Translations under genes and position numbers: made by a program | Shown: positions 1-64,000 of the stretch, piece by piece | Layout: each line of letters begins with the position of its first letter | Numbering within the stretch: the first letter of the stretch is position 1 | The notes under the pieces: generated by a model | Database searches by the model: none | The model's input: only the letters and a program-made list of their open reading frames with translations | What the model was told of the DNA's origin: nothing | Sequence record: MW250786 | Length of the DNA stretch: 64,000 nucleotides | Reading direction: 5' to 3' (one strand) | Source of the DNA: Escherichia phage UPEC06

Positions 1-1075
1 GACAAAACTCTCTTCTCTCTTCTCTCCCCAAATAAATTTTTTCTTGCTTTTATTGCCAGAGTATGGCGGGGCGCTCAGGCTATTGATGGCCCTGATGGAG
101 TCGCTCCTGCACAGTTGGGATAGTTCATCGTTGGATAGTCACAAGTTGGTATTATTCTTCCCACTAGTTGGAACAGGCCAGAACTGGCGGGGCTTGGAGT
201 CGCTCCACTTGTTGGGCGGAAGAAGGGCGCTTGCAGTGCGTATAAGTTGTATTATGTTAAATGCAGATCGAAATCGGTATTCTAAATCAGATTCAGAAGT
301 CAATAGAAATCTTTAACTTTATTGTTGGGGTAGCACAACATTTTTCTTGACAAGTCGAATCAAAGATGTATTGCGGATTGAAAATAAATGAAGATAATGC
401 TTGACTTCTTGGATATTTTGAAAACATCGGACCCCCTCTCCCTCCCCCACGGTCGCCGTGCCTGGCAGCAGTGCCAACGCACTAAACAAAAAAGATGCAA
501 ACATCCTTTGCTTTCTTGCTGACGAAGAACAAGGTCAACAGACAACAGACAAGGCTGGTTAGACTGGTTAGACTGGTTAGCCTCTTCAGGCCATCACCTT
601 TGGGCACAGATATATTTGGGCAGGATAAATAATGGACCCACCCCATAAGAGGTGACTCAAAATTTTGGCGGGAGGGTAAAATAACTAAAAAGATGGCCCT
701 TGTGCTGTGGGTCGTCCTCTACGGGATAGCCTCGATAGGCTCTCTGTGGTTTACATTGTGGGATATACTGACACCACAGGTGTTACTATAGGTGTTACTC
801 CGTGGCAAGAACTAATGTTACTCTGTGGACAATCGGAGTGCCTCGATAGGCAGAATTGACTTGACTCTGTGGGGCAAAGTGGGGGTGTCTCAGTAGGCCA
901 ACAGTGGTTACTCTTTAGGCAAACTACCTAATTTTGGGAGAAACTGATATTTGTGGGAATCGTTGTACGACATTTGGGCATTATTGTAGGTGGAGTACAA
1001 CAGTTTGGAAGGACGATATAGTTTGGTGGGCACAACATTTTGGGATGAGCAGAGGAGTTTGGTTGCAATCCAGAT
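1..1075. repeat. ORF-poor, repeat-rich non-coding region (polypyrimidine tract at 12-30, C-rich tract at 431-447, dispersed ctctgtgg / gttact / cctcgatagg / ttttggg motifs)
   Basis: Read directly: no long ORF with an RBS; composition differs from the coding block; several short motifs recur. Confidence 0.5.
536..581. repeat. Short tandem repeats: caacaga x2 followed by ctggttaga x3 (third copy ctggttagc)
   Basis: Exact tandem units read directly from the sequence. Confidence 0.8.
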
Positions 1076-1102
1076 GCAAAAAGCACCCACTTTTGGGGTG
1101 CT
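1076..1102 (-). terminator. Putative intrinsic terminator downstream of the minus-strand gene ending at 1118
   Basis: Hairpin agcaccc/ggggtgct with an A-run on the plus strand (U-run on the minus transcript). Confidence 0.4.
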
Positions 1103-1117
1103 CTCTGTAGTTCAGGA

Positions 1118-1516
1118 TCAGACAGCCAGTCGTCTGAGGGCATACGTTGGATTGTCAATGTCAAATAGATTGACAAGCTTAACAATTCTGTAGCTCTGGG
1201 CTTTTACTGACTTGTATTGAGATTTATCTTTGTCCTCTGAAAGAATAATAGACTCAATGCCATTGTCGTAGGCGTACTCAAGGTAGCTCTGAGTAAACCC
1301 AAGGGCATCTGCATCCTTCTTGGCTATTTCGTAGACAAATTGCGCCTCTGTTCCGTCATAAATTACCTTCTTGTCTTTCGGTTCTATATAGACTCTACGT
1401 ACAGAGCCAGAACCAATCTTCTGCTCTTGTTCTTTACGCCTTTCGGCCTCTTCTGCCAAAGATTTCCGTGTACCATTCCAACGATGTGCGATTTTACTTA
1501 CCATTCCGGCCTCCAA
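1118..1516 (-). CDS. hypothetical protein
   Basis: 132-aa ORF at the end of the co-directional minus-strand block; no recognisable motif. Confidence 0.5.
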   Translation of the reverse strand: MEAGMVSKIAHRWNGTRKSLAEEAERRKEQEQKIGSGSVRRVYIEPKDKKVIYDGTEAQFVYEIAKKDADALGFTQSYLEYAYDNGIESIILSEDKDKSQYKSVKAQSYRIVKLVNLFDIDNPTYALRRLAV

Positions 1517-1734
1517 GTGATATCAACTTTAATTTCTACCTGTGCCAGCACGAAAGGGCGGTCATCACCACTGAAGTTATGTCGCCAATCCGTCTCTCGA
1601 ATGTCCAGATAGTCTTTACTCTTAACGTCGTAGAACGTAAACGTGCCTGACTTCCTGTACACTTCGTCATTAGGGCCGTCCACATGACCAAAGTATGCAC
1701 CCCTTTTAATTTCTTGAAAGTTATAATTCGCCAT
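1498..1734 (-). CDS. hypothetical protein
   Basis: 78-aa ORF in the co-directional block. Confidence 0.45.
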   Translation of the reverse strand: MANYNFQEIKRGAYFGHVDGPNDEVYRKSGTFTFYDVKSKDYLDIRETDWRHNFSGDDRPFVLAQVEIKVDITWRPEW

Positions 1735-1745
1735 ATTAATCCTTA

Positions 1746-1940
1746 TCAGTAGTATTCATATTCATCACCCATGTACCAAGTGTCGTACCCTTGGTTGTAG
1801 GTATATGATTTAGTTGGTGTTTTCTTTGTCTGATCTTTAGAGAACAATGCCGTGCCGTCCTTAAGGAATCCAGTAGCTTCCTCTCCTTTCAGTACGACAC
1901 GACCTTTCTTTTTCCACTCTTCAAATGTACGGTATACCAT
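1746..1940 (-). CDS. hypothetical protein
   Basis: ATG at 1940 preceded by a GGGAGAG RBS; start adjusted from the ORF-track 1994. Confidence 0.5.
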   Translation of the reverse strand: MVYRTFEEWKKKGRVVLKGEEATGFLKDGTALFSKDQTKKTPTKSYTYNQGYDTWYMGDEYEYY

Positions 1941-1941
1941 A

Positions 1942-2151
1942 TCACTTCTCTCCCTTCTCCGCTTCGTCTGCTGCGGCGATAAGTGCTGCCGCAAGCTTAC
2001 GTGCTGCCTCGGGTGTGTAGTACATTAATGTATTTCCTTCTTCATATTCGTCTGGATTGAAGTCTACTGAGATGAGGTTGCCGATCCCAGACTTCTTGAT
2101 GCTAACCTCGGTTTCGTCGAAATCAACGTCTTCAATGCGTACAGTTTTCAT
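1942..2151 (-). CDS. hypothetical protein
   Basis: 69-aa ORF abutting the downstream gene. Confidence 0.45.
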   Translation of the reverse strand: MKTVRIEDVDFDETEVSIKKSGIGNLISVDFNPDEYEEGNTLMYYTPEAARKLAAALIAAADEAEKGEK

Positions 2152-2182
2152 AGTAATTTCCTCTTTATTGTCGATAGGGTAA

Positions 2183-2503
2183 TTATGATTTAAACCCTGA
2201 CGTTAAGTGTTCGCCAAGTGCCCCACTTACCCACAATCTGCAGATGTTGTGCTCTTTGCGTAGCTCTTTCCCGTAAACTACATCACCGTGATTGAACTCG
2301 GCGAAGGTGTAGTAATCCACATCCAGATACCAGATTCGGATAGTCATACCTTTCTCCCAAGCACGGTTCATCAGAGTCATCTGGTAAGTGTGTACATCAT
2401 CCAGACCTTCCTTAAAAATCAGGTAGTTAGAGTAACCGAACGACCCGTGGACGTTAAATCGCAGCGGTGCACAAGTAGGGTGAAAGTTTACAATTTTAGT
2501 CAT
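2183..2503 (-). CDS. hypothetical protein
   Basis: 106-aa ORF in the co-directional block. Confidence 0.5.
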   Translation of the reverse strand: MTKIVNFHPTCAPLRFNVHGSFGYSNYLIFKEGLDDVHTYQMTLMNRAWEKGMTIRIWYLDVDYYTFAEFNHGDVVYGKELRKEHNICRLWVSGALGEHLTSGFKS

Positions 2504-2697
2504 TATTTACTCCTTGGTAAGTCACAATCTAAAAGGTCAATCAAACCTACAGCGTCGAGGTGTCCGGTGATGATATGTTCCTCTTCCTTAAGGCACTTCC
2601 TGCAAACACGTATTGCACGGGTCTTCGGGACTGATCGCTCGCTGTACTGACTCCAATAGGTGAGTACCCAGTCCTTCTTTATGTCAGTGTGATTCAT
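2503..2697 (-). CDS. hypothetical protein
   Basis: 64-aa ORF in the co-directional block. Confidence 0.4.
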   Translation of the reverse strand: MNHTDIKKDWVLTYWSQYSERSVPKTRAIRVCRKCLKEEEHIITGHLDAVGLIDLLDCDLPRSK

Positions 2698-2779
2698 CGT
2701 CCTTTCTCCATAATGTCCACCATAATCATGGAGAACGCCAGTATCAGTAGTGGTAGCGCGATCACTACCCCTGCGGTCA

Positions 2780-2926
2780 TCATAATTGCTCCAGAGCCGA
2801 CAGTACGGCGACGAATGCGAGTAACACTAAGATAATGCCCCAGGTCAAGTAATAATACCAATTAGGCCATAAAAGGTAGTCACAATTCTCCCAAAGGGCG
2901 TTCGGGTTGTCTTTATTTCCAGTCAT
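2780..2926 (-). CDS. small membrane protein (single predicted TM helix)
   Basis: Internal ATG at 2926; hydrophobic segment ILVLLAFVAVLSAL. Confidence 0.3.
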   Translation of the reverse strand: MTGNKDNPNALWENCDYLLWPNWYYYLTWGIILVLLAFVAVLSALEQL

Positions 2927-3197
2927 AGAAGTCCACTGGCTTAGGATCACCGAGGTAATCTGTGCAATAAGTACGGAATGAGGTCTTTGCATCTTCCAGA
3001 GTAAACCCTGCTGGCATAGCGAGGCTTGCCTCATCCCAAAAGATGTACTCTACGTGACCATCACCGTAGATCACTTCTTCGATGGTTGCCAGATTAGTAG
3101 CCTTCATCTCAAATTCTCCTCGATTATACTCCGCATGGAACTTAGATGGACAGAAAAATTGATTATCTAACATACCCGCACGACGTTTCTTTTCCAT
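2913..3197 (-). CDS. hypothetical protein
   Basis: 94-aa ORF in the co-directional block. Confidence 0.5.
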   Translation of the reverse strand: MEKKRRAGMLDNQFFCPSKFHAEYNRGEFEMKATNLATIEEVIYGDGHVEYIFWDEASLAMPAGFTLEDAKTSFRTYCTDYLGDPKPVDFYDWK

Positions 3198-3206
3198 TAT
3201 AGCCCC

Positions 3207-3674
3207 TTACTTTTTACTAATGATTAATTTTTGAATGTTTTCAACGGCTTGGTCGAAAGGAATTTCATATTCTTCGATCAATGCCAGAAGTTTTGCTTTT
3301 GCTTCTTGATTGCGCTCTTCTTGCACTTCTTTAAGAAGCTCGCCATACTTATCTTTCAGCATTTGCTCCGAGATATCATAGGCTTCTGCCAGAATAGCAT
3401 CGATTTTGTCGTCGAGTTCTAAACATTCCGGCGTTGCAGTCTTTCCACTTGCCCAGCAAGCACCCATATAGCCATCAATACCGACGATGAAATCATTCCA
3501 GTTAGTGTAGTAACTTACCCCCTTAGAGATATCATAATCTTGAGCCAAGGCTTCTTTGAACATCTCATCTGCAAGCTTCTGGATCAGTTCTTTACGATCA
3601 GGGGTGCAGAAAGCAAAGAAATAGCTGGATGTATGTTCAGGAAATTCACGACGATAGACTGTTAAGCTGTACAT
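3207..3674 (-). CDS. hypothetical protein
   Basis: 155-aa ORF in the co-directional block. Confidence 0.55.
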   Translation of the reverse strand: MYSLTVYRREFPEHTSSYFFAFCTPDRKELIQKLADEMFKEALAQDYDISKGVSYYTNWNDFIVGIDGYMGACWASGKTATPECLELDDKIDAILAEAYDISEQMLKDKYGELLKEVQEERNQEAKAKLLALIEEYEIPFDQAVENIQKLIISKK

Positions 3675-3709
3675 TTTGTTCTCCTCTTTGATTTGATATG
3701 CTCAGTATA

Positions 3710-3874
3710 TTAGTTTCCGGTGTACTCTGCAACCTTTTCTTGCAATTCTGAGTGAATTTTTGCCAGTTTCTGCATTTTGTCCCTGTCCCAAGGCTTCTTC
3801 TCAAAGTCAGAAACAGTATTTGCGTAAGTCTCGATCATTGCCATCAGGTCGTAGTATTTTTCTTGTGGTGTCAT
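3710..3874 (-). CDS. hypothetical protein
   Basis: ATG at 3874 with an AGGAG RBS 6 nt upstream; start adjusted. Confidence 0.5.
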   Translation of the reverse strand: MTPQEKYYDLMAMIETYANTVSDFEKKPWDRDKMQKLAKIHSELQEKVAEYTGN

Positions 3875-4043
3875 GTTAGTCTCCTGTTTAGTTGATGAAC
3901 TTAATGTACAGGACAAAAGGGGAGAATGCAAGAACTTTTTAAAGCCTCTTAGAAGGCTTCTCACGAGGTTATTTAAGTAGGGTATACATTCGGGTAGGTT
4001 AGTCAGTTTAGGTCGTTACAGTGCACCCTGTGAAGCGGTAGGC

Positions 4044-4070
4044 AATAAAAAACCGCCCGAAGGCGGTTTG
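4044..4070 (-). terminator. Intrinsic terminator (aaccgcc-cgaa-ggcggtt hairpin plus U-run on the minus transcript)
   Basis: Perfect 7-bp stem with tetraloop and flanking A-run on the plus strand, directly downstream of the gene ending at 4085. Confidence 0.7.
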
Positions 4071-4084
4071 TATTTATCGAATTG

Positions 4085-5227
4085 TTATTCCGGCAATTCC
4101 AGAACAGAGAAAGTCAGAACCTGTGTCGTTCCGTAGCCAGGCAACAACTGTGTTGCCTGTGCACCCTGACCAACACCGTACAGAACCCCTCTGTCCAAGT
4201 AGTAGTTTATAGAATATTCAGACTTTATTGAAGAATACTCCCCACCGTAAGGTACAACAGGATCTAGGGCCGTAAACACCGCATAAGTAGGTTGGAAAGT
4301 AGTCCCTACACCTTGCAAGTTCCCTGTTCCTTGTCCTGTAAAATATATTCTGCCGTTAGGGTGTTCAACACGGGCAGAGTAATGGCTGATATATATCTTA
4401 GGTCTTGAAGGCATATTGGAGAGTACCAGTGTTGGTGAGAGAATTGACACGTTCGCGGTACTATTGGTCCCTAAACTTTTGTTAGTGTCCCTCCCCTGAG
4501 CATAGATATGATATGCCCCACTTGCCTCCACAATCCTGAAAAATCCATAGGTTGTTGCAACTATATCAACCACTGTTCCACTTACGTTACTCTGCCTCAT
4601 CCACGTTGTAGAGTTAGTCGTCGTTCCATTCTGACCGTAAGCAGACTCTCCTGCTACATAAACTTCCCCTGTTTTAGTCAGAAGGTAGGACGTATCATAA
4701 GTTGCCCAATCAAGATCTATTTTTTCAACATTCTTAAAATCCGTCCTCAATGTCAGAGTTCTCACAACAGCAGTAGTCCCAACACCTAATCCACCCCTGT
4801 TATTAGTCCCGCACATTGCATACTGCCCATCTTCGAATACAACGGCAACGTTACGATAACTCATGACCACTTGTTTAATAGAGAGTCCAGCAGGGATAGG
4901 CATATCCACTGTAACATCCGTCAGGGTATTTAGTGTTGTACCAAAGCCAGTGTTAAAATACTGGTTAAACCCCATAAACAACCACCTATCTGCGGTTGTC
5001 CTTGCAAGAACAGAAGCCGATGCAGTCCACACATCTGCAATATTTGTTGCCAAGTACCTCCAAGTGTTCACAGTGGAACTCGTACCACTGAAATATTGGC
5101 TACCACGACCATAAAGATTACCAGACTTCATAAGAACAACGATACCCGACTGTCCGGCAGCGAATTTCTTAACTTTACCCTCTACCTCGGGTAGTTCACC
5201 AATGCCTAAGTTCATCATTTCTAACAT
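4085..5227 (-). CDS. RCC1-like repeat (predicted beta-propeller) protein, paralog A
   Basis: Starts MLEMMNLG; recurring G-x-h-Y-x-x-G-x-x-x-G-x-G repeats; AAGGA RBS before the ATG at 5227. Confidence 0.65.
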   Translation of the reverse strand: MLEMMNLGIGELPEVEGKVKKFAAGQSGIVVLMKSGNLYGRGSQYFSGTSSTVNTWRYLATNIADVWTASASVLARTTADRWLFMGFNQYFNTGFGTTLNTLTDVTVDMPIPAGLSIKQVVMSYRNVAVVFEDGQYAMCGTNNRGGLGVGTTAVVRTLTLRTDFKNVEKIDLDWATYDTSYLLTKTGEVYVAGESAYGQNGTTTNSTTWMRQSNVSGTVVDIVATTYGFFRIVEASGAYHIYAQGRDTNKSLGTNSTANVSILSPTLVLSNMPSRPKIYISHYSARVEHPNGRIYFTGQGTGNLQGVGTTFQPTYAVFTALDPVVPYGGEYSSIKSEYSINYYLDRGVLYGVGQGAQATQLLPGYGTTQVLTFSVLELPE

Positions 5228-5236
5228 AATTTTTCC

Positions 5237-6370
5237 TTATTCAAGTCCAGTAAGGTCCAGTGGTACATAGGTTGTCTGGTCTGTTGTGTATCCAGGTAAT
5301 TTACCTGTAGAAGCGCCACCAGATCCATACAAAATTCCATCTTCTGCCAGAACGTAAGTGTTTGTATAATTACCTCTTTGAAATATTTGACCCCATAACG
5401 GACTTGCTGTAGTGGTTATTCTAGTAATACCGTAGTACGTCTGAGTTCCCAATCCCCAGCCTGTCCCCTCAGTCCTCCCCGTAATACCGATATTGTTATT
5501 TATTCTCCTCACAAGACCTTGGGCGAGAGGGTAAAACCCGTAAGCGGGTGAATAAACACTGCTTGTGACTACAGATATGTCAGTTACAGTTGCAACAGTA
5601 GATGCTGCACCTAATGACCCAGATGCGTTGCTACCTAAGCCAAGTATCAATTCATCCCTGTCTGTGCGTGAGCCTGAAATATACACGCACTCATATCCAG
5701 TCTTTAATGCAAGTGGTGCTGAGTTTATTGGGTTTGGTATTCTAACAAAAGAGGTCCTTTGGCCTGTCCCGTTGGAAGAAGAAAACTTAGAGTAAGCCCC
5801 GTTTCCACATCCGTATACATCACCCCCACTTATAATCCAGGTAGTAACTGAAGTATCCAATATTGCAACATCTTTAATACCCAACGAAGTATTGGGTGGT
5901 TCAACATAAGTTAAATTCGGGACTGAAGTATTGGAACCTAAGCCTAAATGGGGGCCTGATCCCGCAACTGCCAGAGTATTATCTGTATAAAGGAAAGCGA
6001 TCGCATTAGCACCCATTTCTATTTTTCTTATCGGCTTATTGATTGCCATTACCTTAGCCGTTACGTCAACGGGCGTATTCTCTACTCTAGGTACGAAGAA
6101 GTTATACCCTGTAATAAACCACGATCCCCCTTTTGTTTTGAACAAGAGCGAAGCTTGCCCAGCCCAGAAGTCATCTACACCAGATGAAACCAACGTCCAT
6201 TCTCTCGTAGTAGCACCTATGCCAGATAAGTTTGCATTTGTAGGTGATATCGAGTACAGATTCCCAGCTTCACTAAGCAAGTGAATACTTTCACTTGCTG
6301 TGATATCGAACTTTTTCAACTTAAATGGGACCTTACCTGCCGCGCCGGATAAATTTAACATCTCTAACAT
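5237..6370 (-). CDS. RCC1-like repeat (predicted beta-propeller) protein, paralog B
   Basis: Internal ATG at 6370 gives MLEMLNLSG; GGAGAA RBS; same repeat architecture as its neighbours. Confidence 0.65.
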   Translation of the reverse strand: MLEMLNLSGAAGKVPFKLKKFDITASESIHLLSEAGNLYSISPTNANLSGIGATTREWTLVSSGVDDFWAGQASLLFKTKGGSWFITGYNFFVPRVENTPVDVTAKVMAINKPIRKIEMGANAIAFLYTDNTLAVAGSGPHLGLGSNTSVPNLTYVEPPNTSLGIKDVAILDTSVTTWIISGGDVYGCGNGAYSKFSSSNGTGQRTSFVRIPNPINSAPLALKTGYECVYISGSRTDRDELILGLGSNASGSLGAASTVATVTDISVVTSSVYSPAYGFYPLAQGLVRRINNNIGITGRTEGTGWGLGTQTYYGITRITTTASPLWGQIFQRGNYTNTYVLAEDGILYGSGGASTGKLPGYTTDQTTYVPLDLTGLE

Positions 6371-6383
6371 TTTATTCTCCTTA

Positions 6384-7583
6384 TTAGTACCAAGGCATAC
6401 TAGCCATGAGGCGCATAGGTGTAACACTGGTCCCTCCATCAGGGAGTGTCCATCCACTTGCTGTTCTACCACCTGCGGCAAACAATTGATAATCTTCAGT
6501 TAAGATAAATGATCGTACATAATCTTTAGCCACCCCAATAACCTTTTTATCTCCGAAGGTTGCAGGTTTGTACATATCCACATAGTTATATACCGATGTA
6601 TAACTTACACCATCACCCACTTGACCTGATCCGTTTTCACCACCGTTTTTGATAGTGTTTCTCCCGAAACAAATGATCGGAGCACCCGTTGCATCACCTG
6701 TTTGGATACCTGATGGATATAATAAATCACCCTCCGGTAAGTTTCCACTCAAGGCATCGTTTTTTATAGGTCGCAGGACCGTTCCTGCGTTGTTAAATGA
6801 ACCCGTTCCCGCAGAACCTTGAGTATTCAAACCGCTCCAATACACGTCTCCATTTTGCATTATTCTCCAAGTACATACCGTAGCAACAATTATGTTTTTA
6901 ACACCCGAAGTAACCAATGTTGGAGTTTGTAAGTGACTGTTAAGAGCACCTAGACCACTTTCCCCGTAAGCATCGTACCCTGCAAAGAATTCCCTGCCAT
7001 CTTCAGTTAAGAAATGAGTACCGAAAGCCCTTGTAGCCAATTGAGATATAGGCCCCATACTGGTGATCTGGACAAAGTTTGCAATCATATTTCTTGTACC
7101 ATTCCCACACTCACCATTAGAGTTAAGACCACAGCAGAAAACACGACCATCTTTTGTCAGAAGCCTACAAGATCCGCTGCCGAGCGCCAGAGTTTTTATA
7201 TCATCAGGTGTCACACCAATATTGTTAAAATGTACTGTAACTTCAGTAAAGTAAGCAACGTTACCACCACCTGTCCCCAGTGGTGGAAATGCGTTCCTGA
7301 TCCCAGCATAATAGAATTTATCATCGTTTGTTGCAACAAGTGTACTAGCCTGACCTAACCAGAAATATTTACAGTTTGAATAGATAGGTTTAAAGCTCGG
7401 TACTTCTGTTGGAATACCGTCCCCGAATCGGTATACAGGTGCATTACCATACCCGTAAAGATTGCCAGTTGGCCTGTGAAGATACATAACCACAGATTGT
7501 TGCGCCTGAATAAATTCAGGTGAGATCTCACTATCAATTGGAGGCAAAGAGGCTACAGCTCCTAAGTTCAACATCTCTAACAT
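6384..7583 (-). CDS. RCC1-like repeat (predicted beta-propeller) protein, paralog C
   Basis: ATG at 7583 gives MLEMLNLGA; GGAGAA RBS; repeats such as GRVFCCGLNSNGECGNG. Confidence 0.65.
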   Translation of the reverse strand: MLEMLNLGAVASLPPIDSEISPEFIQAQQSVVMYLHRPTGNLYGYGNAPVYRFGDGIPTEVPSFKPIYSNCKYFWLGQASTLVATNDDKFYYAGIRNAFPPLGTGGGNVAYFTEVTVHFNNIGVTPDDIKTLALGSGSCRLLTKDGRVFCCGLNSNGECGNGTRNMIANFVQITSMGPISQLATRAFGTHFLTEDGREFFAGYDAYGESGLGALNSHLQTPTLVTSGVKNIIVATVCTWRIMQNGDVYWSGLNTQGSAGTGSFNNAGTVLRPIKNDALSGNLPEGDLLYPSGIQTGDATGAPIICFGRNTIKNGGENGSGQVGDGVSYTSVYNYVDMYKPATFGDKKVIGVAKDYVRSFILTEDYQLFAAGGRTASGWTLPDGGTSVTPMRLMASMPWY

Positions 7584-7660
7584 ACTTAATTCTCCTGTTG
7601 TTTTGGAATACCACAAAGAACCCCATAAAGAGGTTCCTTGATTTCATTATCTACTTTACT

Positions 7661-7666
7661 ATTATA
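7661..7666 (-). promoter_or_regulatory. Possible -10 element (TATAAT on the minus strand) upstream of the RCC1-like gene cluster
   Basis: Exact TATAAT hexamer on the minus strand in the 168-bp intergenic gap; no good -35 found. Confidence 0.25.
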
Positions 7667-7751
7667 CCTGTTTTTCCTTACAAAGTCCAAAAAGGAGCGA
7701 GACTTACTTTCAGGCGCTGTAGACACATACCCTTGTTTTTCTTCACTATTT

Positions 7752-7958
7752 TCAAATTTCAACGATACCCTCCGTGAAAAACAATTTCATAAAGTCCTCT
7801 TCCCAAAACACCATTGCTCCAGAGTGGGTATCAACAACGAAAGTTCTACGTGGGTCACGATAAGTGTTACCAAAGTGAAACTCAAATCGATCACCTTTCT
7901 TGTGCTGCCCGAAATCCTGTTTTAATTCACAAAATTGAACCTGCTCTGAAGAAATCAT
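7752..7958 (-). CDS. hypothetical protein
   Basis: 68-aa ORF. Confidence 0.45.
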   Translation of the reverse strand: MISSEQVQFCELKQDFGQHKKGDRFEFHFGNTYRDPRRTFVVDTHSGAMVFWEEDFMKLFFTEGIVEI

Positions 7959-7968
7959 GTTTTGCCCC

Positions 7969-8196
7969 TTATTCTCTGTAACCTAGGATCTTTACCAGTT
8001 TGTCGGATTTATCTTTTACCCTGCTGTAATAGTATTCAGTCTGAGATTTACTATCACACTTTGTCATTGTGTACCAAAAGAAAAAACCTATCCGTTTTTG
8101 CAAGGCATAAGTAACCTTTTTGCCTGCATGTGTATGATTATATTCAATTAGTACGATTCTGTATCTATTCACAAATCTATTCATGAACTTAAACAT
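7969..8196 (-). CDS. hypothetical protein
   Basis: 75-aa ORF. Confidence 0.45.
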   Translation of the reverse strand: MFKFMNRFVNRYRIVLIEYNHTHAGKKVTYALQKRIGFFFWYTMTKCDSKSQTEYYYSRVKDKSDKLVKILGYRE

Positions 8197-8203
8197 GACT
8201 GCA

Positions 8204-8311
8204 TCACAGCAAGACTAGGACGATGAATGTCGCAATAACCATCACAGCAATCTCAGTTTTGGTAAAGGTAACTTTGTTGGTTGCAGGTACGTTGTTTTTC
8301 CAAATGCTCAT
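8204..8311 (-). CDS. small membrane protein (35 aa), below the ORF-track length cutoff
   Basis: ATG at 8311 with a GAGGAGA RBS; hydrophobic C-terminus IAVMVIATFIVLVLL. Confidence 0.35.
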   Translation of the reverse strand: MSIWKNNVPATNKVTFTKTEIAVMVIATFIVLVLL

Positions 8312-8522
8312 AAATTTCTCCTCGTTTAGTAAATACCTAAGATGAACTCATCGCCACGAAAAACTCCCAGGCTACTTGATTCATTCCACACACCAAAATT
8401 ACCAGTCAGTTCAGAGTCTTCGTAGCTGTAAAGCATCTCGTCTTCTTGATCTTCATAATGCCCGTTACGAATGATGTTGTCAATTACTTTCGTTAAATTT
8501 TTAATTTTATTCTCCTTAGTTA

Positions 8523-8861
8523 TTATAATTCTTCAGCATTTTCCACAGCATGAGCCAGTTCACTCAAGAAATCTTTCAAGCCAATGGTGTACGATTCAAC
8601 AAGGGCCTCTGCAATTTGGCTCTTAAACTTCGAATCGGCTAACTCTTCCATCCGGCTATGTACGCTGATGTTCGTAATCAGAAACTTAACGATATAGCTC
8701 GCCTTGTAGAGCAAAGGGAAGTAATCTTCTACCATGTTTTCAATACGGAAGTATTTTTCTGCGTTGTATTCCCACATAAAAACAGTCGTCAGTTCTTTGG
8801 CAAGTTCATGGTCTTTTTTAGCCATTGCAATCAGATGTTCTATCTCTGCTTGTTCAACCAT
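8523..8861 (-). CDS. hypothetical protein
   Basis: 112-aa ORF. Confidence 0.5.
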   Translation of the reverse strand: MVEQAEIEHLIAMAKKDHELAKELTTVFMWEYNAEKYFRIENMVEDYFPLLYKASYIVKFLITNISVHSRMEELADSKFKSQIAEALVESYTIGLKDFLSELAHAVENAEEL

Positions 8862-9073
8862 TAAATGACCTCCTCTTTAAGAATCTCACGATGACCTGCG
8901 CCGTACCATCCTTTCATCGTATTAACTACACCAACAGCCTCGCCGTATGTTTCAAATTTCGATTCTTCATGTGGGCCAATACGGACAGTTACCCAAAACA
9001 AGTTAAATACTTTACGATGAACTTCATAATGCGTTGATTCACCTTTCCGAACTTTAACGATCCGAACTTTCAT
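8861..9073 (-). CDS. hypothetical protein
   Basis: ATG at 9073 with a GGAGGG RBS; start adjusted. Confidence 0.5.
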   Translation of the reverse strand: MKVRIVKVRKGESTHYEVHRKVFNLFWVTVRIGPHEESKFETYGEAVGVVNTMKGWYGAGHREILKEEVI

Positions 9074-9269
9074 TATACCACCCTCCAAAAGTCATAAATG
9101 CTTGATCAACCATATCTTTCCACTCAGGGTAGAGAGCACAAATCATGATGTAGACCTCTTCATCAATGTCTTCACACTCCTCCATTTCCAAATACTCTAC
9201 CACAGGTATGGGCAGAAGGCAATTTATTTCTTTACCCCTGAATTTCAGACCCTTAACTAATTTTAGCAT
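9054..9269 (-). CDS. hypothetical protein
   Basis: ATG at 9269 with an AAGGA RBS. Confidence 0.5.
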   Translation of the reverse strand: MLKLVKGLKFRGKEINCLLPIPVVEYLEMEECEDIDEEVYIMICALYPEWKDMVDQAFMTFGGWYNESSDR

Positions 9270-9270
9270 A

Positions 9271-9510
9271 TCAATCCTTAATCACGTAGAATCCTGATTC
9301 GTTCATCAGGACAAAGGACTTGCCGAAGAAATCCTTACGATTATCCAAAACAAGGTAGAATCTTCGCTCAGACGAGAGGTGATGTGGGTCAGCCATATAG
9401 CTTACCCTCGCCGTCATGCCCTTATTCTTTCCTCTTGTGATCCTTACCCTTGTACCATTCTCATATTTAATATCCACCGAACCTCCATCGCAACTCTTTA
9501 TGAATCTCAT
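9271..9510 (-). CDS. hypothetical protein
   Basis: 79-aa ORF. Confidence 0.45.
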   Translation of the reverse strand: MRFIKSCDGGSVDIKYENGTRVRITRGKNKGMTARVSYMADPHHLSSERRFYLVLDNRKDFFGKSFVLMNESGFYVIKD

Positions 9511-9970
9511 CCAACCCTGGTTTCAGTTTTGGAAGATCTCTTATAAACTCAGGATAGAGGACATTAACGAAGTCAATCTCATCATCTGTGGGTTTTTGAA
9601 TATCTTCGAAATACTCGTCAAGATTGAATATCTGCCAATCCTTACACCCTGCCTTTCGGACACCCATGAAGATTTCATTGTTACAGGTGGCCATCCAGGA
9701 GATCCTAGATCCTTTACCATTCGCATTCGGCAATGTTGAAACACAGAAGCGTGGTACTTCCCGAACCTTAAAATCCTTGTCATAGTATCCGCGACCACGT
9801 TGAAATTTAAACTTGGTCTTTCCCACTCTTTGACTAATCTTCATGTCACGGCGAAAGCTGTGGTCAGAGGTATAGATGAGTTGACGAAGATACTGAGTAT
9901 GTCTGATCTTTTTCCAATTCCAATCTCGAATGAGTATTTCATAGACTTCCTTAAATGCTTCATACGCCAT
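9467..9970 (-). CDS. hypothetical protein
   Basis: Internal ATG at 9970 avoids overlap with the upstream gene. Confidence 0.5.
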   Translation of the reverse strand: MAYEAFKEVYEILIRDWNWKKIRHTQYLRQLIYTSDHSFRRDMKISQRVGKTKFKFQRGRGYYDKDFKVREVPRFCVSTLPNANGKGSRISWMATCNNEIFMGVRKAGCKDWQIFNLDEYFEDIQKPTDDEIDFVNVLYPEFIRDLPKLKPGLDEIHKELRWRFGGY

Positions 9971-10199
9971 CGGGGGATTCCTTATCGAGAGCACCAACAA
10001 TCTCAAACTTTGCTACGCCAAGGACAACCACATGACCTAGGGATTGTACGCCTGTCCACGGAGTACCATTCTTCTTAGATCGCTTACCAACCACATCGCA
10101 GAAATCATTCCGAAGTTCTGTTGCATCAAACAATTCACCTTTTGGAAAAACTTCTTTAAAATCAGCAATCACGTTCAGACATTTCAGTTTCATATTCAA
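9960..10199 (-). CDS. hypothetical protein
   Basis: 79-aa ORF. Confidence 0.45.
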   Translation of the reverse strand: MNMKLKCLNVIADFKEVFPKGELFDATELRNDFCDVVGKRSKKNGTPWTGVQSLGHVVVLGVAKFEIVGALDKESPDGV

Positions 10200-10536
10200 A
10201 CACCCCTCTCTCTAATCTTTGTTTGGCAAGTAACTCCCTCTGTGCTCTAAGCGGCATCCTGAAAAATATTACAACATTCTCCAAATCCGCTGCCCGTTTT
10301 TTAAGCCCTTTGGTAAATTTACCTTCCCGCTTAATTGCATCGTAGATACCTCTGTACTCCTCTTCGACAGAGTTATCTTCAAATATCCGGTTAGCGATCA
10401 TACTGTCGATCTCCATCCCGAGAGCTTCAAAGCCGTACCAGTCTACATGTTCTTCTGTAACGGGACCTCTCTCCTTGTACACTTGTCCCGTAACTTCGTT
10501 AATTACAATCGTCGTCATTTTCGTACCTTCTTGCAT
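10162..10536 (-). CDS. hypothetical protein (paralog of the adjacent gene; shared FFRMP motif)
   Basis: C-terminal FFRMPLRAQ and an MEIDSM..FEDNSVEEE segment resemble the neighbour. Confidence 0.5.
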   Translation of the reverse strand: MQEGTKMTTIVINEVTGQVYKERGPVTEEHVDWYGFEALGMEIDSMIANRIFEDNSVEEEYRGIYDAIKREGKFTKGLKKRAADLENVVIFFRMPLRAQRELLAKQRLERGVFEYETEMSERDC

Positions 10537-10813
10537 TATACGGCATCCTGAAGAAGTTTAGAAGGTTGTAGATAGCAGCAACCCTCTCTTTTATCTTTTC
10601 GTCTAAGAAGATATCAGGTCCCTTGCTACAAAGTTCAAAATCTATATCTTCCCACTCATCAACCACAGATCCGTCTTCAAAAACTCCCTTTTCATACATC
10701 ATCCTGATCTCCATCTCCATCCCCTTGAATATTGAAAAAGTAACATCCTCAGGATGAAGGTACTGCACGTTATCTATAAACAATCCCCTACGTGGGTATA
10801 TGACCATGTGCAA
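10499..10813 (-). CDS. hypothetical protein (paralog of the adjacent gene; shared FFRMP motif)
   Basis: C-terminal FFRMPYNAR and an MEIRMM..FEDGSVVDE segment. Confidence 0.5.
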   Translation of the reverse strand: MHMVIYPRRGLFIDNVQYLHPEDVTFSIFKGMEMEIRMMYEKGVFEDGSVVDEWEDIDFELCSKGPDIFLDEKIKERVAAIYNLLNFFRMPYNARRYENDDDCN

Positions 10814-10931
10814 AATAATCCTCCTATGTTCAATATAAGCCCCACAGAAGCGATTTTGACGAGGTTTTCTTAAGAGAATGATAAATCACCTTACCTCGTC
10901 GTAGACCTCGTTAGAATCGTTCTGAGGGCGT

Positions 10932-11186
10932 TTAAATCATGCCTAGCAAATTCATCTCTTTTAACAACCCTTCTTTAGTAGAGTTGAACAGAACTGGCTT
11001 ACCTTCTTCTGGCTCATTGAAGAAGATTTCATGAGTCTCATTATCTATCTTCTCCATCTCTTTTACTACTTCCCCTGACAAAAAGATATCACTACCTTTT
11101 AAACCAGGAAACATCAAAAGAATTGCGGTTTTCGCATCTGTTGCCCAACCCTGACCACCATCTAGACTGAATATCTTAATCATCAT
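10932..11186 (-). CDS. hypothetical protein
   Basis: Internal ATG at 11186 with a GGAGG RBS. Confidence 0.45.
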   Translation of the reverse strand: MMIKIFSLDGGQGWATDAKTAILLMFPGLKGSDIFLSGEVVKEMEKIDNETHEIFFNEPEEGKPVLFNSTKEGLLKEMNLLGMI

Positions 11187-11484
11187 TTTCCTCCAAATTA
11201 GCCAGTGCAGTTCTGACTTCAAGAAGAGTTGCCGACCTTGACTCGTTTCTTTCTGAGAAATCACGAATCATCATCTTGTACTTCATTTCTTCTTCAGCAC
11301 GGAGAATCTTCTGTTCGATCAACTTGTAAACTTTGCCCGCTCTTTCTGGAAACAACGCTGCAAAGAGATTCCAGTCTTCCAATCGACCTTCGTAAGACTC
11401 TCCAGAGGTAAAGTACCGATCTCTTTCGATGCTGTCAACAAAATAATAACCGAATTCACCATAACGCCAAGTTTCATTTTTCAT
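11176..11484 (-). CDS. hypothetical protein (paralog of 11646-11885)
   Basis: Shared motif ERDRYFTSGESYEGRLEDW versus ERDREEYFTSQTTEGRAEDW. Confidence 0.5.
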   Translation of the reverse strand: MKNETWRYGEFGYYFVDSIERDRYFTSGESYEGRLEDWNLFAALFPERAGKVYKLIEQKILRAEEEMKYKMMIRDFSERNESRSATLLEVRTALANLEENDD

Positions 11485-11642
11485 TTGATGTACCGAGCAG
11501 CAGCCGTACCGATAAGGAAGCCAGCAGGAACTGCGACAATAATAGCTTCAATCATTTTGAGATCTGCTGCAACACATGCTGCACCAACAACAACAGAACC
11601 CGCCCAGATAGCAATTACACGTTTCAAAAATTTGGTATTCAT
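11481..11642 (-). CDS. small membrane protein (53 aa), below the ORF-track length cutoff
   Basis: ATG at 11642 with a GGAGA RBS; hydrophobic segments; ATGA overlap with the downstream start. Confidence 0.4.
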   Translation of the reverse strand: MNTKFLKRVIAIWAGSVVVGAACVAADLKMIEAIIVAVPAGFLIGTAAARYIK

Positions 11643-11645
11643 TCG

Positions 11646-11885
11646 TTAGTCTCCTGATTTTGTTAAGTTTTCTTTTATTTTTACGTATTCGATTAAAGAT
11701 TTTGCGAGATCACCATCGATTTTCTCACAAACCATGAGTATCTCTCTTACCTTTTCGGGATGAACAGATTCATAGAATTTCCAATCCTCTGCTCTCCCTT
11801 CTGTGGTTTGGGAAGTGAAGTATTCTTCTCTATCCCGCTCCGGTAAGAGATAATATACAAGACTCAGCTTCCTCTCGTCAACCAT
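11646..11885 (-). CDS. hypothetical protein (paralog of 11176-11484)
   Basis: Shared YFTS..EGR.EDW motif. Confidence 0.5.
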   Translation of the reverse strand: MVDERKLSLVYYLLPERDREEYFTSQTTEGRAEDWKFYESVHPEKVREILMVCEKIDGDLAKSLIEYVKIKENLTKSGD

Positions 11886-11894
11886 TTTATCACC

Positions 11895-12266
11895 TTATTC
11901 GTAAAAAAGTTTATCAGCTTGTTCATTCAACCAACCTTGTCGAAAAGCCCCCTTGAGGACCTCTGCCCACTTTGGATTTGCAGCCTCTAAGAGAAGTATC
12001 TCTTCTTTCTCTATGTTCATAGGATCAGCAAAGAAATCTAAGATTTGCTCGTTGAAGACACCCTCTATCAAAATCCCTTTATATTTCAACGTCAAACGTT
12101 TTACCATAAAACCTTGAGATATTGCTCCCTCCCTATCAATTGTCGTAGTTGGGGGATTTGGAATAGGAAAACCCGTCATAGGTAATGGCGATGCACCTGT
12201 CTTCACAAAGGTATTCCCTCCGGTATTATTGAAGAAACCTTTCACATTTTTATCGTACAATGACAT
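11895..12266 (-). CDS. hypothetical protein
   Basis: 123-aa ORF. Confidence 0.5.
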   Translation of the reverse strand: MSLYDKNVKGFFNNTGGNTFVKTGASPLPMTGFPIPNPPTTTIDREGAISQGFMVKRLTLKYKGILIEGVFNEQILDFFADPMNIEKEEILLLEAANPKWAEVLKGAFRQGWLNEQADKLFYE

Positions 12267-12705
12267 TTTCTACCCTCTCTTGAATTTTTATCTCTGCCTC
12301 ATCTAAAGCTTCCCCCATTGCAAGGATATACCTTGAAATTTCAGGGAACAACGCTTCAAACATCTCTATCTCCTCTTCAAGTATATCCGTTGGATCGAGG
12401 AAATACTCTTCAAGGACTATTCGCTTTGTCCCGCTTTTGTTGCCATAAGTAACAAAAACGAAACGATCCGGTTTTCCAATGGAATCTTTGGAGGTTCTCC
12501 ATTGAAAAAGATGCCTGTTTGAACTTATGTTTATTCTTTTGTCAGCCTTGTCCAACGGGATTCTGAAACTTACGGATGCTGACATTCCTTCAGATTGGGT
12601 CCACTTCTCACTCCTCTTAAAAATGTTGTTACGGTATCTGTTTTTACCCAAGGCATTAAAAGTCCACTGCCTGCTCAATCTCTCGATTATCTCTTTAGTT
12701 TTCAA
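12250..12705 (-). CDS. hypothetical protein
   Basis: 151-aa ORF. Confidence 0.5.
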   Translation of the reverse strand: MKTKEIIERLSRQWTFNALGKNRYRNNIFKRSEKWTQSEGMSASVSFRIPLDKADKRINISSNRHLFQWRTSKDSIGKPDRFVFVTYGNKSGTKRIVLEEYFLDPTDILEEEIEMFEALFPEISRYILAMGEALDEAEIKIQERVENVIVR

Positions 12706-13253
12706 AATGGTATGTCCTCGTCAACAATAAATTTTATAGCATTCTTTACAGCAGCTTTGTTCAGATGTTGAACACGCTGGAAGAACATTGGGTTCAAGTC
12801 AAGAAGAATATCATCATCCCCATACAACGCCGTGAAAAGATCGAGTTCTTCATCTGTCGGGTGGGACGGGTTTTCAAACAAGTCCTCAAACACAACCTGG
12901 GCCTCATTTCTTTTAGCTAATGTGGTTGAGTCACGATAGATATTTAATACCGTGTACACATCATCTACGCTCAGGATTTTGACACATTCCAGTTCTCCTG
13001 TGTTTCCATCAAGATACAAAGTTATTGCAGGAGTTGACCAATTTGATTCAGATATCGCATAAACGTAGATGCTTTTGCGATTACCAACTGCAACAGACTC
13101 TTCAATTTTCTTTTCTGCTGCCTTAAAGAAAGGCTGGTGCTTGATCCAATGATCCCAACCAATCCAACGAGCACCTTTACCATACGCATTCAGTACATGA
13201 TTTTCAATGTTACGTTTACTCATTAAAACCCCCAAAAAAGAAAAGCCAGCCAC
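12702..13253 (-). CDS. hypothetical protein
   Basis: 183-aa ORF. Confidence 0.5.
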   Translation of the reverse strand: MAGFSFLGVLMSKRNIENHVLNAYGKGARWIGWDHWIKHQPFFKAAEKKIEESVAVGNRKSIYVYAISESNWSTPAITLYLDGNTGELECVKILSVDDVYTVLNIYRDSTTLAKRNEAQVVFEDLFENPSHPTDEELDLFTALYGDDDILLDLNPMFFQRVQHLNKAAVKNAIKFIVDEDIPF

Positions 13254-13275
13254 CTTTCGGTGACTGGCCTGAAGT
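13243..13275 (-). terminator. Putative intrinsic terminator
   Basis: Hairpin gccagccacc-tttc-ggtgactggc (one G-U pair) followed by a U-run on the minus transcript. Confidence 0.5.
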
Positions 13276-13742
13276 TAGCTATTAATCACCACGAATGCAG
13301 TAACTATAGCATACAGAAATCCAATTGCAACAAAAATTATCATAATGGGGTCAGAGGTTACTCGCTTAAGTTTTCCTACGAAAGTTGATCTGTATTTGTG
13401 TTCCTTCTCCATCTTGTTTATCAAAATGATGAAAGAGTTGACATGAATATCTTCAGCGTTCTCTGCAAAGGGTGTGTACTTGAACGTACCTTCTGTGTTT
13501 GCAATAAAGCTGCGATGATACTTTTTACCGTCATAACTTTCTATAAGAAGACCATCCTTTGTCACCCGATAACTGACTGAACGGAACTTGTCATAAAAAA
13601 CGTATGCCCTGAATCCATCCTGATCGGGAACAGCCCTTCTGACGTAACCGTCAAAAAACTCCAATCTCTTTCCAGAATTCAGTTCCAAATTGTCAGCTAA
13701 CATAGGGAGTTGACTTACATATGTAAAGTACATAATGATCAC
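13275..13742 (-). CDS. hypothetical protein with a C-terminal TM segment
   Basis: 155-aa ORF; C-terminal IMIIFVAIGFLYAIVTAFVVI. Confidence 0.5.
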   Translation of the reverse strand: MIIMYFTYVSQLPMLADNLELNSGKRLEFFDGYVRRAVPDQDGFRAYVFYDKFRSVSYRVTKDGLLIESYDGKKYHRSFIANTEGTFKYTPFAENAEDIHVNSFIILINKMEKEHKYRSTFVGKLKRVTSDPIMIIFVAIGFLYAIVTAFVVINS

Positions 13743-13934
13743 CCTTCCACTAAGCTGAAATCATTTTATCATATTATGAAAAAATACAACAGCGAAGATC
13801 GGTCATGAACACTATGTTGTTAATTTTTACAACAAGACTTCAAAAAAGTATTTAAATCACTTAAATCGATTTTAATACATAGAAAATACCTATGGACCAG
13901 ATCTGACCCATAGGCTGTACCTTAATGTGAAATT

Positions 13935-14513
13935 TTATTCATTTCCCCGATATTTTTGAATCGCGATCGAAGTCCTTGGTTCAGCCAGGCCAGTTCCGTA
14001 TGCATACCATTTACCAGTGAGTGTTTTTCGAGCACCGTAGGACCCAATCTCCATATCGTCACAATAAACATCGTAACCGATCGGAGTCTTAACTAAAAAG
14101 AGTACGTCACGAGGAATCCCTAAGAGGGTAAACATCGATATGGCATCTTTTGCGATCTCGTGAGAAATCTTCTCTGCATTCTTTTTACTACTGGCACTTC
14201 TAAACAGTTCCATCTTTAAGAAGATATTGAAATGAATATCATCAAGAACCATCTCATCACGAAAGCATGGAGTCACAGCCATCCAACTGCCATCTTCCAA
14301 CTTCCCCTCTTTGTCGAGTTGAAGGAATGATTGCTCTGCGGAAGCCACTGCATATTTCCCGTTCTGGACAATGCGAAGATCAGTAACATCTTCAGGGCAT
14401 GTATGATCCATAGCATCATCATCCACATAGCTTGGGACAACCTTATCATTGAAACCTTTACATTTCCACCAACTATGGGCATCAATAAACAATGTGAAGT
14501 CAATGTTTGACAT
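13935..14513 (-). CDS. hypothetical protein with class II aaRS-like motifs (tentative)
   Basis: FRDE (motif-2-like) and GTGLAEPR (motif-3-like) about 100 aa apart; ATG at 14513. Confidence 0.45.
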   Translation of the reverse strand: MSNIDFTLFIDAHSWWKCKGFNDKVVPSYVDDDAMDHTCPEDVTDLRIVQNGKYAVASAEQSFLQLDKEGKLEDGSWMAVTPCFRDEMVLDDIHFNIFLKMELFRSASSKKNAEKISHEIAKDAISMFTLLGIPRDVLFLVKTPIGYDVYCDDMEIGSYGARKTLTGKWYAYGTGLAEPRTSIAIQKYRGNE

Positions 14514-14514
14514 T

Positions 14515-15018
14515 TTAGCCTCGCTTACCATTCTGGAATGCACGTTTAGTGATTTTTGACATAACCATCAGGTCTTCCAGTGAAGTGCTCGGATGATGCT
14601 TATTCAGGTAGGCTTCCATAGCACCGACCAGATCAGAAAGCTCTACCAACTCCATGATCTTGCATTTTTGTTTGGCTGCATCCTTAAGTTCATCAAGTTC
14701 TTCTTGAATCTTAGTGATCTCTCCAAGTTCTCCACGAGGGAAAGTATCCAGATGATAGCCAGGTTTTTGTTCTTCGATCTCTTCATGTCCGACAACACGA
14801 AATTTTCCAGCAGCTAAACGCCAAACACCTTCGAAATACACAATGTATTCTAAAGACTCCACAATAAAGATGGTATCGAAATTTTTAAATTTAAAAAATC
14901 CTTCGACAAGATTGTCCTCTGTACTGAAACTTCCGAAGAAGTTGAGTTCTTGCTCCGTATGAAATTCGATAACCTTATTTTCGTTATGGAGTTTCGTCAG
15001 TAATTTTAAAATTTTCAT
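14515..15018 (-). CDS. protein with a C-terminal MazG-like NTP pyrophosphohydrolase domain (tentative)
   Basis: EITKIQEELDELKDAAK...ELVELSDLVGAMEAYL pattern typical of all-alpha MazG/HisE; ATG at 15018 with an AGGAGAGGA RBS. Confidence 0.4.
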   Translation of the reverse strand: MKILKLLTKLHNENKVIEFHTEQELNFFGSFSTEDNLVEGFFKFKNFDTIFIVESLEYIVYFEGVWRLAAGKFRVVGHEEIEEQKPGYHLDTFPRGELGEITKIQEELDELKDAAKQKCKIMELVELSDLVGAMEAYLNKHHPSTSLEDLMVMSKITKRAFQNGKRG

Positions 15019-15031
15019 TTTTCCTCTCCTC

Positions 15032-15520
15032 TTATGGGCAACACCGTGGAGATCTCCCACAAAAGAATTGCCAATTGGTTTCTGAATCTTTGTAATTTAC
15101 AAATCCTATCCTTCCGCACCCTTGTCCACTACAAACAGCCTCACGAGGATGATAGTCTATGCTACAAGAGTGTGGATGGTCAAATGCTTCTCGTATTTCA
15201 ACACACAATCGGCTTAACCAATCGAACATTTTTGGCATAGAAGCCTCAAGAAGTTTAAGTTCATCGATCGTAGGTTTATCTTTCTCAAGGAAGAAGTCGT
15301 CTATCTCCGAAAACAAAATAACGTTTTGAACTATCCCGTCAGTTACCTTGTAAGAGAACTCATCAGTAAGTCTCACAGTAACTTCCTCTATCAGTTCTTT
15401 TTCATTATCCTGGTCTTTTGCCAACCTTTCTTCAATCCACCGGATAACGAAGAATCTTTCTCGCTGAACATCCATGTTCAGAGTATTAATTATTTTTTCA
15501 TAGATTAGGTTTCCTTCCAT
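15032..15520 (-). CDS. hypothetical protein (Cys-rich C-terminus)
   Basis: 162-aa ORF. Confidence 0.45.
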   Translation of the reverse strand: MEGNLIYEKIINTLNMDVQRERFFVIRWIEERLAKDQDNEKELIEEVTVRLTDEFSYKVTDGIVQNVILFSEIDDFFLEKDKPTIDELKLLEASMPKMFDWLSRLCVEIREAFDHPHSCSIDYHPREAVCSGQGCGRIGFVNYKDSETNWQFFCGRSPRCCP

Positions 15521-16632
15521 ACCTTGTCTTGTGCCTCCAGAATAAGTTTTTCAACAATCTTCAGGTCTGTCTTCTTAGGTAAGCCCGATTGCTTATAAAG
15601 AACACTTGTAATCATTTTATCCTTTTCTTCAGCCCATTCAACAATTTCTTCATAACGGTATTCACCATTTCGGATCGCAAGAAGTTCTTCAGCGTCTGGT
15701 CGATTCACTAAAACTTTACCTTCCATAAGGATTTCTTCACCCATGCGGAGAAGTCGAACCAAGTGCATAGCATGTTTAGTGTCGTATCCGAACTTCTCTT
15801 CCAGTTCATGACGCTTCTCGTTACGATTCTTAACCCACTCCCAATAATTGTGGTGGCGTTCCTTTGCCCATCTATGATCGTCAGCACAATACTTAACAAT
15901 CATCAGGGTCTTGCCCCTTTTAACTTCCTCGGGGATTTCTTCGTAATCTAACTTACGGATGGAACCATCTTTGTTAAACATAGGTTGAACATTTTCACTA
16001 CGATCCTCTACAACGCCGTAAATGTTACCACCATAAGGAACCAAAGTACAGAAGCCTTCCATGTTTTTAAGCTTACGAACAAAGTCCTCATACTTCAACT
16101 CACCTTCTCCGAGATAGCTCTGCACCAGACGGAAATAGTCAAATTGAGTTGGTGGCTCTTTTGGTTGCGGATTATTAATGTGTTTGTTGTGACCCTTGAT
16201 CCGCTTTAACTGAGACATTGCATAACCACTGAAGCGAAATGCAACTTCACGAGACAGTAAGGAGTAGAAATGTTCTTTCATCTCTTTCCAAGCTTCGTAC
16301 TCGTACAATGTGGCTTTCGGATCAGTAAAACCCAGTTCAATGATATTTGGGTTCATCTTCGAAAACAGTTGAAGGAAAGTTCCCAATTCGTAGATCTTGG
16401 CATCCTCTTCACCAGGGATGTTTAATTCAGTAACCTCTTTGAATGGGGTACGAACCACATTTGGGGTTGCAACAAAAACCCCACGGATATCAATATCACT
16501 ACCTTCGTTATTCGTACCATACGCATGAGATCCTGCCAGACTCAACATCAGTACCTTCGCTACGTCTGGATGCTTTTCCATCTTCTCTACGATACTTTTT
16601 ACCTTTCCAGCACTCACAACTGAATTTTCCAT
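15505..16632 (-). CDS. Pol-beta superfamily nucleotidyltransferase, substrate unknown
   Basis: N-terminal GSHAYGTNNEGSDIDIRGVF matches the GS-x(9-13)-DxD NTase signature. Confidence 0.6.
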   Translation of the reverse strand: MENSVVSAGKVKSIVEKMEKHPDVAKVLMLSLAGSHAYGTNNEGSDIDIRGVFVATPNVVRTPFKEVTELNIPGEEDAKIYELGTFLQLFSKMNPNIIELGFTDPKATLYEYEAWKEMKEHFYSLLSREVAFRFSGYAMSQLKRIKGHNKHINNPQPKEPPTQFDYFRLVQSYLGEGELKYEDFVRKLKNMEGFCTLVPYGGNIYGVVEDRSENVQPMFNKDGSIRKLDYEEIPEEVKRGKTLMIVKYCADDHRWAKERHHNYWEWVKNRNEKRHELEEKFGYDTKHAMHLVRLLRMGEEILMEGKVLVNRPDAEELLAIRNGEYRYEEIVEWAEEKDKMITSVLYKQSGLPKKTDLKIVEKLILEAQDKVWKET

Positions 16633-16722
16633 TTATCCTCCAATCATGTAAGTCACACAAGCCAACCCAGTTGGCCTGTTTAATCTTTATAAAGTTTACG
16701 CAGCTTGTGCAATCTTTTTTAT

Positions 16723-17118
16723 TTATAGGCATTTCACACCATAAATGATCATCAACACAACAAGTGTCAACGTATAAAAGAAGCTCCCGTAAAGTCCATA
16801 ACTGGTAATTTTAAGTTTTTTCTTAAAGCACATCATTGTACTATAAATTACACCAGTCCAGTGAATCACTAAAATCGCGGTGGCAATATCTGAAACATTA
16901 CCCGCCCAAAGCATCAGAGAGTATGAGAGGTACATTGCAAAACCTGATAGCAAGAATGTAAACAAATAACCAATTACACTTTTCTTTTTCTGATCTACGA
17001 TTTTATTTTTCATGGTATCGATGTTCAGATTGTAATAGGCAACTGCCACTATCTGGATAATCAGCCCCAAGATAAAGAAAGAGATCAGTGTAACGTATTC
17101 AAAAATTGGTGCAGTCAT
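16723..17118 (-). CDS. multi-pass membrane protein
   Basis: 131 aa with about 4 hydrophobic helices. Confidence 0.5.
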   Translation of the reverse strand: MTAPIFEYVTLISFFILGLIIQIVAVAYYNLNIDTMKNKIVDQKKKSVIGYLFTFLLSGFAMYLSYSLMLWAGNVSDIATAILVIHWTGVIYSTMMCFKKKLKITSYGLYGSFFYTLTLVVLMIIYGVKCL

Positions 17119-17516
17119 TATAATTTCTCCTCAATAATTTCAGAAATGAGATTCGAGATCTCGAAAGTTTCTAACTCTTCGACGTGTGACAAGCGCTGGA
17201 GGCGCTCGATAACAAAGTCTTTCTTCACAAACATATCCGACAGATGCTCAATGTCCTGCTTACCACGCATTCCGCTAACCAACTGCTTGTATCGGATGAG
17301 TTCAATATACTCTTCTTTGGGCATTACTGTCAAGCGTTCATCTGCACAAATATGCAAAAATACTTGCTTGCTGTCCCAGTCGAACCCATTGTGCACTGCT
17401 TCTACTTCACGGTGAGGTGTCCCGCCAATTGTTACATGACCAACCTCAACAGGGATAGATACCTGATCATCAGGTCGGCACTGCTGCAACTCCTCAATCA
17501 ATTCAGATACTTTCAT
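17118..17516 (-). CDS. hypothetical protein
   Basis: 132-aa ORF. Confidence 0.5.
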   Translation of the reverse strand: MKVSELIEELQQCRPDDQVSIPVEVGHVTIGGTPHREVEAVHNGFDWDSKQVFLHICADERLTVMPKEEYIELIRYKQLVSGMRGKQDIEHLSDMFVKKDFVIERLQRLSHVEELETFEISNLISEIIEEKL

Positions 17517-17518
17517 AG

Positions 17519-17974
17519 TTACCCCTGTTTAAGCTTAAAAGATTTAAAGGCTTCGATAAAGTCCATTTCTTTTTGCGTGTATTTGTGGTCAATTGTATCA
17601 GCGAAAAGAGGGCAACGACCATCAACCAACTTCACATCCCACAGATGTTGAGGGAGAATAAATGCAATGGCTGTAAGTGCACCATTCAAAGAATCATTCT
17701 CCTCGCAGAAAAATGCGTAAGGAATCTTCTCTATGTTTGGAGCTAAAAATCCTTCTGCAAAATTAAGCATCTTAGATTGATAGCCTCCGTTCAACAAGAT
17801 CATTGTTTGGTCTTTGCTTTGCCACTGATCTACAAGGTTGTATCTGTCATCATATCGATCGGCATAGGCAAAGCCATAATGACCTACAAGGTTTGCTGCT
17901 GCATGTGCTGCTTGGATACCTGCTTGGATTCCCATCATGTAGCTGTTTACCAATACGTACATCCGAGTTTTCAA
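17519..17974 (-). CDS. PTH2-like peptidyl-tRNA hydrolase fold protein (tentative)
   Basis: MGIQAGIQAAHAA resembles the PTH2 GK.AAQ..HA motif; NGALTAIAF resembles the second conserved segment. Confidence 0.4.
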   Translation of the reverse strand: MKTRMYVLVNSYMMGIQAGIQAAHAAANLVGHYGFAYADRYDDRYNLVDQWQSKDQTMILLNGGYQSKMLNFAEGFLAPNIEKIPYAFFCEENDSLNGALTAIAFILPQHLWDVKLVDGRCPLFADTIDHKYTQKEMDFIEAFKSFKLKQG

Positions 17975-18291
17975 TTCTTACCTCCGAAAATTCTTTTTGC
18001 AAATTTTTCATTACCTAACGTCATGTTGTAGAAAACTATAATTGAATAGACAATCCACGCAAGGACATAAAATAAAATCAAGAAAGGCCATCCCACAAAC
18101 CAAAACACTGTCATTATTAACCAGCCCGTCATAAGGAGTTTATAATTAACATTCCCGTGATTTAAAGGGTCAAGTAAGTTACTGTTCTCTGGCAGGGTGA
18201 TACGAAACCCACCTTGACGAAGCTTGATCAAAAAGAACCAAGCAGCAGAACTTATAATGCAACATAAAATATATATCAGTAATCCTGTCAT
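17971..18291 (-). CDS. membrane protein (tandem paralog 1; LIKLRQGGF motif)
   Basis: 106 aa, 3 hydrophobic helices; homologous to the adjacent gene. Confidence 0.55.
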   Translation of the reverse strand: MTGLLIYILCCIISSAAWFFLIKLRQGGFRITLPENSNLLDPLNHGNVNYKLLMTGWLIMTVFWFVGWPFLILFYVLAWIVYSIIVFYNMTLGNEKFAKRIFGGKN

Positions 18292-18617
18292 TTTTTAACT
18301 CCGAAGATCTTAGATAGTAATTTATCATTCCCGATAGTTACACCACAAAAACTTTTTACTCCGTATACTAGATACGACCCGATTGTAACACAGATAATGA
18401 TCGGATAAACAAGATACCAAAAGAATGTTGCAAGTATCCACCCTGCCATCACCATACGTAAATTTACATTTTCGTTATTCAGTGGTTCCAGGATATAAAT
18501 ATCCTCACAATCTTTTGGGAAGGGGATATTGAACCCCTTCTGCCGTAATTTAATCAATAAGAACCAAAGTGGACAACTGATCAAACAACCTATTAAATAA
18601 CCTTCAACCATTTTCAC
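18288..18617 (-). CDS. membrane protein (tandem paralog 2; LIKLRQKGF motif)
   Basis: 109 aa; homologous to the adjacent gene. Confidence 0.55.
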   Translation of the reverse strand: MKMVEGYLIGCLISCPLWFLLIKLRQKGFNIPFPKDCEDIYILEPLNNENVNLRMVMAGWILATFFWYLVYPIIICVTIGSYLVYGVKSFCGVTIGNDKLLSKIFGVKK

Positions 18618-19945
18618 TCTCCTTCAACTTGTCAAGGTATTGTGTAACGTATCTTACTTTTACATTTCTGATTCTGCTCTTGATCTCATCTGGACGTCCC
18701 GCAAATTTTTCAGAAATCTCTTTACTTTCTTTTGAGATTGCAACACTGTTCTGAATAATACCCGCCAGTGCTGAGAATAATACCAGTGGTTGACTGTAGT
18801 TGTCAAACATTTTTTCAGGTCCACGCCCACGAGCATCACAGATGCAAGCGTCCCGCCAGTGCTGAGAATAATACCAGTGGTTGACTGTAGTTGTCAAACA
18901 TTTTTTCAGGTCCACGCCCACGAGCATCACAGATGCAAGCGTCAATAAATTCAGAAAGGAATGCTTGGTCCTTTTCACCACGTAAGGCTACCAACAAGTC
19001 ATAAACTTTCTTCGGCTTCATCTCTTTAATACGGTGAAGTCGTGTATGGTGCTCGGTCACAGCTAAAGCTAACTTCTTCCAACTGTTGGGAACACCAAAC
19101 CGATCGCAAACTTGCTCAGTCAACTTGATACCATGTTCTTCATGCCCGTGTAACTTACCTGTAACCCAATAAATGCATTTCCCTAAGTCGTGACACAATA
19201 CTGCCCACTTTACAGCCTCACTTGCACGAATGGCTTGAGCATAATCCATACAAAGTAAAGTATGAACAAATGCGTCACCTTCTGGATGGTGTTCTTTAGG
19301 TTGAACAACATCATGCAAGTCAACAAGCTCAGGGAATTCACCAAGTTGAGTCAACATACGGATCATTACCGAAGGTTTATTCATCTCCGACTGATCACTG
19401 AAGCATTTCTTAATCTCTGCAAATTTACGCTCTTTTGGAAGTGCACTTAAATCTGCATTTTGGCACATTAACCAAGTTATAGAGTCAATTATAAACTCTC
19501 CACCATATCTGGCGTAAAGTCTTGCTAGTCGGTATACACGTAAGGGGTCTTCGATAAATGCCTTAATAGATACACAACGTAACCGACGATTTTCAATATC
19601 AAGTGCACCACCGCAAGGGTCAATAATTTCACCCGTAGAAAGATCCTTAGCAATAGCATTAATGGTCAAATCTCTTCGCATCAGATCTTGCTCGATTGTA
19701 ACGTCTGGAGAGAACACAACCTCAAAGTCGTGATAACCAGGTCCTGTTGACCTTTCTGTCCTAGCAAGAGCATACTCTTCCTTTGTCTCGGGGTGAAGGT
19801 ATACAGGAAAAGCTGCACCAACTTGAGTGAATCCCTTTTCAATCATTTCTTCATGGGTCGCCCCAACTACAACGTAGTCACGATCCTTGCTTTCAACACC
19901 CATTAGTTCATCCCTCACTTGCCCACCAACAGCATATATTTTCAT
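18604..19945 (-). pseudogene. cca: tRNA nucleotidyltransferase (CCA-adding enzyme, class II, HD domain), reading frame broken by the 91-bp duplication
   Basis: N-terminal GGQVRDELMG..DRD motif; the two ORF-track ORFs (18836-19975 and 18604-18981) share the peptide ACICDARGRGPEKMFDNYSQPLVLFSALAG; removing one repeat copy restores one ~426-aa ORF. Confidence 0.6.
18761..18942. repeat. Exact tandem direct duplication of a 91-bp unit (18761-18851 and 18852-18942) inside the CCA-adding enzyme gene
   Basis: Read directly: identical 91-nt strings back to back; 91 is not a multiple of 3. Confidence 0.9.
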
Positions 19946-20280
19946 ACTCTTTCCCCTCTTAAGTTTAAAGACCAATCTTTTATTTCTTCTTTCCAGTTTG
20001 TATTTCTCTTAATGTCTTGCTTTTGACCACGAAGATAGTTGATGATTTCAAGCGGGTCTTGCTTAACAAAAGAAATATTATCGATCGGACACTCAACTAA
20101 CTTAAGCATCCTTTCAAAACGATTATACTCATCTTCTGACTTCGGTGCAACAGGAATAATATCATAATCTTCAAGATTGTCGAGAGTTTCAAGAGTTTCA
20201 AGAGTAACCTTCATCTCATAGCCTTCTAATCTCTTTGTCTTGATACCAAACACTCTTCGAAAGTAAATGTAATATTTCAT
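19942..20280 (-). CDS. hypothetical protein
   Basis: ATG at 20280 with an AGGAGAA RBS; ATGA overlap with the cca start. Confidence 0.5.
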   Translation of the reverse strand: MKYYIYFRRVFGIKTKRLEGYEMKVTLETLETLDNLEDYDIIPVAPKSEDEYNRFERMLKLVECPIDNISFVKQDPLEIINYLRGQKQDIKRNTNWKEEIKDWSLNLRGERV

Positions 20281-20332
20281 TATGTTCTCCTAGTTGATGA
20301 CTATCATTATACACATCCCCATATCCAAGTCA

Positions 20333-20362
20333 ACAAAAAAGGCCACCCGAAGGTGACCTTTA
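20333..20362 (-). terminator. Intrinsic terminator (aggtcacc-ttcg-ggtggcct plus U-run); same sequence as the plus-strand terminator at 61192-61221 in reverse orientation
   Basis: Hairpin plus A-run on the plus strand; reverse complement of 61193-61221. Confidence 0.65.
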
Positions 20363-20365
20363 AAT

Positions 20366-20875
20366 TTAAGGGTGAATCCAGTAAAAAGGTTTTGTTAAAC
20401 CAAGCTTACCTTTTTTATCCCAAATAAAATAACCGTATGCTGCACCATCTGTTTTACCATCGTCAGTAAAAGAGGGTCGCTTAGATAAAGTAACCAAGTG
20501 ATCAACAGGATATTCCTTCCAGAACTCAACACGTTTGGTACTCTCAAGGAAACCTAAACGAAGAAGCATGATCACCACATCAGCGTCCTTGTGGGCCTTC
20601 TCCACAAACTCTTGAGCTAAATTGTAAGGTGGATTAGTTAACACACAATCTACCTTGTTGTATTCAGTCGCAAGATAATCAACACCTGCTTGAATCTCAG
20701 CCCAAGCTGAACCAATCGGCATTTCATTATAAAAACGCCCAGAGGCTCTGCAAGGTTCCAGATAAGTCCAATCCTGACGGATCGGAACTAAATTCAAGAA
20801 AGCATCCACTGCCCACTTCGGAGTTTCATAACGATCATTTTCACGGCGTTCTGCTTTAGGTTTCAGTGCAGCCAC
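20366..20875 (-). CDS. DNA N6-adenine methyltransferase (small phage Dam-like)
   Basis: YETPKWAV and TNPPY motifs; 169 aa. Confidence 0.65.
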   Translation of the reverse strand: MAALKPKAERRENDRYETPKWAVDAFLNLVPIRQDWTYLEPCRASGRFYNEMPIGSAWAEIQAGVDYLATEYNKVDCVLTNPPYNLAQEFVEKAHKDADVVIMLLRLGFLESTKRVEFWKEYPVDHLVTLSKRPSFTDDGKTDGAAYGYFIWDKKGKLGLTKPFYWIHP

Positions 20876-20877
20876 TA

Positions 20878-21723
20878 TTATTTTCCCCCTTCTTTCGCCG
20901 CAGTGATGATCTGTTCAATCAACTCGTCGCGATAATAAACGTACTGTTCAACACCAAAACATTCCGCAATCTCGTCTAGTTCGTCGAGGTTGTACTCGTC
21001 AAAGTCTCGTGGGTTAAGAGTAAAGATGTTGAATTTTTTGGCGTAGCCTTCGTCGAGGACGATTTCAAACTCTCCTTCTCCGATTTCTTTCGCATCATCA
21101 ACATCACCCGATTCGATTGCCCCTTCAACCTTAATCCCCCCTGTATTTTGTTGATCGGCTTCCATTTGCTTTTTAATTGCTTCATCTTCAGCGGTCAGAC
21201 GGGCTTGCATCTGAGAGGAAGTAAAGTAAATTTCGCCAGCACGATCAAACAGTTCAACGAGTTCATCTTCTGTCATAACACCCTTGTACAGATCGTAGTA
21301 TTTCTCTTTGAACAGGTCTTTGTAGAAATCGCTACGTTTAAATACCAGTGCCGAGTCACCGCCCATACTCATCTGAACGTTGTGGAACATGTAATGAGAA
21401 CCTGGACGACAAATTCGAACATGACCGGATAAGAAGATCATTGTTGCAGCACTTGCCACTTCACCAATACCGTGTGTTACAACAGTCGCCTTTGTTTCAG
21501 AGATCGCTGTCATGTACATATCGGCGATATCACAATAACCACCACAAGAAGTAATGTACAGATTTACAATATCACCTTCAGGTGCTGAACGAATCAGGTC
21601 AACAGCCTCGATATGTGCTTCAGGTGAATTGTGCAGATCCGTAACATAAATACGCCAATCGTTAGAAGTTACTGGAGACACCCAAATGTTTTTTGCCGGA
21701 CCATTCATTACGATTTCTTCCAT
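20878..21723 (-). CDS. ClpP-like serine protease (S14 fold) with an acidic C-terminal extension
   Basis: Colinear with ClpP: TSCGG (cf. NSPGG), GEVASAATMIFLSG (cf. GQAASMGAFLL), MFHNV (cf. MIHQP). Confidence 0.6.
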   Translation of the reverse strand: MEEIVMNGPAKNIWVSPVTSNDWRIYVTDLHNSPEAHIEAVDLIRSAPEGDIVNLYITSCGGYCDIADMYMTAISETKATVVTHGIGEVASAATMIFLSGHVRICRPGSHYMFHNVQMSMGGDSALVFKRSDFYKDLFKEKYYDLYKGVMTEDELVELFDRAGEIYFTSSQMQARLTAEDEAIKKQMEADQQNTGGIKVEGAIESGDVDDAKEIGEGEFEIVLDEGYAKKFNIFTLNPRDFDEYNLDELDEIAECFGVEQYVYYRDELIEQIITAAKEGGK

Positions 21724-21735
21724 ATTAATTCCCCC

Positions 21736-22206
21736 TTAGCTAATTAAAGTACGGATGCGGGTAGCGTTTTGCAGAACCCAGTCTACTACGACAGAATGAT
21801 CAGAATCAACAATTACTTCATGATGACGTTTGAACATATCAAGAATCTTTGCTGCTTCGGCAGTGTAAAGTGCCGCACGATCTAAAAAGATAATCTGCTC
21901 TTTAAGTTCTTCCGTGATTGGACATAACTTACTTGGGACCTCAATGGCTGATAAATGCTCTATCAACTCCGCTCTGGTAGAGAACATAATATCAACTTCC
22001 TGATCGATACTAAGAGAGCCTAAGAATAAGCGAGAAAACCATCCACGATACTCATCGTTGTTTTTACGCAAAGTCTTAATTCCAAATCTTAACTCTTCGA
22101 ACAGAGCTGTTGCAATTTCTTCAATACGATCAGGAACAATAGCCCCACAATTTTTCAATTCCATCAGTTTACGATGATCAACTGTTGCGTACATACCCTT
22201 ATCCAT
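21736..22206 (-). CDS. hypothetical protein
   Basis: 156-aa ORF. Confidence 0.5.
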   Translation of the reverse strand: MDKGMYATVDHRKLMELKNCGAIVPDRIEEIATALFEELRFGIKTLRKNNDEYRGWFSRLFLGSLSIDQEVDIMFSTRAELIEHLSAIEVPSKLCPITEELKEQIIFLDRAALYTAEAAKILDMFKRHHEVIVDSDHSVVVDWVLQNATRIRTLIS

Positions 22207-22214
22207 ATCACCCC

Positions 22215-22532
22215 TTAAATTCCGATTAAATATTTAAACTTCCCGTCGTTCTCTGCGATCTTGTGGATTACATAGAACCAATTTTCAATTCCATCTTCAT
22301 CTTCCTCTTTCACACGATCACCAGTTTTCAACTCAACCTCGGAAACGTACTCCTTACTTTCAAGAAAATACTTCCACTGAACCATGTCTTTAAAATTACA
22401 GATTAGTTTATTTTTGCCATCTGTCGTCCAAAGGTCCTGATTGACCCACATACCAACAACGAAATTCTTTTCTTTTTTAGGACGACCAAGTGCATAAGTG
22501 TTGTTTAACATCTTTGCTTTATCTAAGACCAC
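22215..22532 (-). CDS. hypothetical protein
   Basis: 105-aa ORF. Confidence 0.5.
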   Translation of the reverse strand: MVLDKAKMLNNTYALGRPKKEKNFVVGMWVNQDLWTTDGKNKLICNFKDMVQWKYFLESKEYVSEVELKTGDRVKEEDEDGIENWFYVIHKIAENDGKFKYLIGI

Positions 22533-23250
22533 GTTTTGACTCCAAGTTAACTAAGAAATTCTCAAGCACTGTGATGTTGTCTTCTTTCCAAAGATTAAGT
22601 GTTCTTACTCCACTCTTCTTTGCAAGATTGACTGCTGTAGCAGTGCCACCCTTGGGATTGCCCGTTCTTGTTTCCTTTGCGTAGTATATCACAAATTTAC
22701 TTTGCATCAAGTATGCATTTGAAAGATTTTTACCAAAAATCTGGTGTACGTTTCTTTCGTGCAACTTCCTTGCTCCCTGACTCAACTTATCCCAACCACC
22801 ATGAACTTCTTTCACCCAATCCCAACGCATCTCTTTATGCTGTGGGAAATCTTTGTCGATTTCATTCAGAGAGATATTATACAGGTCCTTAAGTCCCTGT
22901 CCACCTTTAAAGTTATTCCAAGGAACATATATCTCTGCAAGTCTACTCGGTGATTGGGTCATATTACAATCTTCATGAAACCTCTGCATACCCCTTTGGA
23001 ATGCTGCATCTGCGCCACCTGCACCACCAGATCGTAATGTGTACCCAACTCTTGCTAATCTCCAACCTGCATCTTCCATAATTTTTAATATTTCTTCAGG
23101 AGTCTCCCTTGAACCTATTCCTGTATAAGCTGGCACTTTAACCTCCTTCATCTTCAGTTGACCAGTACCCATTAACTTTTTTCCAAAGTCTTTGGTTATC
23201 TGATCCCCTGAATCTTTTAGTTGTAGGTTTGTTTTCATCATACTTGCCAT
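22519..23250 (-). CDS. DprA/Smf-like (SLOG-type Rossmann) domain protein; start uncertain
   Basis: GIGSRETP...LRSGGAGGADAAFQRG matches the DprA GSR...SGxAxGxDxxAxxG pattern. Confidence 0.4.
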   Translation of the reverse strand: MASMMKTNLQLKDSGDQITKDFGKKLMGTGQLKMKEVKVPAYTGIGSRETPEEILKIMEDAGWRLARVGYTLRSGGAGGADAAFQRGMQRFHEDCNMTQSPSRLAEIYVPWNNFKGGQGLKDLYNISLNEIDKDFPQHKEMRWDWVKEVHGGWDKLSQGARKLHERNVHQIFGKNLSNAYLMQSKFVIYYAKETRTGNPKGGTATAVNLAKKSGVRTLNLWKEDNITVLENFLVNLESKRGLR

Positions 23251-23620
23251 CCATGATTAAGTCAACGTGTTTCTTTATTTCCTCATCTAAGTCTTCAAAA
23301 AGATACCCTGTCCACACCATGATATCTTTACTCTCACCAAAGCACGACTTTACTTCCTTGATAATTCTTTTTACAACATCAATATTCTCAGGGTCAAGAG
23401 GTTCTCCACCCATAATTGACAATCCACTGATAAAATTTCGAGAAAGATCTTTTTTCAAACTCTCCATATCTTCATCTGTGAATTCTTTCCCATACCTGTA
23501 TGACCAAGCCTTTTGGTTAAAACAACCCTTACACTTATGACTGCATCCACTAACCCAGAGAGAGGTTCTTACCCCCTCTCCATTGATGAAGTCTGTGCTT
23601 TCATACCCACAAATATTCAA
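23138..23620 (-). CDS. nrdG: anaerobic ribonucleotide reductase activating protein (radical SAM)
   Basis: CSHKCKGC cluster near the N-terminus; immediately downstream of nrdD. Confidence 0.8.
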   Translation of the reverse strand: MNICGYESTDFINGEGVRTSLWVSGCSHKCKGCFNQKAWSYRYGKEFTDEDMESLKKDLSRNFISGLSIMGGEPLDPENIDVVKRIIKEVKSCFGESKDIMVWTGYLFEDLDEEIKKHVDLIMDGKYDENKPTTKRFRGSDNQRLWKKVNGYWSTEDEGG

Positions 23621-25695
23621 ACGTGTTTTTCCCTTTGTAAGACCTCCTGCATCTTACCTTTGTTATAAGGTCTTGCATTTGGTGCAGATAAATAACCAGA
23701 AACCCTTCGGATTACTGAAATTGTTCCCTCTTCTTTGTTACCGCAACAAGGGCATTCAAAACCTTTAGCCGTTGCATCGAACTCCCCGCTAAAGTTACAT
23801 TTAAAGCACTGGTCTACAGGTTGATTAACACCGAAGTAAGGTATGGTTTTATAACCGTAATCGATCAACGTTTCAAGTGCCTTCATATTATTTTTCAAGT
23901 TTGGCGTTTCAACATAACCAATATTACCGCCTGAACTTATTGTTGCGAAACCGGATTCATACTTCCACTTAGCGAAAGGATCTGAATGTTCCCAAACAGG
24001 TGCATGAAAAGAGTTTGTAAGATAGTCTCGCTTAATGGCTTCTGGATATTTTTCCTTAAGCTTGGTGGCGAAACGATAACATAAACTCTCAGCGGGTGTT
24101 CCGTAGAGGCTAAAGGAAATACGTGAACGCTCTTTAAATTCATCACATTTGATTTTCATGTGATTGAGGATCATTACCGCTAAAGCCTTATGCTTTTGCC
24201 CCACCATAATATCAACTGCTTCCGATAAGCCTACATATCCAATACTGATCGATGCGTACCCGTCATAGAATAACTTACTAATCTTTTCATCAGCACCCAA
24301 TCTTGCTAAAGCACCCTCCATAAACAGGGTTGGGTTTTGAGATGCTTTCACATTCTTGAGTCTATTGACACGAACCATATGCGATTCATATGCGTTTTCC
24401 ATGTGCTGGTCAAGAAGTGCATAAAAATTACCACCTTTGGCTTTATACTCTGCCGCAATCAATGGGAGGTTGATCGACACAACACCAAGGTTGAACCTTC
24501 CATCATACTTCTCTCCATGTTCTGTCGTAAATTTGGAAAGGAAGCTCCTACAACCCATACTTGTAACTTTCCCATCTGAAGATCCAGTAACCTCTTTATT
24601 TAATGGCACAGAGATGAAGTCAGGATAGATCCTTTCAACACAGCACTGCATTGCCATTTGTTTAAGGTCATAATTAACATCACCAGGTTTCAGGTTTACA
24701 CCATCTTGCAAAAAGAAGACAACCTTCGGAAAAACTGGAGTTACCTTATCCTTGCCAAGCCCCTCAGTATGGACCTTTAGATAGTTTTTGGTAATCATTC
24801 TACCAAACTCTGAAGTTTCAAGACCCATACTGATCGTAATGAAAGGCGATTGACCGTTAACACTCATTAAAGTATTAACCTGATAAACCAGAGTCTGCAT
24901 TGCATCATACACATCTCGGTCTGTCATCTCCATTGCTAAAGATTCATTAGGTTTTCCGATCTTTTCTAAAAACTCGATATTCTTTTTGTGACTCATCTCA
25001 ACATATGTTTTCAAACCCTCATCGATATGAGCACATGTTTGTCCTCCGTATTGACTGGATGCCACAGCCTGAATAATTTGAGTCAGAACTGTTGTTGCAA
25101 CACCAATCGACTTAGGTTTTTCGATCTTCGCATTTCCAATCTTAAAACCATTTTCAAGCATGTCCCGATAGTTAACAAGACAACAGTTAGTTAATGGACT
25201 AACCAAATAATCCAAGTCGTGAATGTGACCATAACCTTCATTGTGCCAAGCAGCGAGGTCTTTTGGCAAGATCTGATTAATACTGACATGCTTGCTTAAA
25301 ATACCTGCCAGCAAGTCCCGATGAGTATTTACCAAATTGCTAGGTTTGTTTGCATTCTCACGAGTAAATTCTTCAGCCGTTTGATCCAAAAATCCGCTAA
25401 TATCTGAATAAAGTTTACCTTTGCCTTCACGAACTGAATCCCGATCATGACGGTATTCAATATAGCATCTGGCAGCATCTTGAAGATTTTTCTGACTCAT
25501 TAAGGTATTCTCAACAACCTTATGAATCTCTTCTACAGATATACGATCTTTATCTTCAATCTGACTAACGACTTCAGTAATGAGTTTATCAACATCGGCT
25601 TTAGTGCCTGCGGATAAAAGAGCGCCCCGAAGGGCTGCTCCGATCTTATCCGTGCACAAGGTTTCTTCACGCCCGTCACGTTTTGCAATAATCAA
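23617..25695 (-). CDS. nrdD: anaerobic ribonucleoside-triphosphate reductase (class III)
   Basis: 692 aa; C-terminal Zn-ribbon CFKC..CPCC and glycyl-radical motif RRVSGYL. Confidence 0.85.
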   Translation of the reverse strand: MIIAKRDGREETLCTDKIGAALRGALLSAGTKADVDKLITEVVSQIEDKDRISVEEIHKVVENTLMSQKNLQDAARCYIEYRHDRDSVREGKGKLYSDISGFLDQTAEEFTRENANKPSNLVNTHRDLLAGILSKHVSINQILPKDLAAWHNEGYGHIHDLDYLVSPLTNCCLVNYRDMLENGFKIGNAKIEKPKSIGVATTVLTQIIQAVASSQYGGQTCAHIDEGLKTYVEMSHKKNIEFLEKIGKPNESLAMEMTDRDVYDAMQTLVYQVNTLMSVNGQSPFITISMGLETSEFGRMITKNYLKVHTEGLGKDKVTPVFPKVVFFLQDGVNLKPGDVNYDLKQMAMQCCVERIYPDFISVPLNKEVTGSSDGKVTSMGCRSFLSKFTTEHGEKYDGRFNLGVVSINLPLIAAEYKAKGGNFYALLDQHMENAYESHMVRVNRLKNVKASQNPTLFMEGALARLGADEKISKLFYDGYASISIGYVGLSEAVDIMVGQKHKALAVMILNHMKIKCDEFKERSRISFSLYGTPAESLCYRFATKLKEKYPEAIKRDYLTNSFHAPVWEHSDPFAKWKYESGFATISSGGNIGYVETPNLKNNMKALETLIDYGYKTIPYFGVNQPVDQCFKCNFSGEFDATAKGFECPCCGNKEEGTISVIRRVSGYLSAPNARPYNKGKMQEVLQREKHV

Positions 25696-25697
25696 CC

Positions 25698-26444
25698 TTA
25701 ATTACCTCCTTTAAGATCCTTTTCACGAGCCTTGACAACTGCCTTACAGAATGGACTACGAACGATTTCTTCACTAGTCGCTTCAACATAATCGGCAAAG
25801 TCGTAAAGTTCATGACGATCAATGAATTCGATTGCCCATTCTAATCCAGTTTCACGATTACGCATATCGTTCTGTGTGATATCGCCTAAGCAGAACAGCT
25901 TAGAACTTTCACCTTTACGAGTCATGATCGTGTAAGCCGTATCTTCATCTGTGTTCTGAAACTCATCGACAATAACAACCGCATTATCGAAAGAACGCCC
26001 ACGGATATATTCCAGAGGAACAAATTCAATGTTACCACAACCCAACTGAGTTTCAAAGAAACCGTGACCGTAGCGTTGATGAATAACCTGAATAAGTGCC
26101 TGAAGGAAAGGCTCGAATTTCTCACGGATAGTCCCAGGTAGTAACCCGAGACTGTTCCCCATTCCCAATGTTGGTCGAGTAAGGACGATCTTTTCAATCT
26201 TACCTTGCTTCAGCCAATCAATAACGGTACTCATAATGACAAATGTCTTACCTGTACCCGCCGGAGCGTTAACGAAAACAACTTCCTTCTCGTTAACCAG
26301 AGATAACAATTCCTTTTGGAATCGGTTCTTTGGAGTAATAGGTTTTTTCAACTCTTCATAGGCTTTAGGTGTTACCTGACGGCCTTTTGAACGCTTCTCT
26401 TCACGACGATCCTGACGAGATTTACGATTAGTATGACGTTGCAT
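25698..26444 (-). CDS. phoH: PhoH-like ATPase
   Basis: Walker A VNAPAGTGKTF; 248 aa. Confidence 0.75.
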   Translation of the reverse strand: MQRHTNRKSRQDRREEKRSKGRQVTPKAYEELKKPITPKNRFQKELLSLVNEKEVVFVNAPAGTGKTFVIMSTVIDWLKQGKIEKIVLTRPTLGMGNSLGLLPGTIREKFEPFLQALIQVIHQRYGHGFFETQLGCGNIEFVPLEYIRGRSFDNAVVIVDEFQNTDEDTAYTIMTRKGESSKLFCLGDITQNDMRNRETGLEWAIEFIDRHELYDFADYVEATSEEIVRSPFCKAVVKAREKDLKGGN

Positions 26445-26459
26445 AGAGTACCTCGCTTC

Positions 26460-26843
26460 TTAAGGGTAGAGTTTATGAGGGAGTTGGAAATGAGGACCAT
26501 CTTTAAATGAAGTCCAATCACCGCCCCACTCAATCGGGATGTTTAATTCTTTTGCTGCATCCTTAACAGCTTCTGCCATCGGGTAATAATATTTCCAGTC
26601 CCAAGTAACCGATCCGTTAACCAAAGGCCACAAATCTACAGCATGTCCGGTCAGATGACGACTATTCATCGTCTTACTCTTACCTTCTGCAACATACTTA
26701 CGTTGGGTTTCTATTGTACGTAGACCTTCACCAACAGTAAAGTCAATCGTACTCTTTTTGATTGCCAGTTTCACAACTTCAACCAAGTCGGGATGAACGC
26801 CCTTAAGACGTTCAATACTCCGTTTACCTAATACAAATCCCAT
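26460..26843 (-). CDS. endolysin, L-alanyl-D-glutamate peptidase (M15 / VanY-like)
   Basis: 127 aa; SRHLTGHAVDL and later His-containing motifs consistent with a zinc peptidase. Confidence 0.6.
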   Translation of the reverse strand: MGFVLGKRSIERLKGVHPDLVEVVKLAIKKSTIDFTVGEGLRTIETQRKYVAEGKSKTMNSRHLTGHAVDLWPLVNGSVTWDWKYYYPMAEAVKDAAKELNIPIEWGGDWTSFKDGPHFQLPHKLYP

Positions 26844-26851
26844 TAAGTCTC

Positions 26852-27262
26852 CTAGTGAGTAACTTCAGTTTTTACATACCCCAAGATCAAATCATCTTGG
26901 ATCTCTTTCATCGCCACAGACATTTTCAACTGAACTTCAGCGATAGCTTCTGAATATTCAATTTCGTCTACAAAGCGTTGAAGATGTTCAGTGGATAACG
27001 AATCCATATTTTCCACGATCGCATTCTGCATTACCTTTTCATAATTTTCAGAAGTCATTGCTTCAACGATCTTCTGTTGATTTCGGACCTTAATGATATC
27101 TTCTTCTGTCTTATCTTCAATACCTTTCAGGAAGTCCAGCGTCATCACTGCCACTTCAAGGTTTGCGTCAATTGCCTTACCAACAACGTACTTTGCAATT
27201 TTATGAAGCAGACGCTCACGATCAGTCAGTTCTTTTTCAATTTTATCAACGGTATTAGTCAT
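26852..27262 (-). CDS. hypothetical protein
   Basis: 136-aa ORF. Confidence 0.5.
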   Translation of the reverse strand: MTNTVDKIEKELTDRERLLHKIAKYVVGKAIDANLEVAVMTLDFLKGIEDKTEEDIIKVRNQQKIVEAMTSENYEKVMQNAIVENMDSLSTEHLQRFVDEIEYSEAIAEVQLKMSVAMKEIQDDLILGYVKTEVTH

Positions 27263-27555
27263 TACAGATCTCCCAGGTCATCGTTATTGAAGTCAAGTTC
27301 TACTTTGCTCGGCAAATTCTTTGCTACCAGTTCAGTGTAGCCACCAACGTACTCACTGTCAATAAAAATCTGAGGAACTGTACGTGGAACATAACCAACA
27401 GCATCGCTTACCTTTTTAACCATCTCTTGCAGGTTGACAGAGTTTGCACCTACGTCAATATACTCATACTCATAACCTTTCTGATCAAGGAGGGTTTTTG
27501 CATTGTCACAGAATGGGCAGTTTACTTTACCAAAAATCACATTACTCATTATCAA
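27262..27555 (-). CDS. glutaredoxin-like protein
   Basis: CPFC active-site motif near the N-terminus; within the RNR module. Confidence 0.75.
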   Translation of the reverse strand: MIMSNVIFGKVNCPFCDNAKTLLDQKGYEYEYIDVGANSVNLQEMVKKVSDAVGYVPRTVPQIFIDSEYVGGYTELVAKNLPSKVELDFNNDDLGDL

Positions 27556-27586
27556 TCTCCTCTATCCAGAAAACAAAACTATTTAA

Positions 27587-27781
27587 TCACACTTCTTTGA
27601 ACGTTGCAAGCACTGTTGATTCAATTTCGTAATAATTTTCACGAACTTTGATATCTTCATTCAATGCCCAAGGTACACCAAGGTCAGTGCTTACATATTG
27701 GAGATCATCTGATCCCTCATAAACAGAATTCTGTTCAAACACAAAACCTTCCACTGCAAAAGTACAAATAAGTTTTTTCAC
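27587..27781 (-). CDS. hypothetical protein (GTG start)
   Basis: GTG at 27781 with a GGAGA RBS 8 nt upstream; avoids overlap with nrdB. Confidence 0.35.
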   Translation of the reverse strand: MKKLICTFAVEGFVFEQNSVYEGSDDLQYVSTDLGVPWALNEDIKVRENYYEIESTVLATFKEV

Positions 27782-27821
27782 TTTTAGAATCTCCAGGTTA
27801 AGGGCCTTTCGGCCCAGCTTA

Positions 27822-28919
27822 TTAAAGTTCGAAATCGAAGTCAGATGCACTTACTGAAGAGTCAACCTGACCAGACAGATATTGACCATTTTCTAGTTCC
27901 TGTGGAGTCACCTGGACGTTTTTAGTATTCAGGTGGCTATTGATCCAAGGGATCGGGTTCTTCAGTGGCTTACCGATGAAACTATCTAAACCCACTGCTC
28001 GCATACGTTGGTCAGCCATATAATCTACGTATTGCCACAGGATCTCTTTATTCAGTCCAACCATCGAACCATCTTTGAACAGGTATTCTGCCCAATCACG
28101 TTCTTGCTGTCGTGCCTGTAAGAACAACTCACGGGCTTCATCTTTACAATCTTCTGCGACTCGTGCAATAAGGTCACCTTCACGACCACTCTGCATTTCG
28201 TTCAGAATATACTGAGTACCCGACAAATGCAATGCTTCATCACGAGCGATCAGTTCGATAATGTTGGTGTTGCCAGTCATGATACTACGCTCACCAAATG
28301 CAAACGAACATGCAAAACTCACATAGAAGCGGATTGCTTCCAAAGCATTAATACTGTGCATACACAGATACAGTGCTCGTGCATGTGCATAACGATCGAC
28401 TGGCAAGTTCAAAGCGTAACGACTGTTCAACTGGAATAAATCGTCATACAGCTTTGTAACTGCATCTGCACGTTCCAGAATTTCTGGAGTTTTCATGATC
28501 TCATCAAGAATTGCAGAAGGATCACTAAATACATTTCGAATAATGTGTGTATATGAACGGCTGTGGATTGTTTCACTGAAACCCCAAGTCTCAATCCAAG
28601 TTTCCAAAGCTGGGTCAGAAACAATTGGAAGTAATACTGCATTCGGGCCACGCCCTTGAACTGAATCAAGCAATGTTTGATACTTAAGGTTACTAATGAA
28701 AATATGTTTTTCATGATCAGGTAATCCCATAAAGTCAATTCGGTCACGGGTCACATCGATTTCTTCCGGTCGCCAGAAGAATGCCAACTGCTTTTCTGTC
28801 AGCTTTTCAAATTTGTTGTGTTTTTGCTTGTCATAACGAGAAACGTTAACAGACTCGCCAAAGAACATCGGTTGTTCCATAAAATCAAACTGGTTTTTGT
28901 TAAAAGTTGTGTAACTCAC
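27822..28919 (-). CDS. nrdB: ribonucleotide reductase class Ia small subunit
   Basis: 365 aa; ferritin-like E/H-rich pattern; adjacent to nrdA. Confidence 0.8.
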
Positions 28920-28974
28920 TTATTATCTCCTCTTCGCTAATCTGAAAACCATTATACCTAAACTTACCAGGAAA

Positions 28975-29316
28975 TCAATAGTTATTTCTTAAAATTTCAA
29001 TCCCATATCGCTTAAAGACTTCCTTTGCTGCCATAAACTTTTGTGCGGCACTCGGATTTGAAGTGTGAACAAACAGAACAGCAGGATACAGGATCGGTTT
29101 GCCAAACACAAGCTTTTCTTCTAACATTTCTAAGCAGCGGTAACCTTCTTTTGAATCTTCACCGAGGTCATTGTCGAAATGCCATTCTGTTACCCGACGA
29201 TACATTTTATTAGGGTCCTCAAGGAACTCGATAAACTGGTCAGAATTTTTAAACCAGGTGGCATCATCATGCCCGTAATCTTTCGGATCTCTCAAATCAT
29301 CAAGCCAAATCTTCAT
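28975..29316 (-). CDS. hypothetical protein
   Basis: 113-aa ORF. Confidence 0.5.
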   Translation of the reverse strand: MKIWLDDLRDPKDYGHDDATWFKNSDQFIEFLEDPNKMYRRVTEWHFDNDLGEDSKEGYRCLEMLEEKLVFGKPILYPAVLFVHTSNPSAAQKFMAAKEVFKRYGIEILRNNY

Positions 29317-29373
29317 CTTTTCCTCCTGTCTCGTTTATGTGGTTTATTATACGGATTACGTTATCAAAGTCAA

Positions 29374-29400
29374 TAAAAAACCGCCCCGAAGGGCGGTTAA
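29374..29400 (-). terminator. Intrinsic terminator (aaccgccc-cgaa-gggcggtt plus U-run); identical hairpin at 35432 and 42891
   Basis: Perfect 8-bp stem, tetraloop, A-run on the plus strand. Confidence 0.7.
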
Positions 29401-29402
29401 TT

Positions 29403-29591
29403 TCAATTGTACTTGTTGAGAATCTTAAACATATCTTTTGCAATATATTTATTGTCTCGACAACCAGCAAGATTGTTACGAAGTGCAGCCATATAGATCT
29501 CTGTGCCACAACCTGGATATTTCGTTCCGAATCTTTTTGCCTGCCTTTTAAATGTCCAACGATCAATAAAGAACCACGAGATAAACTTCAT
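29403..29591 (-). CDS. small basic protein (62 aa)
   Basis: ATG at 29591 with an AGGAGG RBS. Confidence 0.45.
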   Translation of the reverse strand: MKFISWFFIDRWTFKRQAKRFGTKYPGCGTEIYMAALRNNLAGCRDNKYIAKDMFKILNKYN

Positions 29592-29603
29592 ATTCCTCCT
29601 CAG

Positions 29604-29623
29604 AACCACCCCAAAGGGTGGTT
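29604..29623 (-). promoter_or_regulatory. Intergenic hairpin (aaccaccc-caaa-gggtggtt) between the nrdA stop and the next RBS
   Basis: Perfect 8-bp inverted repeat read directly; no U-run, so not a clear terminator. Confidence 0.4.
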
Positions 29624-29631
29624 ATTCATTG

Positions 29632-31890
29632 TCACAATTTACAAGCGCCTGATTCGCAACCATCATCCTCTTCATCTTCACCATCGCGAGTTTCTTGATA
29701 GTAAACAGTTTTCAAGCCAATCTTGTAAGCATACATCAGGTCACGCAGTACAATCTTAATTGGCAGTTTGCCACCTGGATAATCCCAAGGTTTGTAGAAG
29801 GTATTTGTCGAGATCGACTGGTCAATAAACTTCTGGATGATAGCCATCAGGTTAAGATAAGCTGTCGGTCCGTTCATATCCCATTTGTACTCGTACACCA
29901 CACCTTCCTCACCAACACCAGGAACCAGCGTCGGAAGCATACCCGCAGGTGACTTCTTAAACGTCACTGGACCACGAGGAGGTTCAATGCCGTTGGTAGA
30001 GTTAGTAATCTGGCTTGATGTTTCACAAGGCATCATTGTGGACAACGTTGAGTTACGTAATCCGTGCAATGCGATATCCAGACGCAAACTTTCCCAATCT
30101 TGTTGCAATTCTGCGGTATGCAACTGATCAACTTCTTTCTTGTAGCGATCGATAGGTAAGATGCCACGAGAATAAGATGTTTGATCGTACCACTCACAAG
30201 AACCACGCTCTTTCGCTAACTGAACAGAAGCTTTCAGCAGGTAGAACTGGAATGCTTCCGCAAGTTTATGAACTTCATTAGCAGCTTCCGGTGAACTATA
30301 TTTAAGTCCACGTTTAGCTAAGTAATACGCCAAGTTAGTCCAGCCAATACCCAAGGTACGACGCAGTAACGTTTTCTCTGCTGCAAGAACAGGGTAGTTC
30401 TGATAATCAAGCAGGTTATCAAGAGCACGTACCGTGATCATAACAGGTTCTTCTAAATCTTCAAGCTTCTCAATCTTCCCGAGGTTGATTGCTGATAAAG
30501 TACACAGTGCAACTTCACCAGAATCTTTCGGGTCCTTAATGTTATTGATCGGAGCCGTAGGTAATGCAATTTCCATACACAGGTTAGACTGCTTAATCGG
30601 AGCCACTTCAGGAAGGAACGGACTGTTGCTGTTGCAATGGTCAACGTTCTGAATATAAATACGACCTGTCTGGCTACGTTCTTGAGCTAAACGAGTGAAA
30701 GCATCAGTCGCTTCAAGCTCTTTGCGAGGAATGGAAGGGTCTGCTTCCAATTTCTCATACAGTTCTGCAAATGCTTCTTGATCCGAGAAGAAGTATTTAT
30801 ACAGATCACCGTTTGCTACGTTTGGATGGAAGAAACTGATCTTGCCACCTTTCTGTAAGCGAGTATAGAAGAACTTATTGATCTGAACACCATAATCAAC
30901 ATGTCGTGCACGGGTGCTTTCAGTACCACGGTTGTTCTTCATTACGATCAGGTTTTCAAAGTCCCAGTGCCAAATCGGGTAAAAGTAGTTAGCTGAAGCT
31001 TTACGCAGACCACCTTGAGATGCCCAACCTAAAGATTCTTGATACATTCGAACAATGCCAACCGTACCTGCATGTTTAACTTCCCCGCCGCGAATAGGAG
31101 CGTCCTGTCCACGAATAGCACCAAAGTTCAAACCGATACCTGCTCGCTGTGCTGCATACTTACCTTGTGCTTCAACTGCTGCAAAGATCTGGTTAATATC
31201 ATCACCGGACTCAATCAGTACACAAGAACTGAATTGTCGAGTCGGAGTTCGTACACCACCCATAATCGGAGTAGGCAGAGAAACCTTCATGGTAGAAACC
31301 ATATTGTACAGATCAATCACTTTTTGTAGACGCTTCTTAGGATCTTCTTTACTCATCAAGCACATTGCGATCAGCATCAGTGCTGTCTGAGGAGATTCAA
31401 AGATTTCACCTGTTACACGATCCTTGACTAGATATTTATCTTCGTACTGACGCATAGCTGCGTAAGTGTAATCAAAATCACGGTCATGATCGATAACTGT
31501 ATCTAAAAATTCAATCTCTTCTTTCGTGTAATCTGAAATAAGATGTTCATCGTATTTACCGCGAGCTACAGTCATAAGAATGTGAGCGTACAGTGGACGA
31601 GGTTCAAAACCACCATAAGCCTGCTTACGCAGTTTAAACAGAAGCAGACGTGCTGCTGGATACTGATAGTTTGGACTTTCTACACTAATTAGGTCCGCTG
31701 CGGACTTGATCAGGGTATCGTGAATCGCGTCGGTTTCTACACCATCATACATCTGAATCTGAGATTTCATCAGGATATCAGAAGGACTTACATCATTAAC
31801 CCCTTCACAAGACCAAACTACAACACGGTTGATCTTCTCAGCTTCGAATTTCTCTACAGAACCATTACGCTTACGAACAGTAATACCCAA
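29632..31890 (-). CDS. nrdA: ribonucleotide reductase class Ia large subunit
   Basis: 752 aa; N-terminal ATP-cone; active-site SNLCMEI; C-terminal Cys pair. Confidence 0.9.
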   Translation of the reverse strand: MGITVRKRNGSVEKFEAEKINRVVVWSCEGVNDVSPSDILMKSQIQMYDGVETDAIHDTLIKSAADLISVESPNYQYPAARLLLFKLRKQAYGGFEPRPLYAHILMTVARGKYDEHLISDYTKEEIEFLDTVIDHDRDFDYTYAAMRQYEDKYLVKDRVTGEIFESPQTALMLIAMCLMSKEDPKKRLQKVIDLYNMVSTMKVSLPTPIMGGVRTPTRQFSSCVLIESGDDINQIFAAVEAQGKYAAQRAGIGLNFGAIRGQDAPIRGGEVKHAGTVGIVRMYQESLGWASQGGLRKASANYFYPIWHWDFENLIVMKNNRGTESTRARHVDYGVQINKFFYTRLQKGGKISFFHPNVANGDLYKYFFSDQEAFAELYEKLEADPSIPRKELEATDAFTRLAQERSQTGRIYIQNVDHCNSNSPFLPEVAPIKQSNLCMEIALPTAPINNIKDPKDSGEVALCTLSAINLGKIEKLEDLEEPVMITVRALDNLLDYQNYPVLAAEKTLLRRTLGIGWTNLAYYLAKRGLKYSSPEAANEVHKLAEAFQFYLLKASVQLAKERGSCEWYDQTSYSRGILPIDRYKKEVDQLHTAELQQDWESLRLDIALHGLRNSTLSTMMPCETSSQITNSTNGIEPPRGPVTFKKSPAGMLPTLVPGVGEEGVVYEYKWDMNGPTAYLNLMAIIQKFIDQSISTNTFYKPWDYPGGKLPIKIVLRDLMYAYKIGLKTVYYQETRDGEDEEDDGCESGACKL

Positions 31891-31901
31891 TTTATTTCTC
31901 C

Positions 31902-32150
31902 TTATTTAGTTTCAGTTTTAGTTGCAGACTTGTTGATCAGGGTATCATATTTATCGACATTTTCAAGTGTCGGTTCACCTAATCGAACAGTCAATCCAGA
32001 ATACTGATCGTGGTAAGTATCGTCATAACCAAACGAATCATCAACCAGATCATTAAACTGCAACCAACCTAAGTATTCATGCTTACTTGCAAAACCACGC
32101 TGGAACCATTTAGTTTGCTCAACCGGAACTGTCAATTTAGCTTTACCCAT
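31902..32150 (-). CDS. hypothetical protein
   Basis: 82-aa ORF. Confidence 0.45.
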   Translation of the reverse strand: MGKAKLTVPVEQTKWFQRGFASKHEYLGWLQFNDLVDDSFGYDDTYHDQYSGLTVRLGEPTLENVDKYDTLINKSATKTETK

Positions 32151-32164
32151 AATATTTCTCCTTA

Positions 32165-32659
32165 TTATTTAATCAGTGCCTCAGAAAACTCAGGAAGATC
32201 CATAACGATTGTTTCGGAACGATCTTCTTTTCGTGTGTATTTACGGGTATTCACTTTTTCAACAACCGGAATATCAAAATCCAAAGAATTAACAAAAGCC
32301 GTCGCTTTAGAACTACTAACATCTAGGATATCCATCTTTTCGTAGATATCTACAAGTGGGAATTCTGATTTGTCACGTAGACGTCCAGAAAACACTGTTG
32401 TTTCACGACAAAGGTACGGCTTATCGATACAACGTACATTCACTCGGTTAATTCGGTCAATCTGGCAAGGTTTGTACTCACCTGTCTCTTCATTCAGGAT
32501 GGAGACTTGGAAACCGATCAGGTGAAGAACTTTACGAAGAGTCTTGTCATCCTTCGGGTCGAAGTTCATGATTTTTGCACATTCCAAAATGAAATCCAGA
32601 GTTACTGCACCGTATTTAACTTCTTTCTTAAAACCCATTTTAATCTCCTCGTACAACAT
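32165..32659 (-). CDS. hypothetical protein
   Basis: 164-aa ORF. Confidence 0.5.
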   Translation of the reverse strand: MLYEEIKMGFKKEVKYGAVTLDFILECAKIMNFDPKDDKTLRKVLHLIGFQVSILNEETGEYKPCQIDRINRVNVRCIDKPYLCRETTVFSGRLRDKSEFPLVDIYEKMDILDVSSSKATAFVNSLDFDIPVVEKVNTRKYTRKEDRSETIVMDLPEFSEALIK

Positions 32660-32726
32660 TTTAAAAAGAGGGGCAATATGCCCCAGCGCCGATAATAATA
32701 TAAAATTAACTAACCAATGTCAACAC

Positions 32727-33758
32727 TTATTTTGCAACATGACCAGGAATTAACTGGCGATGTTGAACAAACCCTTTCAGGTTTCCACTCCAGAAGTTAC
32801 CGTCACGATCTACGTGAGTAATACCTTCCTGCCAGGTACTGAATTGAGTTGGGTGGTTAATTGACCACAAGACTTCACCATACTCATTGGTGTGGTGGTA
32901 CTCTTGTTCAATCTCCTTCGCCTGATGCTCGAATGGAGAAGCGTGGACCTTTTTACCGGATACAAGTTTGGCATAAATATCCAAAGCTTTATCTTTTGTA
33001 TTGTTAAGACGACGATAACTTACCTGCCCACAACAAGAGGAAGAGATAGACAAAGCCTCTTCTTCAGATAGCATAATGTGATTTCCATCTTCATCCTGTA
33101 CACAATACCCTGCGAAAATATGTCCATCACCCAAAGGTCCAGAATCGAAGCAATGATCTACGTAAGGCGTATGCCACACCCCAGGCTGCAACAATTCTGG
33201 AGTAGAAGCTTTATAAGCTTCGTGCATTTTCTTAGCCAATACTTCGATCGTTGGGTCTGCATCTGCATCAACACGTAACCAGAAGAAGTTTTCAAATTCT
33301 GTTGCTGTAACGATAGTCTTCATCATCTGGAACGGCTCGATCAATCGGTTAGCAATCTGCTTATGGAACCCCGCTGCCTCGAAACGTTCTGCCCACTCGC
33401 AGGCATTTTCCGCAGCCTTGGCCCAAGCTTCTCGTCCGGTACAGTACAGTTCATGACACACGCCACTTGTATCTTCCACCCAATCATACCATACTTTACC
33501 ATCATGTTCTGTTCCTTTATCCTGCATACCAGGTTGGTTAGCACCAAATCGAACAGGCATTGCCATATTTTCACGGATCAGTTTAACCATTGTCTTGATC
33601 GGCACTGCACGAGAAGACATTGCATTTCGGCTAAACAGTCGGTGCGTCATAAGTTCTGAATGAATGAATCGAGGATAGGTCAATTCAAACGTGGTGATAC
33701 GAGCTTTACTACGGTAGCCAACAGAATCTGCAATAATACGGGCTTCAATCATGGACAT
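32727..33758 (-). CDS. thyX: flavin-dependent thymidylate synthase (ThyX-like)
   Basis: THRLFSRNAMSSRAV resembles the ThyX RHR...S signature; nucleotide-metabolism context. Confidence 0.6.
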   Translation of the reverse strand: MSMIEARIIADSVGYRSKARITTFELTYPRFIHSELMTHRLFSRNAMSSRAVPIKTMVKLIRENMAMPVRFGANQPGMQDKGTEHDGKVWYDWVEDTSGVCHELYCTGREAWAKAAENACEWAERFEAAGFHKQIANRLIEPFQMMKTIVTATEFENFFWLRVDADADPTIEVLAKKMHEAYKASTPELLQPGVWHTPYVDHCFDSGPLGDGHIFAGYCVQDEDGNHIMLSEEEALSISSSCCGQVSYRRLNNTKDKALDIYAKLVSGKKVHASPFEHQAKEIEQEYHHTNEYGEVLWSINHPTQFSTWQEGITHVDRDGNFWSGNLKGFVQHRQLIPGHVAK

Positions 33759-33774
33759 TCAAATCTCCTCTCTA

Positions 33775-33981
33775 TTAATTTAAATCTTCAACAAATTGTG
33801 GCAAGTAATCTTCAATTGGGCTAATCAAATCATTTTCTCTTACAATTTCCAAGTTAGCAAGTCTTTTCTTTGCCAAGTAAGAAATAAATTCCTTAGTATC
33901 TACCCTGTGTCCTTCTAGTGCCAACTTACCGTCAATATAAACACCTTCCCAATCTTCACCTTCGAAAAATACTATTTTCAT
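33775..33981 (-). CDS. hypothetical protein
   Basis: 68-aa ORF. Confidence 0.4.
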   Translation of the reverse strand: MKIVFFEGEDWEGVYIDGKLALEGHRVDTKEFISYLAKKRLANLEIVRENDLISPIEDYLPQFVEDLN

Positions 33982-34163
33982 TTTATTTTCCTGATTTTGT
34001 AATCAACACGAACATCATACATAACGTGAAGATACATGTCAAACATTTCTTTGCACATATCGCTTTTTACTTTGAAGGAAGCCAAAAGGCTTCCATTTTC
34101 TTTAGAAAGGATCTCTACATAATCCCCTTCCCTAACTACCCACCTTCCTTTACCACATCTCAA
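33978..34163 (-). CDS. hypothetical protein
   Basis: 61-aa ORF. Confidence 0.4.
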   Translation of the reverse strand: MRCGKGRWVVREGDYVEILSKENGSLLASFKVKSDMCKEMFDMYLHVMYDVRVDYKIRKIK

Positions 34164-34765
34164 GATTCTCTCTCCAAAATAAATTCAGCAATCGATGCCC
34201 AATCGCTAGTTACCAAGTCGTAACATCCGATCTCTTCTTCATCTTGACTGAAGGGCGTATCATACTTGATTTTTACTACCTTGTCACTAAATTGATTCAA
34301 AAATTTATTACGATCATCAATGATGTAATCACCCGAAACTCCAGCCTTGTACTTTGTAGCATAAAAACCACACCCGTCTGTTCCATTTTCAAGGTCCAGG
34401 TTAGGGAAGTGTCGCTTCAAGAAACGAACCTTACTGCTAAAATGACCTTTCTTGCAATAAGAAACAAACCGAATAGGGAATCCTGCGGCATGTAACTTGT
34501 TGATTGCATCTACCGCTCCCGCAATAGGGAACATCTTATCATACAAGAAAGGATCTTCCCAATAATCATAAGGAGGGATAGCCTTCTTACAGCGATCAGG
34601 GAAGTACCGAGAAAGATTGTAATCAAAATACCCATTCTCGCTAATGTCCTTGTCCATAAGGTCAGAATCAGCCTCCATATTATAGATGCTTTCCATCCAG
34701 TGCAACCAAGGCCATCCAGAATCAACGATAGTTAAGTCAACATCCACAATGATCGCTTTTTTCAT
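34160..34765 (-). CDS. HAD-superfamily phosphatase, putative 5'(3')-deoxyribonucleotidase
   Basis: N-terminal IVDVDLT (DxDxT) motif. Confidence 0.55.
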   Translation of the reverse strand: MKKAIIVDVDLTIVDSGWPWLHWMESIYNMEADSDLMDKDISENGYFDYNLSRYFPDRCKKAIPPYDYWEDPFLYDKMFPIAGAVDAINKLHAAGFPIRFVSYCKKGHFSSKVRFLKRHFPNLDLENGTDGCGFYATKYKAGVSGDYIIDDRNKFLNQFSDKVVKIKYDTPFSQDEEEIGCYDLVTSDWASIAEFILERES

Positions 34766-35404
34766 TTACTCTTTCCCCTCTGAGAGTTTGATAATTAATT
34801 TTGCAGTTTCAGTTAGCTTACCATTAACGTTTTCAACGTCGAAATCTCTAGGTCGTGCACTTTCAGGAAAATTCTCAGAGTAAATATAATTACGAGAATC
34901 GCCTTCAAAAGTTAATTTATTACCAGTTCGTGGATCGGTACGGTGAAGACGGATCAATGTGTAATCTCCATTTACCGCCTTCACTACCGGAACGCTTTCA
35001 TGAACAAATCCACCATCAGAGCTAATAAACGTACAGGTATAACCATTCATTTCCATACTTTTCGCAATATCTTTGACACGCTTGGCAAGAGCAACACCAA
35101 AGTATTCTTCTCCGAAGAGAGGCTTCGCAACATTCTCAGAGATATGGATCAGCCAGTTACGTGGAGACACTTGTTTACCTGCAACATTGAAATATGGTTG
35201 AGGCACTTCTTTATAATCACGGTGGTAAAGTGCATCCCACAGTTCACGATTAATACCTGCAATACGAATAGCTAGATCGATAAGGGAACCTTTAAACTCA
35301 ACATGAATACCTACGTTATTATCTACCGTAACTAACTCTGCAATCTCTTTAGCAAGAGCATCTTTACCAGAAAAAGCAGGACCATTCAAATTGATAAATT
35401 TCAT
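34766..35404 (-). CDS. P-loop kinase, putative deoxynucleoside monophosphate kinase
   Basis: N-terminal GPAFSGKD Walker A; size and context resemble phage dNMP kinases. Confidence 0.5.
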   Translation of the reverse strand: MKFINLNGPAFSGKDALAKEIAELVTVDNNVGIHVEFKGSLIDLAIRIAGINRELWDALYHRDYKEVPQPYFNVAGKQVSPRNWLIHISENVAKPLFGEEYFGVALAKRVKDIAKSMEMNGYTCTFISSDGGFVHESVPVVKAVNGDYTLIRLHRTDPRTGNKLTFEGDSRNYIYSENFPESARPRDFDVENVNGKLTETAKLIIKLSEGKE

Positions 35405-35426
35405 ATTAATCTCCTCTCAGTTTCAC

Positions 35427-35453
35427 AATAAAAAACCGCCCCGAAGGGCGGTT
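35427..35453 (-). terminator. Intrinsic terminator (aaccgccc-cgaa-gggcggtt plus U-run)
   Basis: Identical to the 29379 and 42891 hairpins; A-run on the plus strand. Confidence 0.7.
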
Positions 35454-35462
35454 AAATCAAAA

Positions 35463-36557
35463 TTACAGAATGTTTGCCAGCGTTTTCTTCATCGCTGCCT
35501 TCTCGCGAACATTCTGACGATCTCGTGCACAAGAACCACATTCCTGGCAACGATAAACCTTGAACTTAGACAAGAACGTTACTGCTTTTTTACCTTCTTC
35601 AACAACCAGGTCGTCACTACCACAACGAACACAACGCATAGTTGATTGATCTTTGTGGAACAATGCAACGTTTGGATGTTTACGCATGAAAGGTCGTACA
35701 GTCAGGTACAGTTCTTCCAGCGTTGGGATATCACCAATGTTATATTCTTCCATCTCATCAAATGCTGTCGGATCACCTTCAACACAACGTCGCCACAGAC
35801 TGAAACCTTCATGCGACAGCTTACGACTATCAAGTTCAAAATAGTTACATGCTGCTTCAAGTGCATTTGAAGGAAGAGAGAAAGCTTCTTTCAGCGCAGC
35901 CAATGTATCGATCGTAATGTAAGGACTTGGTGGTTGCATACCGTAGTATGCGAAACGCTGGTTTGCCCAACCACGGTCAAAGCGAGCATTATGTGCGATG
36001 AAGATATCACATTCATCCAGAACTTTCCACAGGTCTTCGATCAACTTACGATCTGACTGGTGATCTCGTGCAAACTCTTCTGGATAATCCGTCAGCTTAC
36101 GGCTGAAGATCGACGGGTTGTGCAACCACTTACCAGCAAATGTCAGCATGTACGGTTCCATAATTACCTGCTTCGGTGCAATGAACTGTTTAAATCGTCC
36201 AAACGAATATGCAACAGAAGGAGATGTTTCAACGTCACCAAGGAAAACTTTAGCACCTGGGTTCTGCTCTTTGATCTTTTCAATAAAATCTTTTTCAATC
36301 TTAGCAACAGGTTCACCACTCGACTCTTTCTGCTGCATATATTCTGCATAGTTTTCGTAATCTTCATACGCCGGAGTCATTTCAAGGAGTTCTTTAACAC
36401 TTGAAACATCATTCTTTTCAATTTCACGACGGATCATATTACGAACCGTGGATTCCTGAGACTCTTTACCCAATTGGCGAGCTACTTCGCGCTGAGACAT
36501 ACCGTGTTTCATCAGTTGCAGAACTTGTTCAACAGTAAAAGTTACTTTATTAGTCAC
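35463..36557 (-). CDS. DnaQ-like (DEDDh) 3'-5' exonuclease with an N-terminal HTH and C-terminal Zn-ribbon
   Basis: FLGDVETS (Exo I), IAHNARFD (Exo III), CVRCGSDD..CQECGSC. Confidence 0.55.
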   Translation of the reverse strand: MTNKVTFTVEQVLQLMKHGMSQREVARQLGKESQESTVRNMIRREIEKNDVSSVKELLEMTPAYEDYENYAEYMQQKESSGEPVAKIEKDFIEKIKEQNPGAKVFLGDVETSPSVAYSFGRFKQFIAPKQVIMEPYMLTFAGKWLHNPSIFSRKLTDYPEEFARDHQSDRKLIEDLWKVLDECDIFIAHNARFDRGWANQRFAYYGMQPPSPYITIDTLAALKEAFSLPSNALEAACNYFELDSRKLSHEGFSLWRRCVEGDPTAFDEMEEYNIGDIPTLEELYLTVRPFMRKHPNVALFHKDQSTMRCVRCGSDDLVVEEGKKAVTFLSKFKVYRCQECGSCARDRQNVREKAAMKKTLANIL

Positions 36558-36567
36558 TAAAAACTCC

Positions 36568-36813
36568 TTATTTAAAAAATTCGATTACATCGGCAACAGC
36601 AAAGTCACGGATATCTTGTTTATCTACATCATACGCTTTCATAAACCACTGTTCGCCACGATGATACGGCGATTCACCATACCACATTACTGGCGTACCA
36701 GTTACAGTACGATAACCACACTCACCTTTCCAATTGCGGTAATAAAACCGCAAGGTTGGTAAACCGTATGTGTTATGGTCAACTTCTTGACTCATACAAA
36801 TAACCCTCCTCAA
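36568..36813 (-). CDS. hypothetical protein
   Basis: 81-aa ORF. Confidence 0.45.
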   Translation of the reverse strand: MRRVICMSQEVDHNTYGLPTLRFYYRNWKGECGYRTVTGTPVMWYGESPYHRGEQWFMKAYDVDKQDIRDFAVADVIEFFK

Positions 36814-37357
36814 GTTTATCGATAAACGCTTTCACATAAAGAGTTATCATCTCTCCTTTATCCAAACCCTCATCGATAACTACATTGTACCTCAATAAAG
36901 CGTTCATTGCAATTGTTTCTTTCTTTAATCTCTTCAAATATTTTTTCAGGTCAGCAACAATCTCACCATGAAACTTTCTTGAAGAGTAATCCCTTTCGAG
37001 ATAGTCAGCCATTCTACGTAGAACTTCACTCATTGTCAAGTCTGTTTTATCTTCCATGTGTTTAGACCAAAGTTTTTGTACACCGCCTTCGAAAAGGTTC
37101 AGGGTGCTTCCAATAACACCCCTAACCTTTCCATCAAAGTGATCATGGTCTAAACAAGGCTTCTCCATAACTTCACCCAGTATAGCACAAACTCCCTGTT
37201 GGTCAAGCAATATTTCATCACGATATTTTGCTATTTCCTTCGACCCACTCACCCAAAGATCCTTATTCAATTTAACACGGATAGGTGTAGTTGCCTTATC
37301 CTTCGCTGTGAATAGTGGCCTCTTTGACCGCCGCTTCCTCACTCTCGGTACTCGCAT
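36779..37357 (-). CDS. endonuclease VII-like Holliday junction resolvase
   Basis: CLDHDHFDGKVRGVIG matches the T4 Endo VII HLDHDH..GKVRGLLC motif. Confidence 0.6.
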   Translation of the reverse strand: MRVPRVRKRRSKRPLFTAKDKATTPIRVKLNKDLWVSGSKEIAKYRDEILLDQQGVCAILGEVMEKPCLDHDHFDGKVRGVIGSTLNLFEGGVQKLWSKHMEDKTDLTMSEVLRRMADYLERDYSSRKFHGEIVADLKKYLKRLKKETIAMNALLRYNVVIDEGLDKGEMITLYVKAFIDKLEEGYLYESRS

Positions 37358-37964
37358 GTACTCCCTCCAAGGCCAAAGCCATTAAGAACTCACCGTGTGT
37401 AGGTGCAACAGGGTTTTCAAAATACTCTTCCATTCCGAAGCGATAAAGTGACATTGGAAAGTTTATATTACTAAACAGACTGTTGTCAACATTATTTTTA
37501 AACTCTAATGGAACGTTCGAATCAAAATCCTTAAAGAATTCAGATCGACTTGAGTTTATAAAAACCCTTAAAGCATTATCAAAAATCGGATTACCTTTTT
37601 GCTTCGTCAAATAAAGTAATTCTTTCAGTGAAGCTTTATCAGAAACAGATTTGAAAGAATACCCACTGATGATGATCTCGTCAAAACACATACCTCTGAC
37701 TTTTTGCCAAAAAGACCACTGTGCAGAACTGATCGTCTGAATGTGCATGTTCAGCTTAGATCGTTCATTAAACAGGTTTATATCGTAACCACTACGATCT
37801 TTCTGATAAGAACCAAACCCCAAGCTATTTGCAGTGTGCTTCAGTTTAGCAATGAAATCCCCCCTTTCGAGGGTATTCCAACAGATCACTAATTTCTTAC
37901 TCTGGTAAAACTCTTCAGATTCATAGCGTTCAATAACCGTTTCGTTCAAGGTAGCATCTCCCAA
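37296..37964 (-). CDS. hypothetical protein
   Basis: 222-aa ORF. Confidence 0.5.
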   Translation of the reverse strand: MGDATLNETVIERYESEEFYQSKKLVICWNTLERGDFIAKLKHTANSLGFGSYQKDRSGYDINLFNERSKLNMHIQTISSAQWSFWQKVRGMCFDEIIISGYSFKSVSDKASLKELLYLTKQKGNPIFDNALRVFINSSRSEFFKDFDSNVPLEFKNNVDNSLFSNINFPMSLYRFGMEEYFENPVAPTHGEFLMALALEGVHASTESEEAAVKEATIHSEG

Positions 37965-38508
37965 TTAAGTAGGCATCTGCAAGATCTGTAGACCCGCCGT
38001 TCTTACCTGTCTTTGAATATCCAGCTAAAAACCCAGGTTCCATCAACTCGCAAACCTTCATCATTTGATCTTTATCCATTTTAATTTTTTCCATCTTCGT
38101 ACCTTTTGCATTCATCACTTCTTGTTCTTCACCAGGTAACTTACCTCGTGCCCAAGATTTAACGGATGTTGGTGCAATTGTGTGTATGTTGTCCATACTA
38201 TACCCATCTCGAAGCAGTGTCAACTGAATACAGAAAAATAATCCTGCAAGATCCCTTGTCGCATTACCAGCAGAGCCGAAACTCAAAGACTCTAATACGA
38301 TCTTCTCAACCTTAAAAGATTCACAAATATCTGCAATGTGTCTAGAGATGTATGCCATCTGCTCGACAGGGTTGTCAAATCGAATCTGCCAGTCCTTGGC
38401 ATTTGCAGATCCGGTGGTTTTTAATACCTCTTTAAAGATCGGTTCATTACCGTCAAAAACTACACATGCACAAGAAGCCATACTCTGATCGATGGATAAA
38501 ATTTTCAC
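37930..38508 (-). CDS. RuvC-like (RNase H fold) resolvase/nuclease
   Basis: N-terminal ILSIDQSMASCACVVF, ESLSFG, DLADAYLIG. Confidence 0.5.
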   Translation of the reverse strand: MKILSIDQSMASCACVVFDGNEPIFKEVLKTTGSANAKDWQIRFDNPVEQMAYISRHIADICESFKVEKIVLESLSFGSAGNATRDLAGLFFCIQLTLLRDGYSMDNIHTIAPTSVKSWARGKLPGEEQEVMNAKGTKMEKIKMDKDQMMKVCELMEPGFLAGYSKTGKNGGSTDLADAYLIGRCYLERNGY

Positions 38509-38816
38509 GCTGATTCCCCTTCTTCGGTATTATCAAGATAATGATACTGGTCGATTAAGAACACATAGTTCTTTACTTCTCCGTCCATGTAAACCATAAA
38601 AGTTACATATTTCTCATCATAGAACGGATCACCAACAACATAGATCTGGCAGATAGAATCAACACGTTTGTCAAACCACTGGATTCGCCAAGGCTCCTCA
38701 AGCATAGTCCAAGGTTCTTCAATCTTGTAGACCTGGCGCTTTGCGCCAGGAACTAGTGCTGCACGAATTTCGTCAGCGATCATAACATCATCAAAACTCT
38801 CAGAAAAACCCGACAT
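38505..38816 (-). CDS. hypothetical protein
   Basis: 103-aa ORF. Confidence 0.5.
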   Translation of the reverse strand: MSGFSESFDDVMIADEIRAALVPGAKRQVYKIEEPWTMLEEPWRIQWFDKRVDSICQIYVVGDPFYDEKYVTFMVYMDGEVKNYVFLIDQYHYLDNTEEGESA

Positions 38817-39925
38817 TAAATACCTACCCGTTTTAAAGTTGAGGCTAATGTTGTCTTATCATTTTCTGTACGTTTCATATAAACGCATTGGAAAATAACA
38901 GATGCCCATTGACCAGCAGAAAACTTACGAAGATTACCCAAATGATCCGTATATTCAACACCTTCGGGGAACCAACTCTTATATTGTTCAATAATAGCCA
39001 ACCACATACTCTTCTCGTCTGCACAAGGGGAGATGACCTGGAAAGCCGATGTTTCACCAAAGCGAAGACCCTCGAAGGTTTGATATGGTTTAACGTTATC
39101 CGCTGCATCACCGAATAGCATTTGGTAACCGAAGAATTTCTTACCCCAACCTTTTACCTTACCAGACTCCATCCAGATCTCACCCATAGAATCATCGATC
39201 AACCAAAGTTCAGGATGTTTCCATGTACGCTCTGTTGAGTCACGCATTGTGTTAAACAACAAAGAAGGAACCTGAACCTGATCCTTATCGAATGATGCCA
39301 CAATATGACTAAACTTTCCAGTCTTCCGATAATTTAAATATCCTTTATATCCAAGGATCGATAAATAATCATCTGCCTCAATACCATCCACAATGATCGC
39401 ACCATACTTCTGCTGAACATATCGACGAGTCTCCCCAAGCAACAGAGGACGTAAAGTATCTTCACGGTTACCCTTATAGATCTCAGGGGTCGGGAGTGCA
39501 AGACGGAAGTTACCACCCCCACCTAAAACACCAAGCCCGTTTGCTGATCCTACGTGTTCAAGAATAGCATTGATCTTAATCTTCAATAAGTGAAGACAGT
39601 TCTCCACTGGTTCTGGAGTTTGCTTTTCAATGATCTCGAAATCATCACGTGTCCACGGAGTAAATTCTTTTCCGCGAGCAACCGCTTTTGCTTCCATATT
39701 AATGTTTTGGTCTTTTAACCATCCACCAACAACATTCTTTTGGCGACCCCAAAACTCTGTTTTATTCTTAAACTCTTTCTCTCGGCCTGTTTCTTTGTGT
39801 CGAGCGATGATCGTTCGTTTTTCTGCACCAGCCGCAGCAACATAGCAAGTTTGATCGAGATCAAGTGCAACAACCACGTTGTCTTCGACAATACCTGACC
39901 AATCTTCAATTACCGGATAACCCAT
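38816..39925 (-). CDS. 5'-3' exonuclease / flap endonuclease (FEN-like)
   Basis: VVALDLDQT N-terminal motif and IIVDGIEADDYLSILG (cf. G-x-EADD). Confidence 0.5.
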   Translation of the reverse strand: MGYPVIEDWSGIVEDNVVVALDLDQTCYVAAAGAEKRTIIARHKETGREKEFKNKTEFWGRQKNVVGGWLKDQNINMEAKAVARGKEFTPWTRDDFEIIEKQTPEPVENCLHLLKIKINAILEHVGSANGLGVLGGGGNFRLALPTPEIYKGNREDTLRPLLLGETRRYVQQKYGAIIVDGIEADDYLSILGYKGYLNYRKTGKFSHIVASFDKDQVQVPSLLFNTMRDSTERTWKHPELWLIDDSMGEIWMESGKVKGWGKKFFGYQMLFGDAADNVKPYQTFEGLRFGETSAFQVISPCADEKSMWLAIIEQYKSWFPEGVEYTDHLGNLRKFSAGQWASVIFQCVYMKRTENDKTTLASTLKRVGI

Positions 39926-39938
39926 AGACCTCTCCTTA

Positions 39939-40442
39939 TTAAAATGCTTCGCCGTAATCTTCGTCTTCTTTAACTTCTTTTACTGGTCGCTTAAATTTGA
40001 AATCTTTACCCATGTATTCATACAGGTAATCGATATTCAAAGACCATTCTTGCTTACTTCTTTGTCGCCATAATGCCGCAGCTTGCATAATGTATTCTTC
40101 GGCAGCTTTCTTGTCAACACCGTTAACTTTCATAAAGTGTTTAACTGCACGAGTCATGTTACCAGTCGCTTGAGCACGACCGATATGTTTTACTTCGTGG
40201 CAAGGAGGGCATAAAGCAATCACGCCTCGTAACACAACTTCACCATTAACAAAGTCCCAGATTTCGTGAGCTTCTACAGGATGCTTACGCCCATTCCCAC
40301 CTTTGCCCCCACAAACCTCGCAAGTGTAGTTAGCTTCTTGATAGCACTTTCGACGAACTTTGTCCCAACCAGCTTGGGTAAGGTAAGATCGGAGGTTATT
40401 GTCCCAAGCTGTGCTTGGAATTAATTCGATAGTCAATTTCAT
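39939..40442 (-). CDS. HNH/Zn-finger nuclease-like protein
   Basis: CEVCGG..HPVEAHEIW..CPPCHEVKH. Confidence 0.4.
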   Translation of the reverse strand: MKLTIELIPSTAWDNNLRSYLTQAGWDKVRRKCYQEANYTCEVCGGKGGNGRKHPVEAHEIWDFVNGEVVLRGVIALCPPCHEVKHIGRAQATGNMTRAVKHFMKVNGVDKKAAEEYIMQAAALWRQRSKQEWSLNIDYLYEYMGKDFKFKRPVKEVKEDEDYGEAF

Positions 40443-40994
40443 TTAATATGCCTCACATTTACCAATCATATTCATAGCTTCAGAAACATCGATAATCATA
40501 TCCGTTGCTTCGTCCCAAGCTTTCCCCAAAAGATTCTCTCCATACCAGAAACTTTCATCATCTACCATAGGGTGATTCTCATCCATACCGATCCCCCATA
40601 TACGATCTCTCGGGGAGGCTTCTACAAACTTCAAACCCTTTTTACGGTAACCCACCGCCAGTTCACGAAGATTACCATTGTCGCACATACGACTATACAC
40701 TAAACGAGTGACAATATTAAATTTATTTTCATCCCAAACCGCCTGATCAAAATTCTTTACCTTACGACCTAGCGTTTTAGCACCTTGCGGCGTTACGGCC
40801 TTGATGATCCTTTCCGCTGAATCTTTGTCACCGAAAAGCATAGCCTTTTCATACATCATGTAATGCTCACCAGTGTGGAAATAAATCCCCTTCATCTTCT
40901 GGTCGAAGTTTGAAAACGGAGAGATCTCCTGGTAATGATTACTAAAAACATCACGATAAGAATAAAAGAACACATGTTTATCAGTGACTCGCAT
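40443..40994 (-). CDS. NADAR (YbiA-like, DUF1768) domain protein
   Basis: FSNHYQ, GIYFHTGEHYMMYEKAMLFGD, VEASPRDRIWGIGMD; ATG at 40994 with a GGAG RBS. Confidence 0.6.
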   Translation of the reverse strand: MRVTDKHVFFYSYRDVFSNHYQEISPFSNFDQKMKGIYFHTGEHYMMYEKAMLFGDKDSAERIIKAVTPQGAKTLGRKVKNFDQAVWDENKFNIVTRLVYSRMCDNGNLRELAVGYRKKGLKFVEASPRDRIWGIGMDENHPMVDDESFWYGENLLGKAWDEATDMIIDVSEAMNMIGKCEAY

Positions 40995-41130
40995 AAAAAC
41001 TCCTATAGATCCAATGCAGATATTGAAATTAAGAATAGCACTACCGAAAGTAATCCATCCGGCGTACTGAAAAATCCAATCCAGCACGCTCTTGTGAACA
41101 GGTAGAATGCCAGTATTAAAACGATAACCC

Positions 41131-41367
41131 CTAAGAATGTTTCGATTTTTCTAACTCCCGAGCCATGATCTTAGTAATGTCAGCAAACGCCACGTAAGCA
41201 TGTTTGTAACAACCAACGTCAACCTTAAGGGATTTGATCTCTTCTTCCAGTACATTTATTGTATGGAGTGTTTGACGAATAAGATCAACATCCTTAGTTG
41301 TTATATTGGGTGAAGCTGTCATTAACTTAAGCCTTTCTTTAATCGTTTCGATATCTTGATTATACAT
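41131..41367 (-). CDS. hypothetical protein
   Basis: 78-aa ORF. Confidence 0.45.
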   Translation of the reverse strand: MYNQDIETIKERLKLMTASPNITTKDVDLIRQTLHTINVLEEEIKSLKVDVGCYKHAYVAFADITKIMARELEKSKHS

Positions 41368-41692
41368 TCACAATCTCCAGTAAAGATCCAGGAATTGAAA
41401 CAGAACAGTTTTCTGCCATTGGGAATTTAGCAATCCAATCTGAAAGGCTGCAATAGGCAGACCAATCAAAGTCTTCGTCGAAAACGACAATATTATTAAA
41501 TTCCACACCATCAAGATTAACAATCTTTTTAATAATCAGGTCTTCGATCTGACTTGCCTTAAAAAGACCACAGATTTTGGATGGCAAGTTAAGTCCCCAC
41601 CGTTCACGAAATTCAGAATCTTCAAACTTGAAGAAACCAACTGCCTTTGCCAAGTCTGCTGCACGGACCTCTAAAATAACCGATTTACTCAT
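41360..41692 (-). CDS. hypothetical protein
   Basis: 110-aa ORF. Confidence 0.5.
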   Translation of the reverse strand: MSKSVILEVRAADLAKAVGFFKFEDSEFRERWGLNLPSKICGLFKASQIEDLIIKKIVNLDGVEFNNIVVFDEDFDWSAYCSLSDWIAKFPMAENCSVSIPGSLLEIVNV

Positions 41693-41905
41693 TTAATTTC
41701 CTCCTCGATCTGTGTAGTGCTGTATAATCTCATTTAAACATTTGCCTGTCAACGAAAATTTCTTAGCTACATAGCACTCAGCAATGTGTTCTTTCAAATC
41801 TTTAGAGTCTGTGTAGCCCATTTCAACAATGAAGTGACGGATCTTCGTCTTGTCCTTATCATTTAAAGAATTGAAATAATCACTTTTAGAATCAATTATT
41901 CTCAT
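41693..41905 (-). CDS. hypothetical protein
   Basis: ATG at 41905 with an AGGAA RBS. Confidence 0.45.
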   Translation of the reverse strand: MRIIDSKSDYFNSLNDKDKTKIRHFIVEMGYTDSKDLKEHIAECYVAKKFSLTGKCLNEIIQHYTDRGGN

Positions 41906-42164
41906 TTTCAAGTTTCCTGATCTGATAGTAAAGAGAGTCAATGATCTCTTCGTTGGCCTTAATGTACATATCCCGTAAGAAAGGTTTCAACCCATCACGC
42001 AAAATATTTCCATCACAAGCATCGTTCAGGTATGGATGGCCTAGAGCCTCCCAGGCAGGTTGATTGGTATAAGTGCCCCAGCCTTGATTCATCATCTGGT
42101 TAAGGTGCTCGATTTGTTTTATCTTAAGCTGCAAAGCTTCAATAGTAATCTGTTTAATATCCAT
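41892..42164 (-). CDS. hypothetical protein
   Basis: 90-aa ORF. Confidence 0.45.
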   Translation of the reverse strand: MDIKQITIEALQLKIKQIEHLNQMMNQGWGTYTNQPAWEALGHPYLNDACDGNILRDGLKPFLRDMYIKANEEIIDSLYYQIRKLENENN

Positions 42165-42625
42165 CAGTAAAGGTCCTCAGAGTAAAGTTCTTTTTCATTA
42201 CCACCACGTTCAATACGTACTTGTCCAGCGTAAGTTGCAATAATCATTGCTTCTTCACGTGTCCAATAATTGCTATATTGGTCAATAAACCCTTGGTCAT
42301 CATCACAAACTTGTTGAGTAACTAATTGAGGTTTAACTACATCTAAAACTTCTGCCATATCTTTAGAATAATGACGAGCACCTGGAATAATAAGAGTTCG
42401 TCCATCTTTTAATTTAAAACGGTTGGCTGCGCAGACAATTCGTCGTTGATACTTTTGGTTTTCATCCCAATACAGAGTCTGCCAACAGATTTCAGGAACT
42501 TCATCTAAAACATTTTGTTCTGTATATTCACCACCGTAAGAAGCTAATTTAGCAGCCAGACTTTCCGGAGTCTCACGCGACAAAGCTTTATCTAACAGAG
42601 CTAAACGTTCTTTAAAAGTTTTCAA
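42164..42625 (-). CDS. hypothetical protein
   Basis: 153-aa ORF; TTG start with an AAAGGGG RBS. Confidence 0.5.
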
Positions 42626-42629
42626 TTGA

Positions 42630-42818
42630 TCACCCCTTTGTAGTAGAATCTTGCTTGGTCATTTCACGAAGAATAAGTGCTCCAATATTTTCAAGAAGTG
42701 TTACAAGAGAGTCAACCTCAGGTAACTTAATACTCTTGGCTTCTTTACTCATCCCATCACGAACTCCCGAAATTTGCATAAACACGGCAATCATTTCTTT
42801 TGTAAGTTTAATATTCAT
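42630..42818 (-). CDS. hypothetical protein
   Basis: 62-aa ORF. Confidence 0.4.
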
Positions 42819-42885
42819 TTTATCTCCTGTTGTTGGTTGATATGGGTATTATACAGAACTGGAGGCAGGTGTCAAGAGATATATA

Positions 42886-42912
42886 AAGAAAACCGCCCCG
42901 AAGGGCGGTTTA
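42886..42912 (-). terminator. Intrinsic terminator (aaccgccc-cgaa-gggcggtt); third copy of this hairpin
   Basis: Identical hairpin; A/T-rich flanks on both sides. Confidence 0.65.
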
Positions 42913-42919
42913 AAAATTT

Positions 42920-43162
42920 TTACCAATTTGCGTAACCATCTTGTTCATCGGTATCACGATCTATGATTCGTGGCTTTGGAGTTAGATCCATATGAGCAAG
43001 AGGCGTACCTTCTGGAATATCATTCAGTGAATATTCAACATTTACCAGTTGACCTGTAAGCTCATCCATCTTTTGGGAGATATACGCTGCAACTGATCGA
43101 CCCTCCAGAGTAGCCAGGTATTTCAGTTTTTCGTAAGTTGCGTCGTTAAAATTAATATTCAT
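42920..43162 (-). CDS. hypothetical protein
   Basis: 80-aa ORF. Confidence 0.45.
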   Translation of the reverse strand: MNINFNDATYEKLKYLATLEGRSVAAYISQKMDELTGQLVNVEYSLNDIPEGTPLAHMDLTPKPRIIDRDTDEQDGYANW

Positions 43163-43224
43163 ATTTGTATCTCCTTTTTGTATTTTTCATTACAAGGACC
43201 ACACTAACGTGGCCCGATCGTTAC

Positions 43225-43446
43225 TTAAGCTACCAGTTCTAAATCTTCAGCTTCTGCGTAGAAACCATCGACGATAACACCGTCCTGACGTGTGAATGCA
43301 ACAATAACATCTCCCCAATCTTCATCGACGAATTCAACAACGCCAATATCTCCAAATCGAACACCAGACAAACTGTAGCGGTCTTCATAATTACCTAACG
43401 GACTGAACTTAACTGTCTGACCTGGATTAACTTCTTTGATATTCAC
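43225..43446 (-). CDS. hypothetical protein
   Basis: 73-aa ORF. Confidence 0.45.
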   Translation of the reverse strand: MNIKEVNPGQTVKFSPLGNYEDRYSLSGVRFGDIGVVEFVDEDWGDVIVAFTRQDGVIVDGFYAEAEDLELVA

Positions 43447-43486
43447 AGAATTTCTCCTTATACAACTTTAAGATATTAACTTTATA

Positions 43487-43798
43487 TTATTCTTCATCAA
43501 CTTCACGACCCATCAAGATATCAAGTTCGTTCAGTTGTTCAATCTGGCTTTCAAGCGCTGCACGTTTCTTCTCTGCTGCATCTTGCTTATCGTATTCACC
43601 GTTGATCAGGGTACGTAGGAATTTAGGGTCGATGTTCAGGTCTTCTTTAGTGATCGCCAGGATGCTTTTCAGATCTTCAGCAGCATCTTTCTGACGACGA
43701 ACAGCTTCAACACCTTCCTGAACAATGTTAGCCAGACGCTTACGAACTTCCAGGTCAGAAGGCAGGGTATTGATCAGTTCGATTTTAGATTTAGCCAT
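43487..43798 (-). CDS. hypothetical protein
   Basis: 103-aa ORF. Confidence 0.5.
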   Translation of the reverse strand: MAKSKIELINTLPSDLEVRKRLANIVQEGVEAVRRQKDAAEDLKSILAITKEDLNIDPKFLRTLINGEYDKQDAAEKKRAALESQIEQLNELDILMGREVDEE

Positions 43799-43883
43799 TT
43801 GTATTTCTCCTCTTTAGTGTTTAAATAGTAAGTTAACTTCTTTGCTTCGATGGGGTAAATAATACCCCATTCAATATCTTCTG

Positions 43884-44231
43884 TCAAGCAGGATTTTTAA
43901 GTTCTTTAAAAACAACCTGGAAGACTGGAATTTCATCACTGATCTCTGACACAAGTAGAGCTACAGTTTCACAAGGTAAAGTACATGTTGCAAACGTCTC
44001 ATAGCCTGTATGGATCTTCAAGGTTAAATTACCTTTCAGTCCAATTTGGAACTGACGTACAAAAGAACTTAATGCACTAACATAAATCTCATGATATCCA
44101 TTTGGACGACGAACATATTTTTTACCACTTGCAAGACCCTGGATAACAAGACCATCAAAAGAGATTTTAGTCTGAGCACCATCATACAGTGGCAACGCAG
44201 TTTTTTCAACATCTTTTTCTTGATTCATCAT
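43884..44231 (-). CDS. hypothetical protein
   Basis: ATG at 44231 with an AAGGAGAA RBS. Confidence 0.5.
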   Translation of the reverse strand: MMNQEKDVEKTALPLYDGAQTKISFDGLVIQGLASGKKYVRRPNGYHEIYVSALSSFVRQFQIGLKGNLTLKIHTGYETFATCTLPCETVALLVSEISDEIPVFQVVFKELKNPA

Positions 44232-44237
44232 TTCTCC

Positions 44238-44414
44238 TTATCGTACAAACATTTTACCCTGGTCACAATAACCGTTTTTAATTCCTCGTGGAGCAGACAA
44301 ACATTTTACTGCAATCTCTCCACACTTGCAAGGAGCATTTTCACGTTCTGCAATCTTTCGGTTCTGATCGAAAACTTCACCACATTTTTCACATTTGTAA
44401 GAATACAACGGCAT
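44238..44414 (-). CDS. FmdB-like zinc-ribbon protein (58 aa), below the ORF-track length cutoff
   Basis: MPLYSYKCEKCG...CKCGE; ATG at 44414 with a GGAGGG RBS. Confidence 0.5.
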   Translation of the reverse strand: MPLYSYKCEKCGEVFDQNRKIAERENAPCKCGEIAVKCLSAPRGIKNGYCDQGKMFVR

Positions 44415-44417
44415 TAA

Positions 44418-45194
44418 TTACATACCCTCCAGGTTTGCTTCAAAATAAGTGATTGGCTTCATGATCTTGCCATTCTTATCTTTAAATACTACACGATCCA
44501 TACCATCACCACCTTTTACGATGCTTCCCTTTACACCTTGATAACGGTTACGGTTACGCAGTTCAATCTGTTCAGCTTCCAAACGCAACATGGCATCAAG
44601 ATCAAAATCAGCTTCTGCAAAAAAGTAATACGTCTTGTAGAAACATTCCGTAAATTCTTTCACGGTTGGGATCTTGGAATCATTTGAATCCAAAACCTCA
44701 TTTAAAGCACGACGAGCATTAAAGTTGGAGTTCTGCATGATTGCAACAACCGCCATAACGATCCCGTTTGTATTGTCACTCTCGATAAATTGATCAAGAG
44801 TTCGATAAAGCGAAGTCAGATTATACGTACCCATATTGTCAGCAGGACAGATGTTTTCAGAACCACCTTTTAGGAAGTTGTAATATGATCCAACTACAAA
44901 CAAGTCGCAAAGTGCATCTATGATTTCCTTACGATTCTTTTTAGTTAAACCAAGATCATAAAGTTCATTGTACTCTTCCATAACAAGAGTTTTTTGGAAT
45001 TTTGAAATATCTTCAGAGAAGTCATGAAAACCACGAGCAACAAAATTCCAATTTTTTACTCGCTCTGCTGCTTCCCGAAAGAAGCTATTGCCCTTAACAT
45101 CAATCATCTCGGAAATAAAGGTTTTCTGATCAGCACTCAATTCATTGTATTTCAATTTAATCTCCTTTCGTTTAACTTGGGGGCCATTATACAT
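44418..45194 (-). CDS. hypothetical protein
   Basis: 258-aa ORF. Confidence 0.55.
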   Translation of the reverse strand: MYNGPQVKRKEIKLKYNELSADQKTFISEMIDVKGNSFFREAAERVKNWNFVARGFHDFSEDISKFQKTLVMEEYNELYDLGLTKKNRKEIIDALCDLFVVGSYYNFLKGGSENICPADNMGTYNLTSLYRTLDQFIESDNTNGIVMAVVAIMQNSNFNARRALNEVLDSNDSKIPTVKEFTECFYKTYYFFAEADFDLDAMLRLEAEQIELRNRNRYQGVKGSIVKGGDGMDRVVFKDKNGKIMKPITYFEANLEGM

Positions 45195-45209
45195 GACCCC
45201 TTATCATTG

Positions 45210-45671
45210 TCAACAGTCTTTATAAGTTTCTAGTGCAACTTTACGGGCTTCATCCTTTTCAATCTCAAACTTAGATCGTTTGTCCTTTCTTGAAGCCTTG
45301 TTACGTCGCTTAACGATTCGACGACAGGTGTGGTAAAGTCGTGTACCTTCATAATCATTCATCCAGAACAGATCGCCATTCACGAAGAGAGTATCGGAGA
45401 TAATACCACAAGCCTTTTCAATGTAAGTAACCTTACCTGTGACCGTATCGACAATTGTATAGTCAACATACCAAAGACTATCGTTATCCTCGCACGGGTC
45501 TTGTTGGCCTTCAGGAACAAAAACTCCAGAATGTATCTCAAATCGAGGAGATCCTTTACGGATCAGCTTCAAGATTTTACCTGCTGGCTTACGAGTTAGC
45601 AGTACCGGAACACCTAAGACTACTGAAAGGTAAAGTGTAATCCCTACAAACCCAATAATTAAAGCTTCCAC
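45210..45671 (-). CDS. hypothetical protein with an N-terminal TM anchor
   Basis: IIGFVGITLYLSVVLGVPVLL near the N-terminus. Confidence 0.5.
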   Translation of the reverse strand: MEALIIGFVGITLYLSVVLGVPVLLTRKPAGKILKLIRKGSPRFEIHSGVFVPEGQQDPCEDNDSLWYVDYTIVDTVTGKVTYIEKACGIISDTLFVNGDLFWMNDYEGTRLYHTCRRIVKRRNKASRKDKRSKFEIEKDEARKVALETYKDC

Positions 45672-45673
45672 TA

Positions 45674-47041
45674 TTAAACCTCCTCTGCAATTTTACGAAG
45701 AAGATCCAGAAGAGAATTCGATGCCTCGATCACTTCTTCTAGACTGTTGGCTACACTCTTATCAAAACGAAGCTCAACAAACTTATAATTTAAACGTGGC
45801 AGAAATAGGGATTTCAGATCTTTATTTTCTGCGTCAGTAATGTCATTAGCTTTGATCGTAATAATCTGACCAATAAAATACTCACTTGGTTTTTTACGAA
45901 GTGCATCAGTAAGTCCAGAGCCAGCACCAACCTCAAGAAGTCCATCACGAGTACGGCAGATCAGAGATCCAATAAGCCCAGGTTTCTTTTTGTGAGGCGT
46001 TGTCGCCACAACTTCAAGATCAACATCGAACTCATTTTTAAGTTTGATCCCTTTCTTAGTTTTGTTATCTCCCCAAGGCATATTCGCTTCTTTAAGAACC
46101 GTACCCTCTTTCTTCTGCAAACGCATTTCGATAAAGTGGTCAATAGCCTCTTTAAGACTGCCAATCTGACGACCACGGATCATCTGGAAATGAGAAGACT
46201 CATCAACATAGTTGACAATATTTTCAACCTGCTTACGACGATCTTTATATTTTTTCTTGGATTTACGTGCGATATACTCGTCCATAGAAACAACATCCCA
46301 AACAACCAAACGTACCAGATTAGGATCAATGTTTTCAGGATCTTGGTTAAGATATCCGTTACCGATCTCTCGTGGTTGAACCCCGTGCGGGTATGACAGG
46401 TCAATAACTAAACCTTCCCCGTGCATAACAAAAGGACCATCAGAATTGGCTTTTTCTTTCAGGTTTTGCTCAAGTGAAGGAATACACCGGAAATTAAGCT
46501 CTTTCCCTGATCGTGAACGATAAATGATCTGCTCAGGCCAAACCATAATGTCTGCATAAAGTCCGTCCATCTTCTCGTCGGAGAAAGCACCCTCGTAGTT
46601 GAAATTACGAAGGAGATCCTCTTTGAAAAGGGTGTAGCTTTGGTAAGGAGGCTCTGTAATCAGATCCTTCCAAACCTTGTTGGTCAGGGTTGTCTGGATA
46701 CCACACTCAAGATCGCGGTTAATGATCTTCAGCAGTGTTTCTGGTTCTTCGCACAGTTGAACAGCATTCGTGAGAACATCACGGGCTTCATGCCCAGTAT
46801 ACATACGACTTGCAACATCGTTGACGATAAGATCAATACTCTCTTGCAGATTACGGCTTCCTTGGTGGAAAGTTGCAGGATCAACCTTAAAACTGCGAAC
46901 AAAAAAGTTTAACTCTTTGCTATATGCTACCCGAAATACTTCACGCAGGCCATCATTGTCCGCATGGCTACGTAAGATCGCTTCTTTTTCTTTTGTTGAT
47001 CCGGTTGCTGCAAGTTGTTCGATAATCTTAGTTACGCTCAT
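45674..47041 (-). CDS. ATP-dependent DNA ligase
   Basis: Motif I KMDG, motif III FVMHGEGLV, motif IV EGTVLK, motif V KGIKLK in the canonical order. Confidence 0.7.
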   Translation of the reverse strand: MSVTKIIEQLAATGSTKEKEAILRSHADNDGLREVFRVAYSKELNFFVRSFKVDPATFHQGSRNLQESIDLIVNDVASRMYTGHEARDVLTNAVQLCEEPETLLKIINRDLECGIQTTLTNKVWKDLITEPPYQSYTLFKEDLLRNFNYEGAFSDEKMDGLYADIMVWPEQIIYRSRSGKELNFRCIPSLEQNLKEKANSDGPFVMHGEGLVIDLSYPHGVQPREIGNGYLNQDPENIDPNLVRLVVWDVVSMDEYIARKSKKKYKDRRKQVENIVNYVDESSHFQMIRGRQIGSLKEAIDHFIEMRLQKKEGTVLKEANMPWGDNKTKKGIKLKNEFDVDLEVVATTPHKKKPGLIGSLICRTRDGLLEVGAGSGLTDALRKKPSEYFIGQIITIKANDITDAENKDLKSLFLPRLNYKFVELRFDKSVANSLEEVIEASNSLLDLLRKIAEEV

Positions 47042-47050
47042 AGTTTCTCC

Positions 47051-47386
47051 TTAGTTTGCTTTGATTTCTAATGTGTATTTTGCCAGACCAAAACCAATCT
47101 TGTCAAGATCTTCTAGGGATTTTTTAACCTCTTCAAAGACCTCTTTAGTTACATTATTTCCACTAACAATATACCGTATCTCAGGACTCCCATCCCCCAC
47201 AACTTCGAAATCATAGTCCTTAAAAAATACGATCACTCCGGCTGCACCATTCTCGTCACTACCGGATAGCATGATTCCCTCTTCATTAGCAACTTGAAAA
47301 ATTCGATCTTTGAAATCATATACCTTACCAACAACAAACTTAAGAGAGTTAAATTTAGTCTTGTAGCCTTTGAATCGGTATTTCAT
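47051..47386 (-). CDS. hypothetical protein
   Basis: 111-aa ORF. Confidence 0.5.
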   Translation of the reverse strand: MKYRFKGYKTKFNSLKFVVGKVYDFKDRIFQVANEEGIMLSGSDENGAAGVIVFFKDYDFEVVGDGSPEIRYIVSGNNVTKEVFEEVKKSLEDLDKIGFGLAKYTLEIKAN

Positions 47387-47604
47387 TTAGTCTCCTTTAG
47401 TTTTCCACAAAGAGCACCTTCAACATAGTCAGGGTTCTCTTTAAAGAACTGATCATTCTTTTTTATGATGACACCAATATTTCGACGGAGAAATGCGAAA
47501 GCTTTGATCCCACGATACCAAGCGTCAAAGCTGGACTTCTTCAGTTCTCCACCTGTATAGACATTGGTGAAATAAAACGGATGAGTCTTCTTACTTATCC
47601 TCAT
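47383..47604 (-). CDS. hypothetical protein
   Basis: 73-aa ORF. Confidence 0.45.
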   Translation of the reverse strand: MRISKKTHPFYFTNVYTGGELKKSSFDAWYRGIKAFAFLRRNIGVIIKKNDQFFKENPDYVEGALCGKLKETK

Positions 47605-47613
47605 TGTTCCCCC

Positions 47614-47967
47614 CTAAACAGAGAAAAGAACCTCTTCTTTCTCCACATGAAATTCAAAATCGTCCACAAGATTAGATTCCCAGTCCTTACTTTCATGGTA
47701 ACTACACGTCCAACGGTAAACACCAGGACCAGAATCTGAATCTGGGGGAAGACCAATATACTCCGCTTCAGGACCCTCGTCAAGCAATGCAGGGTGAATA
47801 TTTGGTGCTTTAAGGACGGTTACCCGTCCACTGTAATCGACAGCCACGATCCAAACACTACCGTTAGGAGATTCGAAAACTTCCTCTTCTGGATCTTCTT
47901 TGATAAGAGTTTTGTTTGGCTTTTTCAAGCAGGTTGCTAATCCAGAATCAATCCACTGGTTTGACAT
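47614..47967 (-). CDS. hypothetical protein
   Basis: Internal ATG at 47967 avoids overlap with the upstream gene. Confidence 0.45.
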   Translation of the reverse strand: MSNQWIDSGLATCLKKPNKTLIKEDPEEEVFESPNGSVWIVAVDYSGRVTVLKAPNIHPALLDEGPEAEYIGLPPDSDSGPGVYRWTCSYHESKDWESNLVDDFEFHVEKEEVLFSV

Positions 47968-47986
47968 TCCGTTACTAAGCCATTTT

Positions 47987-48358
47987 TCAGACAGACTTTT
48001 TCTTTTTTGTGACACGTTTCTTCTCCTTTTCCACTTTTGGTGGTGCTTTCTTTTTAGGTTTGGTCCAAGCCTTTTTAGGCTCATCTGGCTTCTCATACAG
48101 CCCAAGCACGACTCTTTCTATCGCACTCATAGGAACGATTGTCATCTTCCGTCTCTTAGCGTCAGGAAGCTGTAACTCCCAAATACCCAACCAATAAGAG
48201 AGATCATCAATGCGATCCTGTACCCAAGGGTCCGGCTTCGGAATAGTTAGTAGTCTACTCAACTCTTCATTGCATGTCAACAAACATTCTTCAAGTTTTT
48301 CAACTGGCGTATTAAAAACAAAGGCCGTCTTGTCAAAAGGCTTCTTCTCTGTCGTCAT
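47987..48358 (-). CDS. hypothetical protein with a lysine-rich C-terminal tail
   Basis: C-terminal KKKAPPKVEKEKKRVTKKKK. Confidence 0.5.
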   Translation of the reverse strand: MTTEKKPFDKTAFVFNTPVEKLEECLLTCNEELSRLLTIPKPDPWVQDRIDDLSYWLGIWELQLPDAKRRKMTIVPMSAIERVVLGLYEKPDEPKKAWTKPKKKAPPKVEKEKKRVTKKKKSV

Positions 48359-48362
48359 AGCG

Positions 48363-48557
48363 TCACTCTTCAGTATCGTAGGTGTTATTCTTGATTGCTT
48401 CCAGTAATACGTCCAAAGGTACAGTGAAAGACTCTACAGTGTCCATACCACCAACCTTATAGCCGTGAACAATCTCACCACCTTCGCGATTACACACCAG
48501 AAGAGAATATCCACCAGCAATGTTTTCACTGATCTCGATATCAACAACTTTCATCAT
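48363..48557 (-). CDS. hypothetical protein
   Basis: 64-aa ORF. Confidence 0.4.
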   Translation of the reverse strand: MMKVVDIEISENIAGGYSLLVCNREGGEIVHGYKVGGMDTVESFTVPLDVLLEAIKNNTYDTEE

Positions 48558-48780
48558 CAGTCTCCTTTTTGTCCTCTACCCAACCATAAGCCTTCATACA
48601 CCCCTGGTAATTAGGCCACCTTTTATTTACAACGTTCTCAAGCCACTCAAGATCTGTGCTTACATGGATGTATTCGCTGTACAGTTCATCAAGAGTGTCA
48701 ATAAGATCAGGACGCTCTTTCAAATACTCTCGAACGTCCCCGATCCTTTTTCCAAGTTCACAATTTTCACATTTACACAC
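48541..48780 (-). CDS. hypothetical Cys-containing protein (GTG start)
   Basis: GTG at 48780 preceded by a GGAGGAGG RBS; VCKCENC. Confidence 0.4.
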   Translation of the reverse strand: MCKCENCELGKRIGDVREYLKERPDLIDTLDELYSEYIHVSTDLEWLENVVNKRWPNYQGCMKAYGWVEDKKETDDESC

Positions 48781-49111
48781 TGCTAGATACCTCCTCCAGA
48801 ACGCGTAATCTTTCTGCCAATACCCAAGTCCCACCTTGAGACTCAGGTCTTTGAAAATTAACAATGCCTTGAACTTCAACCTTGAACCACTTACGGATCT
48901 CTCCCGATTTAAGGTTTGTCTTGAGATGAGGTGCTTCAGGTTTAAGTGTACAATGCCAACCTGGTCGTACCGAAAATCCACGAGTGGGGTGATTTTCAGC
49001 TTCCATCCACTTATTCTTTTCTACGACTAAAGATCTATTGATAAATAGGGGACCTATTGTACCGTCTTTCCTGACTCTAAACAACTTGTACGCCACAATA
49101 GACTTTTTCAT
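48773..49111 (-). CDS. hypothetical protein
   Basis: 112-aa ORF. Confidence 0.5.
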   Translation of the reverse strand: MKKSIVAYKLFRVRKDGTIGPLFINRSLVVEKNKWMEAENHPTRGFSVRPGWHCTLKPEAPHLKTNLKSGEIRKWFKVEVQGIVNFQRPESQGGTWVLAERLRVLEEVSSSV

Positions 49112-49407
49112 CCCATATGCTCCAAAACAAGAAGGTGCTTATAACGATGATTATGTGAATAGACCAATAGAGCCATATCCATCCAAGCAACCTCGTCAGC
49201 GTCACCAATCACAGAGAGGCATAAGTTGTCACAGTTCTGTCTTACTTTCGCCACAGTGAGTTCTACACCCCTTCCTTCGAGGATTTCTTCGAGGTATTTA
49301 AACTGGTCATTCAGTTCTGTACACCACAAGTAGAACCGAGGCTTTTCCTGTGCACGAAAGATATTTTCCAACTGTTCACTTAATTCATCACTAAAGATCA
49401 ATTTCAT
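49108..49407 (-). CDS. hypothetical protein
   Basis: 99-aa ORF. Confidence 0.5.
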   Translation of the reverse strand: MKLIFSDELSEQLENIFRAQEKPRFYLWCTELNDQFKYLEEILEGRGVELTVAKVRQNCDNLCLSVIGDADEVAWMDMALLVYSHNHRYKHLLVLEHMG

Positions 49408-49547
49408 GATTTATTTTTCCTCTCTCCGATACCTTTGTTGAGATACTTAACCAAACTAATACCAAATGCTATCAGCATCATAAACCACACTGTTCCAAAC
49501 TCAACAATGTTCAACCCAAAAGCTACAACATCGTTACACTCTTTCAT
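49404..49547 (-). CDS. small membrane protein (47 aa), below the ORF-track length cutoff
   Basis: ATG at 49547 with a GGAGATGA RBS; hydrophobic core FGTVWFMMLIAFGISLV. Confidence 0.35.
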   Translation of the reverse strand: MKECNDVVAFGLNIVEFGTVWFMMLIAFGISLVKYLNKGIGERKNKS

Positions 49548-49828
49548 CAGATCATCTCCAAAGTTATTAGTACATTATCCAAATCTTCAGCCACAAGCTG
49601 TAAGTCAGGCTTCATACTATCTTCCACACGATGATAAATCAAGCCTTTTTCCACATACTGATTCATTACTCCGTAATAGTTCCCCAAAATGGTGTACCAG
49701 TCACATTCGTAAACAGTCACAACACATACTTTCAGTCCAGCTTTTGCTGAATGCCAAGCTTCTCTCATAGCTTGAAGATGACTTAATTCATTTTCTGATA
49801 ACTTTTTACATTTATTATTCAAAATCAT
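49547..49828 (-). CDS. hypothetical protein (first gene of the minus-strand block)
   Basis: 93-aa ORF immediately downstream of the minus-strand promoter. Confidence 0.5.
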   Translation of the reverse strand: MILNNKCKKLSENELSHLQAMREAWHSAKAGLKVCVVTVYECDWYTILGNYYGVMNQYVEKGLIYHRVEDSMKPDLQLVAEDLDNVLITLEMI

Positions 49829-49863
49829 TATAAAGATAACCTGTTGTTTGTTAAAGTAGAGTC

Positions 49864-49892
49864 ACTATACCTATGTAAAAACTCCATGTCAA
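49864..49892 (-). promoter_or_regulatory. Sigma70-type promoter on the minus strand: -35 TTGACA, 17-bp spacer, -10 TATAGT
   Basis: Plus-strand tgtcaa at 49887-49892 and actata at 49864-49869, exactly 17 bp apart. Confidence 0.6.
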
Positions 49893-49924
49893 GACTTTAA
49901 ATTTAAAAAATTTAGTATAAAATC

Positions 49925-50066
49925 TATAAAAGATCCTTTAAGATCTGTAGATCTATAGATCATATATATAAAAAGATCTTATAAAAGATCTTGTTTTTAT
50001 TGTTTTTAATAATAATTATGAATGAAATGAATAATTATTATATAATTTATGAATGAAATGAATAAA
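49925..50066. repeat. Iteron-like region: six GATC sites in 59 bp (49932-49990), three copies of tataaaagatc, and two copies of tatgaatgaaatgaataa about 30 bp apart
   Basis: Read directly from the sequence; AT-rich divergent intergenic region. Confidence 0.7.
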
Positions 50067-50147
50067 TTATAATGATAAAGGGTTTGGCGAGAGGCTTCGA
50101 GCCAGGGAAATCTAATATAGTATTGTATGCCTAAACGGGCATAAAGG

Positions 50148-50182
50148 GTTTGACATGTTGGGATAGTCATGTAAGATAGCGA
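50148..50182 (+). promoter_or_regulatory. Possible plus-strand promoter (-35 TTGACA, about 16 bp spacer, -10 TAAGAT)
   Basis: TTGACA at 50148-50153; imperfect -10. Confidence 0.3.
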
Positions 50183-50205
50183 AGGTAAGATTAAGAGGAG
50201 GGTCT

Positions 50206-50592
50206 ATGTTTGAGATAAACACCTCTGTTGGGAAGAAGACTTTTGAAGACGATGCGTTCGCCATGCTTCCTCTTCGTTGGGTTACTGAAATGTCCGGCGA
50301 GGATTTAAAGAGGATGATACTTTTGAGGTGGAGATTTTCATTCTTTGCGGAGTTTGCTTCTCGACAGGGCGAATCAGTGGAAACGTGTTTCTATGAATCA
50401 CAGGTGGCATTGTGTGAGTTGTTTCAAATGTCACCGACCAGTCAAGCCAAGGTAAGTGCATTCCTTAAGAAGATGGAGACTGGCGGTTACATCAGGATTT
50501 ACAGAGATAAGGTGATAATCAACGGAAAGTCGAAACCACGTCATTACATTGTGGTTAACGACCCAATACTTAAAGAGAAGTACGGATATTGA
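50206..50592 (+). CDS. hypothetical protein, possible winged-helix DNA-binding protein
   Basis: GAGGAGGG RBS before the ATG; FLKKMETGGYIRIYRDK is winged-helix-like; first plus-strand gene after the iteron region. Confidence 0.5.
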   Translation: MFEINTSVGKKTFEDDAFAMLPLRWVTEMSGEDLKRMILLRWRFSFFAEFASRQGESVETCFYESQVALCELFQMSPTSQAKVSAFLKKMETGGYIRIYRDKVIINGKSKPRHYIVVNDPILKEKYGY

Positions 50593-50834
50593 TGGAGGTA
50601 ATCGTGAATCAGGTTTCAGAATGCCGTTTAAACGCAATAGGAAGCTCTCTCATGAAAGAAACAGATGAAGTCATGTCTTTTCTTGACTGGAGTGCAATGA
50701 ACGCTAAAATCGTTTCTGAGAGAGTTTATGCCGATATGGCATCTCAGTTTATGATACCTTGTAAGGAGATTCAGGTTGAATCTAAGCTTGAAGAAGAAAT
50801 ATCTGGACTTCTTCAATCGTTTGAGTTACATTGA
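50589..50834 (+). CDS. hypothetical protein (start uncertain; GTG at 50604 has a GGAGG RBS)
   Basis: 81-aa ORF. Confidence 0.45.
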   Translation: MMEVIVNQVSECRLNAIGSSLMKETDEVMSFLDWSAMNAKIVSERVYADMASQFMIPCKEIQVESKLEEEISGLLQSFELH

Positions 50835-50846
50835 CTATCATTGGTT

Positions 50847-51140
50847 ATGCCAGTAAAATGGAAGTATACTTTTATTAACTGGTTAACTAATATGAAAAAC
50901 TTTAAACTTGCACTGGAATACGGTGCTGCTGGATACGTAACGGAAGAGTATATCGATATCTTTGACAGCTATGACGAAGCCTTTGATGAAGGTAACGACA
51001 TTGCTTTTGAGAGTACAGGCTTTTCTCTGGAGTGCTGGAAAAAGATTGACTTTGGGAAAGGAAATCGAATATACTTCTTCTACCCCAACGAGGGTGACTT
51101 AACTTCTCGTTATAAGATGACTTTTATGGAGGCAAAATGA
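50847..51140 (+). CDS. hypothetical protein
   Basis: ORF with its first ATG at 50847. Confidence 0.45.
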   Translation: MPVKWKYTFINWLTNMKNFKLALEYGAAGYVTEEYIDIFDSYDEAFDEGNDIAFESTGFSLECWKKIDFGKGNRIYFFYPNEGDLTSRYKMTFMEAK

Positions 51141-51361
51141 AATTTAGCATTACACTGAACTTTACCGTAGACAAGTCTAATGAAACTCTTGCTAAAGAGA
51201 TGAAAGAAGCTGCTGAACGTCAAGGTAGTACAGTTGAAGAACTCTACAAGACATTTCCACAGCAATTCCTTCATGGTTTTGTAGAACAGTTCCCTAATGA
51301 CGATTCTGAGTTTCCTGGGTTAACTACCGAAGTTACTGTTTCGGAGATCACCAATGACTAA
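51137..51361 (+). CDS. hypothetical protein
   Basis: 74-aa ORF with an ATGA overlap to the upstream gene. Confidence 0.45.
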   Translation: MKFSITLNFTVDKSNETLAKEMKEAAERQGSTVEELYKTFPQQFLHGFVEQFPNDDSEFPGLTTEVTVSEITND

Positions 51362-51572
51362 GCAAGTTGTAGAACTTAAGGTAACTTATGAGATTGACTA
51401 CACCAACGAAGATATGGCAGAGATGTTAAAAGCTAAGATGGAAAAATCCGGCTTGAGCATCGAAGAAATTTTCGAAGCTGTAGAAAAAGAACTCATCGAA
51501 GGAACTCTCGAATCGATGGAGTTGGAGTGCAAAACTCTACCTGGTTTCAGTGTCGGCGTTGTTAAACTGTAA
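51354..51572 (+). CDS. hypothetical protein
   Basis: 72-aa ORF. Confidence 0.45.
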   Translation: MTKQVVELKVTYEIDYTNEDMAEMLKAKMEKSGLSIEEIFEAVEKELIEGTLESMELECKTLPGFSVGVVKL

Positions 51573-51693
51573 TAGGAGCAAGATATATGATCGGATACAC
51601 TGGCGGTTGATGAAAGATGAAAGATGAATTCGACGGTTTCGTAGGATGGGGAGAAGGTTAATGGGAGAAGAAAATTGGGACGTTTAGAAAAAA

Positions 51694-51906
51694 TTGAAGA
51701 TTGGTTCTACGGCGGGATCTCTGGATGCTTTGAAGATGAACACCCAGACTTCTAATTATTTTCCTCTGGAGGATAATCCTCGTAATCATGATTGTAAAGA
51801 TTATGATTGTCTATGTTATTGCTGCGGTCATCGATTTGCAGGGCCAAAGAGAAGCATAATGTGTAATCTTTGTCTTAACAAGAAGAAACCTGTTGACAAT
51901 AACTGA
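51694..51906 (+). CDS. hypothetical Cys-rich small protein
   Basis: CKDYDCLCYCCGH...CNLC cluster. Confidence 0.35.
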   Translation: MKIGSTAGSLDALKMNTQTSNYFPLEDNPRNHDCKDYDCLCYCCGHRFAGPKRSIMCNLCLNKKKPVDNN

Positions 51907-52219
51907 TTAAATATGTAAGATTATTTTGTTGCCTGAGAGATTAGTCATCTTGAAGGCTGGGTGGGCAAATATATGTTGGAACCAATATACCACCGACGCG
52001 ATTTACGCTTTTGGTTGACTGCGACTAAATGGGATGCCCAGTCCATCCCTGTGTATATCGGGGAGCCGTCGAAGATCGTCTGATTAGTGATTTACGGATC
52101 ACTATAGTTTTACTACCACGACAATCTTTTACGGTGTACCCCTTGTCATGATGACGAGGTTTAAGGTTATCCTGTCGTTAAATATCCAAAACCTGTCACC
52201 ACCCACAAGAGAATTTAGC

Positions 52220-52300
52220 GCGGGTGTATCTCAACGGTCTTCTAAACCGTCGTTAATCGAGTAATTGGAGTATGAAGGTTCGAGTCCTTCCTCCCGCGCT
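52220..52300 (+). tRNA. tRNA-like element: acceptor stem and T-arm present, core non-canonical, anticodon unresolved
   Basis: T-arm gaagg-ttcgagt-ccttc; 9-bp terminal inverted repeat tagcgcggg/cccgcgcta; internal hairpin acggt-cttctaa-accgt. Confidence 0.3.
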
Positions 52301-52317
52301 AAGTTCTTTTGAATATA

Positions 52318-52392
52318 GGCCCTGTAGCTGGACGGTTCAAGCAAGCGACTCATAATCGCCAGACGGTGGTTCGATTCCACCCAGGGCCACCA
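52318..52392 (+). tRNA. tRNA-Met (anticodon CAT; could be initiator, elongator or Ile-lysidine type)
   Basis: Acceptor ggccctg/cagggcc, anticodon loop ctCATaa, T-arm ggtgg-ttcgatt-ccacc, discriminator A, encoded CCA. Confidence 0.7.
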
Positions 52393-52525
52393 TATGAAGT
52401 CGGGTCGCTCCCGATAAGTCGTCGGACTGATGTTCCCTGACTACGAGTTCCCTCAACGATAACGACGTAGATCACAGCAGAAACGGCGCACCCTATTTCA
52501 TTTCTTAATACATTTCAATAAGTTC

Positions 52526-52554
52526 TTGACATAATCCTATTATACTGCTAATAT
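52526..52554 (+). promoter_or_regulatory. Sigma70-type promoter: -35 TTGACA, 17-bp spacer, -10 TAATAT
   Basis: TTGACA at 52526-52531 and TAATAT at 52549-52554. Confidence 0.6.
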
Positions 52555-52581
52555 AGTTATATCTACTGAATTGAGGTGTTT

Positions 52582-52956
52582 ATGGCTAAAGCTGAAATCG
52601 TTACTCGAAAACGCGGTCGGCCTACTACAGAGGAAAGCATTGCAATCAATACTGAGAGAGCAATTCTTCATGCTCGTTCCGAGTTTGCAAGACTTACTCC
52701 TCAAGCAATTAAAACTCTGGAAGGTCTACTGACTTCCGGTACAGAGAAAGTTAAAGAAACTACTGCGAAGTATATTCTTGAGCAAGCTGAAAAGGCAAAC
52801 AATCTGTACACGATGGAAGATAATGAAGAGGATCTGGCAGGAGGAACTACTTCTGCAAATTCAGAAACTCATCAAGGCCCTTCTGACGCATTTAAGGATG
52901 CTATTCCATTAACTACTCAGATTCGTGAGTATAAAATGGCAGAAGGTGAAGATTAA
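52582..52956 (+). CDS. small basic-N-terminus, acidic-C-terminus protein; possible DNA-binding protein or terminase small subunit
   Basis: ATG at 52582 with a GAGG RBS; KRGRPT motif; function not established. Confidence 0.5.
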   Translation: MAKAEIVTRKRGRPTTEESIAINTERAILHARSEFARLTPQAIKTLEGLLTSGTEKVKETTAKYILEQAEKANNLYTMEDNEEDLAGGTTSANSETHQGPSDAFKDAIPLTTQIREYKMAEGED

Positions 52957-52976
52957 GGCTCGCAAGGGCCTTTATT
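52955..52976 (+). terminator. Possible terminator hairpin (GCAA tetraloop) after the 52582-52956 gene
   Basis: Stem aaggctc/gggcctt with gcaa loop followed by tttatt. Confidence 0.35.
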
Positions 52977-53210
52977 AAGAAGTTTTCTTTAAGGTAGTTC
53001 TTACTTTAGCAGAGTAAATCTTCGGCAAGTGGCGGTAACCACTTTACCGATACCTCATAGTTAGTGTTGCGAACACTGGCTACCTTAAAGAGAATTTAAC
53101 TCGTCGAATAAGGAAGATGCTGATCTCAAAGTGAGGTTACTTACCGCAAGGGGTGTGCATAGACTCCCGCTTCCGAATAGACTATGTGGCGAGATGTATT
53201 TGGGGACGTA

Positions 53211-53561
53211 ATGAATAATAAAGACCAAGGTAATGCAGGAGAGGCGTTTGCCATCTATCATTACACCTCATCAGGCCACAAGGTGTCAAAGCCGTTGTTT
53301 GAAAACTGCCCATACGACCTTATCGTTGATAAAGACGGTTGTTTGTTAAGGGTACAAGTTAAAACATCGCGTGTCAAAGCGCCAAGTGGAAGGTATGAGG
53401 TTTCTTTGAGGACCAACGGTGGTAACCGAAGTGGTATAGGAAAGAGCAAAAATATCTCAAGCTCGGAAGTAGACCTACTTTTCGTTCTTATTGAAGACGG
53501 GAGGTATTTTGAAATCCCTTGCTCAGAGGTAGATGGTCAGACTTGCGTGACCGTAGGATAA
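53211..53561 (+). CDS. restriction-endonuclease-like (PD-(D/E)XK-type) nuclease, possible homing endonuclease inside the tRNA island
   Basis: GEAF..YDLIVDKDG..RVQVKTS resembles E...PD...(E/Q)VK; ATG at 53211 with a GGGGA RBS. Confidence 0.35.
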   Translation: MNNKDQGNAGEAFAIYHYTSSGHKVSKPLFENCPYDLIVDKDGCLLRVQVKTSRVKAPSGRYEVSLRTNGGNRSGIGKSKNISSSEVDLLFVLIEDGRYFEIPCSEVDGQTCVTVG

Positions 53562-53562
53562 G

Positions 53563-53649
53563 GCATTGTTAGACCGTAGGGGTAGCGGGGCAGACTGTAA
53601 ATCTGCTGTTCATAGAACTCGGGTGGTTCGACTCCATCACAATGCACCA
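53563..53649 (+). tRNA. tRNA-Tyr (anticodon GTA), type II with a long variable arm
   Basis: Acceptor gcattgt/acaatgc, anticodon arm gcaga-ctGTAaa-tctgc, 15-nt variable arm, T-arm ggtgg-ttcgact-ccatc, discriminator A, CCA. Confidence 0.65.
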
Positions 53650-53652
53650 AAT

Positions 53653-53727
53653 TTTCCGTTAGGCTTATAGGATAAGATTCCCGCAACGTCTCGTTGTGAT
53701 ACTGGTTCGAATCCAGTACGGAAACCA
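53653..53727 (+). tRNA. tRNA-like element: perfect acceptor stem and T-arm, no canonical anticodon arm
   Basis: tttccgt/acggaaa acceptor and actgg-ttcgaat-ccagt T-arm; the middle does not fold into a standard D/anticodon arm by eye. Confidence 0.3.
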
Positions 53728-53733
53728 AATTAA

Positions 53734-53815
53734 TGTGCGGGTAACATAATTGTCACGGTGGCAAGCTGGCCTCCAAAACCAGTCGTAAGGAGTTCGACTC
53801 TTCACCTTCACGCCA
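53734..53815 (+). tRNA. tRNA-like element, possibly tRNA-Trp (CCA anticodon loop ctCCAaa) with an over-long D region
   Basis: Acceptor gtgcggg/ccttcac (1 mismatch), anticodon-like loop ctccaaa, T-loop ttcgact, discriminator G, CCA; 82 nt. Confidence 0.35.
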
Positions 53816-53819
53816 AATA

Positions 53820-53896
53820 CGGTGTATAGCGCAACTTGGTAGCGCGAATGCTTTGGGAGCATTAGGTTCGAGGTTCAAATCCTCGTACACCGACCA
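53820..53896 (+). tRNA. tRNA-Pro (anticodon TGG)
   Basis: Cloverleaf folded by eye: C1-G72, D-arm gcgc/gcgc, anticodon arm aatgc-ttTGGga-gcatt, T-arm cgagg-ttcaaat-cctcg, discriminator A, CCA. Confidence 0.75.
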
Positions 53897-53901
53897 AATA
53901 T

Positions 53902-53977
53902 GCGGGTATAGCTCAGTTGGTAGAGCTTCTGATTTCCAATCAGAATGTCACGAGTTCGAGTCTCGTTATCCGCTCCA
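53902..53977 (+). tRNA. tRNA-Gly (anticodon TCC)
   Basis: gcgggta acceptor, D-arm gctc-agttggta-gagc, anticodon arm tctga-ttTCCaa-tcaga, T-arm acgag-ttcgagt-ctcgt, discriminator U, CCA. Confidence 0.8.
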
Positions 53978-53985
53978 AACAAAAA

Positions 53986-54060
53986 TGGGGATTAGCCAAG
54001 CGGTAAGGCATTGGATTTTGATTCCAACATTCACTGGTTCGAGTCCAGTATCCCCAGCCA
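53986..54060 (+). tRNA. tRNA-Gln (anticodon TTG)
   Basis: U1-A72 acceptor tggggat/atcccca, anticodon arm ttgga-ttTTGat-tccaa, T-arm actgg-ttcgagt-ccagt, discriminator G, CCA. Confidence 0.75.
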
Positions 54061-54107
54061 ATTTACCCTCATATAATAACAATAATATAATCTCCTCTCC
54101 TTCGCCT

Positions 54108-54137
54108 CAGCCTCCCTCATTTGGGAGGCTTTTTTAT
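54108..54137 (+). terminator. Intrinsic terminator after the tRNA island
   Basis: Hairpin cagcctccc-tcattt-gggaggct followed by ttttttattt. Confidence 0.7.
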
Positions 54138-54177
54138 TTGTGATTTCGGTGATAAAATATCCAAAAGGAGGATTTAT

Positions 54178-54537
54178 ATGTTACCCGCTAAAAAATATTT
54201 CATTTACGCAATGATCGGTGTTGCGTTATTTACGTCTGGAAAACTGTATCTCGGACACGTCGAGTCTGTTGGATATGACAAAGGCTACGATGTTGCAAAC
54301 ACGGCTTGGATAAAGAAAGCTACTGAGTACAAAGGAAAGCTTGACTCTACATTGGAAGAGAATAAGAGATTGAATGAAGAACTTTCTTATGCAAATGCAA
54401 AACGGATCATCGCTGAGGAAAAATTACGTGATGAAGTAGAGGCAATGAGAATCGACTATGCAAAATCTAAAAAGGGGCAAGAAATCTTTATGGATGATGA
54501 GATAGTTGATATCTATAACAAATCCCTGGGGGAATGA
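54178..54537 (+). CDS. i-spanin (Rz-like): N-terminal TM helix plus periplasmic coiled coil
   Basis: ATG at 54178 with an AAGGAGG RBS; IYAMIGVALFTSG TM; charged helical remainder; overlaps the next gene. Confidence 0.55.
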   Translation: MLPAKKYFIYAMIGVALFTSGKLYLGHVESVGYDKGYDVANTAWIKKATEYKGKLDSTLEENKRLNEELSYANAKRIIAEEKLRDEVEAMRIDYAKSKKGQEIFMDDEIVDIYNKSLGE

Positions 54538-54836
54538 TGAAGAAGATTATCGCCGGAATTATTCTTTGCTTTTCTCTTGTTGGTTGCCAAAGTAAAGAAA
54601 TTTGTGGGCCTACTGAAGAAGTTAAGATAGAAAAGCTGATCGAAAAGCCGGATCTTGAACTTATGAAGAAAGAAGAACCTAAAATGACTCTGGAAAAACG
54701 CTCTGCAAAGACAACTGTTGCTGACGTTCTTAGTCATAACAATCTTCGTGCTGCAAGAATAGAAAGACGTGTTGAAGGATTACAGACCTACGTTTGTAAT
54801 ATTTTTAAAGAAAATCCACCAGAGTTCTGCAAATAA
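54534..54836 (+). CDS. o-spanin (Rz1-like) outer-membrane lipoprotein
   Basis: Signal peptide with lipobox LVGC; ATGA overlap with the i-spanin. Confidence 0.55.
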   Translation: MMKKIIAGIILCFSLVGCQSKEICGPTEEVKIEKLIEKPDLELMKKEEPKMTLEKRSAKTTVADVLSHNNLRAARIERRVEGLQTYVCNIFKENPPEFCK

Positions 54837-54936
54837 TGTTGACAAGGTCAGTGCTTTTATGCATTGGCCTTTATTTTTTATCCTTTTTATGGTAATATAC
54901 CTTTTATCAGTTCAAGTCAAGAACTAAAGGAGAATT

Positions 54937-56424
54937 ATGTCTGCTACATTCGCACCAGCGAGTCGAAAGCAACAAATGGTTCTCGAATCTGACGCACAAA
55001 TAATGGTTATCGGTGGTGCAGCGGGATCAGGTAAGTCCTACCTTCTCCAGTTGATGCCTTTGTTGATTGTAAACGACCCTAGAACAGCGTGTATCATGTT
55101 CCGTCGTACCGTCCCTCAGATTCGTGGACAAGGTGGTTTGTTCGACAAAGCTAAGGATATTTACAACCAACTACCTCCGGTAGTTAAGCCTAAGTTTAAA
55201 GAAAATGAAATGACTGCAACATTTCCTAACGGAGCTACCGTTAAATGGCAGTCTATGCAACACGTAAGCGATAAATTCGATATTCAGGGATTGGAGTTTA
55301 CCTTTATCGGGGTTGACGAAGGAACACAGTTCGAATGGGAACAGTTGGAATATATGATGTCCCGTTTGCGTTCAAACTCAAAATATCCTTCCCGTATGGT
55401 AATAAGTTGTAACCCCGATCCTGATCATTATCTTCGTAAGATGGTTGACTGGTATCTCGATAAGGATGGATATCCTAATCCTGAAAAAGACGGTGTTATT
55501 CGTTATTTCGTCCGTGTGGATGACCAATACATGTGGGGAGACTCAGTAGAGGAGTTGAAGAAACGTTATGGTAAGAAATGTAAGCCCGTATCGTTCACAT
55601 TCATATCTTCCACTATTTATGACAACCCGCCAATGCTTATCAACAACCCCGAATACCTTGCTCAGTTGGAAGGTCTTAACGAGGTTGACCGTGCACGACT
55701 TCTTCATGGTAACTGGGATGCTCGTCCGCAGGGTGCAAACTATTTTAAACGTTCTTTCCTCAAAAATGTAGATCATCTCCCGCTTAATTGCGACAAGGTT
55801 AGATCTTACGATAAAGCAGGTACAGAGCGTTCCACAGGTAACAAAACACCTGACTTCACGGCAGGTATAGGTGTAGCGCGAGATCAGGATGGGTTCTACT
55901 ACCTGTTCGGTGATTATTGTGATGAATTCGTTGATACTGGCGATTGGTCCACTGGACAAGCCGGACGCTTCTGCAAAAAAGCAGGTGAGCGTGACAAGAT
56001 TATTCTTAAACAGGCAATACATGACGGAGATGACGTTAGGATCATCTTCCCTGTTGACCCTGGTCAAGCAGGTCTATCCGAATTTACTACATCTTCTCGT
56101 GAGTTATTGAATCAAGGGTTCATGGTTGAGAAAGACCCAACACCAGGTAACAAGAAGAAGCTTGTACGCTTCTCTCCGTTCGCTAACTTAGCACAGAACG
56201 GATTTGTACGGATTGTTGAGAAATCTTTTCCTATGGACACATTAGAAGCTTTATTGAAGGAACTTGAATCTTTCGACGGTGAGAGGTCAACTGGATCACG
56301 TAAGGACGACTGGGTGGATGCCATCTCTTCGGGTATTAACTATCTGGAGAAAACAGAAATTGTCCGTGCTGTTCCAATACCACGACCTCACGCCCCTACG
56401 ATGTATTCCAGGTATAGACGATAA
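54937..56424 (+). CDS. terminase large subunit
   Basis: Walker A GGAAGSGKS near the N-terminus; 495 aa; AAGGAG RBS; immediately upstream of the portal gene. Confidence 0.85.
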   Translation: MSATFAPASRKQQMVLESDAQIMVIGGAAGSGKSYLLQLMPLLIVNDPRTACIMFRRTVPQIRGQGGLFDKAKDIYNQLPPVVKPKFKENEMTATFPNGATVKWQSMQHVSDKFDIQGLEFTFIGVDEGTQFEWEQLEYMMSRLRSNSKYPSRMVISCNPDPDHYLRKMVDWYLDKDGYPNPEKDGVIRYFVRVDDQYMWGDSVEELKKRYGKKCKPVSFTFISSTIYDNPPMLINNPEYLAQLEGLNEVDRARLLHGNWDARPQGANYFKRSFLKNVDHLPLNCDKVRSYDKAGTERSTGNKTPDFTAGIGVARDQDGFYYLFGDYCDEFVDTGDWSTGQAGRFCKKAGERDKIILKQAIHDGDDVRIIFPVDPGQAGLSEFTTSSRELLNQGFMVEKDPTPGNKKKLVRFSPFANLAQNGFVRIVEKSFPMDTLEALLKELESFDGERSTGSRKDDWVDAISSGINYLEKTEIVRAVPIPRPHAPTMYSRYRR

Positions 56425-56439
56425 CTGAGGGGAATTATT

Positions 56440-57972
56440 TTGAAGAAGAAGAATAAAGGTCGCAACACACAGGTTCGTAAAGCGACGAGCGAAGAATTAA
56501 ACGTTGCTCGTTTACGAATGAGTGAGCAAGGTACTTTTGCTTTAGCTAAGGTTCAGGTAGAAACTGAACGCATGAAAGCTGAAGAAATTAAATGGCCTCA
56601 ATTGATCGGTACAGTTGAAGCTATGAAACAAGATGCTACGGTAGCGACTGGTCTTGATATGCTTTACACTTTCGTAGAGAAAGCATTCAAGGACTTCAAA
56701 GTAATCCCTGGCAAATCTAAAGAGTCTCAAGACGCAGCAGAGTTCATTACCTTCTGCCTTCGTAACATGGAAGGTCAAACCCTGCGTCAATTTGCCCGTG
56801 ACGCTGCCACATTTAACGAATACGGCATCTCTGTAGTTGAGAAGGTATATACTCAGATCCAGACTGGTGAATATGCAGGACGATTTAAGATTAAAAACCT
56901 TGCATTCCGTCCACAGGCTTCTCTGAGTCGTAAAAACCCTCTCGTGTACAGCGATGATGGTTCTCGTGTTATCGGTGTTAAACAGTCACTTGATTCTTTC
57001 AAGAACTACACAGATAGTCCACTTGGTGCTTCTATGAGTGGCCTGACTGGTTCTCGTAGAGGGAATGATGTTGTTATTCCAGCAAACAAGCTGATGATCA
57101 TGACGACTGGCGGTTCTTCTTCTCAAGCGCTCGGCGTTTCTCCGCTGGTTGCTTGTTACCGACCTTGGCGTGAAAAAGTTCTTATCGAGAACCTTGAAGT
57201 TGTTGGTGCTACGAAAGACATGGGTGGTGTTATCGAACTGAAGATTCCTTCTGCTATTCTTAACAAAGCAGCTATCGACCCTTCCAGTTACGAAGCTGAG
57301 ATGGTTCAAGGTCTAATGATGGATGCCGCAAACGCCCACTCAGGCGAGCAATCTTTCTTTATGTTACCGTCTGACGTTAAAGATAACTCACCCCTGTATT
57401 CAATGTCTCTGAAGGGCATTGACGGTATGGGTAAACAGTACAGTACTCGTGACCTGATCAGTGATCGTAAAAAATCAATCCTTGATCGTCTGGGCGCGGG
57501 ATTCCTGAACGTAGGTAATGATGCCTCTGGTTCATACAACCTGTCGGAATCAAAACAAACTATCCATACTCAATTTGTACAACGTGTTAATGAAATTATC
57601 GCTGAAGCACTGAATGAAAACCTGCTCCCTCAGCTTCTGGCTCTGAACGGTATTCGTCTGGCAGAAAAAGAAATGCCATTCGTTAAATTTGGTCAGATCG
57701 TTGATACAGACATGGAAGGTTTCTCTAAAGCGGTTCAGCGTATGGGTGCTGTCGGCTACTTGCCTAAGACACCGGAAGTTATTAATCGCATTCTTGATGT
57801 TCTTGGAATCGATTATCAAGTTGGTGAAGATATTTCGCAAGAAGAACTTATGCTTCTCCTTGGAGATAATACCAGTCGTTCTGGCGATGGCTTTGCACAG
57901 GGGACTTCTGGAAACGGGACTGCAAAGATTAGCGGAACAAGAGATAATTCAGTTTCTAATTTAGAAAATTGA
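56440..57972 (+). CDS. portal protein
   Basis: 510 aa; TTG start with a GAGGGG RBS; position between terminase and head genes. Confidence 0.7.
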   Translation: MKKKNKGRNTQVRKATSEELNVARLRMSEQGTFALAKVQVETERMKAEEIKWPQLIGTVEAMKQDATVATGLDMLYTFVEKAFKDFKVIPGKSKESQDAAEFITFCLRNMEGQTLRQFARDAATFNEYGISVVEKVYTQIQTGEYAGRFKIKNLAFRPQASLSRKNPLVYSDDGSRVIGVKQSLDSFKNYTDSPLGASMSGLTGSRRGNDVVIPANKLMIMTTGGSSSQALGVSPLVACYRPWREKVLIENLEVVGATKDMGGVIELKIPSAILNKAAIDPSSYEAEMVQGLMMDAANAHSGEQSFFMLPSDVKDNSPLYSMSLKGIDGMGKQYSTRDLISDRKKSILDRLGAGFLNVGNDASGSYNLSESKQTIHTQFVQRVNEIIAEALNENLLPQLLALNGIRLAEKEMPFVKFGQIVDTDMEGFSKAVQRMGAVGYLPKTPEVINRILDVLGIDYQVGEDISQEELMLLLGDNTSRSGDGFAQGTSGNGTAKISGTRDNSVSNLEN

Positions 57973-58038
57973 TCTTTGATTTAAATCAGACTCTTGCAAA
58001 ACGAATCGTTCAGTGTTAAAATAAATATCACGGGAGCA

Positions 58039-58611
58039 ATGATGGAAAACATTACTATCTCCGACCTTCCTTCACAAACCTATCTGTCCCGAATCCAAAA
58101 GGGACGGGCTGTGAAAAAGGCCAATGAGCTACTTAAACAGGGCTTCAATAAAGAGGCTTCTATTTCTGGAGCCATTGGCTCCGTTCTTGTCCAAAAAGCT
58201 GCACAGAAAGAAGAGATGATTTCTTACGAGATCATTTACGAACCTGATACGCCGGATGCTCATGGACAATGGATGAGCAAAGAGACACTAGTTAAAGCAC
58301 AGCAAGATTTCAAGAAAGCTCAAGAAATCGGTGCGGTAACTGAGAACTTGTACCACTTGGTTGATACCGAAGCATTCAAGATCGTAGATCATTGGATTCA
58401 GCCAGAAATTGATGTAACTGTCACACAAACAGGAGAAATCATAAAAGCAGGGTCATGGGTAGCAAAGGTTCAATATTCACCTGAAGCATGGGAGTTAAAG
58501 AAAGCTGGCATCGTCGGTGGATTATCTCTTCAGTGCGGTGGTATGTTGAATGAGGAAACAAATGAGCTATCCGATCTTGATTTCAGTATCGAATTGGAAG
58601 AGGAAGAATAA
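58039..58611 (+). CDS. head morphogenesis protein, putative XkdF-like prohead protease
   Basis: YEPDTPDAHGQWMSKETLVKAQQDF resembles the XkdF-family EPD..D..G motif; sits between portal and scaffold. Confidence 0.4.
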   Translation: MMENITISDLPSQTYLSRIQKGRAVKKANELLKQGFNKEASISGAIGSVLVQKAAQKEEMISYEIIYEPDTPDAHGQWMSKETLVKAQQDFKKAQEIGAVTENLYHLVDTEAFKIVDHWIQPEIDVTVTQTGEIIKAGSWVAKVQYSPEAWELKKAGIVGGLSLQCGGMLNEETNELSDLDFSIELEEEE

Positions 58612-59705
58612 TGATTAAGACCCTTATAGAGAAAGGTCGCCAGATTAAATCTCGCGGAATTGCTCTAACTCACCGAGATCAAGGCTACAGTGCGAACAAT
58701 CGACACGTAAGCCTCCTCACTAAATCTGACATTGACCCAAGCAAACTGACGGTTGATGTTATCAAAGCTCTTGAGCAAGTTCAAGTAACTATCAGTATGG
58801 AAGAGTTCTTACGTCGCTTCTTCCACATGTATTACGATGATGCAGAGTTACTTACTAAGCTGATGGGCTTCACAACTACCTTTGAAGACGAATACGCGGA
58901 TAAAGACCCTGAAGACTTGGATTCTTATACTGCTGATTACGTTAAACGTCATCAAGAATATCTCGATGAAAAACTCGAAACTATCTCCATTATCAAAAAA
59001 GCAAAAGAAGGTGAAGATCTTTCCCTGATCGAACGCTTTGAGTTAATTAAGACTCGTAAGCAATTCGAAGACGGTTGTAAAGAATTAGCTTTGGATTTTG
59101 GTGATGAATCTGAATTACGCAAACCAGAAACTGGTGAAGTAGTTAAATCAGCTACTAAGCCTGAACCTGTAAGCTCCGCTGGAGCGACCACAACCATCAA
59201 GGAGACTCCTGTGGAAAAAGAAGTAGATGTAACCAAGTCCCAACAATTCATTGATCTGATGAAAGCTAATGAAGCGTTGATGGCTCAGGTTGAAGGTATG
59301 AAAGAAACCTTCACCGCTGCTCAAGAAATCGTTAAAGCTCAGGCTGTTGCAAAACGTGAAGTTGCCTTGAACAAAGCTGCAAGTTTTGGTTTTGTTGCTG
59401 ATGACCAACGTGAAGCTGTTGCTGACCTGATCGAAGACCCAGCTAAAGCATCTGTTGTTGCTGTGCTGGAAAAAGCTGCTGCTGCTCTTAAAGAGAAAGA
59501 CGAAGCTCTCGTCGCTAAAGATGCAGAAATCGAAGAGATCAAAAAATCCTTCGCTGACGGCAAAGAAGTAGGTGCTGATGGTCAACTGACTGAAGTTGCT
59601 AAAGGCTCTGAAGACGCTCAGGCTCGTTTGAACCGAGTAATCGCAGAACGTGCAGCAGAGATCGCTAAGGCTGCTAACGGCAATGCTGAATTTATTAACG
59701 CCTAA
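58611..59705 (+). CDS. scaffolding protein
   Basis: 364 aa; Ala/Glu/Lys-rich predicted coiled coil; upstream of decoration and capsid genes. Confidence 0.65.
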   Translation: MIKTLIEKGRQIKSRGIALTHRDQGYSANNRHVSLLTKSDIDPSKLTVDVIKALEQVQVTISMEEFLRRFFHMYYDDAELLTKLMGFTTTFEDEYADKDPEDLDSYTADYVKRHQEYLDEKLETISIIKKAKEGEDLSLIERFELIKTRKQFEDGCKELALDFGDESELRKPETGEVVKSATKPEPVSSAGATTTIKETPVEKEVDVTKSQQFIDLMKANEALMAQVEGMKETFTAAQEIVKAQAVAKREVALNKAASFGFVADDQREAVADLIEDPAKASVVAVLEKAAAALKEKDEALVAKDAEIEEIKKSFADGKEVGADGQLTEVAKGSEDAQARLNRVIAERAAEIAKAANGNAEFINA

Positions 59706-59725
59706 TTATTGAGGAAACGAATAGA

Positions 59726-60157
59726 ATGGCTAAAGCACATGTTGTAACTCTCGAAGGTAACTACTCTGATATCGTACTGGGCCGTGTTGTTGCATTTGGT
59801 GACACTGGTTGGAACTTTGAAGAAGTAGAAATGGATTATACTGCTGATCTGGTCGCAGGTCTGCTGGTTAAAGCTGATGGTACTCCGGCTGCTGTTGCAG
59901 ACGCTGCTGACGTTTACGGTGTTCTGGTTGACCGTAAAGTTCTGCCTGGTGTTACCAAGCATGACGGCGCTACCCCGATGGCTGGTGAGAAGCTTCCTAT
60001 GACTATCGCTGTTCGTGGTCTGACCCTGAACGCAACCAAACTGGTCTACGCTGACGGTACTGCAATTGACGATGCTGGTCGCCTGGCTCTGTCTAAAGCT
60101 GGTAACCAAGTAACTGATCGTGTAGTAGCTACCGAATTCCTCGGCGCTGTCCTGTAA
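59726..60157 (+). CDS. head decoration protein
   Basis: 143 aa, immediately upstream of the major capsid gene (lambda D/E-like order); strong codon bias. Confidence 0.5.
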   Translation: MAKAHVVTLEGNYSDIVLGRVVAFGDTGWNFEEVEMDYTADLVAGLLVKADGTPAAVADAADVYGVLVDRKVLPGVTKHDGATPMAGEKLPMTIAVRGLTLNATKLVYADGTAIDDAGRLALSKAGNQVTDRVVATEFLGAVL

Positions 60158-60180
60158 CTTTTTCGAAGGAGAATATTTAA

Positions 60181-61176
60181 ATGCAAAATGGTGATTTTCA
60201 AATCCTGGATTACACTGGCCTGATCTCTACTCTGCCGCGTGTTGATACCCTGCTTCAAAGCATGAACCTGTTCACTGAGAACTTTGGTCGTACTACTATC
60301 GCTAAAATCGAACGTCGTGATGACGGTGCTGGTCAGATCAATGCTGTACAGCGTGGTAGCGTTCGTCAGCACCTGGGTAATGATCGTAAAAAGATCGTCA
60401 ACCTGAATATCCCGTTCTTCCCTCTGGACCGTTCTATCGACCGTGCAGACATTCAGAACTTCCGTGAATTCGGTACTGACAACGCTCCGGCAACTGTTGA
60501 AGCTGAAGTGGCTCGTCACCTTGCTAGAATTCGTCGCAGTCATGCAGTTCTGAAGTCTAAAGCAATGTACGCTGCTCTGAAAGGTACTTCCTGGTCGCCA
60601 AATGATCCGGTTTGTGATTACGACTACTACGATGTTTGGGGTGTAACCCAGCAGACTGCTGACGTTGACTTCACCGCTCTGGCTATTGACCCGATTGAAG
60701 TGCTGGAAGCTGAAGCTCGTGCACACATCATCGATTACGCTGGTGACCAAGGTGACAACTACGAGATCGTCGTTATGGCATCCCGTCAGTGGTTCTCTGC
60801 TCTGATCGCTCACCCGCAGGTAACTGGTGCATATTCTCAGTACCCTTCTACTCAGGAAGTCCTGCGTCGTCGTCTGGGCGGTAATGCCAACAACCGTATC
60901 TTCGAACACAAGAACATCCTGTTCATCGAAGACATTTCCGGTAACATCCCTGCTGGTGAAGCATACATCTTCCCTCGTGGTATCGATCGTATGTTCGAAA
61001 TCTATTACGCGCCGAGCGACACTCTGGAAGGTGCTAACCAAGTAGCTCAGGAACTGTATGTATTCTTCAAAGAATCTCAGTACCTGCGTGAAGCGAAGAT
61101 CGAATCTGAAACTTCCTTCCTGACTGTTAACAACCGTCCTGAACTGGTAGTTAAGTCTGTTGGTAAGTTTGAATAA
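60181..61176 (+). CDS. major capsid protein (lambda gpE-like)
   Basis: 331 aa; strong codon bias; GAAGGAG RBS; strong terminator directly after; head-module position. Confidence 0.75.
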   Translation: MQNGDFQILDYTGLISTLPRVDTLLQSMNLFTENFGRTTIAKIERRDDGAGQINAVQRGSVRQHLGNDRKKIVNLNIPFFPLDRSIDRADIQNFREFGTDNAPATVEAEVARHLARIRRSHAVLKSKAMYAALKGTSWSPNDPVCDYDYYDVWGVTQQTADVDFTALAIDPIEVLEAEARAHIIDYAGDQGDNYEIVVMASRQWFSALIAHPQVTGAYSQYPSTQEVLRRRLGGNANNRIFEHKNILFIEDISGNIPAGEAYIFPRGIDRMFEIYYAPSDTLEGANQVAQELYVFFKESQYLREAKIESETSFLTVNNRPELVVKSVGKFE

Positions 61177-61191
61177 TCTTAATAACTGATT

Positions 61192-61221
61192 AAAGGTCAC
61201 CTTCGGGTGGCCTTTTTTATT
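61192..61221 (+). terminator. Intrinsic terminator after the major capsid gene
   Basis: Hairpin aaaggtcacc-ttcg-ggtggccttt followed by ttttttatt. Confidence 0.8.
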
Positions 61222-61300
61222 ATGCCTGTACAATTTAGGCAAAATAGTGTACCATTATAAGATAGGCTATTAATCTAATCAATGACGAAGGAGTAATTTA

Positions 61301-61894
61301 ATGTCTAAGCAAACTCACTTGGAAATTTTTAAAAGTGAATATCACATGCTCAAGTTCTTCGGTGAATATCTAGAAAAGCTTGATGTAAACACCTCTGCAC
61401 GTTTAGGTGCATTCCTTTACAGCTACGACGGAAAACTAGTCCTTGCCCGTGGCCTTTATGATTTTCTAACTCAAATGGAAAAGATGACCGCTCTCGGTAT
61501 CGACACCCTTGCTTCTGTGCAAAAAGGTACAAGTTTCCTAGTATTCTTTAAAGAGAAGCCTAAAGATCCTTTAAAATTCCGTTTGGATGTTAAGAAAATT
61601 GAGGCTGTCAAAGAAGCCATTGTTACTGATACTCCAACTAAGGTAATGGAAGAGTCTGTACTTGTCAACACTAAAGTTGAAGAAGTTAAAGAAGTTGAAG
61701 TAAAGGAAGAATTAACTGCTCGTACTGAAGAAGAAAAATCTCAGATCTTAGCCAAGGCTGAAGAACTGCGTGACGACAGCAAAAAGTCTGCATCTAAGGC
61801 GGCATTGGAAGCTTTCGCTGTGGAATACGGCATTTCACTGAGCAAAGGTAAAACCTTTGATGGGATGCTTGAAGATTTAGCTGCTGCACTTTAA
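61301..61894 (+). CDS. hypothetical protein (Lys/Glu-rich middle region)
   Basis: 197 aa; GAAGGAG RBS. Confidence 0.55.
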   Translation: MSKQTHLEIFKSEYHMLKFFGEYLEKLDVNTSARLGAFLYSYDGKLVLARGLYDFLTQMEKMTALGIDTLASVQKGTSFLVFFKEKPKDPLKFRLDVKKIEAVKEAIVTDTPTKVMEESVLVNTKVEEVKEVEVKEELTARTEEEKSQILAKAEELRDDSKKSASKAALEAFAVEYGISLSKGKTFDGMLEDLAAAL

Positions 61895-61905
61895 TCTCAC
61901 CTCAT

Positions 61906-61921
61906 GCCCCTGTTCAGGGGC
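61906..61921 (+). terminator. Weak hairpin (gcccc-tgttca-ggggc) after the 61301-61894 gene
   Basis: Stem-loop without a strong U-run. Confidence 0.25.
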
Positions 61922-61946
61922 TTAAATCCCTAGGAGAATTTTATAA

Positions 61947-64000
61947 ATGGCTGAATATAATGATAAGGTCGTGGAAGCATTCGTTACTGCTCCTGATCCT
62001 GTCGTAACTACCACTGGTGGTGGAGTTATTTTTAACGGTATTGAAACGGAAGATACTGTATCTACCCTGTTAGTTGGTAATGGTACTGCCTCTTCCCCTC
62101 TGCAAGCTCAAGTTAAGCTATCTCGCCGTGCAGGTAACGCCCTGACTCTGGTTCAGACTGATAACGAGGAAGGCTTGTTTGCTTCCGCTGGAGATGCTAA
62201 AGTATCTACCTCTCAGGCGAACGTTGCAAAATACGTCACTGCGGAAGAAGCTGCTGCTCAAGGTGATGCCAGTTTGGAAGGTGTTCTGGTTGAGCCAGTT
62301 CATGCTACCACTACCGCTGTTGGTGACGCACTGGAAATTACCGCAGATCCTCTGGTTGCTAAAAACTCCCGTATATCCCTGAAAGTTTCCACCTCTTCAA
62401 CTAACGCTTTGTCTGTAGACCCTGATGGTTTGGCAGTTAAAGTTTCCCCCGCTATCGACAACAGCTTGCAAGTTCGTGAAGGTGCACTGTATGTAGCTCC
62501 AGTTGGTGCTGACATTTCTCAAGATGCAGGTAACAAACTGGAACAACGTTCAGATGGTCTGTTTGTAGAAACCATCAAAGGTGACAAAGGCGATCAGGGT
62601 GAACAAGGACCAGCAGGTCCACAAGGCCCAGCCGGAGAAACTGGACCTGCTGGCCCGCAGGGTGAAAAAGGGGATAAAGGGGATACTGGAGAAGTCGGTC
62701 CTGCTGGCGCAACTGGACCTATCGGTCTGACTGGCGCAACTGGCCCTCGTGGTGTAGAAGGTCCTCGTGGCCCTGCTGGTATTGGTATCAACATCCTCGA
62801 CACCTTGGCATCTGAAGATCAATTGCCTTCTGTTGTTGATCTTGCGAATGGTGATACATACGTAATCGGACAGAGTTTCTTTACCGTTATCACTGAAGGT
62901 GGTATCAAACAATGGAGAAACGTAGGTAACTTCGCTGGACCTGAAGGTCTTTCTGCATTTGAAGTTGCTGAAACCGCAGGCTTTGTTGGAACAGTCGATG
63001 ACTGGTTGGCTACCCTTCGTGGTGCTGACGGTATAGGTCTGCAACTCCTTGGTTCTTTCCAGCGTATCGAAGATCTTCCTCAAGAAGAGAACAAACCTGG
63101 TGATGCCTACATCATTCAAGAAAAGATGTATGTTTGGACTGGTGATACAGATGGCTGGCAACCTGTAGGACAGATCGGTCCTGAAGGTCGTTCTGCTTAT
63201 CAGGTCTGGCTGGCTAACGGGAACGTAGGTTCTCAGCGTGAATTCCTTGAATCACTGAAAGGTGAGAAAGGTGATACTGGCGATCAGGGTCCTCAGGGTA
63301 TCCCAGGTGCAGATGGTAAAAATGCTAACGCCATTAATATCTTAGGTTCCGTTGCAGATCAGGCGAGTTTGCCAGAAGGTGCAGATGCAGGTGATGCTTA
63401 CCTGATCGGTACTAACGTATTCGTTTCTGATGGTGCTGGCAACTGGCAAGACTTGGGATCTTTCCAAGGTCCGCAAGGTCCTACTGGTGCTAAAGGCGAC
63501 AAGGGTGACAAAGGGGACAAAGGGGACAAAGGCGATAAAGGTGATGACAACTATGCCATCGCAGTTGCTAACGGTTTCCAAGGATCAGTAAATGAATACC
63601 TTGCATCTATCAAGGGTGAGAAAGGTGACGTTGGTGCAACTGGCCCTCGTGGATTGGCTGGTCCACAAGGTGAACAAGGTCCTGTTGGTGCGGGTCTGAA
63701 TATCCTTGGCTCAGTAGCTTCCGAAGATCAATTACCTCAGACTGGTATTAGTGAAGGTGACGCTTATCTGATTGAAGCTGATCTTTATATCTTCACTGGC
63801 GGTCAGTGGACTAACGTTGGTAACATCAAAGGTCCTCAGGGTGATATTGGTCCTGTAGGTCCACAAGGTCCTATCGGCTTGACTGGTGCACAGGGACCGC
63901 AGGGTGCAACAGGAGCACAAGGCCCTGCTGGCCCACAAGGTGAGACGGGTCCACAAGGTGGTATCGGTCCACAGGGAGAAACTGGAGAGAAAGGCGATAA
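61947..64000 (+). CDS. collagen-like repeat fiber protein (partial; continues past the window end)
   Basis: ATG at 61947 with an AGGAG RBS; open frame to position 64000; G-X-Y tracts (GDKGDQGEQGPAGPQGPAGETGPAGPQGEKGDKGD; GDKGDKGDKGDKGDKGD) alternate with four copies of a ~45-aa NILGSVA..EDQLP..GDAYLI module. Confidence 0.75.
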   Translation, partial: MAEYNDKVVEAFVTAPDPVVTTTGGGVIFNGIETEDTVSTLLVGNGTASSPLQAQVKLSRRAGNALTLVQTDNEEGLFASAGDAKVSTSQANVAKYVTAEEAAAQGDASLEGVLVEPVHATTTAVGDALEITADPLVAKNSRISLKVSTSSTNALSVDPDGLAVKVSPAIDNSLQVREGALYVAPVGADISQDAGNKLEQRSDGLFVETIKGDKGDQGEQGPAGPQGPAGETGPAGPQGEKGDKGDTGEVGPAGATGPIGLTGATGPRGVEGPRGPAGIGINILDTLASEDQLPSVVDLANGDTYVIGQSFFTVITEGGIKQWRNVGNFAGPEGLSAFEVAETAGFVGTVDDWLATLRGADGIGLQLLGSFQRIEDLPQEENKPGDAYIIQEKMYVWTGDTDGWQPVGQIGPEGRSAYQVWLANGNVGSQREFLESLKGEKGDTGDQGPQGIPGADGKNANAINILGSVADQASLPEGADAGDAYLIGTNVFVSDGAGNWQDLGSFQGPQGPTGAKGDKGDKGDKGDKGDKGDDNYAIAVANGFQGSVNEYLASIKGEKGDVGATGPRGLAGPQGEQGPVGAGLNILGSVASEDQLPQTGISEGDAYLIEADLYIFTGGQWTNVGNIKGPQGDIGPVGPQGPIGLTGAQGPQGATGAQGPAGPQGETGPQGGIGPQGETGEKGD

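Follow-up and report, generated by a model that had tools for sequence, protein, structure and literature searches.

A conserved divergent region of Escherichia phage UPEC06 with outward-facing promoters, a dense GATC array and a predicted operator: an early control module and possible origin in the Vequintavirinae

SeqA activates the lambda promoter pR via upstream GATC sites, and in the P1 origin oriR there is likewise a block of GATC repeats, the methylation of which matters. At Escherichia coli oriC, the 13-mers are GATC-led, A+T-rich repeats and AGATCT is the unwinding element's 6-mer box for ATP-DnaA (PMC4285127). Nearer to the phage considered here, σ70-like early promoters with UP elements have been described in the group of phage CB7, the virion DNA of which behaves as Dam-methylated in a ClaI digest (CB7 paper). 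rV5 lacks the 128-aa winged-helix protein with which much of this work is concerned; it has, in the same neighbourhood, the 116-aa winged-helix protein gp075, annotated in rV5 and Bas54 as either a "replication initiation protein" or a "transcriptional regulator". The rV5 gp075 gene is followed by four dyads, TGTCCG-N5-CGGACA, and by an A+T-rich stretch with two GATC sites, and in Bas54 transposon reads are about 10-fold fewer in the gp075-type gene and the iteron stretch than in the neighbouring genes.

The region described here belongs to Escherichia phage UPEC06, an rV5-related coliphage (record MW250786); the window, that is, the whole stretch of DNA analysed, is 64,000 nt long. As an earlier note on this DNA had pointed out, an A/T-rich gap of 377 bp (49829-50205; 27% G+C) divides minus-strand from plus-strand genes. 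The features of the gap and its flanks, together with a distant gene that bears on them, are as follows.

49547-49828, minus strand: ORF of 93 aa that opens the leftward block (PHROG 12865, of unknown function)
49864-49892, minus strand: P_L, a σ70-type promoter, with -35 TTGACA (49892-49887), a 17-nt spacer and -10 TATAGT (49869-49864)
49893-49924, minus strand: UP-element-like A/T tract upstream of P_L, including TTTAAATTTAAA (49896-49907)
49925-49990, no strand assigned: GATC array, six sites (49932, 49942, 49950, 49958, 49975 and 49987)
49991-50008, plus strand: T-rich direct repeat, TTGTTTTTA twice (family D6 of the repeat analysis)
50004-50065, plus strand: 31-nt unit in two tandem copies, each with the 19-nt core TTATGAATGAAATGAATAA (50016-50034 and 50047-50065)
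50075-50115, plus strand: G+C-rich island GGCGAGAGGCTTCGAGCCAGGGA, preceded by copy 1 of ATAAAGGGTTTG (50075-50086)
50126-50143, no strand assigned: dyad TATGCC-TAAACG-GGCATA, the predicted operator, 6 nt upstream of the P_R -35
50150-50177, plus strand: P_R, with -35 TTGACA (50150-50155), a 16-nt spacer and -10 TAAGAT (50172-50177)
50206-50592, plus strand: winged-helix-turn-helix protein of 128 aa, first gene of the rightward block (PHROG 8453)
20366-20875, minus strand: DNA methyltransferase-like ORF of 169 aa with an NPPY motif (PHROG 799, "DNA methyltransferase", 2e-62)

The gap is a real, conserved control module. Homologues of the 93-aa ORF occupy the same divergent position in all of the genera examined, with protein identities of 71-75% to the Certrevirus-type phages and of 23-30% to the KB57-type phages and Kashira. 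Nucleotide identity to Certrevirus is 81-84% in the core (49887-50072, ungapped aligned columns), 74-76% in the 93-aa gene, 53-56% in the winged-helix gene and 38-51% in the rest of the gap. A small ORF inside the core was considered and rejected because it lacks conservation, and comparison of the gap with plasmids and with E. coli chromosomes gave chance-level matches or none. In the closest relative, LTH01, which has a complete genome of 141 kb, the gap is the only 377-bp stretch below 30% G+C; the other divergent junction of that genome fits its back-to-back promoters in 120 bp, with one GATC. Since 120 bp are enough there, the additional 250 bp in the gap would serve another job. The sequence comparisons support the view that the gap is functional non-coding DNA kept across genera.

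Two divergent σ70-type promoters, together with the predicted operator, give good support to the earlier suggestion of an early regulatory switch. P_L, previously described as near-consensus, matches at 11 of 12 positions, and its -35 hexamer is invariant in both alignments of relatives that cover it (A1 and A5). The TTTAAATTTAAA motif of its upstream tract occurs five times in the window, against 0.8 expected, and is kept in Certrevirus. P_R was missing from the gap features listed in the earlier note; its TTGACA is kept in nearly all relatives, its -10 being variable and weak. The repeat ATAAAGGGTTTG is present in the two copies reported for it (50075 and 50141), the second of which (50141-50152) overlaps both an arm of the dyad and the P_R -35.

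The winged-helix motif ascribed to the 50206-50592 product is borne out by a confident AlphaFold2 model (pLDDT 89.5, pTM 0.79), with a helix at residues 66-72, a recognition helix at 80-92 and a β-hairpin wing at 96-117. Pfam winged-helix matches are sub-threshold, and fold matches are to generic winged-helix domains, the nearest viral fold neighbours including the N-terminal domains of replisome organisers and replication initiators (E 4e-4 to 1e-2). Searches with the protein against solved structures, by sequence and by fold, returned generic winged-helix proteins only, among which initiator and regulator are not separable. The protein is a single domain, with no second domain for helicase recruitment. 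Very probably, it binds the dyad TATGCC-N6-GGCATA, a prediction that comes from the symmetry of the site and from covariation between protein and DNA: in all 20 of the phages compared, position 2 of the dyad arm is A with Gln80 and G with Arg80, the pair having switched twice independently. Residue 80 starts the recognition helix, and residues 80 and 81 are the only columns that cleanly discriminate the base at arm position 2. The dyad takes the family-wide form T-R-T-N-C-C N6 G-G-N-A-Y-A, with compensatory changes at two pairs; its symmetry among the relatives (90% of cells paired) compares with 32-60% in slid controls, and in nearly all relatives it lies 3-14 nt upstream of the -35. The window holds a single exact copy; the KB57-type relatives have two to three dyads and rV5 has four.

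The repeats had also been read as iterons for the adjacent protein. This is not supported, as the site recognisable for that protein is the single dyad at its own promoter; moreover, an iteron-type origin calls for at least three cognate direct repeats, and the repeat families of the gap have two copies only. The sequence TTATGAATGAAATGAATAA is indeed present twice in the gap (50016 and 50047), with no further copy in the window, and the two 19-mers form the most conserved columns of the gap in an alignment of nine diverged phages. They have no dyad half-site in common with the operator and are unchanged between Gln-type and Arg-type phages, and for this reason they were rejected as sites of the winged-helix protein. 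They were also rejected as σ70 promoters: the best match, ATGAAT-17-TATAAT, is found in copy 1 only, and Certrevirus has TATAAG. Inspection by eye for IHF and H-NS consensus sequences in the gap gave partial matches that are not conserved.

Recounting bears out six GATC sites within 59 bp (49932-49990), all six in the context AGATC and four of the six in AGATCT. The tightest group of six elsewhere in the window takes up 219 bp, and when the 391 GATC sites of the window are placed at random an equally tight cluster arises in 0.9% of trials. When the gap is shuffled with its dinucleotides kept, 1.09 GATC are expected in the 377 bp, and none of 1000 shuffles reaches six; GATC is over-represented in the whole window as well (391 observed, 259 expected). 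In LTH01 the genome-wide maximum of density is here, the runner-up having six sites in 193 bp. Enrichment is significant in seven independent lineages (P ≤ 0.008), other 4-bp palindromes of equal base composition being scarce by comparison, and weak or absent in KB57, Hena1, TH18 and Kashira. Copy number among relatives varies from three to six, with a 10-bp indel in the array even between phages that are 96% identical, and the motif itself is retained. Certrevirus has two more GATC sites, within the spacer and the -10 region of P_L. Of three longer repeats ending in GATC that had been reported, two are exact copies of TATAAAAGATC (49925 and 49980) and the third is inexact, with an extra A. 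The palindromic copies of the array are able to pair into 8-bp hairpins, and no OxyR, Lrp or Fur-type sites overlapping the GATC sites were identified. In most of the lineages examined (Certrevirus, KB57, PVP-SE1, Hena1, SSBI34 and L148), a related T-tract comes after the last GATC; in L152 the tract is absent. The G+C island, with a hairpin GGCT-TCG-AGCC at 50093-50103, has counterparts in every Certrevirus-type relative and is triplicated in L141 and L142.

The listed hosts of these phages are Enterobacterales, taken as Dam-positive. As to the Dam-like methyltransferase attributed to the phage itself, the match to PHROG 799 and the NPPY motif stand, and matches to Dam-family models are far below cut-off, both for Pfam PF05869 (Dam; 13.7 bits, cut-off 28.1, E = 0.05) and for NCBIfam TIGR01712 (phage_N6A_met; 14 bits, cut-off 97, E = 0.026).

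The gap resembles oriC in being A+T-rich, in its closely spaced GATC sites, mostly in AGATCT, and in the transcription units on its flanks. Unlike oriC, it has no adjoining DnaA 9-mers: none (TTATCCACA-like, at most one mismatch) was found within 49829-50205, and the nearest, at 49575, 49647 and 50550, are all in coding sequence; the count in the whole window is close to chance (30 against 18.8 expected). The oriC 13-mer GATCTnTTnTTTT is matched at 49966 (minus strand) and 49987 (plus strand), each time with two mismatches; such matches number 67 in the window against 51 expected, so that chance suffices for them, though the region does form the A+T extreme of the genome. Moreover, UPEC06 is a lytic phage and not a once-per-cycle replicon. 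With the iteron origins (P1 oriR/RepA, F RepE and lambda ori/O) the locus shares a small winged-helix gene that adjoins A+T-rich repeat DNA and a predicted inverted-repeat site at the gene's own promoter, as for Rep dimers. In contrast to them, UPEC06 has one dyad and no direct-repeat array for the 128-aa protein, which has no above-threshold similarity to the Rep, O or DnaD families. The rV5/Bas54 cassette occupies the same genomic neighbourhood, on the late-gene side of this divergent junction and some 1 kb away from it, and has in common with the locus a small winged-helix gene, similar dyads and an adjoining A+T-rich stretch with AGATCT; the rV5 dyads, however, are four in tandem downstream of the gene, while the single one of UPEC06 is at the promoter. 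Homology between the 128-aa protein and gp075 was considered and rejected (BLASTP E = 12; a profile alignment covers the helix-turn-helix only, with a probability of 7%). The locus also resembles the Dam/SeqA-sensitive promoters (lambda pR with SeqA, Mu mom, pap, agn43 and IS10 pIN) in its clustered GATC sites upstream of a σ70 promoter, but six sites in 59 bp is a higher density than in those systems. Finally, the T7 primary origin and T4 oriF and oriG likewise have an A+T-rich element beside strong promoters, and UPEC06 encodes a primase-helicase of the T7 type and a polymerase of family A; unlike the promoters of those origins, P_L and P_R point away from the A+T-rich core.

We take the gap to be the early-control module of the non-Vequintavirus genera of the Vequintavirinae; that its core acts as an origin is the reading that we tentatively favour, and to which we would give somewhat less than an even chance. 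P_L and P_R, both σ70-type, would fire outward from the gap, and the winged-helix protein, probably dimeric, would bind the dyad next to its own -35, in all likelihood thereby autoregulating P_R. The core of about 150 bp (the GATC/AGATCT array, the T-tract and the two 19-mers) would be an origin-type site of unwinding and assembly, opened with the help of the negative supercoils that two diverging transcription units generate; its availability may be modulated by the Dam methylation state and by SeqA at the clustered GATC sites. A wider proposal, which we consider unlikely, is that a methylation-gated lytic origin is common to most Vequintavirinae genera, with the GATC/AGATCT array and the T-tract as a Dam/SeqA timer, the small, hitherto unclassified winged-helix protein marking the site by a co-evolving operator contact (Gln/Arg to A/G) and the rV5-type phages carrying a non-orthologous replacement cassette. 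Sequestration by SeqA, drawn by the GATC cluster, would be awkward for a lytic origin. GC skew, put forward as a check on an origin, lends no support to one: it flips at the gap but follows gene orientation at all four block junctions, with sense-strand skews of 0.10, 0.15, 0.08 and 0.17 across the four blocks of LTH01 and no replication term, and the global minimum of the cumulative skew in that genome, at 9.1 kb, is the other divergent junction. Because gene orientation explains all four flips at block junctions, skew is uninformative on the origin, the same conclusion as in the rV5 genome paper, where an origin was sought by skew and none was found. There is, in addition, a competing candidate, a separate ORF-poor, convergent non-coding region of 1.75 kb with direct repeats spaced by 20 nt, located at 1-1100 of the window and at 126.5-128.3 kb in LTH01, the likely Bas54 counterpart of which (by position, unaligned) tolerated zero transposon insertions. 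A scan of viral contigs with TTATGAATN{3,5}ATGAATAAT was discarded, as nearly all of its more than 120 matches are chance occurrences in A+T-rich DNA; among these matches, the winged-helix gene is found only in phiTE, CR3 and a CR9-like contig.

That the core has a purely transcriptional role and is no origin is also a plausible reading, though one that we would not call probable. The array, T-tract and 19-mers would then be bound by host factors, such as SeqA where the GATC is methylated or proteins that bend DNA or belong to the nucleoid, or by an early phage protein, and so set how strongly and when P_L and P_R fire; the winged-helix protein would be an autorepressor. Both promoters are conserved, the distance from the GATC array to the downstream P_L -35 is 40-100 bp, the Certrevirus GATC sites inside P_L resemble Dam-sensitive promoters, and the lack of an origin signal in the skew fits as well. 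The dyad, 3-14 nt from the P_R -35, is in the typical position of a repressor site, and the one operator of UPEC06 is placed like a classical auto-operator; since the dyad-to-P_R spacing varies, a phase-dependent activator is disfavoured. Bas54 insertion mutants in the analogous rV5-type winged-helix gene are, moreover, viable. A simple divergent pair in the same genome, however, takes no more than the 120 bp and one GATC mentioned above, and three further points speak against a purely transcriptional role: the 19-mers, the most conserved elements, are separated from both -35 hexamers by over 100 bp and match no host-factor consensus tried; the gap is the A+T extreme of the genome; and the four rV5 dyads and their A+T-rich stretch are downstream of the gene, off the promoter.

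Two further explanations are much weaker. A small RNA encoded or structured by the core is, in our view, very unlikely; it would start from weak rightward promoters in the A/T tract or the repeats, act as a regulator or primer, and end either at an AGATCT-palindrome hairpin with a U-run or at the hairpin of the G+C island. At 49896-49923 there is a weak match to a plus-strand promoter, the hairpin AAGAUCUU-AUAA-AAGAUCUU precedes GUUUUUAUUGUUUUU (z = -2.1 for the plus strand and -3.1 for the minus strand), and this dyad-plus-T-run layout recurs in Certrevirus and the KB57-type phages; in LTH01, a paralogous copy of the G+C island elsewhere forms a strong hairpin directly after a stop codon (z = -5). 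Yet such hairpins are a trivial outcome of a repeated palindromic hexamer, their stems have just two G-C pairs, a terminator scan found none, and the T-run is absent from L152. The G+C-island fold of the window is no better than shuffles (z = -0.9), the core has no conserved small ORF, and at E ≤ 1 an Rfam search gave nothing above noise in the gap, and only tRNAs elsewhere in the window. Least probable of all, to the point that we give it hardly any weight, is a packaging (pac) site like that of P1, with its clustered Dam sites. The large terminase gene lies some 5.5 kb downstream of the GATC cluster and several short-read assemblies terminate inside the gap, contig ends that are better explained by extreme A+T content and local variation. 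The P1 pac sites have the GATC context TGATCA/G, unlike the AGATCT found here. The related phages CB7 and phiTE, furthermore, are circularly permuted like T4 (published), with no read-depth step and no BAL-31-sensitive fragment.

The analysis yields cis elements with coordinates for an early control region, a specific candidate pair of protein and DNA site, in which residue 80 (Q80/R80) is predicted to switch specificity, and two named, competing origin candidates, the gap and the convergent repeat-rich region. The Vequintavirinae, or rV5-like phages, have a broad host range and are candidates for therapeutic use. Should the core prove to be an origin, it would help in engineering these phages and in interpreting maps of transposon essentiality; should it be regulatory only, the gap would still be among the better-defined early control regions of the subfamily.

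The gap at 49829-50205 (377 bp) separates a minus-strand gene for a 93-aa protein (49547-49828) from a plus-strand gene for a 128-aa winged-helix protein (50206-50592), and is laid out as follows.

Features of the gap, left to right
P_L, minus strand, reading left: promoter TTGACA-17-TATAGT, with an A/T tract that resembles an UP element and carries TTTAAATTTAAA
49925-49990: GATC array
Right of the array: two copies of TTGTTTTTA
Right of the TTGTTTTTA pair: a tandem pair of 31-nt repeats, each with a 19-nt core
Right of the tandem repeats: G+C-rich island with a small hairpin
50126-50143, after a conserved spacer: dyad TATGCC-TAAACG-GGCATA
P_R, plus strand: promoter TTGACA-16-TAAGAT, with the 128-aa gene and its ribosome-binding site to the right

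The TTTAAATTTAAA motif occurs 5 times in the window (0.8 expected). The minus-strand promoter and the repeats read earlier from the sequence are all present, although of the three tataaaagatc copies one is inexact, with an additional A. Identity of the window to Escherichia phages vB_EcoM-LTH01, A7_1, A73, W70 and A5-4 is 96-100%; these are Vequintavirinae myoviruses of 137-145 kb without genus assignment. The genes of LTH01 (PP430345) are arranged in four blocks that alternate in orientation, with divergent junctions at 9.0-9.1 kb and 76.74-77.12 kb (the latter the counterpart of the gap) and convergent junctions at 38.0 kb and 126.5-128.25 kb. The minus-strand block of the window holds small early genes, ligase, exonuclease, ribonucleotide reductases and a methyltransferase; the plus-strand block opens with the 128-aa gene, followed by tRNAs, terminase and structural genes. 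Five clustered tRNA genes (52220-54057) lie downstream of the winged-helix operon, and a tail-fibre gene has collagen-like Gly-X-Y coding repeats (62625-63970). At 18761-18942, by position within the CCA tRNA-nucleotidyltransferase gene, lies a 91-nt exact tandem duplication that frameshifts the gene, because its length is not a multiple of three; the exact unit was not found in LTH01, and the duplication is either a true gene disruption or an assembly artefact.

The divergent gene pair, separated by some 270-600 bp of A+T-rich DNA, is found in Certrevirus, Mydovirus, Seunavirus and Henunavirus phages, as well as in Av-05/TH18-, Kashira- and SSBI34-type phages and several metagenomic contigs. 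On ungapped columns, identity to Certrevirus is 81-84% in the core (49887-50072), 74-76% in the 93-aa gene, 53-56% in the winged-helix gene and 38-51% in the outer parts of the gap. Both 19-mers and their flanks are near-invariant in an alignment of nine diverged phages, and the GATC array keeps its motif with a copy number of 3 to 6, a 10-bp indel occurring even among 96%-identical phages. The 93-aa protein, whose sole Pfam match is weak (DUF4062, E = 0.008), has 71-75% amino acid identity to Certrevirus-type phages, against 45-53% for the winged-helix protein. In the same genome, 120 bp with a single GATC suffice for the second divergent junction, which argues that the extra ~250 bp of the gap does more than house two promoters. 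Upstream of a winged-helix homologue in L141/L142 (IMG/VR 3300000333), a G+C island (CGTAGCCCGTAGGGTGAGCG..GCGAA) and an A+T-rich GATC module form three tandem ~100-nt units, which shows that gap modules expand by duplication. In Certrevirus (CR9, L003 1655-1760) the right arm of the imperfect dyad (GGGCTAC) complements the G+C island (GTAGCCC) in a long-range stem of -32.7 kcal/mol (z = -3.2) that is absent in the window phage.

The AlphaFold2 model of the 128-aa protein is confident (pLDDT 89.5): a helix-turn-helix made of helix 66-72 and recognition helix 80-92 is followed by a long beta-hairpin wing; no second domain was found in the protein, and its winged-helix matches in sequence libraries are all sub-threshold. 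Solved structures match only in a generic way (TFIIE, MarR, Cdc6/Orc1 winged helix, DnaD-N). Among the nearest viral models outside the family are 'replisome organizer' and 'replication initiator' N-terminal domains, along with HTH_36 and DUF6945 proteins (E 4e-4 to 1e-2). In nearly all relatives the TTGACA of P_R is preceded, at a distance of 3-14 nt, by a dyad T-R-T-N-C-C N6 G-G-N-A-Y-A, whose arms pair at 90% versus 32-60% in slid controls, and two arm positions show compensatory changes. Arm position 2 is A in all Gln80 phages (n=10) and G in all Arg80 phages (n=10), residues 80 and 81 being the sole clean discriminating columns of the protein alignment. Gln-adenine and Arg-guanine are textbook residue-base pairings. 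These states have switched independently at least twice, in the window lineage within the Certrevirus-like clade and in TH18 within the KB57-like clade. Together, this covariation is strong indirect evidence that the winged-helix protein would bind TATGCC-N6-GGCATA, as a new protein-operator pair. Moreover, since the dyad adjoins the gene's own -35 element at a variable spacing, the arrangement points to autorepression. The exact dyad occurs once in the window. Outside it, at L015 4520-4612 of LTH01, a ~90-nt paralogous module of dyad (4.59 kb), spacer and G+C hairpin holds a second exact copy and matches window 50105-50146 almost perfectly over ~40 nt; it lies 13 nt past the stop codon of an early gene and folds strongly (-28 kcal/mol, z = -5), which suggests a second target of the protein or a module doubling as a terminator.

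The gap indeed holds six GATC sites within 59 bp; elsewhere, the closest-packed six take up 219 bp in the window and 193 bp in the LTH01 genome. Four AGATCT lie in 51 bp (next-tightest four, 919 bp), and the G+C minimum of 23% falls at this locus, the sole 377-bp interval below 30% G+C in the 141-kb LTH01 genome. GATC is over-represented throughout (391 in the window against 259 +/- 15 expected from dinucleotide shuffles, 1.5-fold), so the local excess has to be weighed against that background; it remains extreme, with 1.09 sites expected in the gap by such shuffles and six reached in 0/1000. Enrichment reaches significance in seven lineages (P <= 0.008) and is marginal in two; KB57, Hena1, TH18 and Kashira show none. 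In the enriched lineages, other 4-bp palindromes with this base composition mostly occur rarely or not at all.

Is the gap, then, an origin? The A+T-rich, GATC-dense core is a reasonable candidate, and we regard this reading as just short of an even call. The core is the A+T extreme of the genome, flanked by two outward promoters, and under the twin-domain model divergent transcription from P_L and P_R would underwind the DNA between them. The GATC/AGATCT cluster beside the T-tract recalls P1 oriR. It likewise recalls oriC, with its unwinding element and 6-mer ATP-DnaA boxes (PMC4285127). Repeat arrays grow and shrink among relatives (the three units of L141; 2-3 dyads in KB57-type phages), and the adjoining predicted DNA-binding protein has, as modelled, initiator-like fold neighbours. 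Against an origin, there is one winged-helix site here, in operator position, and the 128-aa protein has just one domain. Sense-strand GC skew (0.10, 0.15, 0.08 and 0.17 in the four blocks) flips at every junction; in LTH01 it leaves no replication term for the gap or the convergent region, and the global cumulative minimum is at the other divergent junction. The rV5 authors likewise found GC skew uninformative for the origin. No DnaA 9-mers were found within the gap. The match to the oriC 13-mers is at chance frequency, and the 19-mers do not co-vary with the winged-helix protein. Of the earlier note's proposal of an origin or an early switch, the conserved early control module stands.

The main rival, a purely transcriptional control region, possibly Dam/SeqA-sensitive, is only a little less likely than the origin. 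E. coli's own Dam would methylate the GATC sites in any case. The phage's methyltransferase ORF (20366-20875) is on the minus strand. It carries an NPPY motif and matches a PHROG strongly, but its Dam-family matches are sub-threshold; DNA of CB7 responds to ClaI digestion as Dam-methylated DNA would. A packaging site is unlikely, because CB7 and phiTE genomes are circularly permuted in T4-like fashion, without a defined end. Independent short-read contigs (L150, L151 and L153 from Logan; GenBank drafts 18-1-2, 19-1-2 and 24-2-1) repeatedly end within the gap. Two of them, L150 and L153, come from separate sequencing runs and start at the identical nucleotide, equivalent to window 50116 (ATAGTATTGTATGCC...); such ends probably reflect coverage loss or variation at extreme A+T-rich repeats, a physical DNA end being possible. 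The reading as a small RNA or terminator rests on hairpins that are a trivial outcome of the repeated palindromic hexamer, and has no Rfam support.

As an origin candidate, the convergent region is no weaker than the gap. This 1.75-kb, ORF-poor junction (LTH01 126496-128252; its proximal half, LTH01 about 127660-126500, is window 1-1100) is packed with short direct repeats, several families of them with 20-nt spacing; among the short repeats are GGTTAGACT (three copies), TGTTACT (three) and GCCTCGATAGGC (two) in window 1-1100, and CCTCTTTGTGT (three, spaced exactly 20 nt) and CCAAAATGTTGT (three) in LTH01. The global maximum of cumulative GC skew also lies here. The 2.5 kb between bas54_0134 and bas54_0135 of Bas54, likely its counterpart by position (the two are unaligned), tolerates zero transposon insertions; this and the repeats make the region a rival candidate for an origin or other essential cis element. 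In favour of the gap as origin, rV5 has in the same neighbourhood a different small winged-helix gene, with similar dyads: rv5_gp075 (L014 1560-2160; NC_011041 about 65060-65660), encoding 116 aa, annotated 'replication initiation protein' and matching DUF6945 (4e-6) and HTH_36 (3e-5) in Pfam. Behind it come four tandem dyads TGTCCG-N5-CGGACA ~21 nt apart, then an A+T-rich stretch with AGATCT and GATCTTTTATTTT, the latter the exact oriC 13-mer consensus on the opposite strand, and lastly a G+C-rich, ORF-poor stretch. This arrangement, undescribed in the rV5 2013 genome paper, looks like a lambda-style origin cassette. In Bas54 the gp075-type gene and the small ORF directly 3' of it, in the position of rV5's four dyads, receive transposon insertions at about one-tenth the read depth of neighbouring genes.

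The finding in the gap is real and biologically meaningful: a conserved early control module of several parts, in which two promoters are accompanied by a newly inferred pair of winged-helix protein and operator. It belongs with known kinds of element and does not call for a new category.

What the first reader, a model, noticed from the sequence alone, without database searches (positions are those of the whole stretch)
51907..54140. tRNA island mixing canonical tRNAs, aberrant tRNA-like elements and a nuclease ORF
Five tRNAs fold cleanly by eye (Met-CAT, Tyr-GTA, Pro-TGG, Gly-TCC, Gln-TTG) with correct discriminator bases and encoded CCA. Three further elements (52220-52300, 53653-53727, 53734-53815) have convincing acceptor stems and T-arms but non-canonical cores. 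A PD-(D/E)XK-like nuclease ORF (53211-53561) abuts tRNA-Tyr, and 51907-52217 is ORF-free with no assignment. The aberrant elements could be degenerate tRNA pseudogenes, unusual functional tRNAs, or mis-folded by me.
Basis: partly seen in the sequence, partly recalled or inferred. Interest (0 to 1): 0.55.

Follow-up and report, generated by a model that had tools for sequence, protein, structure and literature searches.

The report
Phage tRNA island, rearranged arginine tRNA
This stretch of an E. coli phage genome is a cluster of small-RNA genes, and one "aberrant" element belongs to a widespread, phage-only class of arginine tRNAs whose D-arm is wired in a different order from every textbook tRNA, so standard annotation misses it.

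Summary
ARAGORN finds the five tRNAs.

- **Element A (52220-52298)** is not a pseudogene. It belongs to a phage-restricted class of more than 70 distinct sequences with normal acceptor, anticodon and T arms. The D-stem forms between nucleotides 10-13 and a segment 3' of the anticodon arm, and the D-loop signature (AANNGGA) sits where the variable loop should be. All four helices covary. Every anticodon seen codes for arginine (UCU, CCU, ACG, UCG). The class fills the tRNA-Arg(UCU) slot in phage tRNA clusters. Two pattern scans found no structurally valid copy in 100,044 bacterial and archaeal genomes.
- **Element C** is a Vequintavirinae-specific tRNA-Trp(CCA)-like gene with a 6-bp, triloop D hairpin.
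- **Element B** is a tRNA-like RNA whose anticodon arm is a closed hairpin.
- **The ORF** is an I-Ssp6803I-type homing endonuclease linked to its own tRNA-Tyr allele. It is present or absent among close relatives.
- **The "unassigned" spacers** hold a homolog of T4 species II RNA (rnaD), a structured RNA shared with T-even phages, and a 120-nt four-way-junction RNA.

Expression and arginine charging are inferred, not shown.

The parts
51893..51921 (+). Sigma-70-like promoter P1 (TTGACA-17-TAAGAT) at the head of the first RNA operon
   Evidence: Consensus scan, 10 of 12 matches. Position only; not tested.
52054..52194 (+). R1: structured RNA module shared with T-even phages (in T4 it lies between rIII and 30.9). 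The 5' domain is about 85 nt and the 3' domain about 45 nt. 51930-52053 upstream is clade-specific and unassigned.
   Evidence: 80-87% identity to 776 phage records, mostly Tequatrovirus. T4 context. Compensatory changes: GGGG/CCCC against GAGG/CCTC; TAGTGAT/ATCACTA against TAATGAT/ATCATTA; GAACTGTC/GACAGTT against GAATTGTC/GACAATT. No Rfam match.
52220..52298 (+). Element A: rearranged-D-arm tRNA-Arg(UCU). Layout: acceptor GCGGGUG/CUCCCGC (U6.U67 mismatch), U8 A9, UCUC (pairs as D-stem), A, anticodon arm ACGGU-CUUCUAA-ACCGU, linker CGUUAAUC, GAGU (other D-stem strand), D-loop-like AAUUGGAGUA, U, T arm GAAGG-UUCGAGU-CCUUC, G73. No encoded CCA.
   Evidence: Rfam tRNA 35.8 bits. Own covariance model 83 bits against 38 bits or less for canonical tRNAs. 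Covariation in all four helices.
52318..52392 (+). tRNA with anticodon CAU (called Met; possibly an AUA-reading tRNA-Ile2)
   Evidence: ARAGORN; Rfam 60.3 bits.
52393..52493 (+). Homolog of T-even phage rnaD (species II stable RNA), starting directly after the CCA of the preceding tRNA
   Evidence: The 5' 47 nt are 89-91% identical and the 3' 22-25 nt 96-100% identical to annotated rnaD of T2L and RB9. The central hairpin is variable and the 5' hairpin covaries.
52526..52554 (+). Sigma-70-like promoter P2 (TTGACA-17-TAATAT with TG extension)
   Evidence: Consensus scan, 10 of 12 matches.
52582..52956 (+). 124-aa ORF of unknown function, conserved at this position in the subfamily
   Evidence: phrog_3330, E 3e-29. 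Annotated as a hypothetical protein in relatives.
52980..53099 (+). Y: about 120-nt four-way-junction RNA that lies flush between tRNAs in several phage groups
   Evidence: MFE -42.2 kcal/mol, z -6.4. 75-92% identity in 178 records from Vequintavirus, Phapecoctavirus, Justusliebigvirus (phi92) and T5-like Tequintavirus. Flush with neighbouring tRNAs. 38 consensus pairs, 4 of them covarying.
53202..53209 (+). 8-nt remnant (GGGGACGT) of the 5' end of the resident, endonuclease-free tRNA-Tyr allele; left junction of the endonuclease cassette
   Evidence: In A7_1, A73 and A5-4 the same upstream DNA runs straight into tRNA-Tyr GGGGACGTGGCAGAG....
53211..53561 (+). Free-standing PD-(D/E)XK homing-endonuclease gene (I-Ssp6803I type), 116 aa
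   Evidence: PF11645, E 1.5e-21. PDB 2OST, E 3e-8, with the YDL...VQVK motif aligned. Absent from the four closest relatives examined and reduced to a 66-nt remnant in LTH01. Sporadic in 65 of 50,697 phage records.
53563..53649 (+). tRNA-Tyr(GUA), the endonuclease-linked 87-nt allele
   Evidence: ARAGORN. Cloverleaf MFE. No RF00005 hit, against 55-58 bits for the endonuclease-free allele.
53654..53727 (+). Element B: tRNA-like RNA with acceptor stem, small D hairpin (CUUA-UAGGA-UAAG), T arm, A73 and CCA. Its 'anticodon arm' is a closed 7-bp hairpin with a 3-nt loop (CGCAACG-UCU-CGUUGUG).
   Evidence: Relaxed ARAGORN. Fold. Homologs in A7_1 (loop UAU), Mt1B1_P17 (5 bp with a 4-nt loop, no CCA) and phiEB49 (GUACUU-AAC-AAGUAU) keep the body and swap the hairpin.
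53735..53815 (+). Element C: non-canonical tRNA-Trp(CCA)-like gene. Acceptor GUGCGGG(U)/(A)CCUUCAC with a conserved C4.U69 mismatch (readable as 8/4 or 7/5), insert ACAUAA, 6-bp D hairpin with triloop (UUGUCA-CGG-UGGCAA), anticodon loop CUCCAAA, G73, CCA.
   Evidence: ARAGORN mitochondrial mode calls Trp-cca. Homologs in PVP-SE1 (annotated tRNA-Trp) and Mydovirus-type phages, where the D hairpin covaries: UUGCAG/CUGCAA and UUGCUC/GAGCAA.
53820..54060 (+). Canonical tRNA-Pro(UGG) 53820-53896, tRNA-Gly(UCC) 53902-53977, tRNA-Gln(UUG) 53986-54060
   Evidence: ARAGORN. Rfam 67.6, 72.4 and 65.8 bits.
54109..54140 (+). Intrinsic terminator closing the tRNA operon
   Evidence: 8-bp stem with 6 G-C pairs, followed by TTTTTATTTG.

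Best explanation
The segment is two co-oriented small-RNA operons of a Vequintavirinae-type E. coli myophage. Their likely order is as follows. P1 drives R1 RNA, the rearranged tRNA-Arg(UCU) (element A), tRNA(CAU) and an rnaD-like RNA. P2 drives a 124-aa ORF, Y RNA, a homing-endonuclease gene, tRNA-Tyr, the tRNA-like element B, the tRNA-Trp-like element C, tRNA-Pro, tRNA-Gly, tRNA-Gln and a terminator.

Element A is a working gene of a phage-only class of arginine tRNAs with a rearranged core. After U8-A9 comes one strand of the D-stem, then N26 and a normal anticodon arm, then a 4-10-nt linker, then the other D-stem strand. That strand is followed directly by a D-loop sequence (A14 A15 N N G18 G19 A20 ... 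A21 U48) that runs into the T arm. Relative to a textbook tRNA, the block 'D-stem 5' strand plus D-loop' and the block 'D-stem 3' strand plus anticodon arm' have changed places. The same helices and the same tertiary-contact nucleotides (U8, A14, R15, G18, G19, U48) can still build an L-shape.

The proposed working is: co-transcription with the neighbouring tRNAs; 5' cleavage by RNase P; 3' trimming and CCA addition by host enzymes, because this copy encodes no CCA; charging by host ArgRS through A20, C35, U36 and G73; and decoding of AGA (and AGG), which the phage uses about three to four times more than E. coli does.

What is shown: the secondary structure (by covariation), the restriction to arginine anticodons, the phage-only distribution, the slot-filling and the synteny. 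What is inferred: the 3-D fold, expression, processing, charging and decoding.

Element C is read the same way, as the subfamily's tRNA-Trp. Element B is a conserved tRNA-shaped RNA that cannot decode, and its role is open. The ORF is a mobile I-Ssp6803I-type endonuclease whose probable target is the endonuclease-free tRNA-Tyr gene. It arrived together with a divergent tRNA-Tyr allele.
For: **Structure**
- In 48 distinct family members, 94% of cells pair. Fifteen of 21 pairs show double (compensatory) changes, and 0 of 500 shuffles reach the observed covariation score.
- With 19 more divergent members added, the rearranged D-stem itself covaries. Pair 11-44 is CG 27, GC 5, AU 2, UA 2 with none unpaired. 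Pair 12-43 is UA 23, CG 10, GC 3 with none unpaired. Strand pairs seen include TCTC/GAGT, TACC/GGTT, TCCC/GGGT, TCGA/TCGT, TCGG/CCGT and TTCC/GGAT.
- A covariance model of this structure scores members at 57-86 bits and canonical tRNAs at 38 bits or less.

**Decoding identity**
- The anticodon loop is CUUCUAA or CUUCUAC in 50 of 51 core members and UUCCUAA in one.
- Further members carry ACG, UCG and CCU, so every anticodon found is an arginine anticodon. Single phages carry two such tRNAs with different Arg anticodons: L038, L053, L088, L093 and L028.
- G18 G19 A20 is invariant. N73 is G or A in 43 of 51. These match the bacterial Arg identity set of A20, C35, U/G36 and A/G73 (PMC9976931).

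**Context**
- Members sit inside tRNA clusters at normal tRNA spacing. Of 22 loci with at least 15 tRNAs, only one also has a canonical tRNA-Arg(UCU).
- FelixO1 has 25 ARAGORN tRNAs, its only Arg tRNA is ACG, and it carries an unannotated member.
- PVP-SE1 has a canonical tRNA-Arg(UCU) between tRNA-Leu(UAA) and tRNA-Cys. Mydo and a Klebsiella phage have the rearranged form at the same place. The canonical acceptor and T arms are nearly identical to those of the FelixO1-type members.
- Distribution: 67 IMG/VR loci against 0 of 100,044 genomes with the core pattern. The broader pattern gave 20 structurally valid viral hits against 0 valid among 73 genome hits.
- Codon use in 41 window ORFs: AGA 6.4 and AGG 4.8 per 1000.

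**Endonuclease**.

**rnaD homolog**.
Against: - There are no expression, processing or aminoacylation data for any member.
- The window copy has a U6.U67 acceptor mismatch and no encoded CCA, so this particular copy could be less fit than the family norm.
- The rearranged D-stem has only 3 Watson-Crick pairs plus a conserved U.U. It is invariant within the core family, so its covariation rests on the 19 divergent sequences.
- RNAalifold prefers a different 3-bp hairpin (YCG/YGG) inside the transposed segment. Only wobble-compatible changes bear on it, so it is not excluded for the core family.
- Single-sequence folding is not better than shuffles (z -1.08).
- The slot-filling loci include many near-identical FelixO1-type phages, so they are not independent.
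- The searches for other anticodons were seeded with Arg anticodon loops, which biases the 'Arg only' result. The model search of 50 tRNA-rich loci was less biased but not free of bias.
- The E. coli codon frequencies used for comparison come from memory.
- The target site of the endonuclease is inferred from its position only.
Confidence: 0.7

Rival explanations
1. Elements A, B and C are decaying tRNA pseudogenes left over from a larger ancestral tRNA cluster. They keep acceptor and T arms only because decay is recent.
For: Default ARAGORN rejects all three. The window's copy of A has an acceptor mismatch and lacks CCA. B's loop differs in length and sequence between phages, and one homolog lacks CCA. 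Relatives have lost or replaced B: A5-4 carries an rnaD-like RNA there instead.
Against: A and its relatives keep four helices through many compensatory changes across unrelated phage families, and every anticodon stays within arginine. C's unusual D hairpin covaries between genera. B's hairpin is replaced by a different perfect hairpin rather than eroded. Pseudogenes would not be maintained at 85-95% core identity in FelixO1-like, T5-like, 121Q-like and Streptomyces phages.
Confidence: 0.07
2. The rearranged RNAs are tRNA mimics that are not used for decoding. They might be decoys that titrate or block a host tRNA-directed defence nuclease, or regulators that bind ArgRS or another tRNA-binding protein. 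The arginine anticodon loop would then be kept as bait.
For: B certainly cannot decode, yet it is conserved, so non-decoding tRNA-shaped RNAs do exist in this island. The rnaD and rnaC relatives show that phages keep tRNA-adjacent stable RNAs with non-decoding roles that remain unknown (PMC3014915). Restriction to a single amino-acid identity would also fit a single protein partner.
Against: A decoy has no need for four different Arg anticodons, or for two isoacceptor-like copies per phage. It also would not need to replace the canonical tRNA-Arg(UCU) at the same locus, or to be the only UCU-bearing gene in clusters of 20-28 tRNAs. Retention of the full ArgRS identity set and of CCA in most members fits charging.
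Confidence: 0.18
3. The ORF at 53211-53561 is not a mobile homing endonuclease. It is a resident nuclease with a role in the island, such as RNA processing or host DNA degradation.
For: It is small and free-standing, not intron-encoded as I-Ssp6803I is. No target site has been shown. PHROG annotates its family as of unknown function.
Against: It is present in the window but absent from A7_1, A73 and A5-4 at an otherwise 95-98% identical locus, and it is internally deleted in LTH01. It is scattered among Vibrio, Mycobacterium, Bacillus, Pseudomonas and enterobacterial phages, in 65 of 50,697 records. A homolog with 65% identity sits in the same place, abutting a longer tRNA-Tyr allele, in a Klebsiella phage whose relative Mydo lacks it. 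Its nearest solved relative is a proven homing endonuclease that targets a tRNA gene.
Confidence: 0.1

Closest known systems
Canonical phage and bacterial tRNA-Arg(UCU), e.g. that of Salmonella phage PVP-SE1 (L062 392-466)
   Same: Same anticodon loop (CUUCUAA), a near-identical acceptor stem and T arm to FelixO1-type members, the same genomic slot between tRNA-Leu(UAA) and tRNA-Cys, the same ArgRS identity nucleotides, and CCA in most members.
   Different: The order of segments in the core is changed. The D-stem encloses the anticodon arm, and the D-loop lies between the D-stem and the T arm. The secondary structure is therefore a three-way junction, not a four-way cloverleaf.
D-armless mitochondrial tRNAs, e.g. 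metazoan mt-tRNA-Ser(AGY/UCU) (review PMC7609411)
   Same: Three-armed secondary structure. The extra pairs next to the anticodon stem come from nucleotides that follow positions 8-9. The anticodon UCU is shared by coincidence.
   Different: The mitochondrial forms have lost the D-loop and its G18 G19 contacts, and they rely on a flexible shape. The phage class keeps a full D-loop signature (A14 R15 .. G18 G19 A20 .. A21), moved to the variable-loop position. It keeps a canonical T loop and occurs in viruses of bacteria with standard translation systems.
Circularly permuted tRNA genes of Cyanidioschyzon merolae and some archaea (own knowledge)
   Same: The gene order of tRNA segments departs from the textbook order.
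   Different: In those genes the 3' half precedes the 5' half, and processing through a circular intermediate restores a normal mature tRNA. In the phage class both ends are normal and an internal block is exchanged. No simple processing would restore the canonical order, so the mature RNA is expected to keep the rearrangement.
T4 and T-even stable RNAs species II (rnaD) and species I (rnaC)
   Same: The window RNA at 52393-52493 shares both ends with annotated rnaD, has the same covarying 5' hairpin, and begins directly after a tRNA 3' end.
   Different: It follows tRNA(CAU) instead of tRNA-Arg. Its central hairpin is shorter and unrelated. No rnaC homolog was found. The host phage is not a T-even type. 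The function of rnaD is unknown (PMC3014915 and PMC9697503).
I-Ssp6803I (PDB 2OST), the PD-(D/E)XK homing endonuclease of the Synechocystis tRNA-fMet intron
   Same: Same Pfam family PF11645, with residues 4-100 alignable and the D...QVK catalytic motif conserved. Both are associated with a tRNA gene.
   Different: The phage gene is free-standing rather than intron-encoded. It is shorter (116 against 151 aa). It lies next to, not within, a tRNA-Tyr gene and is linked to a divergent copy of that gene.
tRNA-Sec and allo-tRNAs (8/5, 8/4 and 9/3 tRNAs with 6-bp D-stems; PMC7609411)
   Same: Element C can be drawn with an 8-bp acceptor and a 4-bp T stem, and it has a 6-bp D-stem with a very small loop.
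   Different: Element C has anticodon CCA, G73 and a short variable loop, with a 6-7-nt insert before the D hairpin. It has no long variable arm and no Ser or Sec features. The Rfam tRNA-Sec score is only 19 bits.

Membership tests
Canonical tRNA (Rfam RF00005 cloverleaf), tested on element A | 7-bp acceptor stem closing the molecule | tested here: met
   GCGGGUG/CUCCCGC gives 6 pairs plus U6.U67. The stem covaries across the family, with 98.5% of cells paired.
Canonical tRNA (Rfam RF00005 cloverleaf), tested on element A | D-arm hairpin located between positions 9 and 26 | tested here: not met
   Only 5 nt lie between A9 and the anticodon stem. The Rfam alignment deletes the D-arm. The partner strand lies 3' of the anticodon arm.
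Canonical tRNA (Rfam RF00005 cloverleaf), tested on element A | 5-bp anticodon stem with a 7-nt loop, U33 and a purine at 37 | tested here: met
   ACGGU-CUUCUAA-ACCGU. All 5 pairs covary.
Canonical tRNA (Rfam RF00005 cloverleaf), tested on element A | T arm with a GTTCRA loop | tested here: met
   GAAGG-UUCGAGU-CCUUC. G53, T54, T55 and C56 are invariant.
Canonical tRNA (Rfam RF00005 cloverleaf), tested on element A | Score at or above the curated threshold, or detection by a standard tRNA finder | tested here: inconclusive
   Rfam gives 35.8 bits against a threshold of 29. ARAGORN at default settings does not report it. tRNAscan-SE was not available.
Bacterial arginine-accepting tRNA (ArgRS substrate) | Identity set A20, C35, U/G36 and A/G73 (PMC9976931) | tested here: met
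   GGA is invariant, C35 is present in all anticodons seen, position 36 is U or G, and the window has G73. Actual charging is not testable with these tools.
Bacterial arginine-accepting tRNA (ArgRS substrate) | Aminoacylation with arginine and use on the ribosome | not testable with these tools
   Needs tRNA-seq, charging assays or in vitro arginylation.
T-even rnaD (species II RNA), tested on 52393-52493 | Sequence homology to annotated rnaD at both termini | tested here: met
   47 nt at 89-91% identity and 22-25 nt at 96-100% identity to rnaD of T2L and RB9. 813 phage records match.
T-even rnaD (species II RNA), tested on 52393-52493 | Encoded directly downstream of a tRNA in the tRNA cluster | tested here: met
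   It starts at the base after the CCA of tRNA(CAU). In RB9 and T2L it starts 1-2 nt after tRNA-Arg.
T-even rnaD (species II RNA), tested on 52393-52493 | Accumulates as a stable small RNA late in infection | not testable with these tools
   Known for T4 only (PMC9697503).
I-Ssp6803I-type PD-(D/E)XK homing endonuclease (PF11645) | Profile match above the curated cut-off | tested here: met
   77.3 bits against a cut-off of 26.1, E 1.5e-21.
I-Ssp6803I-type PD-(D/E)XK homing endonuclease (PF11645) | Catalytic D ... (E/Q)xK motif | tested here: met
   YDLIVD...VQVK aligns with YDLVFD...VQVK of 2OST.
I-Ssp6803I-type PD-(D/E)XK homing endonuclease (PF11645) | Mobility: presence or absence at a fixed site among close relatives, and a sporadic distribution | tested here: met
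I-Ssp6803I-type PD-(D/E)XK homing endonuclease (PF11645) | Encoded within a group I intron | tested here: not met
   No intron RNA was found. The ORF lies between an 8-nt tRNA-Tyr remnant and a complete tRNA-Tyr gene. It works like a free-standing homing endonuclease.
I-Ssp6803I-type PD-(D/E)XK homing endonuclease (PF11645) | Site-specific cleavage of the endonuclease-free allele | not testable with these tools
   Needs a cleavage assay on the tRNA-Tyr allele of A7_1.
D-armless mitochondrial-type tRNA | Loss of the D-loop/T-loop (G18 G19 - Psi55 C56) interaction nucleotides | tested here: not met
   AANNGGA and GTTCRA are both invariant. Element A is therefore not filed here.

The most novel reading that the evidence does not exclude
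The rearranged architecture exists because it makes arginine decoding private to the phage. A tRNA-Arg whose D-arm is wired differently would escape a nuclease, modification enzyme or depletion mechanism that recognises the canonical tRNA-Arg body. That mechanism could be a host anti-phage defence or the phage's own host shut-off weapon. The rearranged tRNA would still be charged by ArgRS. This would explain why the design is found only in phages, only for arginine, and for all arginine isoacceptor types.
Probability: 0.2. Interest if true: 0.9.

Novelty: new variant of a known kind. Interest (0 to 1): 0.8.

Why it matters
- **A new tRNA architecture.** If the rearranged tRNA-Arg is charged and used, it is a natural tRNA with a core topology absent from the catalogue of non-canonical tRNAs (tRNA-Sec, tRNA-Pyl, allo-tRNAs, armless mitochondrial tRNAs). 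It would work on ordinary bacterial ribosomes. That gives a direct test of how much of the cloverleaf connectivity, as opposed to its 3-D contacts, RNase P, ArgRS, EF-Tu and the ribosome really need.
- **An annotation gap.** These genes are currently unannotated, or are called tRNA-Leu, tRNA-OTHER, tRNA-TERM or hypothetical proteins. Phage tRNA complements, including that of the classic FelixO1, are therefore undercounted exactly at the AGA codon.
- **A question for phage-host conflict.** The restriction to arginine and to phages points to a possible link with conflicts over tRNA.
- **A wider host range for rnaD.** The island shows that T4's fifty-year-old orphan RNA rnaD occurs outside the T-even phages. 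It also shows that at least two further conserved structured RNAs share tRNA clusters. Together these give comparative material for working out what such RNAs do.

Tried and rejected
- **Model 'second GAG pairs with CUC'.** Rejected, because variant 2 of the family has GGAU there.
- **'Variable-arm hairpin UAAUC/GAGUA' drawn by ARAGORN.** Rejected, because the FelixO1 substitution breaks it.
- **A as tRNA-Leu(UAA), as annotated in 121Q.** Rejected. The 7-nt loop puts UCU at positions 34-36 in all members.
- **rnaC homology for R1, Y or any other part.** None found.
- **Similarity of the endonuclease to the T2L trna.1 and trna.2 ORFs.** None found.
- **Rfam at E up to 10 across 51500-54500.** This gave nothing for R1, the rnaD-like RNA, Y or B. 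The YrlA and plastid hits are tRNA-derived artefacts below threshold.
- **Single-sequence folding of A and C.** Uninformative.
- **Literature.** Six searches, including exact sequence strings, found no description of the rearranged tRNA-Arg. The library holds only open-access papers, so prior description cannot be excluded.
- **IMG/VR scans for more C and Y homologs.** These returned only 3 and 1 loci, so covariation for C rests on three sequences.
- **Structure-prediction and large protein-search tools.** Not used, because the Pfam and PDB matches settled the ORF.

Full report
**What the window is.** Megablast of 51700-54200 finds the closest relatives in unclassified Vequintavirinae E. coli myophages: vB_EcoM-LTH01, A7_1, A73, W70 and A5-4, at 95-97% identity. 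A spanin gene and the large terminase gene lie just downstream. The region is therefore the tRNA cluster of a virulent phage of about 140 kb.

**Checking the observation.**
All five carry an encoded CCA.
- The Rfam tRNA model gives 60-72 bits to Met(CAU), Pro, Gly and Gln. tRNA-Tyr draws only a 32-bit tRNA-Sec match.
- Element A (52220-52298) passes the Rfam tRNA gathering score at 35.8 bits, with its D-arm deleted in the alignment.
- Relaxed ARAGORN finds B (53654-53727) as 'Arg-tct'. It finds C (53735-53815) as Trp-cca only in mitochondrial mode.
- The ORF 53211-53561 matches PF11645 (PD-(D/E)XK endonuclease) at E 1.5e-21.

**Element A belongs to a large family.**
- A 91-nt query finds 267 phage records at 77-96% identity over about 70 nt. 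They span Felixounavirus, Asteriusvirus (121Q), T5-like Klebsiella phages, Phapecoctavirus, Mydovirus-like Klebsiella phages and even Streptomyces phages.
- In these records the element is unannotated or labelled tRNA-Leu, tRNA-OTHER or tRNA-TERM.
- Pattern scans of IMG/VR brought in 67 loci. Together with the phage records these gave 51 distinct sequences in three length variants.
- The acceptor, anticodon and T stems differ freely between members but stay paired. In all, 94% of cells pair, 15 of 21 pairs show double changes, and no shuffle out of 500 reaches the observed covariation score. Slid controls reach about 40-50% pairing.
- The core GUAUCUCA ... CUUCUAA ... GAGUAANNGGA is invariant.

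**The structure of the core.**
- The invariant CUC at positions 11-13 is complementary to the GAG that precedes the D-loop-like AANNGGA.
- A search anchored on the anticodon loop, a GGAUA-type D-loop and the T loop retrieved 19 more divergent sequences. In these the two segments change together: TCTC/GAGT, ACTC/GAGT, TACC/GGTT, TCCC/GGGT, TCGA/TCGT, TCGG/CCGT, TTCC/GGAT, TGCC/AGCT and ATGG/GCAT.
- On a 36-sequence alignment the two central pairs of this helix are paired in 36 of 36 sequences, with four and three pair types respectively. The outer position is a conserved U.U.
- The D-stem therefore exists, but it encloses the anticodon arm. The D-loop sequence follows the 3'-located strand and leads, through 3-7 nt ending in U, into the T arm.
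- Read as 'GAGU = 10-13, UCUC = 22-25', the arrangement keeps the canonical connections 13 to 14 and 25 to 26 to 27. It also keeps G10-C25, A26, A14, R15, G18, G19, A20, A21 and U48. What changes is 9 to 22, 43 to linker to 10, and 21 to 48.
- That this folds into an L-shape is my inference from the known tRNA tertiary map. It was not computed.
- RNAalifold's alternative, a 3-bp YCG/YGG hairpin, is supported only by wobble-compatible changes. It does not explain the covariation.

**Is it a decoding tRNA?**
- Every anticodon found is an arginine anticodon. Of the 51 core members, 50 carry UCU and one carries CCU.
- A covariance model of the rearranged structure separates members (57-86 bits) from canonical tRNAs (38 bits or less). 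It also uncovered rearranged tRNAs with ACG, UCG and CCU, often as a second copy in the same phage.
- The bacterial ArgRS identity set of A20, C35, U/G36 and A/G73 (PMC9976931) is fully retained.
- Members sit in tRNA clusters at tRNA-like spacing. Of 22 loci with at least 15 tRNAs, only one also has a canonical tRNA-Arg(UCU).
- FelixO1 has 25 ARAGORN tRNAs, only Arg(ACG) among them, and carries an unannotated member.
- PVP-SE1 has a canonical tRNA-Arg(UCU) between tRNA-Leu(UAA) and tRNA-Cys. Mydo and a Klebsiella phage have the rearranged form at the same site. The canonical gene's acceptor and T arms nearly match those of FelixO1-type members. This points to descent from a canonical phage tRNA-Arg and to functional replacement.
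- The window's ORFs use AGA and AGG at 6.4 and 4.8 per 1000 codons. From memory, that is about three to four times the E. coli values.
- Two pattern scans of one genome from each of 100,044 bacterial and archaeal species gave no structurally valid member: 0 hits, then 73 hits of which none passed the structural filter. The viral collection gave 67 loci and 20 valid hits respectively.
- Weak points: there are no expression or charging data; the window copy has a U6.U67 mismatch and lacks CCA; and my searches were seeded with Arg loops.

**Elements C and B.**
- C has homologs only in Vequintavirinae: PVP-SE1, where it is annotated tRNA-Trp, and the Mydovirus group. All share the CUCCAAA loop, G73-CCA, a conserved C4.U69 mismatch, an ACWUAA insert, and a 6-bp D hairpin with a YGG triloop. 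The stem of that hairpin covaries: UUGUCA/UGGCAA, UUGCAG/CUGCAA and UUGCUC/GAGCAA.
- No canonical tRNA-Trp is present in the window, and C's homolog is the only tRNA-Trp annotated in the PVP-SE1 cluster stretch examined. I read C as the subfamily's tRNA-Trp, on thinner evidence of three sequences.
- B keeps its acceptor stem, small D hairpin, T arm and CCA in A7_1, Phapecoctavirus and phiEB49. The 'anticodon arm' is a closed hairpin whose sequence is replaced wholesale between phages: CGCAACG-UCU-CGUUGUG, CACAACG-UAU-CGUUGUG, CACAA-CUUA-UUGUG and GUACUU-AAC-AAGUAU.
- B cannot decode. It is a conserved tRNA-shaped RNA of unknown role.

**The nuclease ORF.**
- Its nearest solved relative is I-Ssp6803I (2OST, E 3e-8), with the D...QVK motif conserved.
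- In A7_1, A73 and A5-4 the upstream DNA runs directly into an 82-nt tRNA-Tyr that begins GGGGACGUGGCAGAG.
- In the window those first 8 nt (53202-53209) are followed by the ORF and then by a different 87-nt tRNA-Tyr.
- LTH01 keeps that 87-nt allele but has lost 53209-53495 between GACG repeats.
- A homolog with 65% identity abuts a 90-nt tRNA-Tyr in a Klebsiella phage, whereas Mydo, which lacks the endonuclease, has an 84-nt tRNA-Tyr at that position.
- Only 65 of 50,697 phage records carry a homolog, scattered across unrelated hosts.
- This is the behaviour of a free-standing homing endonuclease that travels with an allele of its probable target. The target itself is inferred.

**The ORF-free stretches are RNA genes.**
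- 52393-52493 is a homolog of T-even rnaD (species II RNA). Both ends are conserved, the 5' hairpin covaries, and it begins right after a tRNA. The function of rnaD is still unknown (PMC3014915 and PMC9697503). A5-4 carries a second, divergent copy after tRNA-Tyr, in place of B.
- 52054-52194 is 80-87% identical to an unannotated element between rIII and 30.9 in T4 and in hundreds of T-even phages. It shows compensatory changes, is modular (a 5' domain, a variable insert and a 3' domain), and A73 lacks the 3' domain.
- 52980-53099 is a very stable 120-nt four-way junction (z -6.4). It is conserved flush between tRNAs in Vequintavirus, Phapecoctavirus, phi92-like and T5-like phages, with four covarying pairs.
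- Promoter-like sites at 51893 and 52526 and a terminator at 54109 frame two operons.

**Comparison with what is known, and verdict.**
- Element A works like a tRNA-Arg, but it fails the defining cloverleaf feature of a D-arm between positions 9 and 26.
- It resembles D-armless mitochondrial tRNAs in secondary structure, yet it keeps the D-loop.
- It differs from circularly permuted tRNA genes because no simple processing would restore the canonical order.
- I found no description of it in Rfam 15 or in the searchable literature. That absence is limited by the library's coverage.
- I rate it a new variant of a known kind, with high specialist interest.
- The remainder of the island is made of new members of known kinds (the rnaD homolog and the homing-endonuclease cassette) and of uncharacterised conserved RNAs.

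Noticed in passing
window 52206-52216 and 53090-53100; L164 about 2690 (T4, upstream of gene 30.9); L064 about 415-425: The motif AAGAGAAUUUA recurs at the 3' edge of the R1 and Y RNA modules and after the T4 copy of R1. In Y it forms the 3' strand of the closing helix. It may be a processing or boundary signal.
   Followed up: no
window 52318-52392: The tRNA called Met(CAU) has an anticodon arm (AGCGA-CUCAUAA-UCGCC) and an acceptor stem (GGCCCUG) that, from memory, resemble E. coli tRNA-Ile2 (lysidine, AUA reader) more than elongator tRNA-Met. T4 also carries such a tRNA.
   Followed up: no
window 53563-53649; L002 2996-3077; L064 433-517: The endonuclease-linked tRNA-Tyr allele gets no RF00005 hit, whereas the endonuclease-free allele scores 55-58 bits. 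A related allele in Mt1B1_P17 is flagged tRNA-Pseudo-GTA in RefSeq. Either the allele is unusual but functional, or the incoming copy is of lower quality.
   Followed up: partly
L004 (A5-4) 2945-3075: A5-4 carries a second, divergent rnaD-like RNA directly after tRNA-Tyr, where the window and A7_1 have element B. Small-RNA modules are therefore exchanged as cassettes between tRNA 3' ends.
   Followed up: partly
L002 (A7_1) 3162-3665; likewise in L003 and L004: The relatives have a 70-aa ORF, the tRNA order Gly-Gln-Pro, no element C, and a 99-nt unassigned spacer between tRNA-Gly and tRNA-Gln that was not examined.
   Followed up: no
L038 12999-13077 and 13348-13426; L053 2689-2763; L088 1952-2028; L093 8421-8494; L028 10185-10274: Uncultivated phages carry two rearranged tRNA-Arg genes with different arginine anticodons (CCU with UCU, ACG with UCU, UCG with UCU). 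The L028 ACG copy has an extra hairpin after the transposed D-loop.
   Followed up: partly
L005 / NC_005282.1 25947-26025; L007 1199-1280; L008 1199-1280: In FelixO1, Roth50 and 7t3 the rearranged tRNA-Arg is immediately followed by an ORF (HNH endonucleases in FelixO1 and Roth50, a hypothetical protein in 7t3). The annotated FelixO1 HNH start overlaps the tRNA. tRNA clusters appear to be hot spots for homing endonucleases of several families.
   Followed up: no
L003 (A73) about 1800-1815, against window 52147-52206: A73 lacks the 3' domain of the R1 RNA, and some T-even phages carry 50-150-nt insertions between the two R1 domains. R1 is therefore modular.
   Followed up: partly
window 53100-53200: About 100 nt between Y RNA and the tRNA-Tyr remnant are conserved only in the closest relatives and have no assignment. 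They could hold a processing site or a promoter for the tRNA array.
   Followed up: no
L063 (Mydo) 330-419; L331 2029-2157: Short 'hypothetical protein' CDSs annotated in Mydo and in the Klebsiella phage lie on or next to the rearranged tRNA-Arg and on the tRNA-Trp-like element. These are probably annotation artefacts caused by the missed RNA genes.
   Followed up: partly

Follow-up and report, generated by a model that had tools for sequence, protein, structure and literature searches.

A modular collagen-like virion fibre encoded downstream of the major capsid gene of a Septuagintavirus: architecture and candidate attachment sites

The open reading frame that runs off the end of the 64,000-nucleotide stretch of DNA analysed here (the window) is best explained as the N-terminal 54% of a protein of about 1,266 aa that forms a long, thin, segmented homotrimeric fibre. 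Its orthologues W70_131 and CB7_10 are abundant virion proteins by mass spectrometry, and the fibre is most likely an accessory one rather than a host-range-determining receptor-binding protein. As for its place on the particle, we give about even credence to its being a long (~150-180 nm), flexible accessory tail fibre. The gene itself is ordinary and already known: near-identical genes have been deposited and annotated, and it is therefore no discovery.

On the plus strand, the frame extends from an ATG at 61947 to position 64000, 684 codons with no stop before the window end, just as the first-pass annotation had described it. The sequence AGGAGA at 61932-61937, 9 nt 5′ of the ATG, reads as its ribosome-binding site. 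The window belongs to a Septuagintavirus (a Vequintavirinae myophage of E. coli) with 96.9% nucleotide identity to Escherichia phage LTH01. Since the complete LTH01 gene has 1,266 codons, giving a full-length homologue of 1,266 aa, the window carries the 5′ 54% of the fibre gene. The full frame is open over 1,263-1,266 codons in five independent genomes, and for that reason we consider it real. Four minus-strand ORFs in the same span (62300-62515, 62550-63161, 63342-63581, and 63732-63956), previously dismissed as antisense artefacts, were tested and retrieved no PHROG match, which agrees with that dismissal.

The fragment is 97% identical in amino acid sequence to the LTH01 “tail fiber protein” (WWT49288), 95% identical to its counterparts in A5-4 and W70, and 55-62% identical to Certrevirus proteins; its N-terminal 211 aa are 99.5% identical to LTH01 and 90% identical to W70 and A5-4. 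A word-indexed protein search with these 211 aa gave no matches, while an exhaustive search gave 54, eight of them at E<1e-30. The PHROG profile match of the ORF is to phrog_3904, “tail fiber protein” (E 2e-142), and this, together with the presence of orthologues in purified virions, bears out the original call of a modular collagen-like fibre gene. The “tail fiber protein” labels in both GenBank and PHROGs are automatic and uncurated. We also considered whether the phage’s Gly(UCC), Pro(UGG), and Gln(UUG) tRNAs are there for translating a fibre rich in G, P, and Q; codon usage gives this idea no support, as the fibre prefers GGT (64%) and CCT (62%), similar to other structural genes.

W70_131, the 129-kDa orthologue, has the top spectral count in the W70 virion (2,032) and is visible on SDS-PAGE, and CB7_10 was detected in CB7 virions with 39 unique peptides at 46% coverage. 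The baseplate fibre W70_107 (112 kDa) has about half the count of W70_131, a ratio that hints at more than 18 fibre copies although the counts are clearly non-linear. Spectral counts were rejected as a copy-number estimate on that ground, the sheath scoring below the portal per kDa. These proteomes also bear on the reading that the frame is not a gene, or that it is a bacterial collagen-like adhesin carried as cargo. NCBIfam matches to Lcl, SclA, and SclB at E 1e-50 speak for an adhesin; however, their scores of 171-175 bits stand against curated cut-offs of 325-500 and reflect G-X-Y composition only, many phage genomes conserve the frame, and its product is detected in virions. We regard this reading as extremely improbable, the W70 and CB7 proteomics having already refuted it. 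Bacillus BclA (1wck, among the matches in a PDB search), streptococcal Scl1 and Scl2, and Legionella Lcl likewise combine hydroxyproline-free, charged G-X-Y tracts with trimerisation domains, and collagen-like tail-fibre proteins of E. coli prophages have been described (Ghosh et al. 2012, as cited in PMC7344957). The likeness to these bacterial and prophage proteins is compositional only; the fibre’s non-collagen modules, N-terminus, and tip are unrelated to them.

The part of the gene inside the window has the following features, all on the plus strand:

61947..64000, +, the 5′ 54% of the fibre gene (684 codons; open frame, phrog_3904, LTH01 homology)
61947..62141, +, conserved N-terminal segment, aa 1-65, presumed virion-attachment end (identity to phiTE and PVP-SE1)
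62142..62579, +, beta-rich shaft, aa 66-211, motif S....N.L....DGL.V (multi-stretch matches in other fibre proteins)
62580..62786, +, collagen tract 1, aa 212-280, 23 G-X-Y triplets (Pfam Collagen, tract count)
62787..62927, +, beta module copy 1, aa 281-327 (repeat comparison)
62946..63032, +, 29-aa “SAY...GF.G...WL..LKG” repeat copy 1, aa 334-362 (repeat comparison)
63039..63170, +, beta module copy 2, aa 365-408 (repeat comparison)
63186..63272, +, 29-aa repeat copy 2, aa 414-442 (repeat comparison)
63261..63323, +, collagen tract 2, aa 439-459, 7 triplets (tract count)
63333..63458, +, beta module copy 3, aa 463-504 (repeat comparison)
63468..63548, +, collagen tract 3, aa 508-534, 9 triplets, containing (GDK)5 at 63495-63539 (tract count)
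63540..63626, +, 29-aa repeat copy 3, aa 532-560 (repeat comparison)
63615..63695, +, collagen tract 4, aa 557-583, 9 triplets (tract count)
63696..63821, +, beta module copy 4, aa 584-625 (repeat comparison)
63831..64000, +, collagen tract 5, from aa 629, truncated at the window edge (the full-length homologue has 23 triplets)

The five uninterrupted G-X-Y tracts, of 7-23 triplets each, total 201 residues, or 29% of the fragment; shuffling the same protein 1,000 times gave 7 such residues on average and 51 at most. The Pfam Collagen family (PF01391) matches at 81 bits (cut-off 27.2). The perfect (GDK)5 run noted earlier lies at aa 517-531, and the underlying DNA is a 9-bp tandem array. The four modules of about 45 aa, with the pattern ..ILG.....LP....GD.Y.I.......G..W..VG, were also correctly recognised; they are diverged (34-54% identical to copy 1) and repeat in the protein only, DNA-level repeats being limited to the G-X-Y tracts. 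What the earlier inventory missed were two further repeats, namely the 29-aa repeat (three copies; G.SAY.VA..GF.G...E.L.SLKG.KG), which is widespread among fibre-like proteins, and the shaft motif of about 20 aa (four copies within aa ~55-210). A search with aa 281-440 retrieved only proteins with the 29-aa SAY repeat and did not find the beta module. The possibility that the ~45-aa module is an expanded foldon was unsupported, with a profile-profile probability of 5%.

At the N-terminus, the first 65-70 aa or so are 63% identical to phiTE and 44% identical to PVP-SE1, and aa 1-65 are the only N-terminal part in common with Seunavirus fibres, which do not have aa ~66-155 of the shaft. An AlphaFold2 prediction of aa 1-215 from 8 sequences was unusable (pLDDT 39). 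The only solved chain resembling this region is gp015 of phage 7-7-1, a long tail fibre (PDB 9RKV chain M, residues 92-215, to query aa 4-127), a weak match (E 6e-4) that falls on the shaft motif, a generic repeat, and not clearly on the anchor. The 7-7-1 protein is a baseplate-anchored trimer whose beta-helix and jelly-roll tip are unrelated to the window fibre.

The beads-on-a-string layout recognised in the fragment is real and goes on past the window in the full-length homologue, with four or five more modules and four more collagen tracts followed by foldon-like motifs and a tip. The full layout thus starts with a conserved N-terminal segment of ~65 aa and a repetitive beta shaft. There follow nine collagen tracts, between which lie eight or nine modules and the three copies of the 29-aa repeat, and the protein ends in three tandem foldon-like motifs and a C-terminal domain of ~100 aa that is also conserved. 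The foldon-like motifs share 41-52% identity with the T4 foldon, their A-P, Y, R, W, and L positions being invariant, and Pfam Fibritin_C matches this part of the homologue, outside the window, at 39.7 bits (cut-off 21). The C-terminal tip is 62% identical to phiTE and 52% identical to PVP-SE1, and P0008 has the same two ends with the collagen absent. These sequence comparisons show two ends that stay conserved from one host genus to the next and a collagen rod that is a swappable spacer. In BFVD, 119 entries match the tip at E<1e-3, and the matches lie at the C-terminal ends of fibre proteins from podo-, sipho-, myo-, and jumbo phages; the tip is a common distal fibre domain.

Given this sequence and the foldon-like trimerisation motifs, we infer that the collagen tracts would form a homotrimeric triple helix. 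The C-terminal foldon-like repeats and tip domain may nucleate the trimer, after which the hydroxyproline-free collagen tracts would zip toward the N-terminus, stabilised by KGD/KGE charge pairs such as those of (GDK)5. The beta modules and 29-aa repeats could put the three chains back in register and serve as hinges. The fibre would be fixed to the particle by its N-terminus, with the C-terminal domain at the distal end. Counting 0.286 nm for each of the 387 G-X-Y residues gives ~110 nm; once the globular nodes are added, the fibre would measure roughly 150-180 nm and so be longer than the ~120-nm tail. Its most likely role would be that of an accessory long-reach fibre that touches the cell or its appendages first, in a reversible way.

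The closest known relatives of the fibre are W70_131, LTH01 WWT49288, and A5-4 UZZ64188 (phrog_3904), which have the same gene position and domain order and differ from the window part by point differences only (95-97% amino acid identity). Certrevirus phiTE_215 and CB7_10 and Seunavirus PVP-SE1 gp068 and 4MG gp067 are orthologues in the same cassette, with the order major capsid protein (MCP), a gene of ~190 aa, fibre, a gene of ~214 aa, and a variable slot. They keep the N-terminus, modules, foldon-like motifs, and tip, but are shorter proteins of 1,099, 918, and 875 aa that carry fewer modules and collagen tracts, and the Seunavirus fibres have one or two foldon-like motifs compared to three in the Septuagintavirus homologue.

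The fibre gene had been placed directly after the major capsid gene. It does lie downstream of that gene, but two features intervene:

61192..61215, +, intrinsic terminator after the major capsid gene (10-bp stem and T-run)
61301..61894, +, first gene of the fibre cassette, 197 aa, phrog_3259 (PHROG E 9e-49)

The terminator is a strong one and sets off the fibre cassette as a transcription unit of its own; phiTE has an annotated terminator at the equivalent position. The 197-aa protein is 53% identical to phiTE_214, and neither the W70 nor the CB7 virion proteome contains its orthologue; it is probably non-structural and possibly an assembly factor. The order MCP, phrog_3259, fibre, neck is the same in the window, LTH01, A5-4, phiTE, PVP-SE1, 4MG, and ChuuTotoro, and three Vequintavirinae genera conserve a fibre cassette that separates the major capsid gene from the neck genes. 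In phiTE the last cassette slot is taken by phiTE_217, the capsid “Pagoda” candidate, and in Seunavirus by a protein that matches PHROG “head fiber” families. In Septuagintavirus the slot of the phiTE “Pagoda” holds a second collagen-like protein, which has an N-terminal motif in common with the Pagoda protein. PDB sequence searches with two small neighbouring proteins gave chance-level matches only. The cassette locus is missing from phi92, and the phi92 atlas therefore tells nothing on the placement of the fibre.

The earlier caution over head or tail was justified, in that the W70 authors list W70_131 as a “virion structural protein of unknown function” and the phiTE cryo-EM models no orthologue, nor does any PDB entry. 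In the phiTE structure, the baseplate fibre network includes a “third putative fiber” that is touched by the long tail fibre and was left unmodelled (Nat Commun 2025, 16:3257). The phiTE neck (portal and adaptor, the head-completion protein, and the terminator) is fully modelled with no collar and no whiskers, and the capsid map shows only the MCP, a decoration protein, and the hexamer-centred “Pagoda” density. In NC_020201, the record cited by the phiTE paper, only phiTE_215, 236, and 241 are annotated as tail fibre proteins. Since 236 (which has Ig domains) and 241 are a fit for the short and long fibres of the model, phiTE_215 is left over, and by this elimination it would be the third putative fibre; the window fibre would thus most likely correspond to that density near the baseplate. 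The weak shaft-motif match to the baseplate-anchored 7-7-1 fibre points, faintly, the same way. Against a tail position, the gene sits in the head-neck block, distant from the baseplate fibre genes and in a terminator-bounded cassette. Also against it, averaging could have erased from the capsid and neck maps a collagen fibre that is thin, flexible, and anchored with a symmetry mismatch; the foldon-like motifs recall the T4 neck whisker, and the W70_131 spectral count is high beside that of a baseplate fibre.

The same gene position suggests a head fibre, a trimer on capsid vertices or capsomers that forms a long filament as in the flagellotropic phages 7-7-1 and phiCbK, catches flagella or surface polymers, and draws the tail near the cell. 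The gene lies between capsid and neck genes in a cassette that includes the phiTE_217 “Pagoda” candidate and the Seunavirus “head fiber” match; Certreviruses bearing the orthologue depend on flagella, and 7-7-1 employs capsid fibres on flagella. The very high W70_131 spectral count and an estimated length exceeding the tail point the same way. However, the 3.6 Å phiTE capsid map describes no vertex fibre, and the protein assigned to the Pagoda is pTE217, which is far more abundant (emPAI 79,432, with the next unidentified protein at 533), so pTE215 is not at a hexamer-like copy number. The head-fibre families (PHROG 14753, 4366, and 20838; phi29 gp8.5 type) are matched only by the small last-slot protein of the Seunavirus cassette, with none for the fibre itself in the best 25 of 57 PHROG matches or in Pfam. 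PVP-SE1 and 4MG carry the fibre as well, and evidence of flagellotropism was not found for either. A head fibre is, in our judgement, unlikely.

The T4 neck whisker is the best-known setting of foldon units. The tandem foldon-like motifs and the Pfam Fibritin_C match accordingly raise the reading of an analogue of T4 fibritin (wac), anchored at the head-tail connector and hanging along the sheath. The gene is just 5′ of the genes for the neck and head completion, a length of ~150-180 nm would suffice to span a tail of ~100-120 nm, and the phiTE authors have both the long tail fibre bending capsid-ward to the third fibre and the sheath D3 domains interacting with fibres. A whisker that meets upward-bending long tail fibres would explain the “third fiber” density near the baseplate. 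T4 fibritin is likewise a segmented trimeric fibre ending in a foldon-type unit, but its rod is an alpha-helical coiled coil, whereas the rod of the phage fibre is collagen and beta modules, and here the foldon-like motifs are in tandem (three, with five or six in some relatives) and followed by a domain of ~100 aa. PDB and Pfam searches gave no match to T4 fibritin outside the foldon and none at the N-terminus; no similarity was found to the fibritin rod or N-terminus or to the collar and whisker proteins of Bas63, Sf14, and phiKZ. The Bas63/Sf14 collar-whisker proteins and the phiKZ gp34 whiskers were set aside as unrelated, and neither paper mentions collagen or a foldon. Moreover, a foldon is a generic trimerisation unit with no bearing on the attachment site. 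The phiTE connector, resolved with C6/C12 symmetry, is described with no collar or extra ring, which argues against a whisker but is indecisive for a flexible fibre. We find a neck whisker rather improbable.

Returning to the accessory tail fibre, its accessory character is suggested by the conservation of the tip across phages of Escherichia, Pectobacterium, and Salmonella. The converse would be a primary, host-range-determining receptor-binding tail fibre, e.g., the flagellum-binding fibre of the group. GenBank and PHROGs annotate the protein as “tail fiber protein”, the CB7 authors put forward CB7_10 as a host-recognition candidate, and the tip domain ends many phage fibres, including one labelled “major tropism determinant”. 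These labels, however, carry the weight only of automated annotation, and a tip with 52-62% identity over three host genera is as conserved as the remaining protein, unlike typical receptor-binding tips. The Septuagintavirus paper puts tail-fibre diversity in other proteins, and the phiTE authors argue that the first flagella contact is made by the short tail fibres. Altogether, we think it quite improbable that this is the host-range determinant.

More speculatively, the whole cassette could be a capsid/neck “ornament” module, with the fibre anchored not at the baseplate but at the head or neck, as a collagen “fishing line” of >150 nm, a proposal that we hold to be somewhat unlikely. If true, these coliphages, with their second collagen-like protein in the Pagoda slot, would have collagen-haired capsids that capture flagella or mucosal and host surface polymers.

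Wherever it attaches, the fibre is the one large structural protein left unplaced by the phiTE structural atlas, with top-ranking virion abundance by spectral count and conservation in three genera, including the flagellotropic Certrevirus. Its modular rod of short collagen tracts, beta modules, 29-aa repeats, and tandem foldons is a template for hydroxyproline-free collagen fibres of defined length. These phages are biocontrol candidates against Pectobacterium, Cronobacter, Salmonella, and E. coli, and the anchor and ligand of the fibre would complete the model of their adsorption.

From the ATG at position 61947, the collagen-like fiber gene (61947-64000, plus strand) runs for 684 codons without a stop to the end of the window, as the first-pass annotation had described, with AGGAGA as the ribosome-binding site 9 nt upstream of that ATG. 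Over its final 4.3 kb, the window has 96.9% DNA identity to Escherichia phage vB_EcoM-LTH01 (LTH01) and 93% to phages A5-4, A73, W70, and A7_1, the group that defines the genus Septuagintavirus of the Vequintavirinae (PMC11370258). The frame is intact in all five of these phages and in more distant genomes, so no break of the kind that would have undermined the long frame was found. The minus-strand ORFs in this span had been put down to antisense artefacts of the repeats, and four that we tested agree with this, none of them matching a PHROG family. The LTH01 homologue is 3,801 nt long and encodes 1,266 aa annotated as "tail fiber protein"; the window therefore holds 54% of the gene.

Proteomic data from relatives place the product in the virion. 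The W70 orthologue, W70_131 (129 kDa, phrog_3904), is a virion protein visible on SDS-PAGE, with a spectral count of 2,032, the highest among the 28 proteins detected. Also in the W70 virion are the phrog_4998 protein, encoded downstream, and W70_129, another collagen-like protein. The Certrevirus orthologue, CB7_10, was found with 39 peptides, and its collagen domain led to its proposal as a candidate for a tail fiber or for host recognition; both phiTE and CR3, which are certreviruses, are flagella-dependent. The fiber gene is an already known gene that was correctly described at first pass, and its product is almost certainly a trimeric collagen-like virion fiber, orthologous to W70_131.

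Within the part encoded in the window, the architecture is as first read, with five uninterrupted G-X-Y tracts and four modules of about 45 aa arranged along the product as follows.

aa 212-280, collagen G-X-Y tract
aa 281-327, module
aa 365-408, module
aa 439-459, collagen G-X-Y tract
aa 463-504, module
aa 508-534, collagen G-X-Y tract
aa 557-583, collagen G-X-Y tract
aa 584-625, module
aa 629 onward, collagen G-X-Y tract

The tracts total 201 residues; in 1,000 shuffles of the fiber protein, such tracts held 7 residues on average and at most 51. The Pfam Collagen score is 81 bits, where the cut-off is 27. The perfect (GDK)5 run is present at aa 517-531. Its code is a 9-bp tandem array of 5.6 copies (window 63492-63541, plus strand); slippage could plausibly change its length here, and the copy number in LTH01 is equal. 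Copies 2-4 of the module are 34-54% identical to the first, and since repetition at the DNA level is limited to the collagen tracts, the modules are old duplications. An expanded foldon as the nature of the module is unsupported (profile comparison probability 5%). Two further repeats had been overlooked: a 29-aa unit, G.SAY.VA..GF.G...E.L.SLKG.KG, in three copies, which is common in fiber-like proteins elsewhere, and a shaft motif of about 20 aa, S....N.L....DGL.V, repeated within aa ~55-210 and recurring many times over in other fiber proteins.

Beyond the window, the LTH01 homologue has another four collagen tracts and another four or five modules, which brings the totals for the whole protein to nine and to eight or nine, respectively. 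The rod is followed by three motifs in tandem that resemble the foldon of T4 fibritin (e.g., EAPRDGNQYVRKDGAW) and are 41-52% identical to it, with A-P, Y, R, W, and L invariant. On the full-length protein, the Pfam Fibritin_C score is 39.7 bits, where the cut-off is 21. A C-terminal tip domain of about 100 aa closes the homologue. When the last 269 aa of the nearest full-length search match were modelled, two parts were confident, the four-stranded beta module (pLDDT 65-87) and the tip (pLDDT 62-86). AlphaFold2 gave no usable model of aa 1-215 (pLDDT 39). Two search matches related to the fiber, P0002 and P0023, have five or six tandem foldon-like repeats ahead of the tip; within limited literature coverage, we found no description of arrays of foldon units.

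The two ends of the protein are better conserved than the rod between them, as seen when the LTH01 protein is compared by region with phiTE_215 and PVP-SE1 gp068.

Regional identity to the LTH01 protein (phiTE_215; PVP-SE1 gp068)
aa 1-70: 63%; 44%
Rod: 56%; 36%
Foldon region: 63%; 51%
Tip: 62%; 52%

A 510-aa relative, P0008, keeps both ends and has no collagen. Together with the variable foldon number, this indicates that conservation and function lie at the two ends and that the collagen/module rod between them is a length-variable spacer. The N-terminal region belongs to a narrow family, since an exhaustive HMMER search of 1.8 billion representatives with aa 1-211 gave no more than 8 clusters at E<1e-30. 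Such conservation of the tip across Escherichia, Pectobacterium, and Salmonella phages is not what one expects of a host-range-determining receptor-binding domain.

These features, read with established collagen and foldon biochemistry, suggest an assembly mechanism in which the foldon-like units and tip would nucleate the trimer at the C-terminus, the short, charge-stabilized collagen tracts would zipper from C to N, the beta modules and 29-aa repeats would re-register the chains, and the N-terminus would anchor the fiber to the particle. The standard collagen rise is 0.286 nm per residue, so the 387 G-X-Y residues of the LTH01 homologue alone span about 110 nm. With nodes, shaft, and tip included, we estimate a fiber of 150-180 nm, which would outreach the W70 tail, reported at about 120 nm.

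The fiber was initially placed directly after the capsid genes. It does lie downstream of the gene for the major capsid protein (MCP), but two features intervene.

61192-61215, plus strand, strong intrinsic terminator immediately behind the major capsid gene, with a 10-bp stem and a T-run
61301-61894, plus strand, 197-aa phrog_3259 gene between the capsid gene and the fiber

Upstream in the window are genes for the large terminase, portal, XkdF-type protease, a 364-aa protein (phrog_2970), head decoration protein, and E-type MCP. The protease gene (57994-58611, plus strand; Pfam PF14550) has phrog_1530 as its best PHROG match (E 1e-51), whose label "DNA methyltransferase" is misleading here. 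Five tRNA genes (Met, Tyr, Pro-UGG, Gly-UCC, and Gln-UUG) precede the terminase at 52318-54060 (plus strand). Gly (18%), Pro (6%), and Gln (6%) are enriched in the fiber by codon count, but codon usage lends no support to a dedicated supply by these tRNAs: the fiber mainly uses GGT and CCT, as other structural genes do.

phiTE has an annotated terminator at the matching place after the MCP gene; the terminator implies that the fiber cassette opens a new transcription unit, and a second annotated terminator closes the cassette in phiTE. The order of phrog_3259 gene, long fiber, phrog_4998 gene, and variable last slot is kept in Septuaginta-, Certre-, and Seunavirus. Serratia phage ChuuTotoro keeps the fiber position with other genes in that of phrog_4998, and in phi92 the MCP gp124 is followed by the adaptor gp126 with no cassette. 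The phrog_3259 product is 53% identical to phiTE_214, is kept in every cassette examined, and has a weak C-terminal match to a "head protease inhibitor" PHROG; neither the W70 nor the CB7 virion proteome contains an orthologue, which makes a non-structural role as an assembly factor probable. Between this gene and the fiber ribosome-binding site lies a small G+C-rich hairpin (GCCCCTG..CAGGGGC, 61906-61921, plus strand) that lacks a T-run and did not register as a terminator. Directly after the fiber, outside the window, LTH01 encodes the 212-aa phrog_4998 protein (LTH01 18094-18732), a virion component (W70_130, CB7_11) and candidate fiber partner or adaptor. Its identity (40% to phiTE, 36% to PVP-SE1) is below that of the fiber tip, its N-terminal half is better conserved, and it has no PDB, Pfam, or NCBIfam match.

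As to the place on the particle, the capsid protein in the window matches chains of PDB 9CUL/9MJN, entries of the phiTE cryo-EM atlas (PMC11972413), at E 5e-204, and the decoration protein does so at E 2e-51. In phiTE, a short and a long tail fiber were modelled on the baseplate wedges, and the long fiber is believed to curve toward the capsid and to touch an unmodelled third putative fiber (PMC11972413). The record cited, NC_020201, has only three tail fiber annotations, of which phiTE_236 (with Ig domains) fits the short fiber and phiTE_241 the long one; by elimination, we infer that the third is phiTE_215, the orthologue of our gene. No PDB entry models an orthologue. Among solved chains, only the baseplate-anchored long tail fiber of phage 7-7-1 resembles the N-terminal region (E 6e-4), a similarity that covers the generic shaft motif. 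Anchoring to the tail, as a third, accessory long-reach fiber, has about an even chance of being correct. The cassette neighborhood, the foldons of fibritin type, and a very high spectral count lend some weight to the head or neck instead. The phiTE capsid showed only the MCP, the decoration protein, and an unmodelled hexamer-centered "Pagoda" density, and its connector was modelled whole with no collar or whisker (PMC11972413); the Bas63/Sf14 and phiKZ collar/whisker proteins are unrelated to the fiber. We regard a capsid anchor as unlikely and a neck anchor as slightly less likely again.

The last slot of the cassette may also bear on the capsid. In phiTE it holds phiTE_217, the product of which was assigned to the Pagoda on abundance (pTE217; PMC11972413), and in Seunavirus an 84-99-aa protein matching "head fiber" PHROGs. 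In LTH01 it holds a 565-aa collagen-like protein (LTH01 18745-20442, outside the window, about 0.75 kb downstream of the fiber gene), whose counterpart W70_129 is a virion protein with 728 spectra. All three share an N-terminal pattern of about 35 aa, and both phiTE_217 and the LTH01 protein match phrog_21621. From the shared slot, pattern, and family, Septuagintavirus capsids might carry collagen-like head fibers. The remaining interest of the fiber gene lies only in its location and in this possible capsid-ornament cassette.
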